DNA from: Turneriella sp.
GTDB lineage: Bacteria; Spirochaetota; Leptospiria; Turneriellales; Turneriellaceae
Reading direction: 5' to 3'
Length of the DNA stretch: 64,000 bases
Assembly (NCBI GenBank): GCA_965279515.1
Contig: CBDIID010000003.1
Location: 3,424,001-3,488,000, forward strand
Shown: piece by piece, positions 1 through 64,000 of the stretch
Position numbering within the stretch: position 1 is the first letter of the stretch
Layout: each line of letters opens with the position of its first letter
Made by a program: the position numbers and the translations under genes
The notes under the pieces: model-generated
Databases searched by the model: none
Seen by the model: the letters and a program-made list of their open reading frames with translations, nothing else
Told to the model about the DNA's origin: nothing

Positions 1-336
1 GGTTTCAATGCGATCGCTGCCGATAGCGACGCCGAGGCAGAGCTGCTCTCCACGTCAGGGCAGCAGGCTTTTGTGAATCTGCGCACGGGACGCCCCGGCA
101 GATTGCCGCCACCGCAGCCGGGTTACAAAGACACTCTCGATCCGATGGCTCAGACGATGCTCGATCAGATTTTTTCCTGCTCGGCGATCGGTTCCGCGAA
201 GACGGTGACGGCTTCTATTCAGAAATTCATCGAACGCACCCAGGCGGATGAACTCATGATCACGGCGCATATTTTCGACCACAAGGCCCGTTTGCGCTCT
301 TATGAGATTGTATCCGAAATCAGAGAAGACCTCTAA
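1..336 (+). CDS. LLM-class (luciferase-like) flavin-dependent oxidoreductase, C-terminal part (5' truncated by the window)
   Basis: Open frame from base 1; C-terminus 'IGSAKTV...FIERTQADELMITAHIFDHKARLRSYEIV' is typical of the luciferase-like monooxygenase family. Confidence 0.85.
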   Translation, partial: GFNAIAADSDAEAELLSTSGQQAFVNLRTGRPGRLPPPQPGYKDTLDPMAQTMLDQIFSCSAIGSAKTVTASIQKFIERTQADELMITAHIFDHKARLRSYEIVSEIREDL

Positions 337-890
337 GGATCGCGGCTTTGTGTTGGTTCAAGGGCAGCTTGCAAGGCTGCCTTCATGTCATCAGGCAGAC
401 TCTTGACTCCTTTCAGAACCCAGTGACCGCCGTTTTGCCAGTGGGTGTCGAGCTCTGCCAGCGGGGGTGCATCCTGATTAGATAATATTTTGAGAGAGAA
501 AACCACTTCGGTTCCACCATCGAGCAGCGCCCACGTGGAAAATAATCTGACGACGGGCCCCAGTTCCCGTACTTCAATCAGCATCTGCAGGTGGGGTTTG
601 CCGGCGCGTGGTATTTCAGCCGTGGCAGTCGCGTCCAGGCGCTGCAGGGCGATTAATGTAAAACACGAAGATTCGCTGAAAAAATTCCGGATGCCTGTCT
701 CTGCGGCGCGCTCCCTTTCTGTTATGTCTTTCTGGTTGGGGCGCCATTGGGGCCGCCAGGATACCGATACGGGAATTTTAGCTCCAGCCGTTTCACACAG
801 GCTTTTCTTCAGCGGCTGACCCGTCGTTTCGACGCGCGTTGAGGCGCATGAAGATGCGCATAGAAGAGCTGCCAAAAAACAGGGCAGCAA
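333..890 (-). CDS. hypothetical lipoprotein
   Basis: 185-aa ORF with hydrophobic N-terminus and lipobox-like 'ASSC'. Confidence 0.65.
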   Translation of the reverse strand: MLPCFLAALLCASSCASTRVETTGQPLKKSLCETAGAKIPVSVSWRPQWRPNQKDITERERAAETGIRNFFSESSCFTLIALQRLDATATAEIPRAGKPHLQMLIEVRELGPVVRLFSTWALLDGGTEVVFSLKILSNQDAPPLAELDTHWQNGGHWVLKGVKSLPDDMKAALQAALEPTQSRDP

Positions 891-903
891 CGGGTGAAGG
901 CCT

Positions 904-1821
904 TTACTTGCGCAGCGCAGCAGACTTCTTGATACCCAGCGCCTGATAGATTTTCAGCGTTGCTTTGGATTTGTTCAGGGTGTAAAAATGAATACCCGCG
1001 GCGCCGTTGTCGATGAGGTCGCGCACCTGTTCTGTCGCCCAGTGAATGCCCACGTTTTCAGCGTATTCGTCGTCTTCGGCGCGGGCCAGCGCACGCAACA
1101 GTTTTGCCGGAAAACGCGAGCCGAGCGAGAGTTCTGCCATACGCTGCATGCCCTTGCGCGAGGTGATCGGCATAATACCCGCAATGATAGGGACGTTGAT
1201 ACCGGCGAGCGCGCAGCGTTCCTGGTAGTCGTAAAAGTCACGGTTTTCGAAAAAGAGTTGGGTACAGATGTAATCCGCACCCGCATCGATTTTTGCTTTC
1301 AGATGATCGATCTCTTTGAGGCGGTTGGGTGTCTCGGGATGCCCCTCGGGGAAACCGGCGACGCCGACACCCATCTGCGGAAAATGTTTTTTGATGAAAG
1401 CCACGAGTTCGGCCGCGTAGAGAAAACCGTCGGGATGTTGCTGCCACTTGCCCTGCGCCTCTTTGGGGGCGTCGCCGCGCAGCGCCATGATGTTGTGGAT
1501 GCCGCTCTCTGCATAACGTTCGAGAATCTGCCTGATCTCGTCCTTACTTGCGCCCACGCAGGTTAAGTGCGAAACGATAGTGATACCGAGCTCTTGCGCG
1601 AGGCGCACGACGAGATCATGTGTCAGTTGGCGGGTCGAACCACCGGCACCGTAGGTGACGCTGACATAGACAGGCTCCAGCGGTGTCAGATCGCTGATGG
1701 TCTGGAACAGGGTGTCTGAGCCTTCCTGGGTCTTTGGGGGAAAAAATTCGAAACTCAGTGCCGGGCGATGAGACCGTAATACATCCGCGATGTGCACCTG
1801 TGGTGAGCTCTGTCGAACCAT
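904..1821 (-). CDS. metF: 5,10-methylenetetrahydrofolate reductase
   Basis: Motifs SFEFFPPK, VSVTYGAGGS, ALRGD, TQLFF, GIHFYTLN. Confidence 0.97.
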   Translation of the reverse strand: MVRQSSPQVHIADVLRSHRPALSFEFFPPKTQEGSDTLFQTISDLTPLEPVYVSVTYGAGGSTRQLTHDLVVRLAQELGITIVSHLTCVGASKDEIRQILERYAESGIHNIMALRGDAPKEAQGKWQQHPDGFLYAAELVAFIKKHFPQMGVGVAGFPEGHPETPNRLKEIDHLKAKIDAGADYICTQLFFENRDFYDYQERCALAGINVPIIAGIMPITSRKGMQRMAELSLGSRFPAKLLRALARAEDDEYAENVGIHWATEQVRDLIDNGAAGIHFYTLNKSKATLKIYQALGIKKSAALRK

Positions 1822-2011
1822 CGTTCCCGCTTTCTGCTGAACTTAGCCTGTAAAGGAGAAACACGATGCGCTATTATGTCGCGCAAGTGCCCTCATGGCA
1901 TTATCACCGCGCCACAAGTTCTGCCAGCTTCGTTTCCTTTCATGGCGCATCCATTTTCAGCAGTGGGCGTCGCTCAGCGAATCTGGCAAAAATGCCGAAA
2001 CCTCAAAGGCC

Positions 2012-3184
2012 ATGATTATAGATAAGTCGGATGTCCGCATGTGGACGGAAAAAGTTTCGCAGACGACGCGCGAGCACCATATTCGCATAAAGGGGGCGGG
2101 TGAGACGACGCTCGCGCGCGGCGGCGAAGTCGTGGAGCGCCATGATTTTCAGGCGAACTTCAGGCCCGAAGAGGCCAAAAGCGGAGAGTTCGCATCCGTC
2201 GAAAAAATGCTCGAGGTGCTAAAAAAAAGCGCTGAGAAAAGTGGCGATGATTTTGATATCTTCGGCGTGCTGCGGCTCAAATTGTTACTCCTCTGGATGC
2301 TCATGCTGCGCCTGTTCGGCGAAGAAGAAGACGAGAAGAAAAAACAGCCGGTGGCGAAGGCCGGCATTTTCGAGGCGCCAGCCATAAATACCGGCGCGAA
2401 AATGCATGCCCTGCGACCTGTAAGCACCGCGCCGTTGACCGTGAGCGGCCGGCTAACGGCTGATTCGATCGAAGGTGAAACGCATGTCCAGGCCCGCGAG
2501 TTTTTATTTTTCGAAGCCCACGGTAAAGTGACCACTAAGGACGGGACGGAAATCCCGGTGGATATCCGCCTGAGGCTTGAAGATAACCGCAAGGATATTG
2601 TCGGTCTCGACAGGGATGTTGTGCAGTCACTGATCGACCCTCTGGTCATTAACTACGATAACGACAGCGCGCTTTTGACCGATGAGAAATTCACCTTCGA
2701 TCTCGATATCGACGGAGTACCCGACAATATCGCCATGCCGGCGTCGGGCAGCGCGTTTCTCGCGCTCGACAAGAACGGCGACGGCGTCATCAGCGACGGC
2801 TCAGAACTTTTTGGTGTCCGGTCGGGCGACGGCTTTAAGGAACTGGCGGCATTCGACGACGACAAGAACGGTTTCATCGACGAGGGCGACAAAATCTACG
2901 ACCAGCTGCGGCTTTTCACACGCGGGCCCGACGGCAAAGATATTGTCTTCACGCTGCGCGAAAAGGGTGTGCAGGCGATTTCGCTGGAAAATCTCGCAAC
3001 GGCATTGCGCCTGAAAGACGGCGACGGTGTTTTGCGCAAAACGGGTTTTATTCTGCGCTCGGGTAAATCGGCGTCGACCGTGCAGCATGTCGATTTGAAG
3101 CCCGAGCCGCTGTTGCCGGCACAGAACCTGAAACCATCGCCGCGTTCCGCTGCAGTGGGTGCCAAAAAACTTTTATCCACCTAA
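2012..3184 (+). CDS. hypothetical protein with C-terminal DxDxDG calcium-binding (EF-hand/VCBS-like) loops
   Basis: DPLVIN, FDLDIDG, LALDKNGDGVISDGSELFG, DDDKNGFIDEGD; start placed at ATG 2012 (MIIDKS), ORF track starts at 1895. Confidence 0.75.
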   Translation: MIIDKSDVRMWTEKVSQTTREHHIRIKGAGETTLARGGEVVERHDFQANFRPEEAKSGEFASVEKMLEVLKKSAEKSGDDFDIFGVLRLKLLLLWMLMLRLFGEEEDEKKKQPVAKAGIFEAPAINTGAKMHALRPVSTAPLTVSGRLTADSIEGETHVQAREFLFFEAHGKVTTKDGTEIPVDIRLRLEDNRKDIVGLDRDVVQSLIDPLVINYDNDSALLTDEKFTFDLDIDGVPDNIAMPASGSAFLALDKNGDGVISDGSELFGVRSGDGFKELAAFDDDKNGFIDEGDKIYDQLRLFTRGPDGKDIVFTLREKGVQAISLENLATALRLKDGDGVLRKTGFILRSGKSASTVQHVDLKPEPLLPAQNLKPSPRSAAVGAKKLLST

Positions 3185-3287
3185 AGGTTGACCGTGCGCG
3201 AATTCCGTTAACACATATACGCGGCGACACATTCCCGTATAGTTACCGTCGCTGATCATTTAAGAAAATTAAAACCCGGAGATAATT

Positions 3288-3662
3288 ATGAAAAAGAAAA
3301 TCATGCTGGCAATTGCCGCTGTCGCTTTTATTGCGGCTGCTTGCGGTGTCGGCAAACTCAAAGAAGACGGCGCTGCGTTTATGGAAGCCTGGAAATCAGG
3401 TGATAGTGCAAAGTCATTCGCGCTGATGCACGAAGCGCTGCAGAAAGAAGTCGGCGGAGCCGAAGGTTGGGCGACAATGAGCGCAAAGTTTAAACCCGCA
3501 AAATGGAGTTTCAACGGCTTCAATGTCAATGCCAACGGCGAGAGCAAACTCGACGGAGAGGCTGAGGGCGCCGACGGAAAAAAAGGCGAACTCGAACTGA
3601 AGTTCATGAAAGTCGACGGCGTCAACAAACTGCTCGGCTTTAATTTTAAGCCGGCGAAGTAA
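3288..3662 (+). CDS. small lipoprotein, unknown function
   Basis: GGAG RBS, signal peptide MKKKIMLAIAAVAFIAAAC. Confidence 0.8.
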   Translation: MKKKIMLAIAAVAFIAAACGVGKLKEDGAAFMEAWKSGDSAKSFALMHEALQKEVGGAEGWATMSAKFKPAKWSFNGFNVNANGESKLDGEAEGADGKKGELELKFMKVDGVNKLLGFNFKPAK

Positions 3663-3675
3663 GCTGTAAGACGGG

Positions 3676-4473
3676 TTATCCGGCGGCGTATGCGCCGGGT
3701 GATTTGCCCGTCATTTTCCGAAACGCCCGAATGAAGTGCGCCTGGTCGTAATAACCCAGCGCGTGCGCCAGCCGGGCGAAGTCGGGTTTCCCTTTCATCT
3801 CTAAACGCTGCAGTGCTTCGTGCATGCGGTAGCGTTCGATCACCCACTTCGGGTTCACCCCAATATAGATTTTAAACAGCCGCTGCAGTTGGCGTTTCGT
3901 TATGCCGAAAATTTCCACCACAGTATCGACCTTATGAATCGCCGGGTTTGAAAGTATCTGGGCGGTAATCTTTTGTGCGAAAAGCGCTTCGGCATCGTGT
4001 GTGGGATTTACCCCGCGCAGAAAATCGCTGGCGCATGCGGATTGGGCACCGATGCCCTGTGTTTTGGCCATCGTTGCGGCAAATGGCTGCCATGCCTTGC
4101 CGAAAATTTTCTCCGGCGGCAAACACCTGTCCGTGAGCGTATTGAGCGGTGCCTTCAAAAAGGCGTGGAATGCGCCGGGCCGGAATTTGATACCAAAAGC
4201 TTCGCCGCAGCCTTCGAGCTTGCGTATAAAACGGCCGCGTGGTACACCGATGACTTCGGCGAGGCCATTTTCGAAGACGAGGTGCACCGAAGGGTGCGGC
4301 AGCGTCTGAGAGCTATAAGGGGGGCAACCCGTGAGATCCCAGGCGACAGCCCAGAAATGTTCGACCGTATTTGCAAGATCATCGGCGGGCATGCGCCGGT
4401 CGAGTTGGAAATTCTGGCGCCCCTTTTCGAGGTGCAAAACACCACGCGGTGGGGTGACCTTTTTTGCGGCCAT
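3676..4473 (-). CDS. AraC-family transcriptional regulator
   Basis: C-terminal RQLQRLF...GYYDQAHFIRAFRKMTGKSP; divergent from the SRPBCC gene. Confidence 0.92.
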   Translation of the reverse strand: MAAKKVTPPRGVLHLEKGRQNFQLDRRMPADDLANTVEHFWAVAWDLTGCPPYSSQTLPHPSVHLVFENGLAEVIGVPRGRFIRKLEGCGEAFGIKFRPGAFHAFLKAPLNTLTDRCLPPEKIFGKAWQPFAATMAKTQGIGAQSACASDFLRGVNPTHDAEALFAQKITAQILSNPAIHKVDTVVEIFGITKRQLQRLFKIYIGVNPKWVIERYRMHEALQRLEMKGKPDFARLAHALGYYDQAHFIRAFRKMTGKSPGAYAAG

Positions 4474-4522
4474 GGTCGCGTTTTTACAATGCGGCGCCTT
4501 TGGCAAAACTTATATTCCCCGC

Positions 4523-4951
4523 ATGAACGATACACTGACAACCACAGCGGCCATCGACCTTGCGGCGACTCCCGAATCAGTTTGGGATGCGCTGACAGAC
4601 CCTGCAAAAATAAAGCAGTACCTGTTTGGCACCGACACCGAATGCGACTGGCAAGTCGGCAGCAAAATCTATTACCGCGGCGAATGGGAAGGCAAACGGT
4701 ATGAAGATAAAGGCGAGATTCTGGAGATCGAATTCCCAAAGAGAATTGTCATGACTTACTGGAGCGGTTTTTCCGGGCAGGCGGATATCCCCGCAAACTA
4801 CCAGAAAATTACCTACAGTCTCGAAAAGACTGCCGGCGGCACGCGGCTGACTGTTGTGCAGGAAAACCACCGCGACCAGGCGACGCGCGACCATTCGAAT
4901 GAGAACTGGAAGCTCGTGCTCGAAGGTTTGCGCAAGCTCGTCGAGGTTTAA
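4523..4951 (+). CDS. SRPBCC/AHSA1-like ligand-binding protein
   Basis: ATPESVWDALTDP...DWQVGS...GTRLTVVQ...W..VLEGLRKLVE; start at ATG 4523. Confidence 0.88.
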   Translation: MNDTLTTTAAIDLAATPESVWDALTDPAKIKQYLFGTDTECDWQVGSKIYYRGEWEGKRYEDKGEILEIEFPKRIVMTYWSGFSGQADIPANYQKITYSLEKTAGGTRLTVVQENHRDQATRDHSNENWKLVLEGLRKLVEV

Positions 4952-6234
4952 ACTTTCTCGGCGACGAGTTCGAACATTTCGATTTCGCCGAGGCTCTTGG
5001 CCGCCTGCAGGCCGCGCGAGCGCACGACAAAATGTGTTTCGAGTTCTTGCGCCGTTGCCGCCGAAAGGTTGATCTTGCCGATTTCACCCGCAGATTCCAT
5101 GCGTGCGGCGACGTTCACGGTATCGCCCCAGATGTCATAGGCGAACTTATGCTCGCCGATGATGCCGGCGACCACAGGGCCGGTATTGAGGCCAATGCGG
5201 ATATCCCAATGCGGCGAACCGTTTTTTACCGAATTGGCCTTGGTCTCAGCGATGACCGCGAGAAATTCGAGCGCCGCGCGCGCCGCGCGGCAAGCATGGT
5301 CGGCCGAAGGCTCCGGAATACCCGCGGCGCACATGTAGGCGTCGCCGATCGTCTTTAATTTTTCGAGGCCGTGCTTCTGCACAATCTTGTCGAAGCGACC
5401 GAACATGGCGTCGAGCGAGTGCACGAGATCGGCGGGTATCATCGTCGCGGCGAGGCGCGTGAAACCGACAAAGTCTGTGAAGATCACCGTGACCGCGTCG
5501 TAGTGCCTGGGCGCGTAGGCACCCTTCGCCTTCAGTTCGCGCGCGACGCTTTCGGGCATGACGTTCAAGAGCAGCTTGTCGGCGAGGTCGCGCTGTTCGA
5601 TAAAGGCATCTTCGGCGCGTGCGCTCTGCTGTGAAATAAAGCGGAACTCCAGGAAAATGATCAGGAATATGGCGAGCGCCATCGCCACATAATAGATCAT
5701 CCGCACCGGGGCATCCGGCACAGGCAGAAGTTCGGGATAATAGAGTATCCACAGGCGTAATCCCACAAAAGCCAGCAGTGAGAAAAAGACGCTCACCCGC
5801 CTCAGCAGGGGTTTTTTGTGGAGCACGAAAATGCCCATGCCCATGACGATGAGTATCCAGTATTCCAGGCCGTAAATACCGCCGAAGATGATGGTGATGC
5901 CGGTGATGAGCGCGGTCATCAGGTAGGCGAAGACGACGATTGGCCCGAAGAATCGTCTTGTCTTGCCGCGGTAAATGAAGATGGAGACGGCGAGAATGAG
6001 GGCGCTGAACGGCACCGCACCACCCCAGAAATAATTTTTGTAAAATGTATAATCGACCTTGAGTAGCGCGACCCAGGCGATGAGCAGCGATGAGCTCATG
6101 CTGGCGATCAGCATGATCGTGACCATCATCAGCTGGTTTGCCGCGATGTGCAGTTTTTTTTCGTCGGGCGAAACATCTTCAGGAACGCCAAAATGCGAAA
6201 CCCGCTGCCAGAAATTTTTGAAAATCCCGGTCAC
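4948..6234 (-). CDS. membrane-bound class III adenylate/guanylate cyclase
   Basis: Several TM helices then VIFTDFVGFT, KLKTIGDAYM, YDIWGDTVNVAARMES; the Lys/Asp pair suggests ATP specificity. Confidence 0.93.
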   Translation of the reverse strand: MTGIFKNFWQRVSHFGVPEDVSPDEKKLHIAANQLMMVTIMLIASMSSSLLIAWVALLKVDYTFYKNYFWGGAVPFSALILAVSIFIYRGKTRRFFGPIVVFAYLMTALITGITIIFGGIYGLEYWILIVMGMGIFVLHKKPLLRRVSVFFSLLAFVGLRLWILYYPELLPVPDAPVRMIYYVAMALAIFLIIFLEFRFISQQSARAEDAFIEQRDLADKLLLNVMPESVARELKAKGAYAPRHYDAVTVIFTDFVGFTRLAATMIPADLVHSLDAMFGRFDKIVQKHGLEKLKTIGDAYMCAAGIPEPSADHACRAARAALEFLAVIAETKANSVKNGSPHWDIRIGLNTGPVVAGIIGEHKFAYDIWGDTVNVAARMESAGEIGKINLSAATAQELETHFVVRSRGLQAAKSLGEIEMFELVAEKV

Positions 6235-7043
6235 GGCAGGGGATTTTTTTCCAGAAAGGCAACGACCGCTTCACCGGTGCCGCCCGCCGAGCCCGGGTTT
6301 TGTCCCGTGATGAGGCGGCCGTCACTCACGACATGTGAACTAAAGGGTAAAAAGGCGCTGGAATAAGTACCGCCTTCCGAGCCCAGCCTGTCCTGCAGCA
6401 AGAAAGGGACGACGGATGTTTTCCCGACGATCTTTTCTTCGCCGTTGGAAAAACCCGTCAGCTTCTTGCCGGCAATCAGTTTCGTCCCATCCTTAAGCTT
6501 GATATTGACGAGGCCCGAGGGGCCGTGGCAGACGGCGGAAACAACTCCGTTCGATTCGTAAATCTTCGCAGCCAGCGTGGCAAGCGGGGCATTGTCGGGA
6601 AAATCCCACATCGTGCCATGGCCGCCGGCATAAAAGATCACGGCATAGTCAGCGGCTTTGATTTTCTGGGGCGCGAGCGGCTTTTCGATTTTTTTGCGTA
6701 AGCTTTCGTTTTCCCAAAAGGTCTGGTTTAAACTGTCGCCGAGGTCAAAGCTGTCGGGGTCCATGACCGAGGGCGCGCCGCCGGGGCTGGTGAAATCGAT
6801 TTCAAAACCCTGCTGCGCGAGGGCATGGTAGAAGTGCGTTACCTCCGAAAGCCAGTAACCCGTCTTCTTATCGGTTTGACCCATTTGCGCGTGCGCCGAA
6901 ACGACGATGAGAACTTTTTTATTTCCCGCATTCTTTAAGGCAGCGCTTGTCGGTACGCGCGGCTCACCGATGCGCAGATTTTTTCCGCAATGGAATGCCG
7001 TTGCAATACAGAGCAGGGCGAGCACCGCGTATTTGGGTTTCAT
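6231..7043 (-). CDS. DJ-1/PfpI (type 1 glutamine amidotransferase-like) protein with probable lipoprotein signal
   Basis: TGYWLSE, FYAGGHGTMWD, nucleophile elbow AVCHGP, ITGQNP; start MKPKYAVLALLC at 7043. Confidence 0.9.
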   Translation of the reverse strand: MKPKYAVLALLCIATAFHCGKNLRIGEPRVPTSAALKNAGNKKVLIVVSAHAQMGQTDKKTGYWLSEVTHFYHALAQQGFEIDFTSPGGAPSVMDPDSFDLGDSLNQTFWENESLRKKIEKPLAPQKIKAADYAVIFYAGGHGTMWDFPDNAPLATLAAKIYESNGVVSAVCHGPSGLVNIKLKDGTKLIAGKKLTGFSNGEEKIVGKTSVVPFLLQDRLGSEGGTYSSAFLPFSSHVVSDGRLITGQNPGSAGGTGEAVVAFLEKNPLP

Positions 7044-7134
7044 AACCGATTTCCCCATATGTCTTAGCCTTGAAAACCCCAAACGGGTTTCCTTGGTTTC
7101 TTCGTTATCGCCTGAACTCTCCGCGCGAGCCATT

Positions 7135-7163
7135 GTTAACGGCGTGTTAACCGTTTGGTTAAT
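7135..7163. promoter_or_regulatory. three GTTAA(C/T) direct repeats between divergent genes, possible regulator site
   Basis: GTTAAC at 7135 and 7146, GTTAAT at 7158 (11-12 bp period). Confidence 0.35.
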
Positions 7164-7205
7164 TTTTTGGTCGCCAATCTGTTCAGGCCTTAATTTGTGA
7201 AGGTT

Positions 7206-7958
7206 ATGCGCATCATCGACATGAAAAATGTGCGGAAAGATTATCCGCTTGGGGAAACCACGGTGAGCGCGCTTAAGGGTGTCGATTTCAGCGTCGACGA
7301 AGGCGACTTGCTGTCTGTGGTGGGCCCCTCAGGTAGCGGCAAGACCACGTTGCTCAATATCATCGGCTGCATCGATAAGCCGTCATCGGGGGATGTACGC
7401 ATTGCGGGACAAGATATCACCGCGCTTTCTGATAATGCCCTGACTGACCTGCGCCTCTACACCGTCGGTTTTATTTTTCAGTCATTCAACCTGATTCCTG
7501 TGCTCGATGTGCGCGAGAATGTCGAGTTTCCCTTGCTGCTGATGCGCGAAAACGCGCCCTCTAAAATTGAAATCCGCGAGCGCGCTGAAAAGCTGATTGA
7601 GGAAGTGGGATTAACCTCCCAGATCAAACAGCGCCCCGCCGAGCTGTCAGGCGGCCAGAGGCAGCGCGTGGCCATCGCGCGTGCCCTCGTGACTAACCCG
7701 AAGATTGTGCTCGCCGACGAACCCACGGCGAACCTCGATTCCGATACCGGCTTTAAGATTCTCGAACTCATGCGCAGCCTCAACGAGCAGCATAAAACAA
7801 CTTTTGTTTTTTCTACGCACGACCCCGATGTCATGCAGTATGCGCGCCACGTGGTGAAGATCCGCGACGGCTTGATTCATGAGGACAGCCAGCTGCACAA
7901 CGGCAAGCCCGTCGGCCCGGCGAAAAAAACACGTTCGCAAAAATCAGATACGAAATGA
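7206..7958 (+). CDS. ABC transporter ATP-binding protein (LolD/MacB-like)
   Basis: Walker A GPSGSGKTT, LSGGQRQRVAIARAL, LADEPTANLD. Confidence 0.96.
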   Translation: MRIIDMKNVRKDYPLGETTVSALKGVDFSVDEGDLLSVVGPSGSGKTTLLNIIGCIDKPSSGDVRIAGQDITALSDNALTDLRLYTVGFIFQSFNLIPVLDVRENVEFPLLLMRENAPSKIEIRERAEKLIEEVGLTSQIKQRPAELSGGQRQRVAIARALVTNPKIVLADEPTANLDSDTGFKILELMRSLNEQHKTTFVFSTHDPDVMQYARHVVKIRDGLIHEDSQLHNGKPVGPAKKTRSQKSDTK

Positions 7959-9478
7959 AAATCGCCTTTGTCATCGCCGCGCGCAACCTGCTGCGCCATA
8001 AGGGAAAAAGCTTCGTTATCGGGGCCATCCTCTTTGTTGGCGCGCTCATTATGACGCTCGGCAACGCGGTAATCTCGGGCATGAACCGTGGCCTCAGTGA
8101 AAACATTGTCGAGCGTTTCACCGGACACATCGTGCTCATCTCAGACACGCAAGAAAATCCCAACATTCTTTTCACGCCGATGGGCAAAGACATCGCGCTG
8201 ATAAAAAATTTTGAAAAGACCCGCGCGGTTTTAGCGAGTCAGCCTTATATCAAGAATTATCTCCCCGCCGCACGCGGCTTCAGCTTTGTGCTTACCGAAG
8301 AGGGCGATATCGATTTTGCGATGCTCTTGGGCGTCGATTTTCCCGAATATAACCGCATTTTCCGCGAGAATGTGAAACTCGTCGAAGGCAAGCTGCTCGA
8401 TAAAAATGAGCGCGGCATGCTGGTGAGCCAGGGACGGCGCACACGTTTTTTTAATGACCAGAATATCTGGGTGAAGCCGGTGGGATACCCCCTCGACGAA
8501 AAGAATTTTTCCGAAGAGGCGAAAAAGTATCGCGCAAAGATGATCGTCAAAGACAATTTGGTGCTCATGGGGGCATCGGGTGAGTCGACGGCATTCGACA
8601 TCCGTACCGACATCAAGGGTATCATACGCTATGAATTTCTCGACGATTTTTGGAAATTCTTCAATATCATGGATATCGAGACCTTCCGCGAATGTTTCCA
8701 ATGGGTGACCAATTCCGACGCTGCCGTAAATCTCACAAAAGACACGAAAAACCTGATTTCCAAAGAAGGCAATCTGGATGACCTCTTTAAAGAAGAAACT
8801 GTCGTCCAAACGAAGTCGGCAAAGGCCGAACTGACGAAAACATTGAAGCAACTCAAGGAGAAATCCACCGCGCCTAAGGTGCAGACCGATGCCGGCGCCT
8901 ATAACGTGGTTTTCGTCAAACTGCAGGACAAAGAGAATCTGCAGGCGCGCACCGATGAGCTCAATAATGCCCTGAAGGCTGCCGGCGCCTCGTCGCGCGC
9001 CGTGACGTGGCAGAAGGCAATCGGCCAGTTGGGTGATATGGCGGGTATTATCCGCGGCGCGCTCATGGGCTTCGTATTTTTTATCTTTTTTGTGGCGATT
9101 ATCATCATCATGAATACGCTTTCGATGGCGGCGCTCGAGCGCACGGCCGAGCTCGGCATGATGCGTGCGGTGGGCGCGCAAAAACGTTTTGTCACCGTCA
9201 TGTTCTTTATCGAGACCGCCTGCCTGGCGATTCTTTTCGGCGGGTTGGGTATTGTCGTCGGTGCGGCGTCGGTGCCGGTGCTGAAGGCCATGAATATCAC
9301 GGCGGAGAACAATATTTTGCAATTGCTCTTTGGAGGCAAAACTTTTGCGCCCTATCTGGGCATAGCCGATATTCTCGCCGGTGTCGTTGAGCTTGCGCTG
9401 GTAACCGTGATTGCCTCGATTTACCCGATCCGCGTGGCGCGGAGGATTACGCCTTTAGATGCGATATCGAGAGATTAA
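7955..9478 (+). CDS. ABC transporter permease, FtsX/LolE family
   Basis: IAARNLLRHK N-terminus, large periplasmic domain, ERTAELGMMRAVG, C-terminal ITPLDAI. Confidence 0.93.
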   Translation: MKIAFVIAARNLLRHKGKSFVIGAILFVGALIMTLGNAVISGMNRGLSENIVERFTGHIVLISDTQENPNILFTPMGKDIALIKNFEKTRAVLASQPYIKNYLPAARGFSFVLTEEGDIDFAMLLGVDFPEYNRIFRENVKLVEGKLLDKNERGMLVSQGRRTRFFNDQNIWVKPVGYPLDEKNFSEEAKKYRAKMIVKDNLVLMGASGESTAFDIRTDIKGIIRYEFLDDFWKFFNIMDIETFRECFQWVTNSDAAVNLTKDTKNLISKEGNLDDLFKEETVVQTKSAKAELTKTLKQLKEKSTAPKVQTDAGAYNVVFVKLQDKENLQARTDELNNALKAAGASSRAVTWQKAIGQLGDMAGIIRGALMGFVFFIFFVAIIIIMNTLSMAALERTAELGMMRAVGAQKRFVTVMFFIETACLAILFGGLGIVVGAASVPVLKAMNITAENNILQLLFGGKTFAPYLGIADILAGVVELALVTVIASIYPIRVARRITPLDAISRD

Positions 9479-9777
9479 TGTCCCCACCCCCGGCCCCTCC
9501 CCGCATGCAGGGAGGGGAGCTGTGAAGAGGAATAGGAAACGAATGAATGAGATGACGCGACGAGCCCGGCTGTTACGCAATCAGCCAACGCCAGCTGAAG
9601 ATTCGCTCTGGGATCTTATCCGGAACGGCAGGCTTGCGGGGATTCAGGTCTTGAGATTAAAAAACGAAGATGTTCTCAATGATCCCGTCACTGTTTTGGG
9701 AAAAATAACACATTTCGTTGGCGGCTTATCTTCAATGACCCCTCCCCCGTTTACGGGGGAGGCCGGGAGGGGGACAT
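9478..9777. mobile_element. 300-bp cassette: inverted palindromic repeat pair enclosing a deleted DUF559 gene
   Basis: Left end ATGTCCCCACCCCCGGCC; right end reverse complement ATGTCCCCCTCCCGGCC; each carries an internal CCTCCCC..GGGAGG hairpin; interrupts the two permease genes. Confidence 0.7.
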
Positions 9778-9779
9778 GA
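9522..9779 (+). pseudogene. DUF559 (Vsr-like endonuclease) remnant with internal deletion
   Basis: N-terminal 'RRARLLRNQPTPAEDSLWDLIRNGRLAG' joined directly to C-terminal 'IQVLRLKNEDVLND...VLGKI'; the central KFRRQ...VDF...IEVDG core is absent. Confidence 0.78.
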
Positions 9780-11548
9780 AACGACTCAAACTCTTAAATT
9801 CCCTTGCCTTCCGCAACCTGATACGCCAGCGCCGCCGCAACCTGCTCTTAGGTGTGGCCATTGCATTCGGCACAATGATCCTGATTCTCGCGAATTCATT
9901 CTCGCGCGGCATCACCGACACGCTGCTGAACAAGATCGTCGTACAGATGACAGGCCATCTCGAACTGGCGGTACTCGAGCGTTCGCGCGCACAGAATCTG
10001 CTGATCCGCGACCGCACGCTCTATCTGGACCTCTTGCAAAAGAACTTGCCCGATGTGCGGGAGATCGCCGAGAATGTCGCCGTGTTTTCGCGCGCGATCG
10101 GCAACGGCAAGGGCGAGAATGTCATCGTCGTGCCGATGGACTTCGGCGATGGACAGAACCTCGCGCAGAACAGCGACGCCGAATACCTGGTGAGCCGGGT
10201 TCAGGAAGGCAAGATCGAAGATATGCTTTCGGCGCAATACGAGAACCCGGTCGCTGTCTTTGCCGATAAGTCGCGCGCGCTCAACATCAAACTCTTCGAC
10301 ACGATCAAGGTTCGCCTCAAAACCGTCAGCGGTCAGGAGCAGAGCGCGCGTTTTACGGTAGTGATGCAGCTCAAATCAGAGAGCCTTTTCGAATCAGGTG
10401 CGATTTTTCTGCCGATCAAGAACCTCAAAAAACTGCGGGCAATCCGCGCGAACGAGACCGGCTCGTTGCAAGTCACCTTTAAGAATTTTGATTCACCGCG
10501 CACGGTTATCCGCCTCGCCGACAAGATCCATTCTCTCTTAAAACCGGGTATTGCCGCGATCCATGGTGAAGTGAAGGCAGGCAAAAAGACCGTTCCAGTC
10601 ACCGCCGGGGGATTGACCCAGGAATTCGAAAAATCAGATACCTTTAAGAAATCCATCCAACTCGTCAAAGGCGCCTGGCCGCGCGACCGCGATACCGACC
10701 GGATTCTGGTTTCGGAAAAGGTGGCTGCGGCTTTGAAGCTAAAACCCGATGCGAAGTTAATGCTCCGATTCAAATCGATCCACGCAACCGAAGAGGTCGA
10801 ACAAAATCTGATTGTTTCCGGAATTTTTAAGAGTATGGGAGATGCTCCAGCAAAGGTCGAGGCATATTTGCCCGAAGCCGCGTTCTACAAGGCTTACCTC
10901 AGCGATCTGCCGGTGCAGCGTACGCTGGCGCCTGAGAATATCTCTGAGGAATGGAAAAAAATTCTCGCCCCGGAATTCAGGCTCTTGCCGCGCACGTCGA
11001 CGGGCGACGATCTGCAAAAAAAGAACCAGGAACTGAGGAAGACCAACTTCTACGGGCCTGCCATCGACGTGCGCACGATGTACGAAAGCGCGAGCCAGGT
11101 TCTGGAACTCGAAGGTGCGCTCAACCTTATCACGCTCATCGCTGTGCTCATTCTCTTTTTCATCATTCTCATCGGCGTCGTGAATACGTTGCGCATGACA
11201 ATACGTGAGCGCACACGCGAGATTGGCACCATGCGCGCGATCGGCGTGCAGCGCAGCGACGTGCGCAATATTTTCCTCTTCGAAACCTTCCAGCTGGCGC
11301 TGTTCTCGGCGTTTGCAGGTTTGATTCTGGCCCTCATTGCCATGCTGGCGCTCTCGTCCTTTACGATCGACACGCAGAGCGTGCTGGGGATTTTCCTCGC
11401 GAAAAAGAAACTCTACTTTGTGCCGTTTGTCTCCGACATTGTGCGCAACATTATCATGATTTTGGTCATTTCAACGGTGACGGCATATTTTCCGTCGCGG
11501 CGCGCTGCAAAACTCGACGCGGCTGAAGCGTTACGTCATTACGAATAA
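9776..11548 (+). CDS. ABC transporter permease, FtsX/LolC family
   Basis: LAFRNLIRQRRR, ERTREIGTMRAIG, PSRRAAKLDAAEALR. Confidence 0.93.
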   Translation: MKRLKLLNSLAFRNLIRQRRRNLLLGVAIAFGTMILILANSFSRGITDTLLNKIVVQMTGHLELAVLERSRAQNLLIRDRTLYLDLLQKNLPDVREIAENVAVFSRAIGNGKGENVIVVPMDFGDGQNLAQNSDAEYLVSRVQEGKIEDMLSAQYENPVAVFADKSRALNIKLFDTIKVRLKTVSGQEQSARFTVVMQLKSESLFESGAIFLPIKNLKKLRAIRANETGSLQVTFKNFDSPRTVIRLADKIHSLLKPGIAAIHGEVKAGKKTVPVTAGGLTQEFEKSDTFKKSIQLVKGAWPRDRDTDRILVSEKVAAALKLKPDAKLMLRFKSIHATEEVEQNLIVSGIFKSMGDAPAKVEAYLPEAAFYKAYLSDLPVQRTLAPENISEEWKKILAPEFRLLPRTSTGDDLQKKNQELRKTNFYGPAIDVRTMYESASQVLELEGALNLITLIAVLILFFIILIGVVNTLRMTIRERTREIGTMRAIGVQRSDVRNIFLFETFQLALFSAFAGLILALIAMLALSSFTIDTQSVLGIFLAKKKLYFVPFVSDIVRNIIMILVISTVTAYFPSRRAAKLDAAEALRHYE

Positions 11549-11557
11549 GGAGATTTA

Positions 11558-12313
11558 ATGAAAACAATACTTCTGCTCATCGCGGCCCTGCCGCTTGTTT
11601 CTCTCAACGCCGTCGGCGTGAACCACATTCTGAAAGAGATCGACGCGCGCATGTCGCAGGTGAGCGACTTTGCGGCAAAGGTGGCGCTGACACAGCAAAA
11701 GGTCGGGCAGGGAGTGAAAAATTTCGAGACATTGTTCTTCCGCCGCGATAAAGACGACGAGTTTCTGATGGTGACGACCGCGCCGCAGTCAGAGAAGGGC
11801 AACGGCTACCTGCGCACAGGCAATAACTTCTGGATGTACCGCCAGAACACGCGCACATTCCAACACATCAACCGCGACGAGAGCATCAACGGCACCGACA
11901 CGAAGGCCGGGGATTTCGAGCGCAAAAAGGTCAGCGAACTCTACAAGCCATTCACCGACGCATCGGGCAAAGAGGACATTGTCGAAGAGACGCTGGGCAA
12001 TAAGCCCTGCTATAAATTCACCGTCGTGGCAAAGGTGCGCGACGTGACGTATCCCAAGCAGGTGTATTGGGTTGAGAAGGATACCTTTCTGCAGCTCAAG
12101 GTGCAATCCTATTCGCTGTCTGGTACGCTGATGCAGACAGCGTACTTTATCAAATACACGCAGATTGAGGGGAAATACATTCTACTCAAAGGCATGTTCA
12201 TCGACGAGTTTGAGAAAGGCAATAAGACGGTGCTCGATATTTCGGGTGTGTCGCTGAAAAAACTCGACGGAAAAATCTTCACCAAAGCCTATCTTGAGAA
12301 TCTGAGCAAGTAA
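11558..12313 (+). CDS. LolA-like outer-membrane lipoprotein-sorting protein
   Basis: Signal peptide; 'PQSEKGNGYL...NFWMY', 'YPKQVYWVEKD'; located in a LolCDE-like operon. Confidence 0.82.
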   Translation: MKTILLLIAALPLVSLNAVGVNHILKEIDARMSQVSDFAAKVALTQQKVGQGVKNFETLFFRRDKDDEFLMVTTAPQSEKGNGYLRTGNNFWMYRQNTRTFQHINRDESINGTDTKAGDFERKKVSELYKPFTDASGKEDIVEETLGNKPCYKFTVVAKVRDVTYPKQVYWVEKDTFLQLKVQSYSLSGTLMQTAYFIKYTQIEGKYILLKGMFIDEFEKGNKTVLDISGVSLKKLDGKIFTKAYLENLSK

Positions 12314-12314
12314 C

Positions 12315-13727
12315 GTGCGCGGATTGACTGCGGTTCTGTTTTCGTGCCTCGCCGCGGCGGCTAGCCTCACCCCCGTCGCTGCCGCGCCAACCCCGCTTTC
12401 GACTCCCCCTCCGCCTACGGCTCCTCCCCCGCGTGCGGGGGAGGTTGGGAGGGGGATAGAAGACGAGCTTTTTTCCGAACCTACTGTTGTGCCCATCGAA
12501 AAAATCACCGATAACAAAGTCGACGAGGTCACCGATAAGGAATCGATTGCTTTTTCGGGTTCGATCAACAGCCGTAACTCATATTCGATGAGCCGTGACT
12601 GGCTGCTCGGTAACAACTCTTCGACGGCGCAGAATACGCTGAACAACCAGCTGCAAAATAACCTCAACGTCGAAGCCCGTGCCCGCCGCGGTACACGGGC
12701 CGTTGTGAATATCGTCAACAATGTCTATGCACAGGGGAGATCCGAACAGCATACGATACAAGATGCCAACACGGGAGCCGTCTCGAAATACAATGAAACC
12801 GTCTATGCCGATTACCGCTTCACCGAAGCTTTTGTCGATGCCAACATTGCGCGCAGCATCTATTTTCGTGCCGGCAAACAGGTATTGGTCTGGGGGCGCG
12901 GCTTTTTCTGGAATCCTTCGGATGTCATCAATACCGAACTCAGGAGCGCTACCGACGCTTTCCAGTTTCGCGAGGGAACCTATGGGTTGCGCATGCATGT
13001 ACCCGTCGGCACGGTGTTTAATTTTTATTCGTTCACCGGCGTCGGCAAGAGCACGCGCGCCGAAGATATCATACAGGCCTTCAAGGCCGAGGTTGCCGTC
13101 AGCCGCGCGGAAATTGCTATCGGTGTGATTATGGGGCAAAAAAAGGTGCCGACATATTTGGCCGAGGCGAGCACGCGTTTCTGGACGCTCGACTGGCGCG
13201 CGGAGGCAACCTATGCCTATGGCGACAACGCGCAGCGCATCGATGTGAACACCTTCAACATCCTGAATCCGGTGACCTACCAGCTGCGCGACCAGCATGT
13301 CTTCAAGGGTGTGCTCAGCGTCGGGCGCAGCTTCGAGGTTTTCGACGTCGCCGACCGGCTGACGATCAACCTCGAATATTTTTACAACGGCGCGGGTTAC
13401 AGTGACAATGTCTTTGCCCAGAATGCGCTGGTGAAAGCTTACTTCGTCACGAACGGTCTCTACCGCGCGAACTACTATGGCATGCATTATCTCGGGTTTT
13501 TCGCGACATATACGAAGTTCATCCTCAACGAGATGACGCTGGGCCTCAACGGTTTTGGTAATCTGAGCGATAAGACATTTGTTTTTTCAGAACTGCTGAC
13601 CTATACCCCGCTCTTTAACCTGACGCTGACCTGGCAGAATAACATCTTCACGGGTGCCCCGGTGGGCGAATACACCGCGAGCAGCCTCGCTTGGTATTCG
13701 GAGTTCTCGGCGCGGGTGATCTTCTGA
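12315..13727 (+). CDS. putative outer-membrane beta-barrel protein
   Basis: Signal peptide, 'RAGKQVLVWGRGFFWNPSD', amphipathic strands, terminal Phe. Confidence 0.8.
   Translation: MRGLTAVLFSCLAAAASLTPVAAAPTPLSTPPPPTAPPPRAGEVGRGIEDELFSEPTVVPIEKITDNKVDEVTDKESIAFSGSINSRNSYSMSRDWLLGNNSSTAQNTLNNQLQNNLNVEARARRGTRAVVNIVNNVYAQGRSEQHTIQDANTGAVSKYNETVYADYRFTEAFVDANIARSIYFRAGKQVLVWGRGFFWNPSDVINTELRSATDAFQFREGTYGLRMHVPVGTVFNFYSFTGVGKSTRAEDIIQAFKAEVAVSRAEIAIGVIMGQKKVPTYLAEASTRFWTLDWRAEATYAYGDNAQRIDVNTFNILNPVTYQLRDQHVFKGVLSVGRSFEVFDVADRLTINLEYFYNGAGYSDNVFAQNALVKAYFVTNGLYRANYYGMHYLGFFATYTKFILNEMTLGLNGFGNLSDKTFVFSELLTYTPLFNLTLTWQNNIFTGAPVGEYTASSLAWYSEFSARVIF
12404..12457. repeat. palindromic repeat unit translated in frame (PPPPTAPPPRAGEVGRG)
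   Basis: TCCCCCTCCGCCTACGGCTCCTCCCCCGCGTGCGGGGGAGGTTGGGAGGGGGAT; hairpin CTCCCCCGC-GT-GCGGGGGAG. Confidence 0.8.
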
Positions 13728-14827
13728 GTAGCCGGAAGCTTTCATACCAAGCTTGGTTGTGCCAATAAATGACATGACGGATTAAAAAAAGATTGCTTAA
13801 TGGCGAATGAACAAAGATCTGCGGACGAAAGCGAATGTAGCTTCCGCTCTCATGGCGATCAGTCTTATCTTCTTAACAGCGTATGGCTGCTCGACAGCAG
13901 ATGAGAGTTCCGCTAAAACGTCCAGAGTCGCAGATGGCAGCACCTGGACGCAGCGCACATTACCCAGTGCTTCTAACTGGTCTTCGCTGACCTTTGGGAA
14001 TGGCCTCTTCGTAACAATTGCCTCTGGTGGTACGATAGCCGCAAGGTCTACCGATGGCGTTATTTGGACTCAACGTACACTCCCAACAAGTGCAACCTGG
14101 CGTTCTGTAACTTATGGAAATGGTACCTTTGTGGCGATTGCTTATGGAAGTTCGATTGCTGCTACTTCAACGGATGGCATTACCTGGACGCAAAGAGCGC
14201 TCCCGGTTTCGAGCAATTGGTCTTCGGTTAGCTATGGCAATAGTACCTTTGTGGCAATCGCTTATGGTAGTTCTATTGCAGCTACATCTTCTGACGGCAT
14301 TGCCTGGACACAACGGGTACTTCCTAGCTCTTCCAACTGGAATGCCGTCGCATATGGTACCGGGAGTTTTGTCGCGGTGGCCGAGACTGGTACGGTCGCT
14401 GCGACATCTCCCGATGGAATCACGTGGACAGCACGCACATTGCCGACTTCAGCCAATTGGTATTCAGTAGCGTTTGGCAATAGCGTCTATGTAGCTGTTG
14501 CGCAGGCGGGGGGTACAGGTATGGTTGCCGCGACTTCTGCCGATGGTATTACTTGGACGGCTCGTACGCTTCCCGTCTCCGCTTCCTGGCAATCAGTCAC
14601 TTATGGTAATGGTGTCTTCGTCGCAGTTGCTTCTGGTGGTGCCATTGCTGCAACGTCTGCTGATGGCATCACATGGACCCAACGGACGCTTCCCAGCTCG
14701 GCTTTCTGGCAATCGGTAGCTTATGGCAATGGGATGTTTATTGCGGTTGTTAACGGCGACGCTATTGCAGCAACATCGCCCTAAGCGTCGGCTGGTATTC
14801 GGAGTTCTCACCCGGGTGATCTTTTAA
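13692..14827 (+). repeat. imperfect ~35-bp direct repeats (13692-13727 and 14793-14827) flanking the beta-propeller gene
   Basis: TGGTATTCGGAGTTCTC-GGCG-CGGGTGATCTT-CTGA versus TGGTATTCGGAGTTCTC-ACC-CGGGTGATCTT-TTAA. Confidence 0.85.
13807..14784 (+). CDS. lipoprotein of seven ~40-aa Asp-box/BNR-like repeats (probable 7-bladed beta-propeller)
   Basis: Lipobox 'AYGC'; seven copies of xDGxxWTxRxLPxSxxWxxVxxGxxxFVA. Confidence 0.88.
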   Translation: MNKDLRTKANVASALMAISLIFLTAYGCSTADESSAKTSRVADGSTWTQRTLPSASNWSSLTFGNGLFVTIASGGTIAARSTDGVIWTQRTLPTSATWRSVTYGNGTFVAIAYGSSIAATSTDGITWTQRALPVSSNWSSVSYGNSTFVAIAYGSSIAATSSDGIAWTQRVLPSSSNWNAVAYGTGSFVAVAETGTVAATSPDGITWTARTLPTSANWYSVAFGNSVYVAVAQAGGTGMVAATSADGITWTARTLPVSASWQSVTYGNGVFVAVASGGAIAATSADGITWTQRTLPSSAFWQSVAYGNGMFIAVVNGDAIAATSP

Positions 14828-14856
14828 AAGCGGCTTGTTGAGGCGGCAAAATCGTG

Positions 14857-15413
14857 ATGAAAATCGCAGGCATCTTTCTGCTATCTGCTCTCTCTGTTTT
14901 TGCATCGGACAAGGGAATAAAATTATTACAAAAGAATTTATCCGCCACGACCCGCCCGTCGCTTTCAACCATGTAGAGTCGATCGAAAACCATTTCTGCG
15001 CGATACTCGATTCCCGCCTGCAATGCTGGGGTGAGCGGGGCGAAAAATTAATGCCGCCTCTCATAGATGATCCGATTCAGGTAGCGGTCAGTAAGAACGG
15101 CGCCTGCGCGCTGGGGGCCAAAGGCATCGAATGCTGGGGCGATGTGGGTTACGACGATCCTGCGCCGAAACTGAAAAATCCTCGCGCGGTCGTCGCTGGC
15201 AATTACCATTATTGCGCCCTTGACGATAGCGGCGTAAAATGTTGGGGCGACGACGAATTTGACCAGCTCGCTGCACCTGACCTCGTGAATCCGGTCTATG
15301 TCGTAGCAGGCGTAAACCGGTCATGCGCCGTGGACGCCACCGGTGTCGTTTGCTGGGGATTGAAAACCGCGAGAGGCGCTTTTAAGGTGCCGTCAGGACT
15401 GCGGCGCGATTAA
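14857..15413 (+). pseudogene. RCC1-repeat exported protein, apparently frameshifted
   Basis: RCC1-like repeats (HFCAI..QCWG, HYCALDDSGVKCWG) lie in the 14835 frame, but the signal peptide MKIAGIFLLSALSVFA from ATG 14857 is in another frame that stops early. Confidence 0.6.
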
Positions 15414-15683
15414 CTTTTCAATTGCCAGGGCCAGGTCGACGTCGTGCGTCGTGAGGCCGCCTTTATCGTGGGTCTTCAGCGAGATACGTACCTTGTTGTA
15501 TGAATTACTCCAATCGGGGTGGTGATCCATCTTCTCTGCCGCCAATGCCACGCGGGTCATAAATGCAAACGCTGCGCTGAAATCGGCAAAGGCAAATTCC
15601 TTGGCGATCGCGCCCTCGTGCAAATGCCAGTCGGGCAGCTGCTTTAGGGCATGCACCATTTCGTCGTTATTCAGAAGTCGCAT
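15393..15683 (-). CDS. phhB: pterin-4-alpha-carbinolamine dehydratase
   Basis: [23 protein letters not shown]. Confidence 0.93.
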
Positions 15684-15712
15684 AAGACATGTTCACTCTC
15701 TGAGTAACCGGG

Positions 15713-18226
15713 TCAACTGAAGAGACTGCCCTGGTCTTTGGGTGGCGTCGCCGTCTTGCGTTTCGGTTTTGCATCGCCTTTGTGATAGATACCGTCGGCC
15801 AAAAGGAAATCCGACTTTTTTTCGAGCTCGCTTAGAATTTCATGCGCGCGCGCCGTCACGGCCTGAGGCATACCCGCCATCTGCGCAACATGGATACCAT
15901 ACGATTTGTCGGCGACGCCCTCGATGATTTTGCGCAGAAAAACCACATGGCCGTCTTTTTCGACGACCGAAACCGTGAGGCCGGCAATCCCGCTTTCTTT
16001 GGAGATCAGGTGAGCGAGCTCAGAATAATGCGTGGCGAAGAGGGTTTTCGGCCGACCTCTCGTTTCATCGTTTAACGATTCAATCATCGCCTGCGCAATG
16101 CTGATGCCGTCATAGGTGGATGTCCCCCGGCCAACTTCGTCTAACAGAATCAAACTATCTTTCGTGTAGTTACGGAAGATGCGCGCGCACTCGGCCATCT
16201 CGACGAAAAACGTACTTTCGCCGCGCGACAGCCGGTCATGCGCGCCGATGCGTGTGAAAACGCGGTCGACGACCGGCAGATGTGCCGCTTTCGCAGCGAC
16301 GAAAGATCCCGCCTGCGCCATAATCTGCATGATGCCGATCTGGCGTATATACGTACTCTTACCGGCCATGTTGGGGCCCGTGATGATCGCGAGGTGCGGC
16401 GCCGCACCGCCACCGTTGTCGAGGGCGACATCGTTGGCGATAAACATCTCGCTGCGGAAATAGGCTTCAATGACGGGGTGGCGCGACGCCTCGGCACTCA
16501 GGGCGGTGCCTGCATGCATCTGTGGCCGCGTCAGGCGGTGTATGCCCGCGCATTCGGCGAAGGCGAGCAGCACGTCGAGCCGCGACAGGCGCTCGGCCCA
16601 GGTCTTGATCTGATCGGCCGCGGCGAGAATCTGTTCACGGATATCTTCGAAGATGCCCTTTTGCAAGCGCAAAACTTCTTCTTCGGCGGAGAGAATTTTA
16701 TTTTCGAGTTCCTTGAGTTCCGCGGTTGTATAACGCTCGCCATTTGTCAGTGTTTGTCGTCGCTGGTATCCCTCCGGCGCCTTCGCCGCCTGGCCCTTCG
16801 AAATCTCGATGAAATAGCCGAGCACGTTATTATGTTTCACGCGCAGCGTCGGAATCTGGTGCTCTTTTCTCTGCGCTTCTTCATAGCGCGTCAGGTGCCC
16901 GACGGCGTTCTGGCTGAGCTCGAGAAATTCGTCGAGCATCGGCATATAACCGGGCTTGAGGAACCGCCGGGCATCCAAAAGCGGCGGCAGGTTTTCCGTC
17001 AGGATTGCCTCGTCGAGAAGCGTATTGATGGCAGCGGGAAAATCTTTCAGCGTATTCCAGCCGGCGTCGAGCAGGGGCTGCATGCGGTTGTCGCCGATGA
17101 TTTTTTGCAGTTTGAGAACGGCCGCCAAGGTAGCCGACACCTGGCCCAGATGCCGCACCTGCGGATTGTTATTGAGATTTGTCAGTACCCGTTCGAGATC
17201 GGCAATCTTACCCAGCTCGGTGCCGATGAGTTCACGGTAAGAATTATGCTTTGAGAGAATCTCCACAACATCATGGCGATGTTGAATCTCCCCGAGTTCA
17301 GCCGATGGCCGCGCGAGCCATGCCCCCATGAGGCGCTGCCCGGCAGAACTTTTGACGCGCGCCAAGAGGCCCAAAAGACTCGGGTTGAGTTTGCCATCGG
17401 CGCTGGAAAGAATCTCCAGCGTACGTATCGTCGACTCGTCAAGCACCATGGTTTTGCGGCGGTACTCGCGCACCGGTGGTGACCAGTGCAGCTTCAAGAG
17501 CGGTGAGATCTCGCGCACATAGGCCAAGGCTAGCGTGAGTGCCTTCGCCTCGTCGGCGTCCAGCTCCCAGACGCCGAGATTTTTTGTCTGCAAAACATCC
17601 TTCAGCACGCGTTCCTGAAACGCGGCATCACCGACCGGGTACCGGCGCGTCTGCGTGAGGGTTTCGAAAGGGAATACGATTGCTTCGGCGTCGAGGGTTA
17701 CCCACTCCCGTATGCCCAAGGCCGTTGCGGCTTCACCCAATGCCTCGAGTGGTTTGCGCTCAAAGACGATCTGCGCCGTGGAAAGTTCAATGACGGCAAG
17801 CTGCCACGCATCGTCCTTTTTCACCGCCGCCGCGAGCCGCCGTGATTCTTTCGCTTCAATCAGCTGCTCTTCGAATAAACTGCCCGGCGTCAGAATGCGC
17901 GTCACACCGCGTTTTACGATACGCCCCTGCGCCTCGGCGGGGTCTTCGAGCTGGTCGCAGATGGCGATGCGCCGGCCCTGCATCAGAATGGGGTGCACAT
18001 ACTGGCTCATGCTGTGGTGCGGGACACCGCACATCGGCACCTTGTCTTGCCGGCGCGTCAGCGCGATGTCGAGCACGCGCGAAGCATAGACGGCGTCTTC
18101 GAGAAACATCTCGTAAAAGTCGCCCATGCGGAAGAAGAGTATATCGTCGGGGTATTGTTTTTTGATCTCGAGGTACTGCCGCATCATCGGCGTGTCTAAA
18201 TTTTTTGCGTCGACTTCGGTATTCAT
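15713..18226 (-). CDS. mutS: DNA mismatch repair protein MutS
   Basis: TPMMRQY, FFRMGDFYEMF, TGPNMAGKSTYIRQ, GESTFFVEM, DEVGRGTSTYDG. Confidence 0.98.
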   Translation of the reverse strand: MNTEVDAKNLDTPMMRQYLEIKKQYPDDILFFRMGDFYEMFLEDAVYASRVLDIALTRRQDKVPMCGVPHHSMSQYVHPILMQGRRIAICDQLEDPAEAQGRIVKRGVTRILTPGSLFEEQLIEAKESRRLAAAVKKDDAWQLAVIELSTAQIVFERKPLEALGEAATALGIREWVTLDAEAIVFPFETLTQTRRYPVGDAAFQERVLKDVLQTKNLGVWELDADEAKALTLALAYVREISPLLKLHWSPPVREYRRKTMVLDESTIRTLEILSSADGKLNPSLLGLLARVKSSAGQRLMGAWLARPSAELGEIQHRHDVVEILSKHNSYRELIGTELGKIADLERVLTNLNNNPQVRHLGQVSATLAAVLKLQKIIGDNRMQPLLDAGWNTLKDFPAAINTLLDEAILTENLPPLLDARRFLKPGYMPMLDEFLELSQNAVGHLTRYEEAQRKEHQIPTLRVKHNNVLGYFIEISKGQAAKAPEGYQRRQTLTNGERYTTAELKELENKILSAEEEVLRLQKGIFEDIREQILAAADQIKTWAERLSRLDVLLAFAECAGIHRLTRPQMHAGTALSAEASRHPVIEAYFRSEMFIANDVALDNGGGAAPHLAIITGPNMAGKSTYIRQIGIMQIMAQAGSFVAAKAAHLPVVDRVFTRIGAHDRLSRGESTFFVEMAECARIFRNYTKDSLILLDEVGRGTSTYDGISIAQAMIESLNDETRGRPKTLFATHYSELAHLISKESGIAGLTVSVVEKDGHVVFLRKIIEGVADKSYGIHVAQMAGMPQAVTARAHEILSELEKKSDFLLADGIYHKGDAKPKRKTATPPKDQGSLFS

Positions 18227-18228
18227 GG

Positions 18229-18897
18229 TTATTGTTGCGCGTGCAGCATCTGCGCTGCGCGGCGGGCGTTCTGAATAAACTGGCTGACCTTGTCGTGGTC
18301 CTTGATGCCGGGCGATTTTTCGACGCCGCTGGCGACGTCGACACCGGGGGGATTGACTTGGGCGACGATTTTTGCAACGTTATCGGCAGTGAGCCCGCCG
18401 GCGAGAAGATAGGGGCGTTGGATGCTGGCGATATTTTCGTGGTTGAAGGTTTTGCCGGTACCGCCGGCTAAGGTCCCCTTCCCAGCCTCTTCCAGAAGAG
18501 GGGCCCGATGCGAATCAAATAATATCAGCGGATATTGATTCCATCGTGCTAAATTCGTGATCTCGATTTTCTGCGCTGCCGAAATTGAGGGCATAACCTT
18601 CTCTGTGGGAGCAAGGTTTAACAGCCGCGCAATTTCGGGATGATCCGCCATAATCTGTAGCCGCGTATCTGGTAAAGCCAGGCTACGGAAAGTGCTCTCG
18701 ATATAGCCTGCATCGTCGTAGCCGAAAACCAGGTATTTCGGCTGTGGCAAATTTGCTTTCAAAATCGCGCGCGCCTGATCGGGTGCGGCACGCCGCGGGC
18801 TGGTTTCGGACATGACTATTCCGAGAAAATCGGCGCCGCATTCCGCTGCGAATGCCGCGTCTTCCACCAGAGTTAATCCGCAGATTTTGATGAGCAT
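18229..18897 (-). CDS. trpF: phosphoribosylanthranilate isomerase
   Basis: IKICGLT, GGTGKTF, LAGGLTADNV, GVDVASGVEKSPGIKD. Confidence 0.95.
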   Translation of the reverse strand: MLIKICGLTLVEDAAFAAECGADFLGIVMSETSPRRAAPDQARAILKANLPQPKYLVFGYDDAGYIESTFRSLALPDTRLQIMADHPEIARLLNLAPTEKVMPSISAAQKIEITNLARWNQYPLILFDSHRAPLLEEAGKGTLAGGTGKTFNHENIASIQRPYLLAGGLTADNVAKIVAQVNPPGVDVASGVEKSPGIKDHDKVSQFIQNARRAAQMLHAQQ

Positions 18898-20558
18898 CAG
18901 GGCTTAATTTTCCACTCGAGCATATCGAGGCCAATGGGGTAGACATTGACATTGGTAAAGCGGCGGTTCACGGCGATCAGTGCATAGCTCGCGTAGAGGA
19001 AGGTGTAGGGTTGCTCGTTGTAGACAATCTCATGGAAGCGGTGGTATAAATTATTGCGCTCTTTGGGGTCGAATGTCACGCGCGCCTGTTCGATGAGACC
19101 ATCGGTTTCTGCGTTGCCGAAGCCCGTAAAGTTGTGGCCCTTTTCGCGCTGCGAAGTATGCCAGAGCTGATAAGGGTCTGACTCGATGCCCGATTGCCAG
19201 CCGAGCATGACGGATTGAAAATCGCGCTGGTTAATTTTTTCGAGCATTGTCTGGAACTCGAGTTTGCGCAGCGTGAGATTGATGCCGGCTTTGCTGAAAT
19301 CTTCTTTAAGCACCGAAACGAACTGGTCGGCAAACCCGCCGCCCGCGGGAATCATGAGTTCGAACTCGAAGGGTTTACCGTCTTTGGCAAGATGGCCATT
19401 GCTATCGCGCACATACCCGGCGGCCTTGAGCAGCTCAAGCGCCTTGGCGGGGTCATATGTCAGCGGCTTCAGTTTCTTGTTATACTGCAGGCTCTGTTGC
19501 AGAAACGGACCCGTGGTAATTTCCGCAAGGCCTTCGAGAATCGTGGTGCGTACGCGTTCGGTATCCATGAGGTGCGCCATCGCATGCCGCACGCGCACAT
19601 CGTTGAATGGCGGACGGCGCAGGTTGTAGCCGACATAACGGTAGCTCGTGGCGAGGTATTTGATCTTCTGAAAATCGCGGTTAAATTTTTCGGAATTCGT
19701 CTGCCGTGTCCACTGTAGAGGCCTCAGATTATAGCTATCGATGTCGCCTTTTTTCAAAGCCTGCAATGCTACGGCGTCATTCTTGATTATCTGGTATTCG
19801 ATCTTTTGGATCTCTGGCTTCGGCCCCCAGTACTTTTCAAAGCGCGTCAAAATCACACGCGTGCCGTTTGTCCATTCGCCAAATTTGTATGGCCCGCTGC
19901 CGATTGGACCGCGGAAATTTCTCTCATCGGTCATGAAGTTACCGACCGAATAGATATGTTTTGGAATTACTTCAAAGCCGCCCAAATGCTCGAGCGCCAT
20001 CGCGTAGGGTCTTTTCATCCTGAAGACAATCGTATACGCATCGGGTGAAGCGATCGATTGTACATCCTTGTAATAAACCTTTTTGTGCGCATTCGGCACC
20101 TTGTCGCTCATCATCATCTCATAGCTGAACATGACATCGGCGGCCGTGAGTGGTTTCAGGTCATGGAAAAGGATGTTCTTCCGTAGCTTGAATGTGTAGG
20201 TCAGCTTGTCGGCGCCAACCGTAAATTTTTCGGCGATCTGCCCCGTGAGCTCCAGCGTGCGGTGATCGCGCTCGACGAGGCTTTCGAACAGGCGCATCTG
20301 TATAGCATGCGAATAGGCGTCTTCGGAGATCACCGGGTTGAGGTTGATGGGATCGCTTGCCAGATGGTAGGTGAGCGTCGTGGGTTCGACATCAAAACCG
20401 CGGCGGGCGCAGGATATCAGCAATAGAGTGCATATGGCGAGGCAATGTAAGGTACGCCCCCTTTCCCAGCCCTTCCCCCAAGTCTGGGGGAAGGGAGGTT
20501 GTGCTGCCCCCTCCCCAGACTTGGGGAGGGGGCTAGGGGGTGGGGCGTATGCTTTCAT
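18897..20558 (-). CDS. OppA/DppA-family peptide-binding lipoprotein, with a repeat-derived N-terminal insertion
   Basis: YTFKLRKNILFHD..PLTAADVMFS, PIGSGPYKF, DVRVRHAM; lipobox LLISC. Confidence 0.93.
   Translation of the reverse strand: MKAYAPPPSPLPKSGEGAAQPPFPQTWGKGWERGRTLHCLAICTLLLISCARRGFDVEPTTLTYHLASDPINLNPVISEDAYSHAIQMRLFESLVERDHRTLELTGQIAEKFTVGADKLTYTFKLRKNILFHDLKPLTAADVMFSYEMMMSDKVPNAHKKVYYKDVQSIASPDAYTIVFRMKRPYAMALEHLGGFEVIPKHIYSVGNFMTDERNFRGPIGSGPYKFGEWTNGTRVILTRFEKYWGPKPEIQKIEYQIIKNDAVALQALKKGDIDSYNLRPLQWTRQTNSEKFNRDFQKIKYLATSYRYVGYNLRRPPFNDVRVRHAMAHLMDTERVRTTILEGLAEITTGPFLQQSLQYNKKLKPLTYDPAKALELLKAAGYVRDSNGHLAKDGKPFEFELMIPAGGGFADQFVSVLKEDFSKAGINLTLRKLEFQTMLEKINQRDFQSVMLGWQSGIESDPYQLWHTSQREKGHNFTGFGNAETDGLIEQARVTFDPKERNNLYHRFHEIVYNEQPYTFLYASYALIAVNRRFTNVNVYPIGLDMLEWKIKP
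20453..20549. repeat. double-hairpin palindromic repeat read in frame within the OppA signal region
   Basis: Termini TACGCCCC / GGGGCGTA; hairpins CCCTTCCCCCA-AGTC-TGGGGGAAGGG and CCCCTCCCCA-GACT-TGGGGAGGGG. Confidence 0.88.
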
Positions 20559-21325
20559 CAGTTCTTATACTTCGGCCGGCGTTTGTCGCGCACGGCAGAG
20601 AGGCCTTCGACAAAACTTTCGGCCGTCAGGAATTTATCCAGGGTTTCAAGGCCCTCGCGCTTTTTCATATTTTCGATATTCGCCGCGCGCAGGGTCTCTT
20701 TGACATTGGCGACTGAAGCCAGCGGCAGTTCAAAAATCCGTTTCAGAAACTTCTCAGCCTCTTTAACGGTAGTGCCATTGTCGAAAACTTCGTCGACAAG
20801 CCCGAGCTGCTGCGCGCGTTCTGACTTAATCGCGCTGCCCAGCATGGCGATTTCGCGCAAGGGGCCAGGTCCCGTGGCCGATTCAATCAGGTTGATGATG
20901 GCCTTGGGAATGGTTAATCCCACGGCGACTTCTGAAAATGAGATGCGGCTCTTCTCGCGGCTCATGAAGCGCCAGTCAGAGAGAATGGCGATTACTGCGC
21001 CGCCGGCCATGGCATGGCCCTCGATCGCCGCGATGTGCGGCTTTGGGAAAGCATAGACGTCGAGCACCATTTTGAGCAGCGTCTCGAAGACCTCTTGCCG
21101 GCCCTTGACGTCGCGCGAGAGCATCATGTGGGGCTCAAGGCCATTGGAAAAATAACCGTCGACGGAGGAGTGAACAATAACACCCCAAACCTCTTTATTT
21201 GCAGCCAGCTCTGCATGCAGCGCCGTGAATTCCTGCATGAAAGGGATATCCATGAGATTCATCGGTGCACGGTTCATCGACACATAGCCGATATGGTTTT
21301 CGACGCGTGTGGTCAGGAAAGGCAT
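20558..21325 (-). CDS. enoyl-CoA hydratase/isomerase family protein
   Basis: FPKPHIAAIEGHAMAGG, SEVAVGL, LGLVDEV. Confidence 0.92.
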   Translation of the reverse strand: MPFLTTRVENHIGYVSMNRAPMNLMDIPFMQEFTALHAELAANKEVWGVIVHSSVDGYFSNGLEPHMMLSRDVKGRQEVFETLLKMVLDVYAFPKPHIAAIEGHAMAGGAVIAILSDWRFMSREKSRISFSEVAVGLTIPKAIINLIESATGPGPLREIAMLGSAIKSERAQQLGLVDEVFDNGTTVKEAEKFLKRIFELPLASVANVKETLRAANIENMKKREGLETLDKFLTAESFVEGLSAVRDKRRPKYKN

Positions 21326-21394
21326 GAATCCCCGTGAATCTCTGAAACAGGTGGGCAAGGAAAAGTTGGCTCCGCCGCAGCGGCGCGGTGCCGG

Positions 21395-23374
21395 TTATTT
21401 GCCGAACAGGTAACTTAGTTTGTAGCGGGCGATCTTGGCCACGAGCGTATTGATCGTGATGTCGAGCTCCATCGCGGTGCGGCGTTTGTTCAGTTTATTC
21501 TTCAGCAGAAAAGTACGGATGACCGTGCGTTCGGATTCTTCGAGTGCTGAAAAACTTCCCGCCGCCAGGGCTTTTACCTCACGGCCTTTTTCACCGCTGG
21601 CCGCCAGAACTGGCGGTGCCGCGGCGAGGCAGAGTTGCAGCACCTGTGTGCGGATATCGGCGATGTGTATATGTTCAGCCTCGGCCAGCTTTGCCTTGAG
21701 ATAATCGGCATGCACGGCGGTAAACGGCACTTCAGGGTACAGGTTGCGGTGTTCGGCAATAAAGCCGAGTGCCAGATGGAAAACATCGGCCTCACGATCC
21801 CGCAGTGCCGGCACAGGCACGGCGAAACTCAGCGCGCGTGTCAGGTTGTCTGGCAGGTCGAGTCCCGAGCCGTAGAAATCGCGTGATGCCGTTATATAAA
21901 GAGAAACTTTTCTGCGCTGGCTATGCATCAGTTTTTCCACGAGTTCGATCTGGTCTGGCCGCAGCACGGACAAGTTGTGCACGATCACGGACAGATCACC
22001 CTCTGTCGCCAGCAGGCGGGCAATTTCTGTCGGGAAAATTTCTTCATGCTCGGGAAAAAGTTCGGCGATCTGTCCGCCACCGGCAGTTTTTGCAGCGACG
22101 CGTGCCAGCAAGGCACGCCCGGTGCTTTTGTCGCCGTAAAACAGCATGGGTTCACCGGCGCGCGCAAAATTCATGGTATGGTTGACTGCTTCTGCAAAAT
22201 TTTTAGAAAAACAATAGAAGCCGACACCGGTCATCGCTTCCATTTCTGCGCGGTTTTCAGTCAATGTCTGTGCGATACGTTCCATCGTCAGAATTTCCCC
22301 GGCCGGCAGGCGACGGTTCTCGAAATGGTTTTCGAGCTCGGGCAGTAATTTTTGTTTTAACAGGTCTTGTGCGCGCAGCAGCGCGAAAAACAAACGCTTA
22401 TTATCGCGATCGAGCGCAATCGACTGATCGATGATACCGGCTGAAAACTGTTTACCTAAAACCTGGGCGGCGGGCATAACATCTGGCGCCGGCGCATTTT
22501 CCCGTTTTGAGACCAGCAGATCGAAGGCTCCGCTGGCGCCTGAAAAGGCAAGGCGGCGGTTCATCTCGGGGGCTCCGGATTCAAAAGACCGGCCGAGAAA
22601 TGCGAGAAATTCGCTCCACGAAAGCAGGTTTTTTTCCAGGGTGGAATTTGAGTTGGATGCAATGAGCATCTCGAACTGTTTTGTGAGAAAATACCGGCTG
22701 CCCTGCGTCAGCAGGGCATACACACGCGCCAGGAAAATCACCGGGAAAACAGGCCCCAGGAGTACGGCTGTGGTTTTTCCTGCGAAAATCGGGACGATGG
22801 TGTTTGTCAGGGCGATGAGGGCGAAGGTAATCCAGCCTGCGGTGAAAACCTCGCCCAGTTGATAACGGATAATCGCATCTTCCGTCTTGCGCGACAGCTT
22901 CCAAAGCCTGAAGAAGATGTAGGCACCGAACAGGATAAAATGGACCACAAAATAAAGCCGTAAGGGTCCGTAGTTTAAGCGGCTGACACCCGTCTCATTC
23001 ACCTCGACCCCGGATACAACCAGGCCGCCCAGAATCAAACCCAGTGCGATGAGACTGCTGGCATAAAATGCGTAGAGAGTATAATCACGCTCGCTGCGGC
23101 CAGACAACGCGCGGATAAAACCCGCGAATGCAGGTAAAAGCAGAATACCCGCAATAAAAATCAGTTTTGCCACAGGCAGCGCCCATTCTGCCCGCAGATG
23201 GATGCTCCAGAAGCAGAGCATGGCATTCAGCCAGACAATGCCGGTAAATAGCGTCAGTAAAAAAAGACTGCGGATGCGGCTATGCGTGAGTTTAAAAAGC
23301 GTTAATCCCGCGACGGCCAGGGCCGGCAAGTTCAGGGCTACCATGGCAACCGGAAATAATGCTTCGTTAATCAT
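21395..23374 (-). CDS. multi-TM sensor fused to a degenerate sigma54-type AAA+ domain and Fis-type HTH
   Basis: About 7 N-terminal TM helices; 'FYGDKSTGRALLAR', 'VPALRDREADV', C-terminal 'LEESERTVI...NKRRTAMELDITINTLVAKI'; ATG 23374 overlaps the ketosynthase stop. Confidence 0.8.
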   Translation of the reverse strand: MINEALFPVAMVALNLPALAVAGLTLFKLTHSRIRSLFLLTLFTGIVWLNAMLCFWSIHLRAEWALPVAKLIFIAGILLLPAFAGFIRALSGRSERDYTLYAFYASSLIALGLILGGLVVSGVEVNETGVSRLNYGPLRLYFVVHFILFGAYIFFRLWKLSRKTEDAIIRYQLGEVFTAGWITFALIALTNTIVPIFAGKTTAVLLGPVFPVIFLARVYALLTQGSRYFLTKQFEMLIASNSNSTLEKNLLSWSEFLAFLGRSFESGAPEMNRRLAFSGASGAFDLLVSKRENAPAPDVMPAAQVLGKQFSAGIIDQSIALDRDNKRLFFALLRAQDLLKQKLLPELENHFENRRLPAGEILTMERIAQTLTENRAEMEAMTGVGFYCFSKNFAEAVNHTMNFARAGEPMLFYGDKSTGRALLARVAAKTAGGGQIAELFPEHEEIFPTEIARLLATEGDLSVIVHNLSVLRPDQIELVEKLMHSQRRKVSLYITASRDFYGSGLDLPDNLTRALSFAVPVPALRDREADVFHLALGFIAEHRNLYPEVPFTAVHADYLKAKLAEAEHIHIADIRTQVLQLCLAAAPPVLAASGEKGREVKALAAGSFSALEESERTVIRTFLLKNKLNKRRTAMELDITINTLVAKIARYKLSYLFGK

Positions 23375-24596
23375 CTTTTGGCTCCTCGAGGACGATGGCG
23401 GCATTGATGCCGCCGATTCCGTGGCTATTTACCAGAACACGGCGCACTTTTTGTCGCAAGCTTTTTTTTACGAAAAACAGATGCGAATCATCATCTGCCA
23501 GTCGGTGGTTCCGGATCGGGGGGATAGTTCCCGTGTAAATTGTATTTGCAGCGGCAGCAATCTGGAATCCCCCCGCCGAAGACATTCCCTGACCCACGGA
23601 TCCTTTGATCGATGTCACCGGTGTATCGGGTAAAACAGTCTGCGACAGAGCACGGCCCTCGGCGATATCAATGCTTCTGTCGCTCGGCGCGTGGGCGTTG
23701 ACGTGATCGGGGCCTCTGCCGTCGAGGGCGCGGTCAATCATCTTGCGCCATTTTTCCCCGGATTTATCGAGCAAGAAGTACTGATTTATATTCTCAGTCT
23801 GCAGCGCAAAACCGTCGATCTGTGCATAGATACGGGCATTGCGGGCCCGTGCGAGTTTCGCATTTTCCAGGATAAAAACACTCGCGCCTTCGCCGAGCAC
23901 ATGCCTGTCATGGCGCACATCAAAAGGAGAAACCGCTTCGTCGGGGTGCTCGTTATTGGTCGAAAGAAAATTGGCGCTGCAAAATCCGGCAAAGATGAGC
24001 CGCGTGATCGGCGTGTCGACGGAACCGCAGATCACGATGTCCGCTTCGTCGTTTTGAACACGCCGGAATGCCTGGCCGACCGCATCGATGCCGCTGGCGC
24101 AGGCCGAAGACACGGTCGTCACATAATTTTCCGCGCCGGCTTTGAGGGCGATGGCGCATGCGGGCGAGTTTAACGCGGTCCGCAGCAAGCCCATCGGGTC
24201 GCCAATGCCCGCTGTAAATTTACGGATGCCATCCGGATTTTTCAAAATCTGCTCTTCCATCACATCGAAGGCATTCATCGAGGTTCCCATAATGACACCT
24301 GTGCGTGCCGGGTCGATATAAGACAGCCCGCTATCCGCATACGCTAGTTCATAAGCGACGCGGGCAAACTGCGTGGCGCGCGAAAACGCCTTTTGCTCGC
24401 GCGGCGTCATAAAAGGCGAAGGATCAAAATCCTTTACTTCGGCCGCAATCCGGCTGGGAAAAGACTCAGCGTCGAAGAGGGTAATCGGGCCGACGCCGGT
24501 GCGCGACTCGAGAAGACCTTGCCAGAAATTGCCGAGGCCGATGCCGATGGGTGAAACCACACCGATACCGGTAATCGCTACCTGTTGTTTTTGCAT
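23367..24596 (-). CDS. FabF-like beta-ketoacyl synthase (atypical active site)
   Basis: VAITGIGVVSPIG, TTVSSACASG (Cys), PFD..H..GEGA, HVNAHA; second catalytic His position reads KGSVGQ. Confidence 0.88.
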   Translation of the reverse strand: MQKQQVAITGIGVVSPIGIGLGNFWQGLLESRTGVGPITLFDAESFPSRIAAEVKDFDPSPFMTPREQKAFSRATQFARVAYELAYADSGLSYIDPARTGVIMGTSMNAFDVMEEQILKNPDGIRKFTAGIGDPMGLLRTALNSPACAIALKAGAENYVTTVSSACASGIDAVGQAFRRVQNDEADIVICGSVDTPITRLIFAGFCSANFLSTNNEHPDEAVSPFDVRHDRHVLGEGASVFILENAKLARARNARIYAQIDGFALQTENINQYFLLDKSGEKWRKMIDRALDGRGPDHVNAHAPSDRSIDIAEGRALSQTVLPDTPVTSIKGSVGQGMSSAGGFQIAAAANTIYTGTIPPIRNHRLADDDSHLFFVKKSLRQKVRRVLVNSHGIGGINAAIVLEEPKDD

Positions 24597-24635
24597 GAGA
24601 ATATTTCCGTGAGTGGTATGTCGCTGCTCAATGTC

Positions 24636-24653
24636 AATGACGAACTTGTCATT
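24636..24653. promoter_or_regulatory. palindrome upstream of the ketosynthase operon
   Basis: AATGAC-GAACTT-GTCATT. Confidence 0.4.
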
Positions 24654-24707
24654 ATAGACGGAATGATCCGGGAATAAACGACAGGCAGCTGCACGAAGCC
24701 GCTTGAA

Positions 24708-25874
24708 TCAGATACTGAAGGGTTCCATGCTGCCCGCGCGCCGGCGGAATATCCTCACCGGCGCGCCAGGTTTCGTGAGCGCCAGGGTTTCTCCCGAGTT
24801 TTCGAAGACGCCGAGATTGGGGTATAAAAGCCTGGATCCCTGGATTCTGATATTTTCAACCTTCGTCGTTTTGCCTGCTTCTTCGAGCTGTAGCTCTGCG
24901 ATCTGGTAATGCTGGTGGATGGTCAGCTTTGCGCCGCCATCAGCTTCCCAGATGCCCGACAGATTTGCCGGGATAACCCAGTAGTATACGACGCGTGACT
25001 TGTCTTCCATGGCTTTTTTACCGTCTGGCTGCCAGTCACCCATATGCCAGTTATGCGATACGATCTGTGTACCGGGCTTAAGTTCGCGGAAAAATTTTGG
25101 TTTGAGTTTCGAGTTGATGCGGTCGCTGAGATAGATCGCGATGATCGTCGCGGACGACAGATCGGCGGCGAAAAGATTTTCCGTGCGCAGCGTGATGAGC
25201 TCAGACACCTTTTGCTGCCGCGCCATAACATTGCCGCGTTCGATCAGTTTGGGGTCCAGGTCGTAGCCGATGCCGCGTGTACCGAAGCGGCGGGCGGCAG
25301 CGATGAGAATGCGCGCGTCGCCGCAACCGAGGTCGAACATGATATCTTTAGACGTCGGGTGTGTGAAGCGGAACATCTGCTCGATGACCTCGGGCAACGT
25401 CGGTCCCCAGACGACATCGAGGCGTAGCTTGTTCTTTTCGCGCAGCAGGCGATCCATCTCGGCTTCGTCTTCGGTGTAATACATGACCTTGCGGTCTTTC
25501 CCGAGTTTTACCTCGATGAGGGGCAGGGCCAGCTTGTCGGCCTGGTAGCGGCCGCGGTAGAGTTTCCGGTCGGTGACGGGGGTCAACGTCACGGTGCCGC
25601 TTTCAGGCCGTTTGTAAGAGAGCTGTACCTTGTCGCCCTCCGCCTTCCATGAGACGCCGGCACTTTCAACCTTCGTGCGGAACTCCATGGTGAGGCTGGG
25701 TAAGCCCTCGACGTGGTTGTCGTACAGCTCGACGCGCATGAACTGATATGCGAATTTCTCCGACAGAAACCAGTAGCCCTTTTTCGGGGCATCGAGCGTA
25801 ATCGAGGGTTTTTGAATAGGGGGATGGCACGCGGCGGAAATATACAGGGCCGCCAGAAAAGGCATTTTTCTCAT
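24708..25874 (-). CDS. class I SAM-dependent methyltransferase with N-terminal lipoprotein-like domain
   Basis: FDLGCGDARI, GIGYDLDP, ELKPGTQIVSH; N-terminus MRKMPFLAALYISAAC. Confidence 0.85.
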   Translation of the reverse strand: MRKMPFLAALYISAACHPPIQKPSITLDAPKKGYWFLSEKFAYQFMRVELYDNHVEGLPSLTMEFRTKVESAGVSWKAEGDKVQLSYKRPESGTVTLTPVTDRKLYRGRYQADKLALPLIEVKLGKDRKVMYYTEDEAEMDRLLREKNKLRLDVVWGPTLPEVIEQMFRFTHPTSKDIMFDLGCGDARILIAAARRFGTRGIGYDLDPKLIERGNVMARQQKVSELITLRTENLFAADLSSATIIAIYLSDRINSKLKPKFFRELKPGTQIVSHNWHMGDWQPDGKKAMEDKSRVVYYWVIPANLSGIWEADGGAKLTIHQHYQIAELQLEEAGKTTKVENIRIQGSRLLYPNLGVFENSGETLALTKPGAPVRIFRRRAGSMEPFSI

Positions 25875-25981
25875 GGATACAGGGCAAATCCGTCGTGTTG
25901 AATCAGCGCGTCGCCGTATTTTTATCCGGCATAAACTGACGCGCGGGAAAAATCAGTTAGGGCCTCCTTCAAACGCGAAGG

Positions 25982-26054
25982 GCCCAAGTTTTCGAACATG
26001 TTCAAAAAATTGGGCGACCGAGCCTCTCTTGTCTAATTTGAACATGTTCAAATT
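25982..26054. promoter_or_regulatory. two palindromic operators (GAACATGTTC core), probable TetR sites
   Basis: Perfect 20-bp AATTTGAACATGTTCAAATT at 26035-26054 and a second core at 25994-26003, upstream of an operon containing a TetR gene. Confidence 0.8.
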
Positions 26055-26066
26055 TCAGGAGGGAAT

Positions 26067-26885
26067 ATGCTGAAAAAAACAATAATCATGGCCATGCTGC
26101 TCGCAGCCTGGCCGGCCTTCGCGGCTGAGACGGCGCTGCACCGCGCTGTCAGAACCGACGGTGTGGCAAGTGTTCAGAAGCTCATACCCGGCGCCGCTCT
26201 CGATGCGCGCGACAAGGAGGGCAAGACGCCGCTTTTTGTCGCTGCCGAGGCAGACCGGGTCGACCTGGTGCGCATTCTTGCCGATGCGGGTGCTGCTTTG
26301 AACCCCACCGATGCGCAGCAAAACACGCTGCTACACGTGGCGGCATTGCGCGGCAATACCGAGCTCGCGGTATACCTGATCGATGCGAAAGCGAATGTAC
26401 ATGCGAAGAACCGCCGCAACCTGCTTCCCGTCGATATCGCCGAAGCTGCGGGCAACCGTGAGATCGTGCGCTTACTCATCGCCAATGGCAGCCCCGCACC
26501 GCGCGGGCAGTGGAATGCTCTGACCCTGGTGCTCTACGGGCTCTATCTTGCCATCAGCATTGCGCTGACGGTCTGGGTCGCGCGTACGCTCTCGAAGAAC
26601 GGCCGCATCTTTCTCGTCGATGCCTTTGTTGGTAACGAGAAGCTCGCCGATGCAGTGAATCATTTGCTTGTCGTTGGGTTTTATCTTATCAACATCGGCT
26701 ACCTGACGCTGGCGCTGCGTGAGAAAGAAAAACCCAAAACTGTGGAAGACACGATTGAAACGCTCAGTCTCAAGGTCGGCATGGTGCTGCTGATTCTCGG
26801 CTGCATGCACTTCTTCAACATGTTCATGTTCGGCAGGCTGCGCCGCAAGGTTGCCGCGAAAGCTGAGCTCAAAGCGCACGCCTGA
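26067..26885 (+). CDS. ankyrin-repeat protein fused to a small multi-TM membrane domain
   Basis: Signal peptide; TALHRA, GKTPLFVAA, NTLLHVAA; C-terminal 'LADAVNHLLVVGFYLINIG...LGCMHFFN'. Confidence 0.88.
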   Translation: MLKKTIIMAMLLAAWPAFAAETALHRAVRTDGVASVQKLIPGAALDARDKEGKTPLFVAAEADRVDLVRILADAGAALNPTDAQQNTLLHVAALRGNTELAVYLIDAKANVHAKNRRNLLPVDIAEAAGNREIVRLLIANGSPAPRGQWNALTLVLYGLYLAISIALTVWVARTLSKNGRIFLVDAFVGNEKLADAVNHLLVVGFYLINIGYLTLALREKEKPKTVEDTIETLSLKVGMVLLILGCMHFFNMFMFGRLRRKVAAKAELKAHA

Positions 26886-26895
26886 CCAGCCGTAA

Positions 26896-27594
26896 ATGAA
26901 AGACAAATCCCCCGGGGTGCAAAAGAAAAAAAATCCGGGGGAGAAATCCGCAGAAACGCGGCGGCACATATATAAAACGGCGCTGGGCCTGTTTCGCAAG
27001 AACGGCTTCGAAGAGACTACCATGCGCCAGGTTGCCGCCGAAGCGGGGGTGGCGCTGGGCGGGGCGTACTACTATTTCAAAAGCAAAGACGAAGTCGTGA
27101 TGGAATTCTACCGTGATTCGCAGGCTGAGGCCGTCGCGGGTCTCGAAGGTATACTTAAAGAAGAAAAGCGTTTAGGCGCGCGGTTGATACGCATGACCGA
27201 AGAGCGGCTCACGCTTTTCAGACCCTATAAAAAGCTGATGTGGGTTTTAGCGCGTAACGCGGTCTTGCCTGACCACCCGCTGTCGCCGTTCGGCGACGCC
27301 ACGGCCTCGATCCGCGGTGAGGCCGTGGCGCTTTTCGAAAGGTGTATTGCCGACGCGAAACCATCCGCCCCGAAGCTTGCTGAAAGTCTGCCGATGCTGC
27401 TTTGGCTCTACCAGATGGGTATCATCTTCTTCTGGATTACCGATACCAGCAAAGACGAGTGGCGAACCCGCCGCCTGCTGCACACGACAGCGCAGATTCT
27501 CGAAACCCTGATCGGTTATTCGTCGCTGCCGATTTTCAAGGGGACTCTGCAAAAAATCTCGGATCTGGTAACCGGGCTTTCGGAAAAGCGCTAA
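26896..27594 (+). CDS. TetR-family transcriptional regulator
   Basis: LFRKNGFEETTMRQVAAEAGVALGGAYYYFKSKDE. Confidence 0.95.
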   Translation: MKDKSPGVQKKKNPGEKSAETRRHIYKTALGLFRKNGFEETTMRQVAAEAGVALGGAYYYFKSKDEVVMEFYRDSQAEAVAGLEGILKEEKRLGARLIRMTEERLTLFRPYKKLMWVLARNAVLPDHPLSPFGDATASIRGEAVALFERCIADAKPSAPKLAESLPMLLWLYQMGIIFFWITDTSKDEWRTRRLLHTTAQILETLIGYSSLPIFKGTLQKISDLVTGLSEKR

Positions 27595-27609
27595 CCCTGC
27601 AAGGGCGTT

Positions 27610-28746
27610 TCACAGACCCAGCTTACCCAGCGCAAAGACATAGGCGCCGATGGAGACGGCCGTCGACGTTCCGAGCCGGCTGCGGCCGATTCCTGTGCGC
27701 TTCAACGCATCGTAGGTGATTATTTCTCCGCTCTCAGGGATGGTAATCTGTCGCATTTCACCCGCGAGAAATTTTGCGGTCGCATCGGAATTTTCCAGGT
27801 CAAAACAGCTGATCTCAAGCCGCGGCAGTTTCTTTTGCCTGTCATAACTTTCGATTCCGGCGTCGAGCGTGCGGAAGAGGGCGGGGGCAAAAAGCGGGTA
27901 GGCGTTGGATAGCCCCCCGCCCAGGACCACAAGACCGTCGATCAGGGTTACCACATCGGCGATGCAGTGCCCGAGATTTTCACCCAGTTCGGCATAGGCA
28001 CTGAGCGCCGCCGCTTTATCGCCCGCCGCCTCGCCCGATGCAATGAGAAAAATATCTTTTGCCGTGATATTTTCGGGAACCGGCGCGGCCGCATTCTTCG
28101 TATAGACGCGTTTTACCGCGCGTATGCTGGTACTCTCTTCAATGAACGTGTGGCCATAGCCCCGGTTGCGCATCAGCCAGACTTCGCCTGCGGCGGAATT
28201 ATCGCCGATGAAAAGTTCGCCGTTGCGGGCGATACCGCCGCCGAGTCCGGTGCCGATGGTGAAGCCGAAAAGATTTTGGAAACGTTTTGTGCTGCCCGCC
28301 TCGGCGAGCCGGTGATTGACTTCGGGTAAAAGTCCCGCAACCGCCTCGCCCAAGGTAAAGAGGTCGCCGTCGTTATTAATAAAGACGGGCAGGCCGAACC
28401 TGGCCTTGAGCATCGGCCCCAAAGGCACTCCGCCGCGAAAAGCCGGCAGGTTGCCCAGGTCGCCGATGATACCTTCGGGATAATACGAGGGGCCCGGGAA
28501 GGCGAAACTGATCGCCGCGGGTTTTCGCGGCATGCGGCCCAGCGTTTCGGCAAAGCCGTCGAAAATAGTTTTAAGGCAGAGTTCGAGATTTTCGGCATGT
28601 GAGGGCCGTTCGACAGGAGTTACAATTTCTTCGCCGCCGGCCATCGCCGAAAACGAAAGTTTGGTTCCGCCCGCGTCGAGGGTGAGAACGATGCGCGTGT
28701 CAGATTTATGCGGTAAGTCCATCTTTTTTATCCCGGGCGAACGCAA
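27610..28746 (-). CDS. ROK-family sugar kinase
   Basis: TLDAGGT, FINNDGD, TIGTGLGGGI; true start may be slightly downstream (MDLPHK). Confidence 0.9.
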   Translation of the reverse strand: MRSPGIKKMDLPHKSDTRIVLTLDAGGTKLSFSAMAGGEEIVTPVERPSHAENLELCLKTIFDGFAETLGRMPRKPAAISFAFPGPSYYPEGIIGDLGNLPAFRGGVPLGPMLKARFGLPVFINNDGDLFTLGEAVAGLLPEVNHRLAEAGSTKRFQNLFGFTIGTGLGGGIARNGELFIGDNSAAGEVWLMRNRGYGHTFIEESTSIRAVKRVYTKNAAAPVPENITAKDIFLIASGEAAGDKAAALSAYAELGENLGHCIADVVTLIDGLVVLGGGLSNAYPLFAPALFRTLDAGIESYDRQKKLPRLEISCFDLENSDATAKFLAGEMRQITIPESGEIITYDALKRTGIGRSRLGTSTAVSIGAYVFALGKLGL

Positions 28747-29881
28747 GAACAGTAAGGTAGAGCAGGCAAACCAAGGGCACGGCCAGGCTAACCGCGCCGC
28801 CCAAACGATCGGCGATAAAACTCGTGGCGGGGGGTATTATTGCCCCACCCGCAATCGCTGTCACCATCAACGCAGAAAGTTCATTGGCCTTTTGTGGTCG
28901 CGCTTCGATGGCGCGGGCAAAGATTAACGGAAAGATATTGGAAAACCCGGCGCCAATAGCGATGGCGGCGATAAATCCCACTTTGCCGCCGCCGAAGGCC
29001 AGCAACACGAGGCCCGCAACCGACACCAGGCATGAATAGGTAAAGAAGGTCTGTGGCGTTATGCGCGTCAGGATCACCGTGCCCGCAAAGCGCCCTGCCA
29101 TCAGCGATAGAAAAAACAGACCCGTGCCGGCCATGCCGAGGTCGGCAGCCTTATAACCATACCGCTGTTCCAGGTACGAAGGCAGCGTTGCACTGATCGA
29201 AACCTCGGCGCCCACATAGAGAAAAATGCCGACCACCATTTTGAGGGTATGTGTGTCGCGCAGCACGGCGAGACTTGCACTCAGCGATGCCGTTGTACTC
29301 CTTGTGCTTTCCGCCAGCGTTGTCTGGCGGGTACTGAAGACCACCAGCGTGACGAGCGTTACAGCCGCAAAAATAGCAAAGACGATTTCCCAGCGGTTAT
29401 CAAAATAACGGTAGGCGAGAATCGGGATAAGCGGAGCGCTTAAGGTGCCGATACCCTTGATGAACTGCCCCAGGGTCAGGTTGCGCGTATATTTGCCCGC
29501 GGCGGACAGTAAATGGAGAAGCGGAGGCGCACTGACCTGGAGAACGGTGACGCCGGAACCCAGAAGCAATACGGCCACCAGGTAACCTGCATAGGTTGCA
29601 AGCCCGGTGAGCGGCACCAACAGACCTGCGAGGACAAGTAACAGACCGCCGATCGTGGTAACCTTGCGCCCATATCGGTTCTGGAAAATGCCCGTGGGTA
29701 TCGAGAGCGTACCGAACATAATGAAGCCGGCAAACGCGATAAACGACGCCTCAAACTGCGTCAGCTGCAGCCGTGTTTTGACGAGTGAGACCAGCGGCCC
29801 GATGAGATCGCCGAAACCCATCACGAGAAATGCCAGGTAGACCGGGAGAATTCCGCGCAGCGTTGCCGCTTGCGCAGTCAT
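28706..29881 (-). CDS. MFS sugar transporter (FucP/GluP-like)
   Basis: About 12 TM; IFLYVGAEV, FSNIFPLIF, TAIAGGAIIP. Confidence 0.9.
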   Translation of the reverse strand: MTAQAATLRGILPVYLAFLVMGFGDLIGPLVSLVKTRLQLTQFEASFIAFAGFIMFGTLSIPTGIFQNRYGRKVTTIGGLLLVLAGLLVPLTGLATYAGYLVAVLLLGSGVTVLQVSAPPLLHLLSAAGKYTRNLTLGQFIKGIGTLSAPLIPILAYRYFDNRWEIVFAIFAAVTLVTLVVFSTRQTTLAESTRSTTASLSASLAVLRDTHTLKMVVGIFLYVGAEVSISATLPSYLEQRYGYKAADLGMAGTGLFFLSLMAGRFAGTVILTRITPQTFFTYSCLVSVAGLVLLAFGGGKVGFIAAIAIGAGFSNIFPLIFARAIEARPQKANELSALMVTAIAGGAIIPPATSFIADRLGGAVSLAVPLVCLLYLTVLAFARDKKDGLTA

Positions 29882-31284
29882 CGGCTGAACCTGCGGATTA
29901 CCTTGCGGTATTCTTTCGAGCCTTCGTTGAGTGTTCTTTTAAACGTCTTATAGTCGACGTGGTAAAGCCCGAACCTCTTGTCAAAACCTTCCAGCCATTC
30001 GAAATTATCCAGCAGCGACCAGTAATAAAAACCGCGCACATCGTAACCCGCCTTCAGCGCTTCGGAGAGTGCGTAGAGATGCTGGCGGATAAAGAGCCCG
30101 CGGCGGGTGTCATCCGCATCGGCAAGGCCGTTCTCAGTGACGATCATCGGTACCCCTAGCTCAGATACGCGCTGAATGGCGTAGAACAGCCCTTCGGGAT
30201 AGATGGCCCAGTCCATATCAGTCTTGGGAAAACCCGTCATCTGCACCCGGCTGAACCAGGCCGGCACAAAGGGATTGAATACCACCTCGGTGCGCGTATA
30301 ATAGTTGATACCGAAAAAATCCATGGCGCGGATGCCTTCAGCGTCTTCGAAGGCAAACGAGTCTTTGAAGGGCAGCGCGACATAGTATCTTCCGGTTTGG
30401 AAGAATTCGAGCATCGCGCCCATCCAGATGCGTTCTTCGATGTGCGCCGCCAGCCAGTCGAGGATGAACCACCTGTTATAAGGCCGGGCTTCGAGAACCG
30501 AGATGATGGCGCCGGTCTGGTGTTTTTTCGTGCGTGAGAGTTTTTTAAAACTTTTGTAGGTCGCGATATGCCCTTTCAGCATGTTTCGTGTGACCAGGCA
30601 GCTGAGAAAAAAATCTGTTTTGCCCGGGGGAAATCCCCCTTCAAGATAACCGCTCATCGGGTAGAGATTAAACTCGTTGAAGGTGCTCCAGTAGACAACG
30701 TCGCCCTGGTATTCCTGGAACATCCGTTCGGCATAACGCATCCAGTAGCGTAGATTTTCTTCTTTTTCAAAACCGCCTTTGGCCGAGAACCAAAGCGGAT
30801 CGGTGAAGTGGTGCAGCGTGATCATCGGTTCGATTCCCGCCGCCTTTAACTCGCGTATCAGGTTGCGGTAATGCTGGATTGCCTTATTGTCGAACTTGCC
30901 TTCTTCGGGTTCAATGCGGCTCCATTCAATCGAAAAACGGTAGGTATTGAGGCCAAACTCACGCATCAGTCTTACGTCTTCGCGGTACATCGCGTAGTGG
31001 TTCGCCGCGAGACCGGCCGTTTCACCGCGCGCGATGCGGGCTCTGCCGGTCCACTGCGGGGTGCGTTCCCAGACATACCAGTTGTTGTTGCTGATGCCCC
31101 CCTCGATTTGGTAGGCCGATGTCGAGGCGCCCCAGAGGAAGCGGTGCGGGAAATGGAGCTTGCGGGTATCAATGGTCCGCCAATCCCAGATCGGGTTGGG
31201 GTGCTTGTAATTGAGATAAATCGTCGCTGCGAAGTTACAGGCCAGAAGGACGCCTATGAACCAGAGGGGTCGCTTGAGTTTCAT
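29878..31284 (-). CDS. glycoside hydrolase family 1 (beta-glucosidase-like) with N-terminal hydrophobic anchor
   Basis: FLWGASTSAYQIEG, YRFSIEWSRIEP, TFNE and VTENG catalytic motifs. Confidence 0.95.
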   Translation of the reverse strand: MKLKRPLWFIGVLLACNFAATIYLNYKHPNPIWDWRTIDTRKLHFPHRFLWGASTSAYQIEGGISNNNWYVWERTPQWTGRARIARGETAGLAANHYAMYREDVRLMREFGLNTYRFSIEWSRIEPEEGKFDNKAIQHYRNLIRELKAAGIEPMITLHHFTDPLWFSAKGGFEKEENLRYWMRYAERMFQEYQGDVVYWSTFNEFNLYPMSGYLEGGFPPGKTDFFLSCLVTRNMLKGHIATYKSFKKLSRTKKHQTGAIISVLEARPYNRWFILDWLAAHIEERIWMGAMLEFFQTGRYYVALPFKDSFAFEDAEGIRAMDFFGINYYTRTEVVFNPFVPAWFSRVQMTGFPKTDMDWAIYPEGLFYAIQRVSELGVPMIVTENGLADADDTRRGLFIRQHLYALSEALKAGYDVRGFYYWSLLDNFEWLEGFDKRFGLYHVDYKTFKRTLNEGSKEYRKVIRRFSR

Positions 31285-31381
31285 AGCTAGCCTTGGCAAA
31301 GGCTTGTATTTCGGCATCCGGTAAAGTGGTTTGCGGCGCATATTGACCTCAAAAATCGATCATCCATTTTTTCGAGGGCAA

Positions 31382-33238
31382 ATGACGCCAGAAACCACAT
31401 CCAAATCCACACAAAAAATTCCGGGGGCAACCGTACGTTTTACCGGTGACTCGGGCGACGGCATGCAGCTTGTCGGCGCGCAGTTCACGCAGGTAACCGG
31501 CCTTGCCGGCAACGACGTGATGACGTTCCCTGACTTTCCCGCTGAGATACGCGCGCCGCAGGGCACGATTGCCGGCGTCTCGGGTTTCCAGGTGCACTTC
31601 GGCGACCACACGATCTATACGCCGGGCGATAAGGTGGATGTCCTTGTGGCGATGAACCCCGCCGCGCTGAAAGCGAATCTCAAAGATCTTAAAGAGCGCG
31701 GCGTCTTGCTCGTGAATTCTGACGAGTTCGACGAAAAGAATCTCGCGAAAGTCAATTATGCAACGAACCCGTTACTGGATGAAGCGCTCAAACAGAAGTA
31801 CCGCGTCATCGAAGCGCCGATCACCGAGTCGACGCGCCGTGCGCTCGCTGAGTCGGGCCTCACCACCAAAGAGATCGATCGCTGCAAAAACTTTTTCGCT
31901 CTGGGTTTAACCTACTGGATGTACCACCGCGACATCAACCTCACGAAAAAATGGCTCGAAGGCCAGTTCGCGAAAAAACCGCATCTCGCGAAGGCCAACA
32001 TCCAGGTGCTCGAAGCCGGTTACCACTACGCAGAAACCACCGAGCTCTTTGAGGTATCCTACGAAATCACCAAGGCGAAGTTTGCGGCGGGTACGTACCG
32101 CAACATCACCGGCAATGCGGCGATGGCTTTGGGGCTTGTGACGGCGGCCGATCTCGCGGGCCTGCCCGCGCTCTATGCCGGTTACCCCATCACACCTGCA
32201 TCCGACATTTTGCATGAGCTGGCGAAATATAAAAATTTCAACATCAAAACTTTCCAGACTGAAGACGAGATCGCTGCAATCTGCGCGGCGATCGGCGCAT
32301 CGTATGGCGGTTCGATTGGGATTACCGCTTCATCTGGCCCAGGCATCGCGCTCAAGTCTGAAGCGATCAACCTCGCTGTCATGACCGAGCTGCCCGTCGT
32401 CATCGTCGATGTGCAGCGCGCAGGCCCCTCGACTGGTATGCCGACGAAAAACGAACAGACCGACCTCATGATGGCGCTCTATGGCCGTAACGGCGAGAGC
32501 CCGGTGCCGGTGATTGCCGCAGCGACGCCGTCGGATTGTTTCGACGCGGCGATTGAAGCGACGCGCATTGCGCTCAAATTCATGACGCCGGTCTTTCTTT
32601 TGTCCGACGGCTACCTCGGCAACAGCTCTGAGCCGTGGCGCATTCCGGAACTTGAAAACCTGCCCGAAATCGAAACGAATAAAATTCAGGCAGGCGAATC
32701 GCCCGAAGGTTTCAAAATCTATGGCCGCGCTGCAGATACCCTGGCGCGCCGCTGGCCTACCCCCGGTGTTGCCGGCTTCGAGCACCGCATCGGCGGCATT
32801 GAAAAAGACGAAGCGGGTAACATCTGTTATGACGCCGATAACCACGACGCCATGGTGCGCCTGAGACAGGCCAAAATCGAAAAGATCGCCGATTTTATTC
32901 CCGAACTCGAAGCTTTTCCCGAACAGAAGGGCGGGCTTTTGGTTTTAGGCTGGGGCTCGACCTACGGCGCACTGCGCGAAGCGGTGATGCGTGTGCGGGC
33001 ATCGGGTTACAGTGTGTCGCATGCGCACCTGAAATACCTGAACCCCTTTCCGAAAAATATTGAGAAAGTTCTGCGTTCGTTTGAAAAAGTGCTGATCCCC
33101 GAAATGAATATGGGCCAGCTATCGCTGCTCATCCGTGGTAAATATCTTATTCCAGCGGAAGGTTATAACAAAGTGCGCGGTCGCCCCTTTGGCATCGAAG
33201 AGATTGAAACGGCGATTCTCAAAGCATTAGGAAAATAA
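31382..33238 (+). CDS. korA: 2-oxoacid:ferredoxin oxidoreductase alpha subunit
   Basis: GDSGDGMQL, YAGYPITPAS, EDEIAA, SSGPGIALK, QRAGPSTGMPTK. Confidence 0.95.
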   Translation: MTPETTSKSTQKIPGATVRFTGDSGDGMQLVGAQFTQVTGLAGNDVMTFPDFPAEIRAPQGTIAGVSGFQVHFGDHTIYTPGDKVDVLVAMNPAALKANLKDLKERGVLLVNSDEFDEKNLAKVNYATNPLLDEALKQKYRVIEAPITESTRRALAESGLTTKEIDRCKNFFALGLTYWMYHRDINLTKKWLEGQFAKKPHLAKANIQVLEAGYHYAETTELFEVSYEITKAKFAAGTYRNITGNAAMALGLVTAADLAGLPALYAGYPITPASDILHELAKYKNFNIKTFQTEDEIAAICAAIGASYGGSIGITASSGPGIALKSEAINLAVMTELPVVIVDVQRAGPSTGMPTKNEQTDLMMALYGRNGESPVPVIAAATPSDCFDAAIEATRIALKFMTPVFLLSDGYLGNSSEPWRIPELENLPEIETNKIQAGESPEGFKIYGRAADTLARRWPTPGVAGFEHRIGGIEKDEAGNICYDADNHDAMVRLRQAKIEKIADFIPELEAFPEQKGGLLVLGWGSTYGALREAVMRVRASGYSVSHAHLKYLNPFPKNIEKVLRSFEKVLIPEMNMGQLSLLIRGKYLIPAEGYNKVRGRPFGIEEIETAILKALGK

Positions 33239-33246
33239 GGAATACC

Positions 33247-34248
33247 ATGTCACAAGCTACACTCACAAAAAAAGATTTTGTTTCAGACCAGATGATTCGC
33301 TGGTGCCCCGGCTGCGGCGACTATGGTATTCTGACAGCCGTGCAAAAGACGATGCCCGAGCTAGGCATTGCGCGCGAGAATATCGTGTTCATTTCGGGCA
33401 TCGGCTGCTCGTCGCGTTTCCCGTATTACATGAATACGTATGGTTTCCATACGATTCACGGCCGCGCGCCGGCCATCGCCTCGGGCCTCAAGCTCACGCG
33501 TCCCGAACTTTCGGTATGGATGATCACCGGCGACGGCGACTCGCTGTCGATCGGCGGTAACCACCTGATCCACATTCTGCGCCGTAACCTCGATATCAAT
33601 ATTCTGCTGTTCAACAACGAAATCTATGGCCTGACCAAGGGCCAGTATTCACCGACGAGCGCTAAAGGCACAGTGGCCAAATCGACACCCGATGGCTCGG
33701 TCGATACGCCATTCTCACCGCTGAAACTTGCTGTCGGTGCCGGGGGCTCTTTTCTTGCGCGCACCTACGATAAAGACATGAAGCATATGGAGAAGATCGT
33801 CAAGGCTGCACACGCGCACCAGGGCACTTCACTGGTGGAGATCCTGCAGAATTGTGTGATTTTCAACGATGATGTTTTCGAACCGATTGTTGCGAAAGAA
33901 ACACGCGCCGACAACATGATCTTCGTCGAGCAGGGACAAAAACTGGTCTTCGGCAAAGACAATGAGAAGGGCCTCAAGCTGGGCCACGGTTCATTCGAAG
34001 TTATTTCCGCGGTGGATAATCCCAATGCGGTGGCGACCTTTGATGAAGCGGACCCATACTTTCTGCAGACCTTTGAATCGGTCGGCGGTAAAAACGGCAT
34101 TCCCGTGCCCTTCGGCGTTCTTTACCGCCAGGCGCGCACGGTCTATGAGCAGGATGTCAACCAGCAGGTTCAGGCGGCGATCGCCAAAAAAGGCAAGGGT
34201 GATATCCAAAAGCTGCTCTATGCCGGCGAAACCTGGGAAGTCGCCTAA
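33247..34248 (+). CDS. korB: 2-oxoacid:ferredoxin oxidoreductase beta subunit
   Basis: WCPGCGD, SGIGCSSR, TPP motif GDGD...NNEIYGLTKGQYSPT. Confidence 0.95.
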   Translation: MSQATLTKKDFVSDQMIRWCPGCGDYGILTAVQKTMPELGIARENIVFISGIGCSSRFPYYMNTYGFHTIHGRAPAIASGLKLTRPELSVWMITGDGDSLSIGGNHLIHILRRNLDINILLFNNEIYGLTKGQYSPTSAKGTVAKSTPDGSVDTPFSPLKLAVGAGGSFLARTYDKDMKHMEKIVKAAHAHQGTSLVEILQNCVIFNDDVFEPIVAKETRADNMIFVEQGQKLVFGKDNEKGLKLGHGSFEVISAVDNPNAVATFDEADPYFLQTFESVGGKNGIPVPFGVLYRQARTVYEQDVNQQVQAAIAKKGKGDIQKLLYAGETWEVA

Positions 34249-34347
34249 GCCACGGAAAAACTCCGTATTTCTGCTTAGGGAAGTGCGTTTAGCCGCGCAT
34301 TGACGCCGGGCTTTTTTCCGGCTAGGGTCTCCCGAAAGGAGACCACC

Positions 34348-34539
34348 ATGCACCTTATTTGTTATGCCTGCGGCGATCGCATCAGTGTCAATGTCGCAAA
34401 GATTCCCGACGACTGTGAGTTCGAAACTGACATCGCCGATTTTAAATACCTCTGCCCGGTTTGCGCCATCCAGGCGAAGAACACGGCAATGCAGACAATG
34501 ATGTTAAAGAGCGCGGCTGAAAAAACAGCCCGCGTCTGA
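34348..34539 (+). CDS. small CxxC...CxxC (zinc-ribbon-like) protein
   Basis: AAGGAG RBS; MHLICYACG...YLCPVC. Confidence 0.7.
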   Translation: MHLICYACGDRISVNVAKIPDDCEFETDIADFKYLCPVCAIQAKNTAMQTMMLKSAAEKTARV

Positions 34540-34548
34540 GACTGATCG

Positions 34549-35877
34549 CTAAGGGATTTCCATCGATACGGATCCCAACCCCGCGCTGCCCATGCCCAGC
34601 GTCGGGCCGGTACTAAAGCTGTGTGTCGCATCGTCGTAGATCTGCGTCGTCGCGGTGATGTTAAACAGCACCATCATCTTTCCCGTATTTGGGCCAACCG
34701 CGATACGGAAGACATGTGCTCCCGAACCCGCCGCAGACGGCGTCGCGATGCTGCTTGTCCATCCCGTCAGATCGACATCGGAGAGCGAAGTAAAGGTCTG
34801 TGAATTCCCGTGGATGGTAAAAAATTTTCCCTCGTGGACTCCGGCGTTGATACGGAATGTAGACGCGCCATTGTTCGTGGTGTTTGTCGACACACCCGTC
34901 ACCTCAAAGGTATTATTCACGGGATTATAGAGCGAGACATCGCTCGAATTACCGTGCACAAACAAGGTTTTTCCTGCAGCTGCCCCGCTGGTGATCGCCA
35001 GCGTATGGCCTCCTGCTGCCGATGCACTGGGCAGGTTGGGTCCGGCTGTGTAAGTATTATCTGACGGATTGTAGAGTGAAGTTGTGGTTTGTGCCGCGCC
35101 ATGCACAGTGATGAATTTTCCGCTGTTGCCCCCGCTCGTCACCGGAAAAGATTTTGAGCCGGCGCCGGCATTCACGGCTTGCGACAGGTTTGGTCCCGCG
35201 CTGAAAGTGTGGGTTGCCATCGAGTAGACAGAGGTGGCGGTGGAAGATCCGCCCGCCAGCACGACAACCACGGTATCATTGCCCGGCGCGAAGGCGTGCG
35301 CCCCCGCACCCACATTGCCGCTGACAACCGGCCCGCTGCTGAAGGTTGCCGTGCCCGGATCAAAAAGTGAAGTGGAGCTCAGGGCATTGCCGTGGATGAC
35401 AAGAATCTTGCCGGCATGCGGGCCTGTGGTAATGGGCCAAAGGGAAGCTCCATTACCCGATGCCGCTGTGAGCGCGGGCAGGCCGGAAAAACTTGTCGTG
35501 AGCGGATTAAAGAGCATGGCTTCTGCGCTGACCGCGCCGCGGATCGACAGCATTTGCCCGCGCGGCACGGTCACAAAAGCCTGGCCGATACGGCGCTGGT
35601 TGCGGGTTTTCACGGTGACCGTGACTGTCCCGGTTTTGAGTGCCGTCAGTTCCCCGCTGTCAGACACCTTCACCTTCGAGGCATCTGAGACACTCCAGGT
35701 GAAATCGCTGCCGGCGTCGGTGGATGTCACCTGCAGTTGCTGCTTGGTGCCGAAGAGGAGGTTGACTTCGTCACGATCGAGCGCCAGGGATGTCTGCCAG
35801 AAATCCCCCCAACCTTGCCCGCAATGCGGGAAAATCACTGCCAGACCCACCCAAAGCAGGCTTTTTGCAGATTTCAT
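34549..35877 (-). CDS. surface lipoprotein with Ig-like (Big_2) domain and kelch-like repeats
   Basis: Lipobox-like FPHC; 'TWSVSDASKVKVSDSGELTALKTGTVTVTV'; repeated 'LYNP..NTF..GP'. Confidence 0.82.
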   Translation of the reverse strand: MKSAKSLLWVGLAVIFPHCGQGWGDFWQTSLALDRDEVNLLFGTKQQLQVTSTDAGSDFTWSVSDASKVKVSDSGELTALKTGTVTVTVKTRNQRRIGQAFVTVPRGQMLSIRGAVSAEAMLFNPLTTSFSGLPALTAASGNGASLWPITTGPHAGKILVIHGNALSSTSLFDPGTATFSSGPVVSGNVGAGAHAFAPGNDTVVVVLAGGSSTATSVYSMATHTFSAGPNLSQAVNAGAGSKSFPVTSGGNSGKFITVHGAAQTTTSLYNPSDNTYTAGPNLPSASAAGGHTLAITSGAAAGKTLFVHGNSSDVSLYNPVNNTFEVTGVSTNTTNNGASTFRINAGVHEGKFFTIHGNSQTFTSLSDVDLTGWTSSIATPSAAGSGAHVFRIAVGPNTGKMMVLFNITATTQIYDDATHSFSTGPTLGMGSAGLGSVSMEIP

Positions 35878-36000
35878 ATCTGATGATAGCACGAAATCGG
35901 GGCGGTGTCGACTTGGCTTGCAAGCAGAGGCCTACCCGCGCAGCTCCATACGGTAAACTGGTAGACCGGCCATTTTCAAATCCCGGTTATTAATCCACCG

Positions 36001-37209
36001 ATGGCGATTTCACTCGAGAGCATTACGGCGGCCCGGCAGAGAATTGCCAGTGGCGTCTATTTGTCGCCATGCCCGCATTCGATTGCGCTCTCTGAACTCA
36101 TCGGCGGTGAGATCTATTGCAAGCTCGAGTACCTGCAACGAACCGGTAGCTTTAAGGAACGCGGTGCGCGGAATGCCCTATTGCTCTTAAACGAAGAGCA
36201 GCGCCGTCGCGGCGTGGTGGCAGCCTCCGCAGGAAACCATGCGCTGGGGCTTGCCTACCATGGTAAACTTCTCGGAATTCCCGTGACCGTGGTGATGCCG
36301 GTGTTTGCGCCGCTCATCAAGCGTTTTACCTGCGAGAACCTGGGCGCGCGCGTGATTCTTGCGGGTGAGAATCTCGACGCCGCGCGCGCGAAGGCTGACG
36401 AGATTTCGGCAAGCGAGCAGCTGCGTTATGTTCATGGCTTTGATAATCCTGAAATTATCTCGGGGCAGGGGACATGCGCGCTCGAGATTCTCGAGCAGGT
36501 TCCCGACGCCGATGAGATCATCGTTCCGGTGGGCGGCGGCGGCCTCATCGCGGGCGTCGCCGTCGCAGCAAAGGCGCTCAAGCCAGGCATCCGCGTCATC
36601 GGCGTCGAGCCGGAAAACGCCGCCTGTTTCAAAGCCGCGTTATCGGCCGGACACGCCGAAAAAATTTCCCTGAAACCCACGATTGCCGACGGCCTCGCCG
36701 TCTCACGTGTCGGCGAGAACGCCTTTGCAGCCGCGCGCCCGCTCATCGATGAAATGCTTACAGTCTCGGAAAAATCCATCGAGCTGGCGATTCTGCGTGT
36801 GCTCGAAGTCGAAAAGGGCGTCGTCGAGGGTGCGGCTGCTGTCTCGCTGGCGGCAATGCTCGAGCATGGTCACAGGCGCGGTAAAAAAACAGTGCTGCTG
36901 CTGAGCGGCGGCAATATCGACCCGACGGTATTGGGCCGCGTAATCGAGAAGGCGATGGTTACCGATGACAGGCTGTGCCGTTTTACGGCTGTCGTGAGCG
37001 ACCGGCCGGGTGGACTCTCGAAACTCTCGGATGCGATTGCCTCGGCCGGTGCGCAGATCAAAGATATTTTCCATGACCGTATCTTTTCAGGGCCAGATGT
37101 CTCGTCGGTGAATGTACTCTGCGTTGTGGAGATCCAAAACGCGGCGCATAGAACCCGTCTCTATGAAGCCATCCGCAAAACAGGAATCCAGGTGATCGAA
37201 CAGAGTTAA
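36001..37209 (+). CDS. ilvA: threonine ammonia-lyase with C-terminal ACT domain
   Basis: QRTGSFKERGA, ASAGNHA, VPVGGGGL, LSGGNID, DRPGGL. Confidence 0.95.
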   Translation: MAISLESITAARQRIASGVYLSPCPHSIALSELIGGEIYCKLEYLQRTGSFKERGARNALLLLNEEQRRRGVVAASAGNHALGLAYHGKLLGIPVTVVMPVFAPLIKRFTCENLGARVILAGENLDAARAKADEISASEQLRYVHGFDNPEIISGQGTCALEILEQVPDADEIIVPVGGGGLIAGVAVAAKALKPGIRVIGVEPENAACFKAALSAGHAEKISLKPTIADGLAVSRVGENAFAAARPLIDEMLTVSEKSIELAILRVLEVEKGVVEGAAAVSLAAMLEHGHRRGKKTVLLLSGGNIDPTVLGRVIEKAMVTDDRLCRFTAVVSDRPGGLSKLSDAIASAGAQIKDIFHDRIFSGPDVSSVNVLCVVEIQNAAHRTRLYEAIRKTGIQVIEQS

Positions 37210-37212
37210 CGT

Positions 37213-37968
37213 ATGCAAAAAAAAACTTTCACAGTCTGTGGTCTGAGCTCGGTGCGGGCCGTCGCTGACCATACACCCCAGCTCATCGAACGCCTGTTTT
37301 TCGATGAAAAAAATGCCCCGCTCTTTGCAGAGGCCTGCCGTCATCTTGCTCAGGCGCGCAAAATCTACCGTATGGTGCCTGCCGAGGAACTGAAAAAAAT
37401 TACCGACACCAGCCACCACCAGGGTGCCGCCGTTGTCATGGAGCCTCCCCCCGGGCAACCGCTTTCAGGCGCCGCGTCGGGGCACATACTCTGTCTGCAT
37501 GATGTTGAGAATCCGCACAATGTCGGAGCGATACTGCGCACGGCGGCATTTTTTGGCCTGCGCCAGATTATCGTCAGCCGCAAGAGTTATGATGCCGCGA
37601 TGACGGCGGCTGCATGGCGCGTCGCAGAGGGCGGCCTGACGCACGTGTCACTGCTGGTTTACGATACCAGCGAAGAGTTTTTCACCTGGGCAGAGGCCAG
37701 GGGCGTGCGCACGCTGGCGGCTATTCGGCCCGATGCGAAGACCAACCGCAGCCTCGGTGAATTTTTGCGCGACAAGGGGAAATCCCCCGTTATTGTTTGC
37801 CTGGGTAATGAAGAAGAGGGATTGCCGGCTGCGTTTGTGTCGCGCTGTGCCGGCCGGTTTACGATTTCAGGTTCTGGAAAAATTGAATCACTGAACGTCT
37901 CGGTAACGGCGGCGCTGTGCCTTGAAAAGCTTACCGAAGTTGCGAGGTCAAGCAACCTGTTGAAATAA
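37213..37968 (+). CDS. TrmH/SpoU-family RNA 2'-O-methyltransferase
   Basis: HHQG, NPHNVGAILRTA, LGNEEEG, ESLNVSV. Confidence 0.93.
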   Translation: MQKKTFTVCGLSSVRAVADHTPQLIERLFFDEKNAPLFAEACRHLAQARKIYRMVPAEELKKITDTSHHQGAAVVMEPPPGQPLSGAASGHILCLHDVENPHNVGAILRTAAFFGLRQIIVSRKSYDAAMTAAAWRVAEGGLTHVSLLVYDTSEEFFTWAEARGVRTLAAIRPDAKTNRSLGEFLRDKGKSPVIVCLGNEEEGLPAAFVSRCAGRFTISGSGKIESLNVSVTAALCLEKLTEVARSSNLLK

Positions 37969-38061
37969 GAGCCGCAAAATCCGGAAAGCCCCGCAGTTTG
38001 CTGCGCAAACCGCTGCTAAAGCGCTTCGCTGCTTTCCGGTTTTGCGGTTCAACAGGTTGCT
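37951..38061. mobile_element. 111-bp MITE-like inverted-repeat element
   Basis: Perfect 14-bp terminal IR AGCAACCTGTTGAA / TTCAACAGGTTGCT plus inner IR CCGCAAAA(T)CCGGAAAGC / GCTTTCCGGTTTTGCGG. Confidence 0.68.
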
Positions 38062-38084
38062 AACTCGGCGCAGACGCCCAGTTA

Positions 38085-38819
38085 TTAATTCTTTACGCCG
38101 ACCTGTTCGGCCGTGCCGCCGGATGAAGTCGTTGTCGGCGCCGAGGTGCCCGTCGCGCCCATTTCAATCTTGAATTGTTTCACGAGTTCCGCTGCGCGGA
38201 TCTTCTCGGCGTCGGCTTCAATTTTTGCTCTTGAGCCATCGCCCTTATTCAATGCCATGTCGAGTTTCGCGTCGGCGACTGCGCCATCGCGTTCGATGCG
38301 GCGGACCATTTCATCATGCGTGTGATCGACACCGCCGGCGGTGAATTGTTCCATTGTGTCGGCGACTTCTTTTTGCCACTGTGCGCGCTTCGCCTGTTCG
38401 ATCGCGGCCAGCGCCTCTTTTGTTTTACGGTCGAGTTCTTTCATAAATGCTACCTTCGCCTCTTCGCCTTTCACGGCCGCGGCATTGGCCTGGGCCAGCT
38501 GCATTTCGAGCTGTGAAACCTGTGCTTTGTTTTGTTCGAGTTGCAGGGCGTATTCGCCGGCGATATCTTCGCGGTTCTGGCCAATGGCTGCTTTAATGTT
38601 CGCAACTTGTTTTGCCTGCTCGGTTTCGAGTTTCTGTTTCTCTTTGCCGATCAGGATTGCGTTCGCCTTAAGTTTGGCGATATTCTCGTTCATTTTGGGT
38701 ACTTTATCGCGCATGTCGCGCATGTTCTGCTCAAGAATAAGGGCGGGATCTTCCATTTCAGAAATCCAGCCGCCGAAGATGGAGCGCAGTGCGCGCTTAA
38801 AACGTTGCCATAAACTCAT
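38085..38819 (-). CDS. pspA: PspA/IM30 family protein
   Basis: N-terminal amphipathic helix, MEDPALILEQNMRDM, extended coiled coil. Confidence 0.9.
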   Translation of the reverse strand: MSLWQRFKRALRSIFGGWISEMEDPALILEQNMRDMRDKVPKMNENIAKLKANAILIGKEKQKLETEQAKQVANIKAAIGQNREDIAGEYALQLEQNKAQVSQLEMQLAQANAAAVKGEEAKVAFMKELDRKTKEALAAIEQAKRAQWQKEVADTMEQFTAGGVDHTHDEMVRRIERDGAVADAKLDMALNKGDGSRAKIEADAEKIRAAELVKQFKIEMGATGTSAPTTTSSGGTAEQVGVKN

Positions 38820-38917
38820 GGGTTACCTTACGCCTGCTTTCACGCGGGGCAAGCATTTTCCATGTGCAGTCAAAACTGGGTTCCAAACCTGAGCAAGGAA
38901 CGGTCTCTGCCCGAAGA

Positions 38918-39424
38918 ATGTTCTATGCCATCACTATTACACAGTTCACAAAAATGCTGCAGAATCTGAGTAAGATTCTCGACAAAGCGGCGCACGAGGC
39001 AGAGGCGCGCAAGGTCGATTTTTCGGTTTACCTGAATTCACGCCTTGCGCCCGATCAGTTTAACCTGACGCGCCAGGTGCAGATTGCCTGCGATACCGCG
39101 AAGATGTGCGCGGCTCGCCTTACTGGTAAAGAAGCACCGGTGCACGAAGACAATGAAAAGACCCTCGCGGAACTCAAAGAGCGGATTCAGAAAGTCGTGA
39201 CCTACCTCGCCACATTTTCAGAAGCGGACTACAAAGATTCCGCCACGATCAAAGTCTCGCAGCCGCGCTGGGAAGGGAAATACCTGACAGGAACCGAGTT
39301 CGCGATTCAGCATGCCATCCCCAACATGTACTTTCATGTTACAACGGCGTATGCTATTTTACGGCATAATGGTATCACGATCGGTAAGAAAGATTATCTA
39401 GGCGAAATGCCTTACAAGACCTGA
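38918..39424 (+). CDS. DUF1993 family protein
   Basis: SRLAPDQFNLTRQVQIACD, PNMYFHVTTAYAILRHNG..IGKKDY. Confidence 0.92.
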   Translation: MFYAITITQFTKMLQNLSKILDKAAHEAEARKVDFSVYLNSRLAPDQFNLTRQVQIACDTAKMCAARLTGKEAPVHEDNEKTLAELKERIQKVVTYLATFSEADYKDSATIKVSQPRWEGKYLTGTEFAIQHAIPNMYFHVTTAYAILRHNGITIGKKDYLGEMPYKT

Positions 39425-40096
39425 TCAGCGCAGCATAATTCTGATGGTGGGTGCGATCAGAAGCCCCGCCAGAACACCGCTCACGAGCCCGCCGACATGC
39501 GCGGCGTTATCGATGCCGGTGCTGATAAACCCCAGAAATAAATTAATGCCGATGAATATGGCGCCGCTCTGCAAAGTCTGCCGGCGCGCCGAAGGCGCCA
39601 CGAGGTCTCTGCGCAACCAGATCACCACCAGGAAAAAACCGTAGATCGCAAAAACGGCACCCGAGGCGCCGATACTGATGCCGGGATGGGGGCGCAGCAT
39701 GTTATACCCCAGGCTGGCGGCGCTGGCGATGAGGCCGCACACAATATAAATCGCCAGATACCTGGTTTTGCCGCAGAGGAATTCCACCATGCTGCCTACG
39801 GAATACAGGGAATACATGTTGATCGCCAGGTGCATCAGGCTGCCGTGCAGGAACATCGAGGTGAAGAGCCGCCAGAATTCCCTTTCACCAAACGTCAGCG
39901 GCGCAAAGTTCGCTCCCCACTCCACAAGAAGAAGACCACCCGGGTTCATAATGTTGCCACCCTGGAGCGCAACGAGAAGATACGCGACGACATTGAGCGC
40001 GATCAGGGAAAACGTGATTTTTGAATTTTGAAAAGTATTCACCGGTTGGGTTTCTGTGCCATTTGGCGCTTTGTGACGTAAAGCACGTTGCTCCAT
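39425..40096 (-). CDS. rhomboid intramembrane serine protease
   Basis: WRLFTSMFLH, GASGAVF, DNAAHVGG. Confidence 0.95.
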   Translation of the reverse strand: MEQRALRHKAPNGTETQPVNTFQNSKITFSLIALNVVAYLLVALQGGNIMNPGGLLLVEWGANFAPLTFGEREFWRLFTSMFLHGSLMHLAINMYSLYSVGSMVEFLCGKTRYLAIYIVCGLIASAASLGYNMLRPHPGISIGASGAVFAIYGFFLVVIWLRRDLVAPSARRQTLQSGAIFIGINLFLGFISTGIDNAAHVGGLVSGVLAGLLIAPTIRIMLR

Positions 40097-40191
40097 GGAA
40101 ATTTCAAACCATGAATATCTTTGACTGCATGAATCCCTAATGGTTACGGAATGTCTATGACTCGGAACATTTTATAGAACCTTCGCCGTCG

Positions 40192-42453
40192 GTGCGTATC
40201 GCCTTCATCGGCGACTACGTGCCGCGCCTGTGCGGCATCGCGACATTCACGCGCGATCTCTGTGAGGCGGTGGCATCCGCAGCCCCTTCTGCGGATTGTT
40301 TTGTTGGCGCCGTCAATGACCATGCCGAGGGTTATGATTACCCGCCGCGCGTGCGTTTCGAGATCATTGAAAAAGACATTGAATCGTACCGCCGTGCCGC
40401 AGATTTCCTGAATTTTAACAACGTCGAAGTTTTATCGATTCAGCATGAATTTGGCATCTATGGCGGGCCGGCGGGCAGCCATCTTCTCGCACTTTTAAAA
40501 GAAGTGCGGATGCCCGTCGTTACGACTCTGCATACCATACTCAGGGAGCCCAATGCGCAGCAGCGTCTTGTGATGGATGAGCTCATCAGGCGCAGCGACC
40601 GTCTCGTTGTCATGGCGCACAAGGGGGCCGATTTTTTGCGCGAAATCTATGGCGTCAAAGAAAACAAGATTGACGTCGTCGCGCACGGCATTCCCGATAT
40701 CCCGTTCTCAGATTCTATTCTGTATAAACACCAGTTCGGCGTCGAGGGGCAAAAGGTGCTTTTCACTTTTGGGTTGCTGGGACCTGCGAAGGGGATTGAA
40801 TTTGTGATCCGGGCGTTGCCTGAAATTATTACCCAGCATCACGATGTGGTTTATCTCGTGCTGGGCGCGACGCACCCCAATTTGCTGGCGAGCGAGGGCG
40901 AAAGTTACCGACTGAGTCTCGAGCGCCTCGCCGAAGACTTGGGTGTGAAGCAGCATGTCATCTTCTACAACCGCTTTGTTTCGCCCGAAGATTTGCGCGA
41001 GTTTATCGGCGCGTCGGATATCTACCTTACCCCCTACCTGAACGAGGCACAGATTACCTCGGGTACGCTCGCTTACGTCTTCGGTGCCGGCAAAGCCGTC
41101 ATCTCGACGCCTTACTGGCATGCGAGCGAACTTCTCGCCGACGGCCGCGGCATGCTTGTACCGTTCCGCGACCCCGCGGCAATTGCCCGGGCGGTTTCAG
41201 AATTCCTGAATTTTCCCGCGCGCTGGGAAGAGGTTCGTAAGACAGCGTATGAAATCGGGCGAGGAATGATCTGGCCCGCTATTGCAAAAAAATATCTCGC
41301 TGTTTTCAATCATGCCCGTTCAGACCGCCTGCAAAAACCGCGGCGCGCGTTTGCAGAATGGACTCTCGAAAGCCGTTCGCAGCAATTGCCGCCGTTGAAA
41401 CTCGACCACCTCGCGCGGATGACCGACCGCACGGGGATTTTCCAGCATGCTGTATTTACAGTGCCGAATTTTTCGGAAGGATATTGCACCGACGACAATG
41501 CACGCGCCTATATTCTCTGCAATCTGCTCGATCAGCTCGGCGGTCAGCCGCCCTCCCGTAACCTCGATAAACTCGCGTCGACATATCTTGCATTCTTATG
41601 GAATTCCCTGGCTCCGGGGACGACGCGTTTCCGGAATTTTATGAGCCATAGCCGCATCTGGCTGAATGAGGCTGGCAGCGAAGACGGTCATGCGCGCGCC
41701 TTGTGGGCCGCCGGCACCGGTGTCGGCCGCTCACGCAACGAAGGCCACCGGAATCTATGCGGATTAATGTTTGCGCGCGCCTTGCCGCTCGTCGCGAAGT
41801 TCACTTCGCCGCGGGCATGGGCCTTTGCACTACTGGCCATCCATGAATATCTCAGCCGCTTCTCGGGTGACAGTGCCATGAATGCGATGCGCACGTTGCT
41901 GACACAGAAGCTGGTCCAGAGATGGAAAGATGCGTCGCGCCCTGACTGGTTATGGTTTGAATCCACCGTAACCTATGACAATGCACGCCTCTCACAGGCA
42001 TTGATTCTGAGCGGCCGCTGGATGCCCGACAAAGAAGCGCTCGAGATTGGACTCAAATCACTGTCGTGGCTGGCAGAGGTGCAAAAGGCCCCCGGCGGGC
42101 ATTTTCGCCCGATAGGCAGCAACGGTTTTTTTGAGCGCGATGGTGTGCGCTCCGTGTATGACCAGCAACCGCTCGAGGCGAATGCGATGATATCTGCCTG
42201 CTTTGAGGCCTACCGCGCGACGCAGGATGCCGCCTGGCCGGTTCTGGCGAAAAAAACCTTCGAGTGGTTTCTGGGCAGAAACGATCTCGGGATTTCACTC
42301 TATGATCCCGGCTCGGGCGGCTGCCGCGACGGCCTGCATCCCGATCGCGCGAATGAAAACCAGGGTGCGGAGTCGACGCTCGCCTTTCATCTTTCGCTCG
42401 CTGAAATGAATTTTGCCGCGCACGCCATTATCGATCAGGTCGTGCCTGTATGA
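40192..42453 (+). CDS. GT4 glycosyltransferase fused to a C-terminal glycosidase-like helical domain
   Basis: PRLCGIATF, QHEFGIYGG, ITSGTL, VISTPYWHA; C-terminal GYCTDDNARA, DQQPLEA, NQGAESTL. Confidence 0.9.
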   Translation: MRIAFIGDYVPRLCGIATFTRDLCEAVASAAPSADCFVGAVNDHAEGYDYPPRVRFEIIEKDIESYRRAADFLNFNNVEVLSIQHEFGIYGGPAGSHLLALLKEVRMPVVTTLHTILREPNAQQRLVMDELIRRSDRLVVMAHKGADFLREIYGVKENKIDVVAHGIPDIPFSDSILYKHQFGVEGQKVLFTFGLLGPAKGIEFVIRALPEIITQHHDVVYLVLGATHPNLLASEGESYRLSLERLAEDLGVKQHVIFYNRFVSPEDLREFIGASDIYLTPYLNEAQITSGTLAYVFGAGKAVISTPYWHASELLADGRGMLVPFRDPAAIARAVSEFLNFPARWEEVRKTAYEIGRGMIWPAIAKKYLAVFNHARSDRLQKPRRAFAEWTLESRSQQLPPLKLDHLARMTDRTGIFQHAVFTVPNFSEGYCTDDNARAYILCNLLDQLGGQPPSRNLDKLASTYLAFLWNSLAPGTTRFRNFMSHSRIWLNEAGSEDGHARALWAAGTGVGRSRNEGHRNLCGLMFARALPLVAKFTSPRAWAFALLAIHEYLSRFSGDSAMNAMRTLLTQKLVQRWKDASRPDWLWFESTVTYDNARLSQALILSGRWMPDKEALEIGLKSLSWLAEVQKAPGGHFRPIGSNGFFERDGVRSVYDQQPLEANAMISACFEAYRATQDAAWPVLAKKTFEWFLGRNDLGISLYDPGSGGCRDGLHPDRANENQGAESTLAFHLSLAEMNFAAHAIIDQVVPV

Positions 42454-43715
42454 CAGCCGTGAAGATCCGCCGGCAGATGACCTTCTTACCCGACAGCGCC
42501 CGGGTAATCATCCGTCCTTTTATTCCGGCGGAAGTCACCCAGATCTCGAATATCATCGCACGCGCGCTGGCTTTAGATGATGAAGAGACAGAAACCGAAC
42601 TCGATATTGTGCGCGCTGAATTTGATTCACGGCATTTTGATATTGAATCGTTGCTTTTGGCGCATTATGAAAAGATCAGGCAGCATATCGCGCATCCGGA
42701 ATTCCTTTCACCTTCGCGCCGGCTGCTGATAGGCGCGCTGTTCTCGGGTGAATACGCGCTCGAATCGGCAGCGCTGTTTAACCCGTCGATTGTACCGCAT
42801 CCCGACCAGAGCGGCCTGGTCGAAGGTTCGCTGCGTTATATCATGAGCCTCAGGGCTACGGGAGAAGGGCATATCTCTTCGATTGAATTCCGTACGGGTA
42901 TTATCACGAGCGAAGGCAAGGTCAGTGTCGAACCGGTTTCACCGTATGTGACAGTGCCGGAAGTTTCACTCGCGCCTGGCTGCGAATATGAGTTGCATTT
43001 TGATTCGAAGCTGGCGATGAGCGAGCGCATCATTTTTCCCGTTTCAGCCAGCGAAAGCAATGGCATTGAAGATGCGCGTTTCGTCCGTTTCAACCATGAC
43101 GACAAACGTGTGATGTATTATGCTACGTATACCGCATACAATGGCCGCGAGATCACCCCGCAATTTATCGAGACTGCGGATTTCCGGAATTTTCGCATGC
43201 TGACCCTGAAAGGGAATGCAGTCCGCAACAAGGGTATGGCACTTTTTCCACGACGCGTGAACGGCAAGTTCGCGATGGTTTCGCGCCAGGATGATGAGAA
43301 TCTCTATATTATGTTTTCCGACGATCTCTATACCTGGAATGACATGCAGCTTTTGCGGAAACCGCAGCTGGCATGGGAGCTGGTGAAGACCGGCAATTGC
43401 GGATCGCCGATTGAGACCTCTGCGGGTTGGCTTTTGATCACGCACGGTGTCGGTCCGATGCGCAAGTATTGTTTAGGCGCAATACTCCTGGATAAGCAGG
43501 ATCCCACCCAGGTCATCGGCAGTCTCAGGGAACCGCTGCTCAAACCCGAAGGCAGCGAACGTGAAGGTTATGTGCCGAACGTTGTTTATAGTTGTGGTTC
43601 GCTGATCCATGGCCGCGACCTTGTTCTCGCGTATGCCATGAGCGATATCATCTCCGTGATTGCGACCCTGAAGGTCGATGACCTCATCGCCGCGTTGACC
43701 CGGCATCGCGGCTGA
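42450..43715 (+). CDS. glycoside hydrolase family 130 protein
   Basis: NGIEDARFV, YATYTAY, KGMALFPR, THGVGPMRKY, EREGYVPNVVYSCG. Confidence 0.9.
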   Translation: MTAVKIRRQMTFLPDSARVIIRPFIPAEVTQISNIIARALALDDEETETELDIVRAEFDSRHFDIESLLLAHYEKIRQHIAHPEFLSPSRRLLIGALFSGEYALESAALFNPSIVPHPDQSGLVEGSLRYIMSLRATGEGHISSIEFRTGIITSEGKVSVEPVSPYVTVPEVSLAPGCEYELHFDSKLAMSERIIFPVSASESNGIEDARFVRFNHDDKRVMYYATYTAYNGREITPQFIETADFRNFRMLTLKGNAVRNKGMALFPRRVNGKFAMVSRQDDENLYIMFSDDLYTWNDMQLLRKPQLAWELVKTGNCGSPIETSAGWLLITHGVGPMRKYCLGAILLDKQDPTQVIGSLREPLLKPEGSEREGYVPNVVYSCGSLIHGRDLVLAYAMSDIISVIATLKVDDLIAALTRHRG

Positions 43716-43716
43716 T

Positions 43717-44847
43717 TCAGATTAAAACCAGATGTACAAACTTCAGGTAGCGCTGCTCGTGCGAGCTGTGCAGAAACGGATGGTCGGGCGCCTGGCCCGA
43801 GACGCGCAGAATCTGTCCGCGCCGGCGTGCCAGTGACATTGCCTCGCGGATGATCTCGAAAAAATCTTCAAATGAAATATGGCTCGAGCACGAGCTCAGC
43901 GACAACTGGCCGCCGGCGATGACGCGTTTTGCCGATGCAGCAAAAAGTTCGGTATACTTCGCCACCGCGCGCTCTTTCTGTTCTTCGCTGTGCCCCATCG
44001 ACGGCGGGTCGACGATGACATGATCCCATTTTTCTTCGGCACCATTGAGGTATTCAAACACGTCGACGGCTAAACCCTCGTGCTTTTCTTTGGGCAGGCC
44101 GTTTAACAGCCAGTTCTCCTCAGAGCTGCGGATCGCCCCCTCTGCGACATCAAGGCTTGCGACCCTGGTTGCACCGCCGAGCCCCGCGTAGACGGAAAAG
44201 CCGCCGGTATAGCTGAAGAGATTGAGCACCGATTTGCCGCGGCTGATCGAACGCACGTACTGCCGGTTGTCACGCTGGTCTAAAAAGAAACCGGTCTTCT
44301 GTCCCTTGTCGATGTCGACGTTGAAGGCAACGCCGTTTTCGCGGATTTCCAGCACCGGGGCGGAGGGCTCTCCCGCGAGAACTTTGAGCTCGCCCTCGGC
44401 ATTGCGCCGGCTTTTCTCGACGACGGATTTGACCCTGACGTTTTTAAAAATCCAGTCGGCAATATGTGGCTTATCCCAGAATTCCGATGGACCGCGGCCG
44501 TCGAATTGCACCACCGCTGTCGGGCCATAGATGTCACAGACGAGTCCCGGCAGAAAGTCAGCCTCACCGTTGATGAGCCGGAACGCGGTAGTGTTTTCCA
44601 GGTTGAGATTGTTGCGCAGATCGAGCGCACGTTGCAGCTGCTTATCGAAGTACGCGGCATTGGGCGGCTTTTTCTCGAGGCTCAGCATGCGCAGTGAAAG
44701 CGGGCCATGGGGATCATACATCGCCCAGCCAAGTTCATCCCCCTTGTTATCGAGCACGCAGACCATCTGCGCGGCTTCGACTTTGGGCGGCTGCGCGAGC
44801 GCTTCGCGGTAGATCCAGGGATGGCCGCGCAGAAGCACGCGGCGCAA
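43717..44847 (-). CDS. RlmI-like rRNA m5C SAM-dependent methyltransferase
   Basis: GHPWIY, GQKTGFFLDQRDNR, VLNLFSYTGGFS, VIVDPPS; start uncertain. Confidence 0.92.
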   Translation of the reverse strand: MRRVLLRGHPWIYREALAQPPKVEAAQMVCVLDNKGDELGWAMYDPHGPLSLRMLSLEKKPPNAAYFDKQLQRALDLRNNLNLENTTAFRLINGEADFLPGLVCDIYGPTAVVQFDGRGPSEFWDKPHIADWIFKNVRVKSVVEKSRRNAEGELKVLAGEPSAPVLEIRENGVAFNVDIDKGQKTGFFLDQRDNRQYVRSISRGKSVLNLFSYTGGFSVYAGLGGATRVASLDVAEGAIRSSEENWLLNGLPKEKHEGLAVDVFEYLNGAEEKWDHVIVDPPSMGHSEEQKERAVAKYTELFAASAKRVIAGGQLSLSSCSSHISFEDFFEIIREAMSLARRRGQILRVSGQAPDHPFLHSSHEQRYLKFVHLVLI

Positions 44848-44925
44848 ATTTCGGTTGAGCTTAATCTTTAACAGAGGTTGCCAAGGCCCGGAGATTAAAC
44901 TGCTTCGTCCAGCCCAATCCTGCGC

Positions 44926-45096
44926 TTAGCGGGCTTTTTTAATGGCTTCGACCGTCGTGGCCAATACCTTCGCAATTTCGTCATCCGTGAGTTCAAAGCG
45001 ATCAAGAATTTCGACTTGTACGGCCAGGCTTGCCGTCATTTGATTGAGTACACAAAGATATGCCAACATCAACCGTACCGAACTATCTGCTTTCAT
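44926..45096 (-). CDS. small hypothetical protein, HTH-like C-terminus
   Basis: AAGGA RBS; MKADSSVRL...LTDDEIAKVLATTVEAIKKAR. Confidence 0.6.
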   Translation of the reverse strand: MKADSSVRLMLAYLCVLNQMTASLAVQVEILDRFELTDDEIAKVLATTVEAIKKAR

Positions 45097-45185
45097 GGGG
45101 AGTCCTTGAGGGAAAATTCGCCGGAGCGGCGTCGGGCAATAGTTCTCCCTCAACCGCCCCGTCAATAGATCGCCCTAAATTCGCG

Positions 45186-45656
45186 CTAGCGCGATAGAAA
45201 ATGAAACAGCGTGTCGTTCGCCCCGGTTCTGCGGCTCTGCTCGAGTTTCGCGTCCACCGAGAGCGGCCCGCCACCCACCACCGCGAGAATCACGTGGACG
45301 ATGAGGAGCATCACGACAAATTCGAGATCGGCGCCGTTACTGAAAAATCCCTCGCGCAGATGCACCAGGAGTACAGCCCCCGTCAGAATCGGAATCTGCA
45401 TAGCCGCCGCAAGACGCGTGATGAGCCCCATCATCAGCATCAATCCGCCGGCCAAATGCGCAAGGCCAATATACTGGGCGAGGCCCTGGTGTATCCCGAA
45501 GCCGATATGGTTTTGTTCCATAATCTTGATGAGCGTGTCCATGTTCGAGATAAAAAATACACCCTTCGCAAAAATCACCACCCCCGCCAGCATGCGCACG
45601 ATATCGAAAGCGTAAGGGTAACCTTTGTCAGCTCTTTCTTTCCAGTGTTTTAGCAT
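45186..45656 (-). CDS. DoxX family membrane protein
   Basis: GLITRLAA, GGGPLSVD, four TM segments. Confidence 0.9.
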   Translation of the reverse strand: MLKHWKERADKGYPYAFDIVRMLAGVVIFAKGVFFISNMDTLIKIMEQNHIGFGIHQGLAQYIGLAHLAGGLMLMMGLITRLAAAMQIPILTGAVLLVHLREGFFSNGADLEFVVMLLIVHVILAVVGGGPLSVDAKLEQSRRTGANDTLFHFLSR

Positions 45657-45763
45657 AGTATCCCCCTTCGACGGGAAGGTACATGGTTCAGCGGAGCGCA
45701 GCCATTAAAACAGAAGACATTGCTGTCATTTGATTCAGGCCGCGTGAAAGGTTTGCAGCCTGA

Positions 45764-46366
45764 TTATTTTGCCCATGCCAAACCTTCATCGGCATACTTG
45801 TTATCGGGAGACATCAGCTTCACACGTTCGAAATTTTGCCGCGCGGGGGATTTTTTCCCCTGTTTCAGCTGTGCCCAACCCAAGCCCATGAGTACCGTCG
45901 CGTCAGAAGGGAAGTCAGTCGCGAGATCGGCATACTGTTTTTCCGAACGCGGGAAATCCCCCGCGAGATAATATGCATAGGCGAGCTTGATGCGCGCCGT
46001 GTAGTTCTTGGGATCGCTGCGCAGCACTGCCTGCGCGGCGAGTGCTGCTTCATTATATTTACCCAGCGCGATGAGCGGTAAGAGCTTGCCTAACCGCGGC
46101 TCGAGCGATTCTGGTTTGAGAAGCAGCGCGTTCTGGTAGAGCTCGAGCGAGCGTGTGAAATGCCCCGCGAGGTAGGCGAGGTAGCCGGCGCGCAACTGGT
46201 AAAAATATTCTTTGGGATTTTCGGCAATGAGTTTTTCACCCGCGGCAAATGCCTCATTATATTTGCCATAATATTCGAGTGTGTATGTACTCTGCAGCAC
46301 TGAGGGGTCTATCCCCCTGATGGCGGCAGGCGCGAGTGCGAAGATCATTGTCAGAATTTTTTTCAA
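45764..46366 (-). CDS. exported TPR protein
   Basis: TPR pattern; probable TTG start at 46366 overlapping the upstream TGA, with GGGAG RBS. Confidence 0.85.
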   Translation of the reverse strand: MKKILTMIFALAPAAIRGIDPSVLQSTYTLEYYGKYNEAFAAGEKLIAENPKEYFYQLRAGYLAYLAGHFTRSLELYQNALLLKPESLEPRLGKLLPLIALGKYNEAALAAQAVLRSDPKNYTARIKLAYAYYLAGDFPRSEKQYADLATDFPSDATVLMGLGWAQLKQGKKSPARQNFERVKLMSPDNKYADEGLAWAK

Positions 46367-47718
46367 AATAAACTCCCTGTTGCTGCGAATGAGATTGTAC
46401 CCGATGTCGGTGTGTCGCCGTTTAAAGCCTTCCATTGGCCATAGGTGTAAGCACCCGAAATTTCAAAATAAGGGGATGGCTTCCAGGCGAGACGGCCATA
46501 ACCCTGCACGGTCATCTCATCGAGGCTGTAGGTGAGAATGGCGCCGTTGTCGAAGAGCGGCGTGTAGAGGCTGCCGTAGAGCCCGCCTGCGGACAGGCAT
46601 AGCGTGCCGAGACAATAATGCAGTGCGGCGCCACCAGCCGCGTAGAAATTCGTCACCTGCGAGAAACGGATAGCCTGCACGGTGCCCGAAATTCCCAGCG
46701 AGAGGGATTTCGTCAGCGGAAACATATATTGCGGTGTCAGCGCCGCTCCTTTGTGACTCGAGAAGATCAGCACATCGCCGCCGATCGTGAACCGCGAGGT
46801 AATGTGGTTTTTATACGCGGCGCTGAGTGTCACCGCGTTGTTGAGGAGAGAATAATTCGAAGACAGATAGTGACCCGTGAAAGAGATCTGTGAGAGATCA
46901 GAGAATAAAACTGCCGATGAGAGTTTTGCTTCGCGCGTCTCATAACCCGTCGTCGACGCCGGGTTGCCGATATTGCTCTGTGCATAACCTGCACCGACGC
47001 TCAGGCCCGAATTGAAATTCCAGAGGCCGAATACGCCAGCGTCATAACCCGACGATTTCATGCGCGATCCGGAGAATGCAATATTCTGGTAATAAGGTAT
47101 CAGCTGGCCCGCGGGCGCATAACTCAGCGAACGCGCGCCGTACTGGTGCATGAGATCGGCATAGATATTTTCGGCGCTCGATGAATCACCGTTCTCTTTA
47201 TAAGCGCTCGCCATGCGCAGCTTTACCGGGTAGTTTTGCGGGTCGATGGCCAGTGCGGCGCGGCCCCATTGGATGCTCTCGCCGTATTTTTCGGCGCCTA
47301 AGAGCGCCCACTGCGCGCCGGCTTTAGAATCGAGGTTCTGCGAAATCGCGTCAGCTTTGAGATAATCTTCAGCCGCCGCGGCATATTCGCCGAGCATCAG
47401 GTTGCAATACGCTTTGTTGTTGAGCGCGGTGATGTACTGCGGTTCGGTTTCGAGGAGTTTTTGCCAGATATTGAGGGCCGCAAGATAGTTGCCGGATTGC
47501 ATTTCGGCGACAGCAGTGCTGACGGCGGTGGTGGCGGTGTTTGCGTGAAGAGTTTGAACCCAAAAAAATAAGAATAACGTGATTACTATCGCCCCACCCC
47601 GGCCTACGGCCACCCCTCCCCAATTCCAAGCTCCCTTCCCCCAGACTTGGGGAAGGCGCTTGCGGCAGGCGCAAGCCTGCGGGGGAAGGGGGCGTCCTAC
47701 CCCGCCGAAAGCACCCAT
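46363..47718 (-). CDS. TPR plus C-terminal beta-barrel-like protein; start uncertain because a repeat sits in the 5' end (alternative GTG at 47613)
   Basis: Signal-like IVITLFLFFWVQTLHA, TPRs, aromatic amphipathic strands, terminal Phe. Confidence 0.8.
   Translation of the reverse strand: MGAFGGVGRPLPPQACACRKRLPQVWGKGAWNWGGVAVGRGGAIVITLFLFFWVQTLHANTATTAVSTAVAEMQSGNYLAALNIWQKLLETEPQYITALNNKAYCNLMLGEYAAAAEDYLKADAISQNLDSKAGAQWALLGAEKYGESIQWGRAALAIDPQNYPVKLRMASAYKENGDSSSAENIYADLMHQYGARSLSYAPAGQLIPYYQNIAFSGSRMKSSGYDAGVFGLWNFNSGLSVGAGYAQSNIGNPASTTGYETREAKLSSAVLFSDLSQISFTGHYLSSNYSLLNNAVTLSAAYKNHITSRFTIGGDVLIFSSHKGAALTPQYMFPLTKSLSLGISGTVQAIRFSQVTNFYAAGGAALHYCLGTLCLSAGGLYGSLYTPLFDNGAILTYSLDEMTVQGYGRLAWKPSPYFEISGAYTYGQWKALNGDTPTSGTISFAATGSLF
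47592..47692. repeat. palindromic repeat unit at the junction of the transporter and TPR genes
   Basis: CCCCACCCCGGCCTACGGCCACCCCTCCCCA, then CCTTCCCCCAGACTTGGGGAAGG and GCAGGC-GCAA-GCCTGC. Confidence 0.85.
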
Positions 47719-49889
47719 TTGGCTCCATCCCTTTGCGCCGTTATTTTTCCAGGAAAGCTGCCCGAAAGCTCGGCCGAGGTTGTAAGTACCAAGCGTGCGC
47801 CGTTCGTAACAGTCGAAACGATCGGCGCGGTTGCATGCGATTGTGGGACCGCATTCCAGCTGAGCGAGACGCGATCGGTGAAGGGCAGCAAAATATCTTT
47901 CAGGATGCGGAACGGCAGCGCGGTGAAATATTTGTAAGAGATGCGCTCGCCATAGGCGAATTTTGCTGCCGAGAACGGGACCCGGTAGTAGGCGTTAAAA
48001 AGTAAAAAGAGCGCGCTGTGGCGGCTGCCGGTGTAGTCGAGCGCGGCGAACCAGTCGTTCGACGACGAGTACAAAAGCCGGTCGCCGCTTTGGTTTTCAA
48101 TGAAACGCGTGCCGAGAAAATCGATTTTGACTTCCCATTCTTCGCTCACCGTTTTGAAGTCGGGTGTCTCCAGGTTCACACGCATGACCTGCCCTGGCGC
48201 GAGCGTGAAGAAGGTCTTGAGGTTGAAGTCAGGTGAGAGATTCGCGACGACTTCGTCTTCAGCTGGTATGCCATTGAAGTGGATTTTCGAAACGCCGTTA
48301 TGCAGCACATACTGTGTGAGCGGCACCGGCACCGTGGCGCTGCCGATTTCAGGCGTCGCCTGAAAGTGCAGGTGCAGGTGGGGTTCGGCCGAGCGGCCCG
48401 AGTTGCCGGCGAGACCGAGTTTCGTGCCCGCGATGACATAGTCGCCTTCTTTGACCAGAACCGAATTTTTCTTCAGATGACAGACGAGAGAGAACAGCGC
48501 GGGACCATGCTGGATTAGAACGAGATTACCCCAGTTCTCGCGCAGATTCATCTCGCCGGGTAGATTGTCGTCGAGGTGCGCCACAACCTTGCGCACGGTT
48601 CCCGCCGCGACGGCCAAAACCGGCAGACCGAAAGTGAAATAGTCTTCTAAAGAGGGCGATTGACTTTTGCGCAGCGAGCCATCCTCACTGAGTGCCATAA
48701 AATCGAGACTCGCATACCACTCACCCTGGTGCGTGTATTTGCCGTGGTAACCCTGCGAGACCTTCCATTTGCCCCAGAACGGCAGGCGGATGTCGAGACC
48801 CAATTCGCCGAAGCGGCCCTGACGCGATTTGAAGAAGTCAAGGTTGTGCTCGGGTGAACCCGGCAGAAAATCGACGGGCCGCAGGTTCTTGTTATAAAGA
48901 AGCTTGATGCAATACAAAAAGAGCAGTGTCGTCATGGCAAACGGTAGCGTGAGCACAGGCATGTTAAAACTGACGAAAAAGATCTTGATGAATGACGCAA
49001 CCGTGGCGGTGGTCAGCGTCGCAAGGATGGCCAACACAAACGCGGCCGGACCCGGCACCAAAAAGATGCCACCCAGCGCAATCGAAGTCAGAATATAGTT
49101 AAAGGCGACGAGACCACCCGTCATATCGTTCATATCGCCTTTAAGGATCAGGTGAAATAACACACCTGTGAAAAAACCCATGAGCGACAGAAGAAATCCT
49201 AATCTGCTGGAGATGAGAAGGGCGAGCATGATGACCAGCCCCGCCCACGGGCTCGACTGGAAAAAAATCGCCCCGAGCGATTTCAGGTAGTAGAGCGCGT
49301 AGCGCGGCAGTTCGGGAAAAGATGCATCGATACTGAGGACGGTTTGTTTTTCGAGCGCAGTGCCGTCGTAGTTGTAGAAGGCGAGGTAACTGATCGAGCT
49401 CACGAGCACAAAGGGAATTGAAAGCGCGGGAATATTGAAAAAATAACCGAAGATGTGGTCGAGCGCGATGTTGACGAAGATCAGTAGCACGACGGCTACG
49501 AAGAGAATAAAGAGCGCCGTTGGCGAGAAGGCGTAATAGTAGCTGAACGACAGGCCGAGCAAGAGTGCATTGAAGCCGATGAGGCCCTTGCGGATTTTAT
49601 CCTCATGCACGCCGATGACGCGCGCCAGCAGGTTGGCGACGAGGATGGCAAAGACACCGAAGACGCCGGCCTTTAAGTTAAAGAACGTGGCTGCGAGGGC
49701 GATGACGCCGATTGCCTTGCGATCGCTGAAGAGAATGTTCGAGTAGGAGCGGAGTAAGGCTTCGACGACCCCACCCCCCAACCCCCTCCCCACAAATGTG
49801 GAGAGGGGGGGCCTCAGAGCCCCTCTCCACGTCAGTGGGGAGGGGTGGCCGTAGGCCGGGGTGGGGTTAGGCGGCGCTTGGAGTGACAT
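47697..49889 (-). CDS. urea-transporter-family domain fused to an M23 peptidase domain and a C-terminal domain
   Basis: GLIGFNALLLG, AFNYILTSIALGG, LTLPF; then THQGEWYASLDF, WGNLVLIQH, GNSGRSAEPHLHLH. Confidence 0.88.
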   Translation of the reverse strand: MSLQAPPNPTPAYGHPSPLTWRGALRPPLSTFVGRGLGGGVVEALLRSYSNILFSDRKAIGVIALAATFFNLKAGVFGVFAILVANLLARVIGVHEDKIRKGLIGFNALLLGLSFSYYYAFSPTALFILFVAVVLLIFVNIALDHIFGYFFNIPALSIPFVLVSSISYLAFYNYDGTALEKQTVLSIDASFPELPRYALYYLKSLGAIFFQSSPWAGLVIMLALLISSRLGFLLSLMGFFTGVLFHLILKGDMNDMTGGLVAFNYILTSIALGGIFLVPGPAAFVLAILATLTTATVASFIKIFFVSFNMPVLTLPFAMTTLLFLYCIKLLYNKNLRPVDFLPGSPEHNLDFFKSRQGRFGELGLDIRLPFWGKWKVSQGYHGKYTHQGEWYASLDFMALSEDGSLRKSQSPSLEDYFTFGLPVLAVAAGTVRKVVAHLDDNLPGEMNLRENWGNLVLIQHGPALFSLVCHLKKNSVLVKEGDYVIAGTKLGLAGNSGRSAEPHLHLHFQATPEIGSATVPVPLTQYVLHNGVSKIHFNGIPAEDEVVANLSPDFNLKTFFTLAPGQVMRVNLETPDFKTVSEEWEVKIDFLGTRFIENQSGDRLLYSSSNDWFAALDYTGSRHSALFLLFNAYYRVPFSAAKFAYGERISYKYFTALPFRILKDILLPFTDRVSLSWNAVPQSHATAPIVSTVTNGARLVLTTSAELSGSFPGKITAQRDGAKWVLSAG
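49769..49866. repeat. double-hairpin palindromic repeat read in frame at the transporter N-terminus
   Basis: CCCCCTCCCCACA-AA-TGTGGAGAGGGGG and CCCCTCTCCAC-GTCA-GTGGGGAGGGG; 49836-49866 is the exact reverse complement of 47592-47622. Confidence 0.88.
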
Positions 49890-49895
49890 GAACGC

Positions 49896-51263
49896 TTAGC
49901 TTTCCAACGCAACCATATCTTCCATCGTCTCGCGGCGCTTGATGAGTTTGACTTCGCCTTTGGCTGACACCATCACAACCGCGGGTTTCATTTCGATAAA
50001 CTGCATCGACTGCGTCACGTTGTACGCGCCGACCGGGTGTATCACCACCTGCTCGCCGCGGTGCATGTTCGGCAGCAGGCATTTTTCGCGCACGACGTCG
50101 ATGTTCATGCAGAGCGGCCCGTAGAGAATGACATCTTCCCAGCTGCCCGAATAGTATTGCGTCGGCGAAACTTTCAGGTCATACCATGTGGACGTATAAA
50201 GAAGGTTTACACCCGCATCGAGAATGAGCGCGCGCTGGCCGCTTGCCAGCATTTTCGAACCGACGACCGACGAGACAAGAAAACCCGCCTCGTCGACCAA
50301 TGCCCGACCAGTTTCCAGAAAAAGCTGCGGTGGAGAATCCTCGCCGGGAAAATTTTCATAGAGCGTATCGCAAATCGCTTCGGCATATGCTTCAAAGCTG
50401 GGAATCCACGAGCTGTCGACCTTGTAGTGCGCCTTGAGTTTATTGCGCGAGGCAAAGCCGCCACCGAGATCGATGTAACGCAAAGGCTGGCCGAGTTCTT
50501 CGCGCAGCTGTTTGTAGAATTTGCTGACCTTCTCCGCGGCTTTTTTGTACGGCGCGGTTTCATACATGAAGGTACCGATATGCGAGTGCACGCCGATGAT
50601 CTTCAGTTTGCCGTCAACAGTAGCCATGCGGGCCGCTTCGAGTGCATGACCGCTTTCGAGATTAAAGCCGAAACGGCTCCATTGCGGCACCATGCCGGTG
50701 TCGAGGTTCAGGCGCAGCGCAATTTCAACGGGGCGGCCGAGTTCGTCGGATATCCTCTTGAGGTCGCGTATCTCGTCGAGGTGGTCGGCATGGATCTTGG
50801 CGCCTTCGGAAACGGCTTTTTTCAGAATTTCATAATTCTTATAAGGGCCGTTGAAGATAATCTTGTCGCCGGGAATGCCATTGTGCCGTGCCTTGAGGTA
50901 CTCAAAGCCCGAAACGACTTCGGCCCAGCTGCCTTCGCTGTGGAAGACATTGCAGATCGCATCGAGGTAGTTTGTCTTATACGACCACGCGGCCTGGAAC
51001 GAGGGGTAGCGCGAAGAGAACGCCTGGTTGAGTTCGCGCACCTTGCGGCGCAGCGTGTTCTCCGAAAAGACGAAGAGCGGCGAACCGAACTCTTTCACCA
51101 GATCGTCGATCGCCACACCGTCGATGTTCATCACAGGTTCAGGTACCGAGTAGCCGCCGAACTTGTTTGCGGCGCCCATATACTGTTTGCGGATGATTGG
51201 CCGGGAGTAGGGTTTGCGCACTGAGGTGCTTCCGGCTTGTTCTGTTGTATCTGTTTTTTTCAT
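49896..51263 (-). CDS. PLP-dependent decarboxylase, Orn/DAP/Arg (LysA-like) family
   Basis: WSYKTN (PLP Lys), FNGPYK, HSHIGT, DLGGGF, ETGRALV, GPLCMNID, GAYN. Confidence 0.92.
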   Translation of the reverse strand: MKKTDTTEQAGSTSVRKPYSRPIIRKQYMGAANKFGGYSVPEPVMNIDGVAIDDLVKEFGSPLFVFSENTLRRKVRELNQAFSSRYPSFQAAWSYKTNYLDAICNVFHSEGSWAEVVSGFEYLKARHNGIPGDKIIFNGPYKNYEILKKAVSEGAKIHADHLDEIRDLKRISDELGRPVEIALRLNLDTGMVPQWSRFGFNLESGHALEAARMATVDGKLKIIGVHSHIGTFMYETAPYKKAAEKVSKFYKQLREELGQPLRYIDLGGGFASRNKLKAHYKVDSSWIPSFEAYAEAICDTLYENFPGEDSPPQLFLETGRALVDEAGFLVSSVVGSKMLASGQRALILDAGVNLLYTSTWYDLKVSPTQYYSGSWEDVILYGPLCMNIDVVREKCLLPNMHRGEQVVIHPVGAYNVTQSMQFIEMKPAVVMVSAKGEVKLIKRRETMEDMVALES

Positions 51264-52381
51264 GCGACTGCCTTATGTGTCCCCACCCCCTGCCCCGCAC
51301 GCGGGGGAGGCTGGGAGGGGGAGCGGGGTGGCGCGTATGAAATCATCCCAACCGTCGACAGCGATTCAATGGTCGCCATCGGCACAATCTCATCGCGCGC
51401 GTGGCGGATGAATACCATGCCGACTTCGTATTCTGTGCGGGGCTCAACGCTCTCACCCAACGCGAGGGCGACATGCATTGCTGGCAGGTTCATGCCCGCG
51501 CGCGTCGCGAGGTAGGTCCATGCGGGAAAACGCGGATTCATTTCGATGAGAAAGACTTCGTCGGTCTTGTTCTCGACGATGAACTCGAGTTCGAAACCGC
51601 CGTCCCAGTTTAAAAACTGGATGAGCTTGCGCGTCATCTCGAGAATTTTTTCGTTTTTGATCGTGACCCCCGACCAGGCCTTGCCTTTGTCGGTGACGAA
51701 GAGCTTTTTCATCGCCACGGCGCCATAGAGTTTGCCGCGTTTTGCGAGGCCGGCGACGTTCATCTCTTCGCCGGAAATCATTTTCTGCGCGATGGCCGGG
51801 ACTCCCCACTGCGAAGCGAGCTTGTAAAACCAGCCGACAGCTTCTTCGGGGGAATACGCGGCATACGCCTCATAATACTGCCCCTTGACCAACAGGGGAA
51901 ATCCCAGTTTATCGAAAGATTCGCGCAGCGCCGCCACGTCGGAAATCCGCACCGTCTCGGGCGTCTTGACAATGTCGGTCGGAATTTTCTCTGCAAGCGT
52001 CGGTTTGTCGCGGAGTGCCAGGCTCTCTTTGAGGGGCAAGAGGAGTTTGATACCGAGATAGCGCAGCTCACCTTCGATTTTGATATAATTTTCGAGCTCA
52101 GAATCGAGCGTCGGCAGAATAACATCGATGCGTTCTTTTTTGTGGATCTCGGCGATACGGCTCAGCAGCGCGTCTGGCCCGGTGTTCGGGTAGGGCGTTA
52201 GGTAACAGGCCGAGACAAGATCATTCATGTAGTTACCCGCATCAAGCACGCCGTAGGTGATGCCGATATGGCGGTGGCGCGCCCCGGATTCTTTGAGCGA
52301 GCGTAAGACCGCGAGGCCAGGAGCCGGGCTATCGGCTGCATTCAGGCCCGTCACACAGACGGTGGTGCGGCGGCTTACCAT
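51260..52381 (-). CDS. ATP-grasp carboxylate-amine ligase
   Basis: LGFPLLVKG, FELEF, LIEMNPRFPAW. Confidence 0.9.
   Translation of the reverse strand: MVSRRTTVCVTGLNAADSPAPGLAVLRSLKESGARHRHIGITYGVLDAGNYMNDLVSACYLTPYPNTGPDALLSRIAEIHKKERIDVILPTLDSELENYIKIEGELRYLGIKLLLPLKESLALRDKPTLAEKIPTDIVKTPETVRISDVAALRESFDKLGFPLLVKGQYYEAYAAYSPEEAVGWFYKLASQWGVPAIAQKMISGEEMNVAGLAKRGKLYGAVAMKKLFVTDKGKAWSGVTIKNEKILEMTRKLIQFLNWDGGFELEFIVENKTDEVFLIEMNPRFPAWTYLATRAGMNLPAMHVALALGESVEPRTEYEVGMVFIRHARDEIVPMATIESLSTVGMISYAPPRSPSQPPPRAGQGVGTHKAVA
51280..51332. repeat. palindromic repeat unit translated in frame at the ATP-grasp C-terminus
   Basis: CCCCACCCCCTGCCCCGCACGCGGGGGAGGCTGGGAGGGGGAG; closely matches the 12404 unit. 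Confidence 0.82.
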
Positions 52382-52635
52382 CTTGTGCCTGCCGCGATTA
52401 ATCCCGCTTCCCTGAATTGCAGCAAAGCGTTGCTGACATCTTCGAGGGCTTGTGGTCCCGCGACTTCAAATTCGGCTGCCAGCGATTCGGCGATCTGCTG
52501 TTGTTGCAAGCCGTTCTTCAGCGATTTTAGAATGAAGATCGCCGATTCGTTGAGTGTGAAGGTATTCCCCGTCGCCGGGTCGAACAGAAACCCGGTCTCG
52601 GAAAGCGCGAGGTTTTTGATCTTGTTGAGCTCCAT
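52375..52635 (-). CDS. PqqD-family / RiPP recognition element protein
   Basis: 86 aa; 'GFLFDPATGNTFTLNESAIFI...IAESLAAEFEV...ALEDVSNALLQFREAGLI'. Confidence 0.88.
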   Translation of the reverse strand: MELNKIKNLALSETGFLFDPATGNTFTLNESAIFILKSLKNGLQQQQIAESLAAEFEVAGPQALEDVSNALLQFREAGLIAAGTRW

Positions 52636-52728
52636 ACAGGGGTGAGCTGCAAGCGGCCAAACCCGGACAAATTTTTGTTGTCTCGCCGAATCGCTTTCCG
52701 GCAATTAAAGGAGCTTTCGCCGGAATCT

Positions 52729-53649
52729 ATGCAGGAAATCCCGCTACACCAGATCGATAATTTTATGCTGCTCATGAAATGGGCACACCAAAAAGGCTTC
52801 GAAATGGCTGAACCCCACATCATGGAACCCCTGCGGCTCTATTATGGCCGCAAAGACCAGGAGGTGCACGATAACCTCTACAAGAACCTCGAGATACAGA
52901 AGAAGGTGAAGGAGTGGCGGATTGTCGCCAATATCTACCGCCATATTTTTCATGTCCTGTGTTTCGAGGCCGACCATCATCCTTTATTCAAGATGCTGAG
53001 TTCTTTCCTCATCGATCTTCAGGCCGAATCAGGGTTGCGTAAAACCACGTTCGCTTTTGAGTTTTTTAAAGCGTATGAATTTTCGCTGAAGAACCTGCAA
53101 GGCATCGTTTCCCAACAAGTGATGACGGGGATCCAGGAAGTGTTTGAAAGACACGACGATGTGCATGTCGTGGTTTCGCATGATCTGACCACGAACCAGC
53201 GTGAGCTGCTCAACCGCGAGGCGGGTGAGCTCTATAACAAAATTGAGCTGGCGTACGCGCGCGGCGACGAAGCGCAGATCAGTTACCTGCTTGCACAGTT
53301 CACCGGGCGCTTCTGTAATTTTCCTGAAGTTAAGTTCCGCGACGAAGTCGATGCCATGATCATGAAGATTGCCGAGAATAACGGCGCCTTCAAACAAGAT
53401 ATGCGCTCGCGCTTGGCCGTCCGCCTTTTTCAGTCGATCGCACGCTCGGCCGAGAAGATGGATATCAAGACGGCGGTGCGCGGCATCACCACCTACATCA
53501 TCACTTTCCAGGACGATCTGAGTTTGCCGTACCGTGAAGAACTCGATCATATTGAAGAGAAGATGTATAGTTTCATTCAGCAACATAATCTTTGGCATCG
53601 CGTGAAGTTGCAGCCCGGCCCGGGAAAGCCGCAAGTCGTCAGATCTTAG
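52729..53649 (+). CDS. hypothetical alpha-helical protein
   Basis: Long ORF with genome-like codon use, co-oriented with the STAS gene. Confidence 0.7.
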   Translation: MQEIPLHQIDNFMLLMKWAHQKGFEMAEPHIMEPLRLYYGRKDQEVHDNLYKNLEIQKKVKEWRIVANIYRHIFHVLCFEADHHPLFKMLSSFLIDLQAESGLRKTTFAFEFFKAYEFSLKNLQGIVSQQVMTGIQEVFERHDDVHVVVSHDLTTNQRELLNREAGELYNKIELAYARGDEAQISYLLAQFTGRFCNFPEVKFRDEVDAMIMKIAENNGAFKQDMRSRLAVRLFQSIARSAEKMDIKTAVRGITTYIITFQDDLSLPYREELDHIEEKMYSFIQQHNLWHRVKLQPGPGKPQVVRS

Positions 53650-53656
53650 GAGCAGT

Positions 53657-53992
53657 ATGAGTATCAGAGTTTCAAAACGCAATACCGAGAAAGACGCGAT
53701 CTTTCAGCTCGAAGGCCGGCTCGACACTGCGGGCAGTGCAATCTTAAAGCTCGAACTGGATATGGCGACACAGAACCCCACGGGTAATATCATCATTGAT
53801 ATGAGCAAGGTCAGCTTTATCAGCTCGGCGGGCATCGGCATCACCGTCAAGGCGCAATCGATTCTGAAGCAAAAGGGTTTTGAGGTGCGTGTTGCGGCGG
53901 CGACCGAAGAGGTGAAGAAGGTCTATGACTTGCTGGGTTTTTCGCATGTCGTGAAGATCTTCGCGACGCTCAACGACGCGCTGAAAGCCTGA
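53657..53992 (+). CDS. STAS-domain anti-sigma-factor antagonist
   Basis: LEGRLD, IIDMSKVSFISSAGI. Confidence 0.93.
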   Translation: MSIRVSKRNTEKDAIFQLEGRLDTAGSAILKLELDMATQNPTGNIIIDMSKVSFISSAGIGITVKAQSILKQKGFEVRVAAATEEVKKVYDLLGFSHVVKIFATLNDALKA

Positions 53993-54039
53993 TTTTCGCT
54001 TCGCGCGACAATCTTATCTGCCGAAGATCAAGATAGTAT

Positions 54040-55002
54040 ATGCGATGGATTCGATTGCCGGGGAAGCTCCTATTCTGCTTCCTGTTCATTTCAATTCTGA
54101 CGGCCAGTATTGCGCAGGGGGCCGAGGATAACACAGAACCCGAATTGTCCAAAATCGATAAGTTCGGCCCCAATCCTGGCAATCTTGCGATGTACGAATA
54201 TGTGCCGGAATTCGTATCCGAAAACAAACCGGCGCTCGTTGTCGCCTTACACGGCTGCAGCGGTTCGGCTAAACAATTCTCTAAGGCGGGATTCAACCAG
54301 CTCGCGGAAAAATACGGGTTTTTTGTGCTCTACCCGGAGCAAAAAACTGCAAACAATAATATCCGCTGTTTCAATCATTCGCGACCCAACATGGCTGATG
54401 CCCGCGCCCGCGAAACCGAATCGGTGTTGCAAATGGTCCGATACATGATCGCCGAGCATGGCATCAGTCCCAAGCATGTTTTTATTACCGGGTTTTCATC
54501 GGGTGGGCAGTTTGCGAATATTCTGGCGGCGAGCTATCCCGAGACATTCCGGGCTGCGGCGATTATCGCTGCCGGAGGGTATGTCTGCAAACCCGGCCAT
54601 ACCGGAATAAATGAATTTGTCGATTGTGACGACGAAGAAGACGAAATGGACGAGGCGCTGCTGACGCTTCCAGGCAAACCCCTGCGCTGGCCCAAGATTA
54701 GTATCTGGCATGGAAAAAAGGATAAAAACGTGCCTTACAATTCCATGGGGCTTGCGGTCGAACAATGGAAGTTTGCGCACAAGATTCGCCGTAAGCGCCA
54801 TACCCGGAAAGCATTGCCGGGAGACATACTCTATGAAGCGTACAAAACTTCCCGGGGCAATGTCATGATCGAGAGTTATTCGCTGAATGCCCAGGCGCAC
54901 ACGGTTCCTGTCAGCAAAGATTGCGGCGTTCCGGGCGGGGATTTCAGCCTCGGCAAAATATGCTTTGCGCGCAAAGCGATCCAGTTCTTTGGTATTCGCT
55001 AA
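54040..55002 (+). CDS. secreted PHB-depolymerase-family esterase
   Basis: Signal peptide; FGPNPGNLAMYEYVP, LVVALHGC, LYPEQ, lipase box GFSSG. Confidence 0.9.
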   Translation: MRWIRLPGKLLFCFLFISILTASIAQGAEDNTEPELSKIDKFGPNPGNLAMYEYVPEFVSENKPALVVALHGCSGSAKQFSKAGFNQLAEKYGFFVLYPEQKTANNNIRCFNHSRPNMADARARETESVLQMVRYMIAEHGISPKHVFITGFSSGGQFANILAASYPETFRAAAIIAAGGYVCKPGHTGINEFVDCDDEEDEMDEALLTLPGKPLRWPKISIWHGKKDKNVPYNSMGLAVEQWKFAHKIRRKRHTRKALPGDILYEAYKTSRGNVMIESYSLNAQAHTVPVSKDCGVPGGDFSLGKICFARKAIQFFGIR

Positions 55003-55032
55003 AGCCTGTCGCGGAGACAGGCATTAAACCCC

Positions 55033-56547
55033 GTGGAGAAGCCCCGCAAAAAAATCTCGATCATCACGAAAATTTTTTCCGTTTTTCTCGCGATCACGGC
55101 GCTCGATCTTTCGGCAATTTACATCTTCACCGCGACAGGGCAGATCGATCAGATCGGCCGCAACGGTCTTCTGATCGCCGAAAATGCCGCGCTGAAAATT
55201 CTGCAGTTATTGCGCGATGTGCAAAATCCCGATCCGCTGAGCGATGCCGCCTTCCAAAAAAAGTTCGCCGCCGCTGCGGAATCTTCGGCCGCCTCTTTCA
55301 AAGATTGTGTGGCGGTGGGCCCTGATGGAAAACCCGTCGGCGCTGCCGCCGGGGCCGTCTCGCCGCGTGCACTGAAGGCGTTGCGGCTCTACGAGGCCGA
55401 GGGGCGGCTGTTCTACAGCGACCTTGCGCTCGGCGATTTTTCGGCCGATGTCTTTGTGCCCTTCCGTCCCGGCCTTAAGGCGGGGCTTTACGTCTTTGCC
55501 TGCAACGTGCCTTTGCAGTCGATCCGCGAATCTTTTGACCGGTTGCTGCGCCTAAGCCTCATCATTCTGCTCGTCACGCTCGTCATGCAGGCAGGGCTCG
55601 CGTGGTTTATTTATATGATTTTTATCCGCCGGCTGCGCGCGCTCGAAAAGGCCACGGTCAAAATCGGCGAGGGCGATTTCAGCGAAGTCATCAAGACCGG
55701 CAAGCGCAGCGATGAGATCGATCATCTTGCGCAGACGTTCAACGAGATGCGCCTGGCGCTCGCCGAAAAGACGCGCGTGCTCGAAGATACGCTCATGGAC
55801 CTTGAAAAGGCCAACTTCAATCTCGAGGGCGACCTGATTCTCGGCGAAGAGATTCAGCAGAGCATTTTGCCCGAAAAGACGGCGGGCAAAAATCTGGACT
55901 GGCAGGTGACATACCGCCCCTTGAGTAAAGTATCGGGGGATCTCTACGATGTCTATGACCTGGCCGGCGGCGCCACGGGAATTCTGCAGTTCGATGCCTC
56001 GGGCCATGGTGTACCCGCGGCGCTTTTGACCATGATGGCGAAGACGGCGTTTGTCGAAGCGATTCAAAAGACCGTGTGGCCGAACCAGGTCATTGCCTTC
56101 GTCAACGACGAACTTTCGTCGCACCTGCAAAAAACCGGTAATTTTCTGACGGCATTCTATGCTGTGGTGCGCCCCAACGGTAAGATGGTGTATTGCAATG
56201 CCGCGCATACGCAGGTCGTGATTCTGCGCGCCGGGGGTAAAATCGAGATACTCGATACAACATCGCTGAGTGTTGGTTTTGCGCCGCCGGGGGGTGAGTC
56301 CTTTCATGCAGCCGAGGTCGAGCTGCACCGGGGCGACCGCGTCATCATTCATACCGATGGCCTCAGTGAAACCGTAACAAAATCGGGAAAACCATTTGAA
56401 ACCGAAGGGCTGACGGCGATACTCGCGCGCTACGCGAAAGTAGACCTGAAAACCATGCACGCCGCAATCATCGACGAATGGAATGCCCAGGTCGAGCGCA
56501 CCGCGATTGAAGACGACGTCACCGTCGTTTCATTTGAATTCCGATGA
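55033..56547 (+). CDS. membrane HAMP plus SpoIIE/PP2C phosphatase
   Basis: Two TM, HAMP 'DEIDHLAQTFNEM', VSGDLYD, DASGHGVPAAL, HTDGL, EDDVT. Confidence 0.92.
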   Translation: MEKPRKKISIITKIFSVFLAITALDLSAIYIFTATGQIDQIGRNGLLIAENAALKILQLLRDVQNPDPLSDAAFQKKFAAAAESSAASFKDCVAVGPDGKPVGAAAGAVSPRALKALRLYEAEGRLFYSDLALGDFSADVFVPFRPGLKAGLYVFACNVPLQSIRESFDRLLRLSLIILLVTLVMQAGLAWFIYMIFIRRLRALEKATVKIGEGDFSEVIKTGKRSDEIDHLAQTFNEMRLALAEKTRVLEDTLMDLEKANFNLEGDLILGEEIQQSILPEKTAGKNLDWQVTYRPLSKVSGDLYDVYDLAGGATGILQFDASGHGVPAALLTMMAKTAFVEAIQKTVWPNQVIAFVNDELSSHLQKTGNFLTAFYAVVRPNGKMVYCNAAHTQVVILRAGGKIEILDTTSLSVGFAPPGGESFHAAEVELHRGDRVIIHTDGLSETVTKSGKPFETEGLTAILARYAKVDLKTMHAAIIDEWNAQVERTAIEDDVTVVSFEFR

Positions 56548-57854
56548 GCCTCAAAACACCGACGGTGTATCACACAGTCGCACTGCCCTTTGCCGTGCTC
56601 TGCCTCGTCTTGGGGCTCGGTTTTCTGCGGTTTACCGCCGGGATTGAAACCGAGGAACTTCGGCATCGCCTGAACAGCCTCACCTTACGTTCTGAATCGC
56701 GCGATGCCTCGGACCTTTTGATTCGCCTCGAAGAAGAACTCAGGGGCAATGCCGCGAAACTGACAAAACAGGAAATTCCCGAAGACGAGCTGCGCCTGCT
56801 CTCGGCTTTTCCCGAGCGCGCAACGGGCGATACTGGCTGGCTTTCACGGGAAGCGCTGCCGTTAAAATTTTTCCGCAATGTAATTTCACTGATGCAGCGC
56901 GCGGCAGGCATCAGGCCCGTGCAGCATATCTATCTCGACGACGAGCTCGATTTGATCACACTTGCGTACAACCTCGAACGCCGCCGCTATTATTCAGAGG
57001 CACTCGTGACATTCCAGAAGGCATTGAAGCCCGGTGTTTCGCCTGCGACGCGGGATTTTATCCTGCTGCACTCGGGGTATACGTTCTTTTTTCTCGCCGA
57101 GTACGATTCGGCGCGCAATGCCTGGAAAGATGTCATGGCCTCGCCGGCGAATGCCACGAACCGGGATATTGCAGAAAAGCTGGTGGCTTGGCTCGAACGT
57201 TTTCTCGCCAAGCGCGGCAAAACTGATTTAATCGCGAACAAGAAAAACCGCGCGCTGGAATTTTATCGTATCATGGCGTACAAAGATTCGCTTGAGGCGC
57301 TGTTGCAGGTCACGGAAGCCGAGCGCGATCAGAAGTATTATTACCTGCGCGGCCGGGTGCGCGAGGCGCCGGGTGAATACGCCGCCGCCGTTGAAGATTA
57401 CCGTAAAACGATTGTGAAAGATAGCGGCAGCGAAGTGGCGGCGCTCGCCAACCGCCGGCTCTACCTCATGGGTGCGTTTTATCGCCGCAACGAGCGGCTG
57501 GCCGAGGCGGCAAAAACCGCGGGCACGGGGTTCGGCGACGCAAAGTTTTTCGGCGCAGCTGTGCCTTATGCGGGAAATCCCACTGAGTTAAGAAGCGACG
57601 CGCCTCAAAAGGACTATGTGCCCGAAGAGGCCTACCAGGATCTCATTCGCACGACGGGGCAAAAACTCACCGAAAAGCCGGAGCAGGCGAAAAAGAAGCT
57701 GCTGACGGTGCGCATCAAGACGCATAACGGCTCGGTGATTACGGGCCGGCAGGTCGGGGCGAACGCCGAGTTGGTTATCATTGAGAACGAGAATGGACGA
57801 TTCCGCATACCGTCTGACGACATCGAAACTAAAGAAATTGTGTCCGGTAATTGA
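56544..57854 (+). CDS. membrane-anchored TPR protein with small C-terminal beta domain
   Basis: N-terminal TM, TPR-like helices, C-terminal 'IKTHNGSVITGRQV...GRFRIP..DI'. Confidence 0.78.
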   Translation: MSLKTPTVYHTVALPFAVLCLVLGLGFLRFTAGIETEELRHRLNSLTLRSESRDASDLLIRLEEELRGNAAKLTKQEIPEDELRLLSAFPERATGDTGWLSREALPLKFFRNVISLMQRAAGIRPVQHIYLDDELDLITLAYNLERRRYYSEALVTFQKALKPGVSPATRDFILLHSGYTFFFLAEYDSARNAWKDVMASPANATNRDIAEKLVAWLERFLAKRGKTDLIANKKNRALEFYRIMAYKDSLEALLQVTEAERDQKYYYLRGRVREAPGEYAAAVEDYRKTIVKDSGSEVAALANRRLYLMGAFYRRNERLAEAAKTAGTGFGDAKFFGAAVPYAGNPTELRSDAPQKDYVPEEAYQDLIRTTGQKLTEKPEQAKKKLLTVRIKTHNGSVITGRQVGANAELVIIENENGRFRIPSDDIETKEIVSGN

Positions 57855-57927
57855 CGCGGTGCACTCTACCCTTTAACAGGGACCAAAAATACTTGTTACA
57901 GCTATTCCGTTGCCGATCATGGTATGA

Positions 57928-58470
57928 ATGTCCGGCGAGAGGGAGCTGAACGAGTCTTTGCGGTTACTTTACGAAGCGGAGGGCCCGAAGTTGTACGGAT
58001 ATCTCGTGAAAAAAGGCGGCGCCACGCTCGCCGAAGACATTATGCAAGAGGCCTTTACCCGGCTCTTTACCCGCCTGCGCAAGGCCGCCGACGTGTCGAA
58101 TGCCCGCGCCTACCTTTTCCAGATTGCCCGCCATCTTTTATACCATGAAACCGCTTCGTCGGCCAAGTTTACGTCGGATGCCCTGCTCGAGAACCGCGCG
58201 GCTCCCGAAGGCACGGGTGATCCCGACCGCCTGGCGGAACGCGACCTGCTTTCAACTCTCGGTGAGGCTGTGAAGATACTCAATGCCAAAGAAGCCGAGA
58301 TTTTCGAGATGCGCTGGAACCTGAACCTGACGCAGGTCGAGATCGCCGCGGCTCTCGATAAGAGCGAGCGGCAGATACGCCGCGATCTCGAGAAAATTGT
58401 TTCTAAACTGCGCGCCTTTTTCAAAGAAAGGGGTTGGGGCGACGCCGCTGCGGCGTTTGAGGCGCCATGA
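57928..58470 (+). CDS. ECF sigma-70 factor
   Basis: Region 2 'AEDIMQEAF...AYLFQIAR', region 4 'LTQVEIAAALDKSERQIRR'. Confidence 0.9.
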   Translation: MSGERELNESLRLLYEAEGPKLYGYLVKKGGATLAEDIMQEAFTRLFTRLRKAADVSNARAYLFQIARHLLYHETASSAKFTSDALLENRAAPEGTGDPDRLAERDLLSTLGEAVKILNAKEAEIFEMRWNLNLTQVEIAAALDKSERQIRRDLEKIVSKLRAFFKERGWGDAAAAFEAP

Positions 58471-59378
58471 AAAAAGAACAACTCAAAGAAGAATTTTTCA
58501 AATACCTGGTCGACGAGCCTTCCACGGCTAAGGAAAAAATTGCCCGGCTCGCCGCCGAAGAGATGAGCGCGACAGCGATGGAACCACCCGCCGCGCTGTG
58601 GTCAAAAATTCAAAAAAAAATCTCTGAGCAACGTGCCATCGAAGATGTCAGTTTTGGCTCAAAACTGAAATCCCTATTCTCTCCGCCCCTGATGCCGGCC
58701 CTGACGCTGGGGGCTATCGGTATTCTTGTCGGCGCCTTTCTGCTCATCAGCCAGGGCAGCACGCCCAAAGAAGTTCCCCTTGTTGAAATCACGAAGGCGA
58801 TTCCCAAACAAAAGGGGGATGTTCTTTTGGCGAAGGGTATGCGCATCGAAAATCTCGGCGGCGGCACAATTGCGAGAATTGCAGGCAATACAGATAAAAT
58901 TATTTTATCGAGCGGTTCGTGGCAGATGGCACTCGAGCACAAGGCGCTCGAGAAACCTGTGCAGTTTATTTTCCCGGGCGGCGCGCTCGAGCCCATCGGT
59001 ACTGCTTTCACGATCACGATTGGCAACGATGGCACAGCTGTAAATCTGATCGAAGGCCGCATTCGCCTCTATGAACGGGACGCCGCAGACGCAAAAAAGT
59101 GGAAGTCGAGTGAAGTCGCCGCGCCTTTCCATGGCACGCTGAAGCCGGCCCCGGTCGAAACAGAAATTAAAATCGAAGCCGACATTGTCGAGAAAAAGAA
59201 AGAGATACCGTCGAAGTATGCTAACTATGTGGGCAAAGATATCAGCGTCGAACTCAAAAACGGCGATAGGCTTTCGGGCAAGCTGCGCGCGATCAAGGAT
59301 GGCGTGCTTTCGATCGCCAATGCTTCGGGCAATCTCAGAATCCGCGAACGCGATGTGGTCAGCCTTAGCCGCAATTGA
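58467..59378 (+). CDS. anti-sigma factor, FecR-like
   Basis: ATGA overlap with sigma gene; 'EPPAALWSKI', one TM, 'IGTAFTI...VNLIEGRI'. Confidence 0.8.
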   Translation: MKKEQLKEEFFKYLVDEPSTAKEKIARLAAEEMSATAMEPPAALWSKIQKKISEQRAIEDVSFGSKLKSLFSPPLMPALTLGAIGILVGAFLLISQGSTPKEVPLVEITKAIPKQKGDVLLAKGMRIENLGGGTIARIAGNTDKIILSSGSWQMALEHKALEKPVQFIFPGGALEPIGTAFTITIGNDGTAVNLIEGRIRLYERDAADAKKWKSSEVAAPFHGTLKPAPVETEIKIEADIVEKKKEIPSKYANYVGKDISVELKNGDRLSGKLRAIKDGVLSIANASGNLRIRERDVVSLSRN

Positions 59379-59417
59379 TTCAATGGCGACAGACATGATC
59401 AACGCAGGGGACGCAAA

Positions 59418-60488
59418 GTGACGCAAAGTAATAAAGCTATTCGGGTCTTTGCGCAACTCTGCGCACTCTGCGTTTTTTTCCTGGCATCTGTCGTATCGGC
59501 CACCGTCATCGTCCAGAAAAACGGCGACGTCATCAGCGGCCGCATTCTTGAAGAAAAGACGGATAAATATGTTTTCCAAAGCCCCTACGGCAAATTACAG
59601 ATAGCGAAGGCGAATGTCTTAAAGCTGATTCTCGATGAAAAAACGATCGAGCTGAAAAACGTCACGGTGGGCGATAAGACCGTCAAGGCGCGGCTCGTGA
59701 ACCAGGACAACAATACATCCGTCTATCTGACAGAAGACGGCCGTACGATTCGTAAAGACGACAAAGAGAACGCAGAGCCGGCGAAAAAAGATTTTCCGCG
59801 CGATAAAGTCATCATCGGCCTTTCAGGTTATTATGGTTTTTCGACTTTTCAGCAGTTTGCCACTGAAAACTCCGGTGGCCCCCCGCCACTCGAGCAGTCA
59901 TGGCACCCGAATACATTTGGCTTCAATTTGTCGGGGCATTACGCCCTGTTCCGTTACATGGGTTTCGGTCTGAACGCCTCGTTTCACCGTTGGGCCAATA
60001 CCGTGAGTTTTGCGCCACTGGCGCCGGCGCCGGGTTTTGATGCTGCAACCAGCAACCAATCGCTTTTTGCCGGCGCCTCCTTGGTTTTTTCTCTTTTGGG
60101 AAATCTCGGGTCGACGGTTCATGCGCACGACATACGCCTCGAGATTGCCGGGGGCGGTTCTTTCAATTCAGCCAATATCGATATGACTTTCAAACAGCCG
60201 CTCTCCGGGTTTCCGGCTTCGGCAAACGCGACGGGTAAGAATCGCGCCGCCGCACTCGATACACAGCTTTATTATACCTACAGTTTTTCCCCGTCCTTCA
60301 GGGTTCGCATGGGCTTTGGTTACCACCGCATTTTTTACACGAACATCTATGAACCGACTCTGCAGAGTGCATCTGCGTTTCCCGGTGCGCCTGGCGGCTT
60401 TAAAGGCGATTTCGAAAAAAGCCTGGGCTCAGAGGGGAAGAACCCCCAGATTATTTCAATTCTGCTCGGTTTCGAAATCGGCTTTTAG
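59418..60488 (+). CDS. outer-membrane protein with small N-terminal beta domain (recalled as LA_0442/LA_0875-like)
   Basis: Signal peptide; 'IVQKNGDVISGRILEE...YGKLQIAK'; C-terminal barrel ending LGFEIGF. Confidence 0.78.
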   Translation: MTQSNKAIRVFAQLCALCVFFLASVVSATVIVQKNGDVISGRILEEKTDKYVFQSPYGKLQIAKANVLKLILDEKTIELKNVTVGDKTVKARLVNQDNNTSVYLTEDGRTIRKDDKENAEPAKKDFPRDKVIIGLSGYYGFSTFQQFATENSGGPPPLEQSWHPNTFGFNLSGHYALFRYMGFGLNASFHRWANTVSFAPLAPAPGFDAATSNQSLFAGASLVFSLLGNLGSTVHAHDIRLEIAGGGSFNSANIDMTFKQPLSGFPASANATGKNRAAALDTQLYYTYSFSPSFRVRMGFGYHRIFYTNIYEPTLQSASAFPGAPGGFKGDFEKSLGSEGKNPQIISILLGFEIGF

Positions 60489-60510
60489 GCGTCGCGTTTC
60501 CGCAGGAAAC

Positions 60511-61353
60511 TTATTTCGGATAAGCGAATGGCAGGCTGACCGGCTGGCCCATGATGTTGAACTCGACCGCCGAAGTAAAACGGTAGTCGGTAGAACTCAG
60601 GTCGCGCAGTTTCGGCACGAGATCGATAATGTCGCGGCCGCGCAGGTTGACGGGGATCGAAATCTGCGAATCGGACCCTTTGGGCAGGGTCTGGTTTTGT
60701 TTCGTGCCACTGACTACGTTCGTGCCGGCAGCAGTGAACCCATATTCGATTTTGGGTATCTTGATGTCGAACGGGTTGGAGTTCTTCACATTGAATTTCA
60801 GATTGAACGTCGCACTGGGATTCAACGGATTTGAGAAGTTCATGCTGCCGAAGTCGAGCGAACCGAAAGCGACATGGGGTAATTTTGGCACAGGTACAAC
60901 CTTACTGCCCTCAATCGGTACATTGATCGTCCCGATCAGGTCATTGACATAAATACCCACTGCGCCCTTCAGCGCGATCTCTACGGAGTCCTTTTTAGCA
61001 AATTCAAAGATGGCTTCGACGGTTTCGACATAACGCACACGCTGTACGATCGAGAATTGTGTGGTTTCATTGGCTTTGATAACGACGTTTTTATCATTCT
61101 GCGCATCGATCATCCGCTTGCCGTCGACGCTGATCTGGAAGGCCAGCTTTGAAAACGTGACGCCAAAGCTGACTTTATTGTGGATGGAGTAGATATATTC
61201 AATATCCGCCCCTTCGAAATCGAAGCCCTTGAGCTGGATATCTTTGAGAGCGATTGTCGGCGCGTATTCGCTGAGTGTGTTCTGTAACAGCGAGCAGGAA
61301 AGCAGGGGGATTAAAACTGTAATCAGGGTAAAGGGTCTTAAAAAACGGCGCAT
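60511..61353 (-). CDS. LEA type 2 (WHy) double-domain lipoprotein
   Basis: Lipobox LLSC; 'IHNKVSFGV', 'VKNSNPFDIKIPKIEY'. Confidence 0.85.
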   Translation of the reverse strand: MRRFLRPFTLITVLIPLLSCSLLQNTLSEYAPTIALKDIQLKGFDFEGADIEYIYSIHNKVSFGVTFSKLAFQISVDGKRMIDAQNDKNVVIKANETTQFSIVQRVRYVETVEAIFEFAKKDSVEIALKGAVGIYVNDLIGTINVPIEGSKVVPVPKLPHVAFGSLDFGSMNFSNPLNPSATFNLKFNVKNSNPFDIKIPKIEYGFTAAGTNVVSGTKQNQTLPKGSDSQISIPVNLRGRDIIDLVPKLRDLSSTDYRFTSAVEFNIMGQPVSLPFAYPK

Positions 61354-61370
61354 CGTTCCGAGAGGGTGAT

Positions 61371-61386
61371 TTGACAGCGTTGTCAA
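61371..61386. promoter_or_regulatory. palindrome between the divergent LEA2 and acyl-CoA dehydrogenase genes
   Basis: TTGACA-GCGT-TGTCAA (a consensus -35 hexamer on both strands). Confidence 0.55.
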
Positions 61387-61465
61387 CTAAAACTAGGCCA
61401 AAACTCCGTCCAGCGGAACCGTATTCCAGCTTTACAAGATACTGACATTTTCTTGGTTAATTGTC

Positions 61466-63181
61466 ATGAGTAAAAAGAACCTGCTTCTCAACCCCAAAAC
61501 GGAAAAATTCGAACATCTCGACGTTGCCTCGCGTCGCCTGATGACCAAGACCATCGAATACTTTGAGAAGAAGGGCCTGAAAAGCCTGAAACACGACGAC
61601 CACGAACGCGTCTGGTACGCCGATTTTCTGAATGTTATTAAAGAGGAAAAGATTTTTGCGACGCTCATGACTCCAGCAGGCTATGGCCCCAAAGATTCAC
61701 GCTGGGATACCTACCGTAACTGCGACTTCAGCGAGGTGACGGCATTTTATGGTCTCGCGTATTGGTACACCTGGCAGGTGACGATGCTGGGCCTCGGCCC
61801 GATCTGGATGAGCAAGAATGAAAAAGTCAAAAATAAAACTGCGGAACTGCTGCAGCAAGGTGGTATCTTTGCCTTTGGGTTATCGGAACGTGCCCACGGC
61901 GCGGACCTGATTTCGAGCGAAGTCACACTCACACCAAATGGTGACGGTAAATACCTTGCGACCGGTAGAAAGTATTACATCGGCAACGGCAATAAGGCCG
62001 CGCTCGTTTCAACGTTTGGCAAAGTTGCCGGCACCGGCGACTATGTGTTCTTTGTCGTCGAGGCATCCCACCCGAAATACAAACTTGTGCAGAACGTGGT
62101 CAACAGCCAGAATTATGTGTCGGAGTACGAACTCGACAACTACCCGATCACCGACGACGACATTTTAGCCGTGGGCCGCGAGGCCTGGGATATGTCGCTC
62201 GCGACAGTTGCGCTCTGCAAGTATAACCTCGGTTGGGCGTCTGTGGGTATCTGTACCCATGCATTCTATGAGGCGATCAACCACGCTTCGAACCGCGTGC
62301 TGTTCCGCCACAAGGTGACCGAATTCAGCCATATTCAGCAGTTCTTCGTCGATGCCTATACGCGCCTCATCTCCATGAAACTTTTCGCGCGCCGCGCGTC
62401 CGATTACATGCGCGCCGCTTCGGAAGGTGACAAGCGCTACCTGCTCTATAACCCGATGGTGAAGATGAAAGTCACGATGCAGGGCGAAGAAGTCATCAAC
62501 CTGCTCTGGGACGTCATCGCCGCGCGCGGTTTTGAGAAAGATCTTTATTTTGAAATGGCGGCGCGCGACATCCGCGGCTTGCCGAAACTCGAGGGCACGG
62601 CGCAGGTCAACATGGTGCTGATTCTGAAGTTCATCGACAACTTCCTCTTCAACCCGAGCGACTTGCCCGAGCTACCAAAAAACGATTCGTTGGGTAACGA
62701 TGCCTTCATGTTCACGCAGGGCGCGACGTCGAAGGCGCAGAACAAAATTCTCTTCCACGACTACAACAAGGCATATGACCAGTTCAAGCAGCTCGAGAAT
62801 ATTAAGGTCTTCCGCACGCAGATCGATGCATACAAAGAACTGATCAAGAATGCACCACCCGAAAAAGACCAGACCCGCGACCTCGACTTCATGTTAATCT
62901 ACGGCGAACTCTTCACTCTTGTGGCTTATGGCCAGCTGGTGCTCGAAGCCGCGAAGATTGAAAATCTCGATATCGACCTCGTCGACCAGATCTTCGACTA
63001 TATGGTGCGGGACTTTTCGAAGTATGCCGTGCAGCTCTATTCGAAAACCAGCAGCACGCCTGCGCAGATGGCAGCCTGCCTCAAGATGGTGAAGAAACCC
63101 GTGGCAAACGCAGAACGTTATGAGCGCGTGCGCGACGAGTATGTCTACTCACTCGCCGGCCAGTATGCGATGAACCCGTAA
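61466..63181 (+). CDS. acyl-CoA dehydrogenase
   Basis: AFGLSERAHGAD, GRKYYIGNG, PKLEGT. Confidence 0.93.
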   Translation: MSKKNLLLNPKTEKFEHLDVASRRLMTKTIEYFEKKGLKSLKHDDHERVWYADFLNVIKEEKIFATLMTPAGYGPKDSRWDTYRNCDFSEVTAFYGLAYWYTWQVTMLGLGPIWMSKNEKVKNKTAELLQQGGIFAFGLSERAHGADLISSEVTLTPNGDGKYLATGRKYYIGNGNKAALVSTFGKVAGTGDYVFFVVEASHPKYKLVQNVVNSQNYVSEYELDNYPITDDDILAVGREAWDMSLATVALCKYNLGWASVGICTHAFYEAINHASNRVLFRHKVTEFSHIQQFFVDAYTRLISMKLFARRASDYMRAASEGDKRYLLYNPMVKMKVTMQGEEVINLLWDVIAARGFEKDLYFEMAARDIRGLPKLEGTAQVNMVLILKFIDNFLFNPSDLPELPKNDSLGNDAFMFTQGATSKAQNKILFHDYNKAYDQFKQLENIKVFRTQIDAYKELIKNAPPEKDQTRDLDFMLIYGELFTLVAYGQLVLEAAKIENLDIDLVDQIFDYMVRDFSKYAVQLYSKTSSTPAQMAACLKMVKKPVANAERYERVRDEYVYSLAGQYAMNP

Positions 63182-63185
63182 CGGT

Positions 63186-64000
63186 TCAGGTGGATTGCAT
63201 CTTCGCCAGATAATAGCTGCTATAACCCGCCTTATCTTTGGCTGCCGCGAGCTCAAAATAACGGCGGGCTTCGGTGATCTTTCCGGCACTGAAATAACTG
63301 CGGCCGATTTCTTCGAGCAGCAGCGGGTGTTCGCCATGCTTCACTATTTCGTTTTGCAGGTGGGTTACGGCGACATCGACACCCTGTTGTTTGCGCAAAA
63401 CGCGAATCAGCGATATCGCAGCACGCAGGGGGAGTGATATGTTTTTCTGCAGGATCTCTTCGATGCGCGCGGCATTGCCTTCGGCAAGCGCAGCGCGGCT
63501 GAGCTCGACGTGGGCGATCAGCGCCGAGTCAGAACCGTGCGGTTTTGTCACCGCGCGCGGCTCACCTAAAATATCCACGGTGACAAGCGTGCGGTCGTCG
63601 TTGGCACTTTCAGCACCGAAAAAAAGATCGGTGGCGGCGAAAACAGATGCGGTAAACTGCCGCGCCCCGGCGCCGGCGCTGTCCTTGAGCAGGTCTTGCA
63701 GGCGGCTCTCTCCCCAGAATTCGCCGCTCTTCTGCCGCGCCTCGGTGATGCCGTCGGTATAGATCAGCAGCCGGTCGTCCTTTTTCAACTGCACACGCCG
63801 CACCGGAAAGTTGAGCGCCGGCAGCTTGCCTAGAATCGTACCGCCGCTATCGAGTGAGGCGATGGAGTTATCCGATAAGAGAAACATTTCCGGGTGTGCG
63901 GCACCGCAGTATTCGAGTTCAAAAGAATCGGGATGGATCTTGCAGAGAATCCCTGTGAGATAAAAATCTGTCTGCCCGATGATGCGGCACATGTCATCAT
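63186..64000 (-). CDS. SpoIIE/PP2C phosphatase with C-terminal TPR-like region (5' truncated by the window)
   Basis: YCGAAHP, LLIYTDGITEA, WGESRL, NDDRTLV. Confidence 0.88.
   Translation of the reverse strand, partial: DDMCRIIGQTDFYLTGILCKIHPDSFELEYCGAAHPEMFLLSDNSIASLDSGGTILGKLPALNFPVRRVQLKKDDRLLIYTDGITEARQKSGEFWGESRLQDLLKDSAGAGARQFTASVFAATDLFFGAESANDDRTLVTVDILGEPRAVTKPHGSDSALIAHVELSRAALAEGNAARIEEILQKNISLPLRAAISLIRVLRKQQGVDVAVTHLQNEIVKHGEHPLLLEEIGRSYFSAGKITEARRYFELAAAKDKAGYSSYYLAKMQST

What the first reader, a model, noticed from the sequence alone, without database searches (positions are those of the whole stretch)
9478..9777. Inverted repeat pair enclosing an internally deleted DUF559 endonuclease: candidate parent-type element of the repeat family
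Seen: a 300-bp segment between two permease genes whose ends are inverted copies (ATGTCCCC..CCCGGCC plus hairpin) of the repeat found across this window. The enclosed ORF keeps the DUF559 N- and C-terminal motifs but lacks the central core (junction near 9641). Knowledge: DUF559 is a Vsr-like PD-(D/E)xK nuclease fold, and REP/RAYT systems pair a nuclease gene with flanking inverted palindromes. Inference: DUF559 may mobilise or act on these repeats, forming a REP/RAYT-like system with a different enzyme, and this copy is a non-autonomous derivative.
Basis: partly seen in the sequence, partly recalled or inferred. Interest (0 to 1): 0.85.

Follow-up and report, generated by a model that had tools for sequence, protein, structure and literature searches.

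The report
Decayed nuclease cassette with hairpin caps
Between two transporter genes lies the broken remnant of a tiny nuclease gene (DUF559) boxed by mirror-image GC-rich hairpin repeats; intact versions occupy the same spot in two related species, and this gene-plus-caps package is likely a small, undescribed selfish DNA element that would give the old "BoxC/triplex" repeats a partner enzyme.

Summary
Window 9480-9775 is a 296-bp insert sitting exactly between the stop codon of one FtsX permease gene and the start codon of the next. It is bounded by inverted caps, each a C/G-run block plus a GC hairpin, and it encodes a DUF559 remnant (Pfam E 6e-7).

- **Same junction in 10 congeners:** 7 are empty, 2 hold a full-length DUF559 cassette with the same caps, and 1 holds a gene-less element.
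- **What the window copy lacks:** a 13-nt leader and a 150-nt in-frame core that carries every invariant residue, so it is a dead derivative.
- **Flanking repeats, genus:** 17 of 20 full-length DUF559 genes are flanked by repeats (displaced controls 7 of 76).
- **Flanking repeats, many phyla:** 52 of 73 loci (controls 10 of 274).
- **Genome co-occurrence in 151 spirochaete genomes:** odds ratio 17.
- **Cap architecture:** it matches the published BoxC/PIT/TMECO triplex motif, whose authors report no mobility gene nearby.
- **RAYT:** the genome's single RAYT gene carries a different palindrome.

The mechanism is not shown. My best inference is homing-like, nuclease-driven copying. I found no consistent target duplication.

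This scan has noted the same DUF559-plus-hairpin pairing before on other DNA (416 notes, at least 382 genomes). I found no paper that describes it.

The parts
7955..9478 (+). Upstream FtsX-type ABC permease gene; its TAA stop (9476-9478) abuts the element
   Evidence: ORF list; PF02687 E 2.4e-17
9480..9517 (+). Left cap: C-run block GTCCCCACCCCC (9480-9491), GG, then hairpin CCCCTCCCCGCA/TGCAGGGAGGGG (9494-9517, one mismatch)
   Evidence: The same cap is found at 9 loci of the genome and in the orthologous cassette of G009.
9543..9638 (+). DUF559 N-terminal remnant (MNEMTRRARLLRNQPTPAEDSLWDLIRNGRLA)
   Evidence: PF04480 stretch at residues 32-63 of ORF 9459-9779; alignment with full-length copies
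9638..9639 (+). Junction of a 150-nt (50-codon) in-frame deletion. It removes F33, R35, Q36, D46, E57, D59, H63, D72 and R75 of the family alignment. The short similar words TGG(G)T(T)AT flank the deleted stretch in the full-length copies.
9639..9738 (+). DUF559 C-terminal remnant (GIQVLRLKNEDVLNDPVTVLGKI...)
9739..9775 (+). Right cap: hairpin CCTCCCCCGT/ACGGGGGAGG (9741-9762), CC, then mirror G-block GGGAGGGGG (9765-9773) and AC. This is the C-stem / G-stem / mirrored G-stem layout of an intrastrand triplex motif.
   Evidence: The stems and terminal block are identical in the G005 and G009 cassettes, while the loops differ. Mirror rule tested.
9459..9779 (+). Open frame of 106 aa across the element. 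Its TGA (9777-9779) overlaps the downstream ATG (ATGA). The original leader ATG of the full-length copies is lost.
9776..11548 (+). Downstream FtsX-type ABC permease gene; its ATG abuts the element
   Evidence: PF02687 E 1.8e-15
49765..49870 (.). Gene-less double-hairpin element of subfamily B. Its caps match those of the intact DUF559 cassette at G000:C3:3620047-3620370.
51279..51325 (.). Collapsed subfamily-A element: left C-block joined to a right-type cap
20459..20545 (.). Gene-less double-hairpin element of another subfamily
47588..47700 (.). Composite cap-like element (approximate limits)
12405..12455 (+). Right-cap-like half element read in frame inside ORF 12315-13727 (PPPRAGEVGRG)

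Best explanation
Window 9480-9775 is an internally deleted, catalytically dead copy of a small cassette made of a DUF559 (Vsr-fold) nuclease gene boxed by inverted GC-rich 'triplex-motif' hairpin caps, and this cassette family is likely a selfish mobile unit whose nuclease is predicted to drive its own copying.

**Shown**
- Full-length cassettes with the same caps occupy the identical stop/start junction in two congeners, while seven congeners have an empty junction.
- The window copy lacks a 13-nt leader and a 150-nt core that holds all invariant residues.
- Gene-less two-hairpin copies with the same caps are dispersed in the genome.
- DUF559 genes across many phyla sit between such repeats.
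- In the full-length copies the frame starts at a leader ATG placed where the host start codon stood, runs through both caps, and ends in ATGA on the host start. The operon's stop and start codons therefore remain intact.

**Inferred**
- The nuclease nicks or cuts DNA at or near caps or unoccupied sites, and the break is repaired by copying from a cassette-bearing template, in a homing-like way.
- The caps are the cis-acting part.
- Loss of the gene yields non-autonomous remnants such as this one, and finally ~85-bp gene-less copies.
- The window copy is tolerated only because it leaves the permease genes intact.
For: **Orthologous junction.** Among 10 congeners, 7 are empty, 2 hold full-length cassettes (G005 479 bp, G009 457 bp) and 1 (G004) holds a 161-bp gene-less element behind the same leader.

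**Deletions and core residues.** Both deletions are defined by the alignment. The invariant residues come from 19 genus sequences.

**Cap conservation.** The right cap stems and terminal block are identical in all three copies, while the interior differs by 33-50%.

**Tree of the flanking genes.** Each occupied lineage is sister to an unoccupied one. This needs at least 3 gains at one site, or about 6 clean losses.

**A second cassette site.** Intact-1 at C3:3620047 again lies exactly on a stop/start junction. It is filled in the sisters G000 and G001, decayed in G008, and empty in 9 congeners.

**Gene-less copies on junctions.** Two subfamily-A gene-less copies (C3:1480873 and C3:2035532) also lie on ATGA junctions.

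**Flanking repeats, genus.** There are 24 PF04480 hits in 11 of 14 genomes, at differing loci. Of 20 full-length hits, 17 have flank repeats above the 95th percentile of displaced controls, against 7 of 76 controls.

**Flanking repeats, many phyla.** 52 of 73 testable loci exceed that threshold against 10 of 274 controls, and 45 of 73 exceed the control maximum.

**Genome co-occurrence.** In 151 Spirochaetota genomes, 19 have the hairpin pattern, 24 have DUF559 and 12 have both. The odds ratio is 17 and the Fisher p is 4e-7. Of the 9 genomes with 3 or more hairpins, 8 have DUF559.

**Purifying selection on the nuclease.** Between G005 and G009, third positions differ by 0.56, while first and second positions differ by about 0.24 (my arithmetic).

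**Relatives with known activity.** The profile of the genus nucleases hits 3HRL (E 2.9e-30) and the homing endonuclease I-Bth0305I, 3R3P (E 0.0018).

**Recent copying.** Subfamily-B caps of the intact cassette are 100% identical over 44-45 nt to 2 dispersed copies in the same genome.
Against: - No cleavage, movement or recent insertion was observed.
- There is no consistent target-site duplication. ATGA(A) repeats are seen at the G005 and G009 cassette, and GTGA in G000 but not in its sister G001, which shares that insertion. Flanks of the gene-less copies show no direct repeat.
- The cassette is as diverged as its host genes between G005 and G009 (0.35 against 0.29 overall; third positions 0.56 against 0.54, saturated). 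Ancient vertical presence with repeated loss is therefore not excluded.
- G011 (99% complete, 2 contigs) has no DUF559 match yet at least 9 cap-like matches. G000 keeps 6 subfamily-A left-cap loci (at least 90% identity over at least 30 nt, the window's own included) without an intact subfamily-A nuclease. Caps can persist without the enzyme.
- 7 of 19 hairpin-bearing spirochaete genomes had no DUF559 match.
- Kin are not independent, so the Fisher test overstates the association.
- A one-domain nuclease of about 110 aa lacks the extra DNA-binding domains of I-Bth0305I (abstract of PMC3239194).
- The cap hairpins do not fold better than shuffles.
Confidence: 0.55

Rival explanations
1. The caps spread and turn over by themselves or through host replication and repair, for example slippage or template switching at hairpin/triplex structures. 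Under this reading DUF559 is cargo that landed between two caps, or a host-useful nuclease that processes such structures. The window copy is then simply a decaying passenger.
For: - Caps persist without the gene: G011 has 0 DUF559 matches and at least 9 cap matches, and G000 subfamily A has no intact nuclease.
- 7 of 19 hairpin-bearing genomes lack DUF559.
- One intergenic slot carries four different elements in four congeners.
- Holder et al. report instability at TMECO sites and found no mobility genes nearby (PMC4666352, sections 18 and 20 read).
- No target-site duplication is seen.
Against: - The gene lies precisely between inverted caps in most loci across phyla.
- Gene and caps are gained or lost as one unit at the permease junction.
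- The nuclease is under purifying selection with all core residues kept in 19 of 19 genus sequences.
- Copy numbers rise together: G098 has 83 hairpins and 11 DUF559 matches.
Confidence: 0.25
2. The hairpin-capped elements are ordinary MITE/REP-type repeats moved in trans by a transposase encoded elsewhere (a RAYT or an IS element). DUF559 is then irrelevant to their movement.
For: - Terminal inverted repeats and many short gene-less copies resemble MITEs and REPINs.
- The genome has one RAYT-type gene (PF01797, E 1.1e-20).
Against: - The RAYT gene is flanked by a different palindrome (GCTGGGAATTAATTCCCAGC type), not by these caps.
- There is no consistent target duplication.
- The only gene recurrently enclosed by the caps is DUF559.
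- Holder et al. found no transposase near TMECO (PMC4666352, section 20).
Confidence: 0.08
3. Nothing is mobile. DUF559 is an old resident gene whose flanking hairpins are expression or stability signals. Patchy presence then reflects ordinary gene loss, and the window shows one such loss in progress.
For: - The cassette is as diverged as the host genes.
- Presence at the same site in three lineages fits vertical descent.
Against: - Losses would have to be clean to the nucleotide about 6 times at one 0-4-nt junction.
- The 24 hits sit at differing loci in 11 of 14 congeners, with 0 to 6 per genome.
- One copy lies in frame inside a Type ISP restriction enzyme gene.
- Dozens of gene-less cap pairs lie at unrelated sites.
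- No promoter-like or terminator-like site is predicted in the element.
Confidence: 0.07
4. The inverted caps make the segment an invertible (programmed-inversion) switch.
For: [quoted passage not shown]
Against: - All three orthologous copies have the same orientation, and their frames are coupled to the host ATG.
- No invertase lies nearby in the operon.
- The contigs laid showed no strand-switch joint at the element, but only 4 runs were laid.
Confidence: 0.03

Closest known systems
BoxC / PIT / TMECO intrastrand triplex motifs (Holder et al. 2015, PMC4666352; sections 15, 16, 18 and 20 read)
   Same: [quoted passage not shown]
- Copies are dispersed, and some form inverted pairs.
- Stems are more conserved than loops, and presence varies among relatives.
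- In this genome the third block mirrors the hairpin arm with T opposite A. This holds perfectly in 15 of 66 asymmetric-arm instances, against 0 of 66 for a direct copy.
- E. coli ycjD (DUF559) has a BoxC-like motif about 170 nt downstream.
   Different: - The published pattern is CCCTCNCCC..GGGNGAGGG in Proteobacteria. The window's caps are sequence variants (CCTCCCCC / GGGGGAGG / GGGAGGGGG) in a spirochaete.
- The paper found them always intergenic in MG1655. It reports never finding mobility activities nearby, and it does not mention an endonuclease or ycjD (0 occurrences).
- Here the motifs box a nuclease gene, and some copies lie inside reading frames.
REP/REPIN repeats with their RAYT gene ('REPtron')
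   Same: A small nuclease-type gene is flanked by inverted palindromic repeats that also occur as many gene-less paired copies between genes.
   Different: - The enzyme is a Vsr-fold PD-(D/E)xK nuclease, not a Y1 HUH transposase.
- Cassettes vary in number (0-6) and place among congeners.
- The genome's own RAYT gene has another palindrome.
- What I state about RAYT biology is recalled, not read here.
Vsr-like 'EDxHD' homing endonucleases (I-Bth0305I, PDB 3R3P; PMC3239194 abstract read; PMC2677866 passages read)
   Same: - They share the nuclease fold lineage (profile hit E 0.0018).
- Some are free-standing genes inserted between or inside host genes without destroying them.
- The same site is occupied in diverged hosts.
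   Different: - I-Bth0305I is multidomain, homodimeric and intron-borne, and it footprints about 60 bp.
- These cassettes are single-domain (about 110-150 aa), have no intron or intein, carry hairpin caps, and leave many gene-less copies at unrelated sites.
DUF559 structural representative 3HRL (Neisseria 'endonuclease-like protein') and E. coli YcjD
   Same: Clear sequence homologues: E 7.6e-15 for a single sequence and 2.9e-30 for the profile.
   Different: No function is assigned to either. No repeat association was found in the papers I could search.
MITEs derived from IS elements
   Same: Terminal inverted repeats are present, and there is a series from full-length through internally deleted to minimal copies.
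   Different: There is no transposase and no consistent target-site duplication.

Membership tests
DUF559 (PF04480), Vsr-like PD-(D/E)xK nucleases | Match to the family profile above the curated cut-off | tested here: met
   29.7 bits against a cut-off of 20.6, E 6.1e-7, in two stretches
DUF559 (PF04480), Vsr-like PD-(D/E)xK nucleases | Intact catalytic core (D46, E57, D59 and H63 of the genus alignment) | tested here: not met
   All lie in the 150-nt deletion. The window copy is a pseudogene of the family.
Intrastrand triplex motif (BoxC/PIT/TMECO class) | C-stem, loop, G-stem, short loop and a second G-stem that mirrors the first | tested here: met
   - Right cap in the window: CCTCCCCC-GTTTAC-GGGGGAGG-CC-GGGAGGGGG.
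- Genome-wide, 66 of 88 symmetric-arm instances have a perfect third block.
- Among 66 asymmetric-arm instances, 15 have a perfect mirrored third block and 0 a perfect direct one.
Intrastrand triplex motif (BoxC/PIT/TMECO class) | Match to the published TMECO consensus CCCTCNCCC N3-6 GGGNGAGGG N3 GGGNGAGGG | tested here: not met
   The window caps are variants of that sequence. Other subfamilies in this genome (CCCTCACCCC...GGGAGAGGGG) come closer.
Intrastrand triplex motif (BoxC/PIT/TMECO class) | Actual triplex formation | not testable with these tools
   This needs CD/NMR or footprinting. Holder et al. saw a triplex in vitro for single strands only (PMC4666352, section 20).
REP/RAYT (REPtron) | Enclosed gene is a Y1 HUH transposase (PF01797) | tested here: not met
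   The enclosed gene is DUF559. The single PF01797 gene lies elsewhere with a different palindrome.
MITE / IS-derived element | Terminal inverted repeats | tested here: met
MITE / IS-derived element | Fixed-length target-site duplication and a transposase-encoding parent | tested here: not met
   No consistent duplication is seen. The parent encodes a nuclease, not a transposase.
Homing endonuclease gene (free-standing, EDxHD lineage) | Nuclease homologous to I-Bth0305I | tested here: inconclusive
   The profile hit to 3R3P is E 0.0018 over positions 36-105. The N-terminal DNA-binding domains are absent (abstract of PMC3239194).
Homing endonuclease gene (free-standing, EDxHD lineage) | Cleaves the unoccupied allele and is copied in by repair | not testable with these tools
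   Only the pattern is seen: the same site is occupied in 3 non-sister lineages.

The most novel reading that the evidence does not exclude
DUF559 is the missing partner enzyme of the BoxC/PIT/triplex-motif repeats found across bacteria. Nuclease plus mirror-image triplex-forming caps would form a minimal, phylum-spanning class of selfish element. Such elements settle to the nucleotide on stop/start junctions, or in frame inside genes. They are translated through their own caps, and they decay into the enigmatic gene-less repeats.
Probability: 0.45. Interest if true: 0.85.

Novelty: new variant of a known kind. Interest (0 to 1): 0.72.

Why it matters
BoxC/PIT/TMECO repeats have been known since the 1990s. 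They are abundant in hundreds of genomes and still have no origin or function. The 2015 survey states that it found no mobility function near them. DUF559 is a very common bacterial domain of unknown function with a solved structure.

A tested link between the two would explain both. It would add a nuclease-based counterpart to REP/RAYT. It would also show how a selfish element can live inside operons and genes without an intron or intein.

This locus is a useful natural series. The same junction is seen empty, full-length, core-deleted and gene-less in one genus, which supplies ready substrates for cleavage and mobility assays.

Tried and rejected
- **Target-site duplication.** I looked at two cassette sites and nine subfamily-A copies and found no consistent repeat.
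- **Vertical descent against transfer.** Cassette and flank divergence are both saturated at third positions, so this test is uninformative.
- **Intergenic slot at window 49765-49870.** Four congeners carry four different elements there, so no clean empty/filled pair could be drawn.
- **Rfam.** The only match in 9300-9950 is a chance-level snoRNA hit (13.2 bits against a gathering score of 38, E 0.62).
- **Promoter/terminator scan.** 0 sites were found.
- **Folding energy of the caps.** It is not better than shuffles.
- **Sequencing runs.**
  - No RNA holder is listed.
  - One 126-nt, depth-3 contig of run X6 matches window 9389-9477 without a difference and then joins 9776 with 'GT' between. 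That would be an unoccupied allele in a close relative. With a side of 30 nt in a metagenome that also holds 9-15% diverged relatives, I treat it only as a hint.
- **E. coli as a within-species test.** ycjD is found in 3378 of 5426 genomes. In the one ycjD-less genome I opened (H64), an 8-kb efflux operon lies between sapF and fabI, so it gives no clean empty site.
- **The search for related loci with all 19 sequences.** This failed because no stretch was conserved enough. A 6-sequence subset was used instead, so the 80 loci are biased to one DUF559 clade carrying the I[LA]DFYCA[KE] motif.
- **Paper search on 'PD-(D/E)XK' with MITE.** The tool rejected the term syntax and I did not repeat the search.
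- **Literature coverage.** Searches on 'DUF559' (25 papers), 'ycjD' (21 papers), 'intrastrand triplex' and 'Vsr-like / homing endonuclease / inverted repeats' gave no paper linking DUF559 to these repeats. Subscription journals and supplements were not seen.
Full report
**What is there.**
The window lies in a 4.9-Mb, 53% GC genome at G000:C3:3424001-3488000. Record titles of relatives and earlier notes point to the spirochaete genus Turneriella.

The local operon reads ABC ATPase (7197-7958), FtsX permease (7955-9478), FtsX permease (9776-11548) and a LolA-like protein. A 296-bp insert lies between the TAA of the first permease and the ATG of the second.

- **Left end:** GTCCCCACCCCC, then GG, then the hairpin 9494-9517.
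- **Right end:** the hairpin 9741-9762, then CC, then GGGAGGGGGAC.
- The two ends are inverted copies of each other.
- The motifs are far above chance in the window.
- The 106-aa frame 9459-9779 matches DUF559 above Pfam's cut-off in two stretches.

**It is a decayed copy of a full-length cassette.**
I searched the flanking DNA in 13 congeners and read the same permease junction in 10 of them.

- Seven are empty (TAAATG, TAATATG, TGATATG or TAACAATG).
- G005 and G009 hold 479-bp and 457-bp inserts with an intact DUF559 gene. The right cap is the same in both, and the left cap is the same in G009.
- G004 holds a 161-bp gene-less element behind the same short leader.

Aligned with these, the window copy lacks the 13-nt leader (ATGAAGCAAATTT) and 150 nt (50 codons) of the core, with the junction at 9638/9639. 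The lost core holds all nine of these invariant positions of a 19-sequence genus alignment: F33, R35, Q36, D46, E57, D59, H63, D72 and R75. The copy is therefore dead.

The right cap stems and terminal block are identical in the three copies, although the interiors differ by 33-50%. In the full-length copies the frame starts at the leader ATG, reads through both caps, and ends in ACATGA on the host start codon.

**Pattern of occupancy.**
A maximum-likelihood tree of 1.8 kb of flanking permease DNA has 7 of 8 inner branches well supported. It pairs each occupied lineage with an unoccupied one: (G005, G004) with (G007, G011), G009 with G002, and G000 with G001. This needs either at least three gains at one nucleotide-precise site or about six clean losses.

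Flanks directly next to the insert follow the species tree, so no co-conversion is visible. Cassette and host genes are equally diverged, but third positions are saturated, so age cannot decide between the two histories. First and second codon positions are much less diverged than third positions, which indicates purifying selection on the nuclease.

**The family in this genome and genus.**
G000 has two intact DUF559 genes.

- The gene at C3:3620047 is boxed by inverted caps of another subfamily ('B'). It again sits exactly on a stop/start junction. That site is filled in the sisters G000 and G001, holds a decayed trace in G008, and is empty in nine congeners.
- The gene at C3:1445171 lies between two direct copies of a ~115-bp palindromic-ended element.

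Gene-less two-hairpin copies of about 65-130 bp are common.

- The strict hairpin pattern occurs 77 times per strand.
- Subfamily-A caps are at 9 loci (left cap) and 7 loci (right cap).
- Subfamily-B caps are at 21 loci (left cap) and 12 loci (right cap).
- Two subfamily-A gene-less copies also lie on ATGA junctions.

In the genus there are 24 PF04480 hits in 11 of 14 genomes, with 0 to 6 per genome at differing loci. Of 20 full-length hits, 17 have inverted or direct flank repeats above the 95th percentile of displaced controls, against 7 of 76 controls. The three misses still show GC hairpins on both sides by eye.

**Beyond the genus.**
A six-sequence profile fetched 80 loci from many phyla. 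The set is biased to one DUF559 clade.

- Of 73 testable loci, 52 have flanking inverted-repeat scores above the 95th percentile of displaced controls (controls 10 of 274).
- 45 of 73 exceed the control maximum.
- GC hairpins on both sides occur in 34 of 73 loci against 2 of 274 controls.
- The caps are of the same kind everywhere I looked: a C-run block next to a CCCTCTCC-loop-GGAGAGGG hairpin.

In an even sample of 151 Spirochaetota genomes, the hairpin pattern and DUF559 co-occur in 12 genomes. Seven have the hairpin only, 12 have DUF559 only and 120 have neither. The odds ratio is 17 and the Fisher p is 4e-7, though kin are not independent. DUF559-only genomes carry variant caps that the narrow pattern misses.

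**Relation to known things.**
The caps have the architecture of the BoxC/PIT/TMECO intrastrand triplex motif of Holder et al. 2015 (PMC4666352, sections 15, 16, 18 and 20 read). In this genome the third block is the mirror of the hairpin's G arm with T opposite A. This holds perfectly in 15 of 66 asymmetric-arm cases, against 0 for a direct copy.

That paper reports inverted pairs and says no mobility activity was ever found near TMECO. The words endonuclease and ycjD do not occur in it. E. coli ycjD (DUF559) has a BoxC-like motif about 170 nt downstream, a degenerate hairpin at its stop codon, and a duplicated 3' fragment.

The nuclease is homologous to 3HRL and more weakly to the homing endonuclease I-Bth0305I. 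The genome's single RAYT-type gene carries an unrelated palindrome. My paper searches found no description of DUF559 boxed by these repeats. One table lists DUF559 among predicted inversion targets.

**How it most likely works.**
Shown:
- There is a unit made of nuclease gene plus inverted caps.
- It is present or absent as a whole at nucleotide-precise gene junctions.
- It decays through internal deletion into gene-less cap pairs.
- It occurs across phyla.

Inferred, at about 0.4-0.55: the nuclease acts on caps or unoccupied sites, and repair copies the cassette, as with free-standing homing endonuclease genes. The caps would serve as recognition or structural ends, and the open frames through the caps let the element sit in operons and genes.

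Against this reading: no activity has been seen, there is no consistent target duplication, caps persist in G011 without any DUF559, and vertical descent with loss is not excluded.

**Verdict.**
The enzymatic link remains an inference.

The same pairing was noted by this scan on other DNA. I tested three of its leads here: the BoxC link, the homing-nuclease relation and the RAYT gene. This locus adds a four-state series at a single junction (empty, full-length, core-deleted and gene-less).

Noticed in passing
window 12405-12455: A right-cap-like half element (CCTCCCCCGCGTGCGGGGGAGGTTGGGAGGGGGA) is read in frame near the N-terminus of ORF 12315-13727 as PPPRAGEVGRG. That ORF has no Pfam match.
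   Followed up: partly
window 49765-49870 and the same slot in G001, G003, G008, G006: One intergenic slot holds four different hairpin-cap elements in four congeners and none in G006. The slot is stable while its occupant changes.
   Followed up: partly
L031 (G013:C8:23329-23649): A capped DUF559 cassette lies in frame inside a Type ISP restriction-modification enzyme gene. It sits between the N6_Mtase part and the NPPY/Eco57I part, and the open frame is 1343 aa without stops.
   Followed up: partly
G000:C3:1444900-1445620 (L002): A second architecture is seen here. The DUF559 gene, with about 150 nt of its own upstream DNA, lies between two direct copies of a ~115-bp element with palindromic ends (ACCACCCCGCCCC...GGGGTGGT). 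The same layout occurs in G002, G003, G005, G007 and G009 with two distinct protein clades.
   Followed up: partly
Its sister G004 keeps the leader and a related left cap but has no gene and a matching right cap. This suggests caps are exchanged between copies.
   Followed up: no
G000:C3:2616152-2616472 (L171): The genome's single RAYT-type gene (PF01797) is flanked by inverted GCTGGGAATTAATTCCCAGC-type palindromes, a separate repeat system in the same genome.
   Followed up: partly
L170 (E. coli K-12 1350900-1352300) and L183: ycjD is found in 3378 of 5426 complete E. coli genomes. In the one ycjD-less genome I opened, an 8-kb RND/MFS efflux operon lies between sapF and fabI. Downstream of ycjD in K-12 there is a duplicated ycjD 3' fragment next to a BoxC-like motif.
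   Followed up: partly
window 51279-51325: A collapsed subfamily-A element joins the left C-block directly to a right-type cap. It lies just downstream of a stretch reading ...TTTTTTTCATGCG.
   Followed up: no
G000:C3:2421349 and 2423268; 705032-706842: Subfamily-B cap matches lie 1.7-1.9 kb apart and may enclose other DNA. I did not examine these pairs.
   Followed up: no

Follow-up and report, generated by a model that had tools for sequence, protein, structure and literature searches.

The 64,000-nucleotide window analysed here, from Turneriella sp. (contig CBDIID010000003.1), contains a run of six genes on the minus strand. A preliminary description had proposed six open reading frames at this location, and all of them were borne out, with domains assigned through profile searches. 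In order, they encode an RRE, an ATP-grasp ligase, a FigC-like PLP decarboxylase, a urea-channel/M23 fusion (UT-M23), a TPR-barrel and a TPR protein. The features of the locus are as follows.

52375..52635, minus strand: discrete RRE (PqqD-like) protein, 86 aa (PF05402 and PDB profile matches)
51260..52381, minus strand: ATP-grasp ligase of the CPS-like (PRK12767-like) group, 373 aa (PF15632, residue alignment)
51866..51886, minus strand: short ligase B-domain loop, spanning K166 to A172 (alignments)
49896..51263, minus strand: PLP decarboxylase of fold III, 455 aa (nearest solved structure FigC, 7KH2)
51156..51209, minus strand: conserved, predicted-disordered decarboxylase tail, residues 19-36 (motif counts, pLDDT)
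47697..49889, minus strand: urea-transporter-fold channel, M23 and C-terminal domain in one gene (PF03253, Peptidase_M23)
about 48914-49763, minus strand: urea-channel part of that gene
about 48258-48797, minus strand: M23 zinc peptidase part
47697-48218, minus strand: C-terminal beta-rich domain with no assigned family
46363..47718, minus strand: TPR protein with a YaiO-like outer-membrane beta-barrel, its last residue Phe and its start probably near 47610
45764..46366, minus strand: TPR protein with a signal peptide, about 200 aa when started at TTG 46366; the longest ORF starts at 46435
49771..49885, no strand assigned: GC-rich hairpin repeat, in frame at the UT-M23 gene start (31-nt perfect inverted copy)

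All of the gene junctions overlap or almost touch: the RRE and ligase genes overlap by 7 nt, ligase and decarboxylase meet at ATGA, a 6 nt gap separates the decarboxylase from UT-M23, UT-M23 and the barrel overlap by 22 nt, and the barrel and TPR genes meet at TTGA, provided that the TPR start is TTG 46366. Pfam detected TPRs in the last two genes, and the C-terminal half of the fifth resembles outer-membrane barrels of the YaiO type (feature score 0.95), with likeness to Slam as well. The GC-rich hairpin, related copies of which lie at 47586-47715 and 51272-51340, has 47 merged sites across the genome and is not part of the conserved cassette. The last ~20 codons of the ligase and the first ~40 codons of UT-M23 consist of a genomic repeat. 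Within 43000-56000, Rfam returned nothing at gathering score, and promoter and terminator scans were close to shuffle levels (8 vs 4.8 and 15 vs 10.2).

A neighbourhood survey, a check suggested in the preliminary description, found the genes to be co-conserved far above chance. The six genes form one conserved operon that recurs as a unit in Spirochaetota, Bacteroidota and Myxococcota. Among loci with enough flank, the RRE was present in 76 of 76, the decarboxylase in 80 of 81 and UT-M23 in 61 of 61; the TPR gene was found in 33 of 38 and the barrel in 34 of 38, each being absent or replaced in the rest. The UT was likewise found in all 32 of a further set of genome stretches, the ligase in 31 and the RRE in 29. 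Presence is patchy, at 6/301, 31/401 (a Bacteroidota-centred set, ~8%) and 22/401 (a Myxococcota-centred set, 5%) sampled genomes. Neither the decarboxylase nor the UT domain had a match in a plasmid collection. We found no account of the cassette in the literature, and the supplements of the RRE-Finder papers may list these RREs. In several loci, secreted proteins with T9SS/FlgD-type tails are encoded directly upstream.

The RRE matches PqqD (PF05402) at E=1e-13, with 51.7 bits against a cut-off of 23.4, and its nearest solved relatives in PDB profile searches are the lasso-peptide RREs TbiB1 (5V1U, E=1e-11) and TfuB1 (6JX3, E=2e-10). It also scores 42.7 against 35 with the HPr-rel-A PqqD model TIGR04353; kinase-like and transferase partners are absent among the operon and recurrent flank genes scanned. 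The locus had been described as lacking a precursor peptide, and this stands in that no short precursor ORF occurs in the window or is conserved in the loci: among 23,683 ORFs of 10-100 aa from 93 loci plus the window region, in a screen covering about 10 kb of flank, 78 had the leader motif, scattered, with none in the window. The leader motif does occur at the locus, on the decarboxylase. A lasso-leader-type [YFW]xxPx[ILVF] motif is found on its N-terminal tail in 122 of 126 loci; the background is 5% per 48-residue window. In the Turneriella protein, a YxxPxI motif is followed by G-x-x-N-K-F-G, which includes Lys34. The full tail pattern occurs in three frames of the whole genome, only one of them a real gene, the decarboxylase, and a search for shorter proteins gave 32 matches, of which the four that were read all continue into the decarboxylase body.

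Modelled alone, tail residues 20-34 are predicted to be disordered (pLDDT < 50). With the RRE, the tail gave a complex score of 0.49 against 0.08 for the best control, a value in the weak range; the score mark was reached by 116 of 157 solved pairs and 2 of 215 mismatched pairs, and scores of 0.60 or under took in 18 of the 157 solved pairs and both mismatches. The runs agreed in at least 96% of contacts, with partner pLDDT of at least 56. The predictor's familiarity with lasso RRE-leader structures could account for the score. The motif belongs to the YxxPx[IL] class described for YxxP-binding lasso RREs (PMC12710340), of which TbiB1 (5V1U/5V1V) and TfuB1 (6JX3) are discrete examples; in contrast to the lasso systems, it sits here on a 450-aa enzyme, is internal in fusion proteins, and is accompanied by no lasso cyclase, B2 peptidase or separate precursor. 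We consider it probable that the ligand of the RRE is the decarboxylase's own tail.

A lysine lies 15 residues past the motif start (position 16) in 122/122 motif-bearing loci and 100/100 unique tails, although the tails were not chosen by this residue, and a tree built with a quick method places it as ancestral. Thirteen ligase-decarboxylase fusions, which on that tree arose at least three separate times, all keep the RRE motif (13/13), and 10 of the 13, with catalytic residues intact, have Arg in place of the Lys, as does the P0164/P0177/L144 lineage. With the motif kept in the fusions, Arg mostly standing in for the Lys and the ligase family lacking a Gly-rich loop, a role as non-covalent lid or docking arm is more probable for the tail than one as covalent carrier. 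In other divergent decarboxylases this position is taken by Thr, His or Pro, which weakens the lid idea too. In the Arg clade, the otherwise invariant ligase residues D17, Y170, T230 and K232 also change, so this clade may have a different function, and the objection that Arg raises to a carrier is softened. The phage contig L144 encodes a ligase with the same short loop and a decarboxylase, and has no RRE, YxxP motif or channel, so a clamp is not always needed. Several further fusions were set aside: the RRE-ligase fusion P0036 is weak evidence, as its cluster also holds members of unfused length; the decarboxylase-UT joins P0158 and P0195 look like frameshift products and were uncounted; and P0167, a Psychrobacillus ligase-decarboxylase fusion with a normal Gly loop, falls outside the family.

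The ligase matches ATPgrasp_Ter (PF15632, E=3e-10). Its ATP and metal residues K126, K166, E206, E266, E280, N282 and R284 are invariant in 40 aligned sequences and present in 118-120 of 120. ATP-grasp enzymes have a Gly-rich B-domain loop with a role over the phosphates, and this ligase family lacks it. Compared with CPS and Ddl, the loop is four residues short, and 117 of 120 homologs have no Gly in it, while nine loops in eight other ATP-grasp ORFs of the same genome, examined as a control, are longer and contain Gly.

The decarboxylase matches Orn_Arg_deC_N at E=4e-34, and its best match is FigC (7KH2, E=5e-86, TM 0.80), with BtrK ranking below FigC and the DAPDCs. PLP Lys96 and Cys385 are invariant, and a Met follows the Cys in 50/50. 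The enzyme has neither an acid after the catalytic Cys nor the DAPDC Arg on the specificity helix. Identity with the housekeeping LysA, which the preliminary description had named among the findings that would refute its proposal, is rejected: the score against the LysA model TIGR01048 (235.7) is below the cut-off of 297.9, Met follows the Cys, and LysA-type and ODC-type genes lie elsewhere in the genome, the former with Cys-Glu. The fold, the Cys-Met loop and an open pocket that would take an amide-capped amino acid are shared with the rhizoferrin enzymes FigA/FigC (FslA/FslC) and with SbnH and AcsE, and equivalents of the FigC pocket residues (PMC7857480) T327, Y331, M355 and Y383 are all present. 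Unlike in the rhizoferrin system, the ligase is an ATP-grasp enzyme rather than an NIS synthetase, and the citrate-binding H357 and R387 are replaced, by Ile (50/50) and Gln (50/50); the NCBIfam FslC model (NF041039) gives 228 with a cut-off of 500.

The UT-M23 chain matches UT (PF03253) at E=1e-61 and Peptidase_M23 at E=1.5e-14, and its channel part superposes on dvUT (3K3F) with Z 35.8 and rmsd 2.2; it scores 146 against 275 with the UT model TIGR03441. In dvUT selectivity-filter numbering, Phe is kept at F27 in 42/45, F80 in 36/45 (with 6 Tyr), F190 in 40/45 and F243 in 25/45; Ser or Thr is found at T130 in 43/45 and T294 in 30/45, and E187 in 0/45. Three of the four filter Phe positions are kept in the UT pore, and the outer filter positions are the variable ones. 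The M23 zinc ligands (H..D, HxH) and catalytic His are intact at all five positions in 45/45. K+R counts alternate over the ten loops of the channel and peak past the last helix, after which there is no membrane segment; on this topology, the M23 domain is predicted with good confidence to lie on the cytoplasmic face. The arrangement thus departs from dvUT and M23 endopeptidases, whose fold and zinc site it keeps, in being one fused chain with a predicted cytoplasmic peptidase, an altered outer filter and an extra C-terminal domain. For that domain there was no usable atlas match, and the top structural hits (Z about 7) share a common sheet arrangement.

The preliminary description had proposed an uncharacterised pathway making an amide-linked amine or peptide that is exported and processed, or that modifies the envelope. 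An amide or amine pathway with an envelope conduit is still the best reading, LysA being excluded and the genes co-conserved. Two of its parts need amending: the RRE is probably not an orphan, its partner most likely being the tail of the decarboxylase, and the predicted cytoplasmic position of M23 makes processing of an exported peptide or of the sacculus unlikely. We propose an RRE-clamped ligase-decarboxylase unit whose amide product is clipped and passed out, with a probability for the whole of roughly 0.45. The PqqD-like protein would clamp the decarboxylase tail and dock it on the ligase. The tail would act without a covalent bond, serving to dock the partners and perhaps to supply the lid missing from the ligase, for which we see about even odds. 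The two enzymes would work as a pair: ligation would yield an amino acid with an amide on its side chain, and decarboxylation would follow; this order, judged from the FigC-like pocket, is probable as logic. Naming any one compound is unlikely to be right, be it a gamma-glutamyl amide turned into a GABA amide or an N-acyl-Orn/Lys turned into an acyl-diamine. The zinc peptidase, facing the cytoplasm, would clip the product at the urea-channel-like pore, and release would probably follow through the TPR protein and outer-membrane barrel. Outward transport is slightly favoured; the pore has the size for urea and may be too narrow for a multi-residue product.

Among the alternatives, a covalent carrier is doubtful. 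Lys34 would be a swinging arm presented by the RRE; the ligase would attach a side-chain carboxyl to it, as BtrJ, an ATP-grasp enzyme, does on BtrI, the decarboxylase would trim it, and the membrane-tethered M23 would release the product and recycle the arm. The invariant Lys in a disordered segment, its ancestral placement and its presence in every stand-alone cassette copy, which a carrier explains better, all argue for this, as does a match to a PylC-like N-terminal domain in 13/40 ligases. Further parallels are BtrK, a related decarboxylase whose substrate is a gamma-glutamyl group attached to a carrier (PMC7857480), and the YxxP-bearing 22-mer that serves as the fosfazinomycin scaffold (PMC13622209). 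The Arg-bearing fusions and lineage, and the Thr, His or Pro of divergent members, count against it. An improbable reading is a regulatory switch, in which the ligase writes and M23 erases a mark on the tail or another protein while the UT senses a solute. A peptidase predicted to be fixed to the channel's cytoplasmic face, the loss of E187 and variability of F243 in the outer filter, the Amt-fold sensor 6EU6 among the UT structural neighbours (Z 12) and metal-site AraC regulators upstream in 12 loci would fit, but the retained barrel and TPR protein, and a pocket for an amide-capped substrate, would go unexplained. Import and salvage of a small amide, taken up through barrel, TPR protein and channel, hydrolysed by M23 and converted by ligase and decarboxylase, is improbable to much the same degree. 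UT channels are passive and pass solutes in either direction, and the secreted proteins upstream would suit uptake; YaiO/PgaA-like TPR-barrels, however, are better known from export systems (here the likeness is only to YaiO and Slam), and no catabolic genes recur in the flanks.

A natural bacterial polyamide pathway is a long shot: with the RRE repurposed as a clamp for enzyme assembly, the tail would complete the ligase site, repeated gamma-glutamylation and decarboxylation would give nylon-4-like oligo-GABA, and the channel-bound M23 would cut it before secretion by a YaiO/PgaA-like TPR-barrel. The nylon-4 hydrolases described in PMC13269358 are AmpC-like rather than M23 and so lend this idea no support. 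Editing of cytoplasmic peptidoglycan precursors, with a diamine or aminoacyl branch added by ligase and decarboxylase and trimmed by M23, is very unlikely. M23 relatives are peptidoglycan endopeptidases and PBP2/RodA genes lie upstream in three loci, but the patchy presence, the predicted cytoplasmic M23, an RRE and barrel without a role and the missing DAPDC substrate residues stand against it. Least probable of all is an ordinary RiPP cluster whose precursor gene is very short or lies far off. Precursor peptides of 21-22 aa have escaped notice before (PMC13622209) and the screen was bounded by its flank, yet the 93 loci share no conserved short ORF, and both the genome-wide tail pattern and the four shorter proteins that were read lead back to the decarboxylase.

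The RRE-clamped unit has partial counterparts elsewhere. Butirosin biosynthesis uses the same ATP-grasp ligation followed by fold-III decarboxylation, with BtrK acting on glutamylated BtrI (PMC7857480), but here no acyl carrier protein family was found by Pfam among the six genes and five neighbours, no small flank gene recurs, and the RRE, channel-peptidase and envelope genes have no butirosin counterpart. Fosfazinomycin FzmZ likewise combines an RRE with a YxxP peptide, non-peptide product assembly and peptidase release (PMC13622209); FzmZ, however, is a free-standing 22-mer that is modified C-terminally, whereas in this cassette an enzyme carries the motif and any covalent use is putative.

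RiPP discovery uses RREs as a marker that is independent of class, and PMC7470986 reports thousands of discrete RREs of the lasso type without adjacent lasso machinery. The cassette offers a candidate answer for one such group: the leader is built into an enzyme, whose pairing with a second enzyme the RRE may bring about or activate. A channel-tethered, predicted cytoplasmic M23 would be an unexpected use of that family, and the cassette points to an amide product in about 8% and 5% of the genomes in the two larger samples.

All six open reading frames proposed for 45764-52635 were found at that position on the minus strand, with ends that overlap or nearly touch. Searches of Pfam and NCBIfam bore out the domains proposed for them, namely an RRE, an ATP-grasp ligase, a PLP decarboxylase, a urea-transporter-fold channel fused to an M23 peptidase (UT-M23), a TPR-barrel protein and a TPR protein; the enzymes and the channel all score far short of the cut-off set for the nearest curated equivalog. 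In the fifth gene, the half that encodes the barrel looks like outer-membrane barrels of the YaiO type, and TTG 46366 is likely the start of the last (TPR) gene. The closest relatives (70-86% identity) come from records titled Spirochaetes bacterium, Turneriella sp. and Leptospiraceae. Other features in and beside the operon are:

47586-47715, 49771-49885 and 51272-51340: GC-rich hairpin repeats, read in frame at the beginning or end of genes
52642-53649, plus strand: helical protein of 335 aa and no family, divergent from the operon
45186-45656, minus strand: DoxX-family membrane gene, just downstream of the operon on the same strand

The repeats append Pro/Gly-rich tails to the encoded proteins; one of the three occurs at 47 merged genomic sites, and two of the compared loci, L001 and L006, carry comparable extensions at the same gene starts. 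The helical protein occupies the same place in Turneriella-like relatives and has one distant paralog (C3:605055). No DoxX-family gene lies at the corresponding place in L001, L002 or L006.

The preliminary description made co-conservation of these genes one point on which it could fail, and a neighbourhood survey showed that they do travel together. The survey drew on 13 genome loci chosen by UT-M23 and on the 80 top-ranking of 547 metagenome matches chosen by ligase. Among loci with sufficient flank, the RRE lies upstream in 76 of 76 and the decarboxylase downstream in 80 of 81 (the exception is L072), and UT-M23 is present in 61 of 61, a count for which the 13 UT-M23-chosen loci are circular; the TPR and barrel genes are present in 33/38 and 34/38. 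Thirty-two more stretches, chosen by decarboxylase or ligase and several of them interrupted by contig ends, yielded UT in 32, ligase in 31, RRE in 29 and TPR in 23. The occurrence is patchy: of 301 genomes sampled from the window's phylum 6 carry the cassette, as do 31 of 401 sampled around a Bacteroidota-group genome and 22 of 401 around one from Myxococcota, with the central genomes counted in. Flanks differ between loci, with two kinds of repeated neighbour, and in one sub-type a secreted protein takes the place of the TPR gene:

L004:6403-6972, L044:8906-9499 and L063:187-780: AraC regulators whose N-terminus is Cys-rich and resembles a metal site (3 of the 12 Bacteroidota-type loci with one just upstream)
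L010:5476-6315, L013:6493-7323, L029:1620-2456 and L019:311-1120: secreted proteins of ~270 aa with T9SS/FlgD-type C-terminal domains, directly upstream and co-oriented
L054:9313-9738, L082:9310-9738 and L023:4123-4686: secreted proteins of 140-190 aa with no Pfam family, replacing the TPR gene between barrel and RRE

The operon may respond to metal where the AraC regulator is present. The ~270-aa proteins occur mostly at loci whose barrel is short and without TPRs.

The decarboxylase is not the housekeeping LysA: the genome encodes a LysA-type enzyme (Cys-Glu) and an ODC-type enzyme (Cys-Asp) elsewhere, both distant on the tree. Its closest solved relative in sequence and fold is FigC, of the rhizoferrin pathway. 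When the alignment was projected onto residues named in PMC7857480, FigC T327, Y331, M355 and Y383 were matched by T357 (45/50), Y361 (48/50), M386 (50/50) and Y414 (50/50), whereas the citrate-binding H357 and R387 were replaced by Ile (50/50) and Gln (50/50). The catalytic Cys is not followed by an acid, and the specificity helix carries no Arg. Because of this pattern, the substrate is probably an amino acid with an uncharged amide at the end of its side chain, the kind of compound that the upstream amide ligase would be expected to produce. In a related decarboxylase, P0294, the fusion partner is a FeeM domain (N-acyl amino acid synthase), which gives a further acylate-then-decarboxylate pairing.

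The cassette decarboxylase has an N-terminal extension, predicted to be disordered, that is missing in more distant relatives. It carries the motif [YFW]xxPx[ILVF] in 122 of 126 loci (profile-anchored), vs 5% of random 48-residue windows, and all 122 (100 unique) have a Lys 15 residues past the motif aromatic. The other four comprise two copies truncated at a contig start, a second enzyme at a locus whose cassette copy carries both motif and Lys, and a phage copy that genuinely lacks the motif. The best solved matches of the RRE are lasso RREs, whose recognition class is W/Y/LxxP (PMC12710340). Modeling of the RRE with decarboxylase residues 13-46 weakly supports contact: the score was 0.49 (0.48-0.51; best control 0.08), in a range (<=0.60) that holds only 18 of 157 solved pairs but both of the mismatched pairs, among 215, that attain the mark reached by 116 solved pairs. 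At least 96% of contacts agree between runs and partner pLDDT is at least 56; lasso RRE-leader structures already known to the predictor may account for the score. Since precursors of 21-22 residues had been overlooked previously (PMC13622209), we extended the screen for a precursor down to 10 aa. The strict motif occurs in 78 of 23,683 short ORFs, scattered and unrelated, and in none within the window; four inspected matches of 32 from a shorter-protein search are decarboxylase fragments or chimeras. The operon was said to have no precursor peptide, which holds for short ORFs, but a leader-type motif is present on the decarboxylase itself.

The AlphaFold model of UT-M23 (mean pLDDT 77.7) matches the urea transporter dvUT in its channel (Z 35.8, rmsd 2.2) and known M23 domains in its peptidase (Z about 13); the C-terminal domain could be assigned to no family in atlas and structural searches. 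The filter Phe positions (dvUT numbering) are mostly retained and the outer site is changed. All five M23 active-site residues are present in 45/45. Because mean K+R per short loop alternates between high and low along the channel and peaks at 3.16 after the last helix, beyond which hydropathy is <=1.44, the peptidase is predicted to be cytoplasmic and out of reach of the sacculus, which makes it unlikely to process the sacculus or an exported peptide.

The Gly-rich B-domain loop of ATP-grasp enzymes closes over the ATP phosphates. In the cassette ligase this loop is four residues shorter than in CPS and Ddl, reading KG-x4-A with no internal Gly in 117 of 120 homologs; nine loops in eight other ATP-grasp ORFs of the genome are longer and Gly-bearing, several with a tip Lys or Arg (three further weak matches had no readable loop). 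The tail turn G-x-x-[NS]-[KR]-aromatic-G could substitute for the missing loop as a lid. Longer forms were sought as well; of the 15 proteins retrieved, 13 are ligase-decarboxylase fusions belonging to the cassette family. The RRE motif survives in every one of these 13, at the internal start of the decarboxylase part, which implies that the site does more than hold two separate enzymes together; the basic position (position 16, counted from the motif aromatic) is Lys in two, Arg in ten and neither in one. The Arg clade retains every ATP and PLP residue, is altered at the otherwise invariant ligase positions D17, Y170, T230 and K232 and, like the lineage of P0164, P0177 and phage-like contig L144, is nested within Lys-bearing forms in a quick tree. 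A substitute loop would account for both the Lys/Arg exchange and the motif retention. Against it count the Thr, His or Pro of divergent members at this position and the short loop of the phage pair:

L144:3665-5922: ligase and decarboxylase, the only two genes of the cassette family on the contig, which has no RRE, YxxP motif or channel

A gene for a family A DNA polymerase is 2.4 kb away from this pair and an MT-A70 methyltransferase is close by; as a guess, the pair may act in DNA base modification.

We favor, at slightly under even odds (about 0.45), a docked non-covalent assembly with export, in which the RRE would dock the decarboxylase tail, ligation would precede decarboxylation, and the product would be clipped at the pore and exported. 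The operon and its conservation, the intact catalytic residues, the tail motif, the shortened loop and the fusions are established; the disorder of the tail, its contact with the RRE (weakly) and the side of the M23 domain are predictions, and the steps of the assembly are inferred. That the tail Lys instead carries the substrate covalently is less likely, yet this alternative has to be taken seriously, since the Lys persists in every stand-alone copy of the cassette. The remaining weight is divided among a regulatory switch, import, editing of the wall and an overlooked precursor.

In searches of openly available full-text papers, and in passages of PMC7470986, PMC12710340 and PMC13622209, we found no account of the cassette. 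It is a real, widespread and apparently undescribed system, which joins known folds in an arrangement that matches no known class.

Follow-up and report, generated by a model that had tools for sequence, protein, structure and literature searches.

Stand-alone RREs serve as signposts for undiscovered peptide natural products, the rule being that each has a short precursor. What, then, is bound by a stand-alone RRE for which no short precursor of leader and core, as in lasso or linear polyphosphorylated peptide (LPP) clusters, was found? The operon that raises this question lies entirely on the minus strand of the window, that is, the whole 64,000-nucleotide stretch of Turneriella DNA that was analysed. 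Its genes run in the order pqqD, ATP-grasp ligase, decarboxylase, urea-transporter/M23 fusion, TPR protein and second TPR protein, with junctions that overlap or measure 7 bases. The first gene (52375..52635) encodes an 86-aa, lasso-B1-like PqqD-family RRE (PF05402; TIGR04353 over its cut-off), and the second (51260..52381), which overlaps both of its neighbours, an ATP-grasp ligase of the CPS/biotin-carboxylase-like group, with PF15632 (found in 54 of 54 members of the ligase family) and 2pn1 as best fold match (TM 0.72). The third (49896..51263) encodes a 455-aa, FslC/LysA/BtrK-like fold-III PLP decarboxylase (PF02784 and PF00278). It is followed, here as in most loci, by a urea-transporter-like membrane domain fused to an M23 peptidase (47697..49889; PF03253 and PF01551), then by a TPR protein with a beta-rich C-terminal half (46363..47718), whose true start is probably inside the ORF, and finally by a second TPR protein (45764..46435) that recurs across loci; both match TPR families. 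A scan of 26 ORFs in and near the operon revealed no B2-type, signal-peptidase-type, LppS, cyclase or kinase gene.

Judged by its sequence, the operon PqqD protein is a discrete lasso-B1-type RRE. It is the only PqqD match in the genome (PF05402 at 2e-13; NF033530 is not reached, with 45 of 70 bits), and its family profile best matches TbiB1 (1.2e-13) and TfuB1 (1.2e-11), with PQQ PqqD far behind at 0.007. Across distinct members of the RRE family Asn29 is found in 61 of 61, Asp66 in 57 of 61 and Phe70 in 54 of 61, the window's own RRE having Ala where Phe70 is usual; its Asn29 and Asp66 codons are at 52549-52551 and 52438-52440. These three positions align with N33, D70 and F74 of LppB, for which we took chain 9x8z_B, since ten residues named in the accessible part of PMC13381572 match it at an offset of 18. 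According to that part of the paper, LppB D70 bonds the hydroxyl of the leader Tyr, N33 fixes the Pro kink, mutation of either weakens YxxP binding, and both residues are widespread in RREs of the lasso and PQQ kinds. The first hairpin of the RRE, residues 10-23, contains further positions (A10, S12, G15, F16, F18, P20 and G23) that are conserved like the leader pocket, and it is a candidate surface for the ligase.

The answer that we propose lies at the N-terminus of the decarboxylase. The first-pass annotation had noticed an extension ahead of the LysA fold and had read YSRPII within it as the ligand of the PqqD protein. The extension is real, and the translation of 49896-51263 begins MKKTDTTEQAGSTSVRKPYSRPIIRKQYMGAANKFGG..., exactly as had been quoted; the conserved, leader-like tail within it is R16-G36, RKPYSRPIIRKQYMGAANKFG (51156..51218). 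Residues 1-15 (51219..51263) are not conserved and do not belong to the feature. The first ATG, at 51263, lies in an overlap with the ligase stop codon; a GTG at Val15 offers an alternative start, most homologues start at this position, and the decarboxylase may have its real start there. The interval first assigned, 51160..51263, ends inside Phe35, and the peptide quoted for it extends to 51153.

The operon is common, with at least 7,977 decarboxylase protein clusters (E up to 1e-80), and among the best 120 of these homologues Pro22 is found in 120, Tyr19 in 116 (Trp in the other four), a hydrophobic residue at position 24 in 120 and Lys34 in 120. Mean column identity over 78 sequences is 0.09 for residues 1-15, 0.67 for 16-24, 0.62 for 25-36, 0.29 for 37-46 and 0.67 for the core; the tail is thus conserved on a par with the enzyme fold, and consists of two conserved blocks on a variable linker. 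The first block is Y19-S-R-P22-I-I24 (51192..51209), an RRE-binding-type motif of the form [Y/W]xxPx(hydrophobic); the accessible part of PMC13381572 defines the RRE leader motif as [Y/W]xxPx[L/V/I/F/A]. The second block, G30xxN33K34F35G36 (51156..51176; Lys34 codon at 51162-51164), had been missed before. Against four close relatives the 21 tail codons display 7-11 silent codon changes and 1-2 residue changes. The spacing from Tyr19 to Lys34 is 15 in 79 of the 79 tails (of 83) in which both motifs are readable, a Lys occupies the Lys34 position in 81 of 82 tails, and the spacing from Lys34 to the core varies from 10 to 16. Strict invariance of Lys34 was considered and ruled out: the residue is Pro in one four-gene locus (L043), and of 26 divergent representatives with the motif, 15 have Lys at +15, including some of the most distant, and 11 do not.

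Residues 16-36 lie outside the enzyme fold. The fold-III core begins at about residue 44-47, and 49 of 51 solved-structure matches start at residue 43 or later, the remaining two at 27 and 33. In the AlphaFold2 monomer model pLDDT is 46-63 for residues 1-40 and 96-98 for residues 41-80, and a profile of the tail had no match among solved chains at E values up to 10.

The tail and the RRE occur together. We assembled 91 loci (4 + 7, own locus included, + 80; a few are near-duplicates), of which 90 carry the motif, 85 by pattern and 5 by eye, the remaining one being cut by a contig end. pqqD was found in 68 loci, which are all of those with enough upstream DNA; in the remaining 23 the sequence runs out no more than 1,349 bases upstream. 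Across the class (190 genomes) the decarboxylase is encoded in 30 genomes, 29 of which have a matching RRE, and the 160 genomes that lack the decarboxylase have no strong RRE match and a single weak one (7e-10). The thirtieth genome has no PqqD match, and its contig ends inside the ligase gene, about 1 kb upstream of the decarboxylase, and it was therefore not counted as an RRE loss. The operon is patchily distributed: within the genus 4 of 13 other genomes encode it, and within the class 30 of 190 do. The closest relatives of the decarboxylase (75-89%) are from Turneriella, Leptospiraceae and Spirochaetes, and the names of homologues span spirochaetes, Bacteroidota, Thermodesulfobacteria and Proteobacteria.

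Relatives without a tail provide the converse comparison. A search with the core only gave 150 representatives, 135 with an intact core start, and these comprise 26 with the motif, 84 with a short N-terminus and 25 with a long N-terminus devoid of the motif; the motif-bearing representatives cluster on the tree of core-only matches, and YxxP outlasts the rest of the tail among divergent relatives. Four ligase-decarboxylase pairs (L130/L144, L133, L136 and L137) have neither a tail nor a nearby RRE, and they are distant (116-185 bits vs 630-660). Among the relatives whose gene context was read, the comparison of motif with and without pqqD, which the first-pass annotation had suggested, came out in favor of the pairing, with one exception. 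This is L131, a viral contig encoding pqqD, the ligase and a close decarboxylase (459 bits) in intact-looking frames, where the decarboxylase has neither YxxP nor NKFG and the RRE has Ser at position 29. We considered the Asn29-to-Ser replacement in L131 as a change matching the loss of the motif and dropped it, since the RRE of another locus, L112, has the same Ser with an intact motif. Searches of viral contigs for gene context found only L131, L133 and ten ligase loci, a search of the phylum added a single distant locus, and a search of plasmid and phage collections for the context of the nearer tail-less relatives had no match.

A matched change in the two partners points the same way. After exclusion of one fragmentary RRE and one unanchored tail, 66 loci could be paired (63 of them distinct), and 61 have Tyr in the tail with Asp66 in the RRE, whereas the other five have Phe in the tail with Tyr, Tyr, Tyr, Glu or Thr at position 66. 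Loss of the Tyr hydroxyl from the tail thus appears to accompany loss of the RRE residue predicted, from the LppB alignment, to bind it. The five Phe-tail loci form one clade (support 92/95) that accounts for 6.9% of tree length, and a Fisher p of 1e-7 overstates the association because the clade represents a single event. Outside this clade 70 decarboxylase columns are invariant, and not one of them is changed in all five members; the RREs of the clade keep Gly15, Gly23 and Asn29. Another 22 loci of the class, L112 among them, were read by eye, some of them in genomes that had contributed to the count before; Tyr was seen in 21 and Trp in one, each time together with Asp66.

Complex prediction with the RRE and residues 12-51, both supplied as alignments, scored 0.56 against 0.00 for the best control, which is weak support. 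The mark was passed by 116 of 157 solved pairs and 2 of 215 mismatched pairs, passes at 0.60 or under comprising 18 of the 157 solved pairs and both mismatches. At least 90% of contacts are shared between runs, with a partner pLDDT of at least 56, although RRE-YxxP complexes have already been solved and the score may reflect likeness to them. Taken with the conservation of the motif, its co-occurrence with pqqD, the pocket residues and the Phe-tail clade, the proposal that YSRPII is the ligand of the operon PqqD protein is supported, and it is very probable that the RRE binds the decarboxylase tail.

In an alternative reading, the tail would have a structural or dimer-contact role in this clade of enzymes, its likeness to a lasso leader would be coincidental, and the RRE would bind some other ligand such as a very short, distantly encoded peptide. 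The bare motif [YW]xxPx[LIVFA] is present within the first 35 residues of 70 of 3,902 long, mechanically defined ORFs of the genome, and with 1.8% of N-termini carrying one, a lone occurrence is weak evidence and conservation has to decide; L131, moreover, has an RRE without the motif. The paired loss of the Tyr hydroxyl and Asp66, the persistence of YxxP beyond the rest of the tail in divergent relatives and the 0.00 of the complex-prediction controls nevertheless all argue against coincidence, which we consider unlikely.

Searches for a free precursor bear on the same alternative. The tail profile, run against 137,531 reading frames of the genome, recovered only the tail itself (39.6 bits; next 10.8), and 22 proteins of 20-72 aa that match the profile, considered as precursors, all proved to be N-terminal fragments of the decarboxylase. 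The 94 short motif-bearing ORFs present in 37 of 50 loci of at least 8 kb include no family recurring near the operon, and for 41 operons the ORFs of 8-60 aa that lie within or beside them likewise show no recurring family, which counts against a separate peptide ligand. The genome search used the decarboxylase tail as its profile and would therefore miss an unrelated leader, and an unrelated, distant and very short leader may exist elsewhere. The YxxP precursors of the fosfazinomycin cluster, of 21-22 residues, were overlooked by automated search, according to the accessible part of PMC13622209. The earlier suggestion that the tail explains the missing precursor agrees with these results: no free precursor appeared in the genome frames, short database proteins, loci or operons searched, and the conserved leader-like tail is most likely the missing ligand of the orphan RRE.

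Our preferred reading, to which we assign a probability of roughly 0.6, is that the RRE-held tail bridges the decarboxylase to the ATP-grasp ligase. The lasso B1-B2 and LppB-LppS pairs serve as the model: in known cases a stand-alone RRE holds the leader by its motif and offers the leader's end to another protein. Here the RRE would grip the lasso-type leader (Y19xxP22xI24) on the decarboxylase N-terminus, and the leader so held would give a further protein a surface to dock on. That protein is most likely the ligase, to which the second block with Lys34 would be presented. The ligase is the likeliest third partner because its gene overlaps pqqD and because the natural ligase-decarboxylase fusion P0186 has retained the motif within the linker; one member of the P0186 cluster has the fusion split. 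The presented residue of LppA, T-1, is 15 after the Tyr, the same place as Lys34. The ligase and the decarboxylase would then work as one complex that needs no separate precursor peptide.

The identity of the decarboxylase suggests what such a complex might make. It carries K96 (YKTN) and C385 (GPLCMNID), and it was ruled out as the housekeeping LysA, with 235.7 of the 297.9 bits of TIGR01048 and a residue after the catalytic Cys that is not acidic (C385-M386). The genome encodes two other fold-III decarboxylases, neither of which has the motif. The best solved match by both sequence and fold is FslC (7kh2; 30%, TM 0.80), the N-citrylornithine decarboxylase of Francisella rhizoferrin biosynthesis, and BtrK is also among the sequence and fold matches. 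FslC shares the Cys-Met, in contrast to the Cys-Glu of the M. jannaschii DAP decarboxylase, and Cys-Met in place of Cys-Glu suits an acylated substrate; the present enzyme is, however, far under the FslC cut-off (228 of 500 bits), and the FslC alignment starts past the tail. The partner of FslC is an NIS synthetase.

The pairing of an ATP-grasp ligase with a fold-III PLP decarboxylase in one cluster is known from butirosin (BtrI/BtrJ/BtrK) and closthioamide (CtaE/CtaD/CtaF). In those pathways, as described in the accessible text of PMC7183216, the substrate of the decarboxylase is an amino acid linked through its side chain and tethered to a carrier, and CtaD and CtaF work in repeated rounds. 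By analogy with BtrJ/BtrK and CtaD/CtaF, the ligase of the present operon would couple the side chain of an amino acid to an amine, and the decarboxylase would strip the conjugate of its alpha-carboxyl; the M23 domain might release the product and the urea-channel domain pass it, both guesses from gene order. The ligase is likened to BtrJ and CtaD by its decarboxylase pairing only, its own best matches being CPS and biotin-carboxylase-like, and its likeness to CPS and biotin carboxylase domains means that it may perform carboxylation chemistry. The butirosin and closthioamide systems differ in having a phosphopantetheine carrier protein and no RRE, whereas pattern searches found no ACP-like ORF here, neither in 27 loci of at least 12 kb nor among the window ORFs scanned.

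Because the Btr and Cta pairs use carrier-bound amino acids and no carrier-like ORF was found by pattern, Lys34 is a candidate for a built-in carrier. That Lys34 itself is loaded is a tentative idea, and if the tail does bridge the two enzymes, we are evenly divided between Lys34 as the loaded amine and NKFG as a docking site only. Against loading count the Pro of L043, the absence of Lys at +15 in 11 of the 26 divergent representatives, and the existence of tail-less pairs. Equally speculative is the fuller version, in which the tail would be a reusable, encoded carrier arm replacing the acyl carrier protein, with Lys34, held out by the RRE, loaded by the ligase with an amino acid via its side chain and this cargo decarboxylated by the enzyme that bears the arm. 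Repeated rounds would perhaps build a short polyamide as in closthioamide, and the channel-fused M23 domain would cut the product off for export. If this were true, templated amide synthesis would gain a third form, in which a RiPP leader on an enzyme replaces phosphopantetheine.

The binding evidence fits equally well with a regulatory role, in which the RRE-bound tail is a switch: NKFG would fold back on the decarboxylase dimer, Lys34 would mimic substrate or product, and the RRE would lift or set the brake. Lys34 resembles the diamine ligands of the decarboxylase family, and the tail is unplaced in the monomer model of an enzyme whose active sites form in the dimer. Nevertheless, a fixed Tyr-Lys spacing (79/79) combined with a variable Lys-core spacing (10 to 16) is easier to reconcile with a unit that the RRE presents than with a lid, and the gene that pqqD overlaps encodes the ligase rather than the decarboxylase; we regard the switch as improbable. 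Less probable still is that the tail is a fused precursor or pro-peptide handed by the RRE to the M23 peptidase for a cut near NKFG that would release a peptide or activate the enzyme, since, although presenting a leader to a peptidase is the best-known job of stand-alone RREs, the operon includes an M23 domain, and taking Tyr19 as -17 would put the cut between Phe35 and Gly36, the operon has no B2-type, signal-peptidase-type or cyclase gene, only a variable linker and then the enzyme lie past Gly36, leaving no core peptide, and M23 enzymes are known chiefly as cutters of wall peptides and Gly-Gly.

The bridging tail would differ from each of the systems that it resembles. It has the same leader motif as the substrates of the lasso RREs TbiB1 (5v1u), TfuB1/FusB1 (6jx3) and PbaB1 and of LppB, the stand-alone RRE is closest to these by profile, and a second conserved block follows about 15 residues on; but the leader here is the N-terminus of a 455-aa enzyme rather than of a short precursor, and the operon has no B2 peptidase, cyclase, kinase or core peptide. 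In borosins precursor and enzyme form one chain with the core at the C-terminus and no RRE, whereas here the leader is N-terminal and an RRE is in the operon. The accessible part of PMC13622209 describes how the YxxP peptide FzmZ and RREs build a small non-peptide product of fosfazinomycin biosynthesis that is later cut off; FzmZ is a separate 22-mer, in contrast to a leader that sits on a second enzyme of its pathway. Our literature search found no description of the operon or of an RRE that binds an enzyme N-terminus, and tables of RRE atlases in subscription papers may list the family. An enzyme N-terminus as the apparent ligand of an RRE is a concrete answer to what orphan PqqD proteins bind, and it suggests checking the ends of neighbouring enzymes in other clusters that lack a precursor. 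If both the binding and the handover to the ligase are true, parts of an antibiotic pathway have been put to a new use in this widespread bacterial gene set.

Several minor observations concern the surroundings of these genes. In the window, the last 25 residues of the ligase and the first 40 of the channel ORF (51260-51340 and 49770-49889) are Pro/Gly-rich, GC-rich and absent in close relatives, and are possibly inserted repeats read in frame. The L131 trio (L131:3444-5922; IMGVR_UViG_3300047160_011268) lies without the channel/M23 gene on a phage-like contig that encodes a family A DNA polymerase. Another viral contig (L134:5710-6455) ends in the 3' part of a ligase gene of this family followed by a decarboxylase tail (YIAPNI...GNMNKY), and the start of its ligase frame is unrelated, as though the gene harbored a prophage. 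The phage loci L133:2528-7113, L136:3639-9124 and L137:5434-8243 combine a PylC-like ATP-grasp protein with a TET-associated glycosyltransferase and with a fold-III decarboxylase that has no tail; two of the three loci also encode a UDP-galactopyranose mutase, and this gene set is a candidate DNA-modification pathway. The tail-less decarboxylase and PylC-like ATP-grasp protein of L144:6922-9134 (G275) lie inside a polysaccharide locus that also encodes LicD, IspD and a DegT aminotransferase. Relatives of the decarboxylase are also fused to other domains, namely the ligase, a urea-transporter domain, a sulfotransferase and an N-acyl amino acid synthase FeeM domain (P0186, P0200, P0297 and P0312). 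In one clade of related decarboxylases (P0243, P0277, P0300, P0309 and P0313) the tail is replaced by a hydrophobic, membrane-anchor-like N-terminal extension of 80-100 residues.
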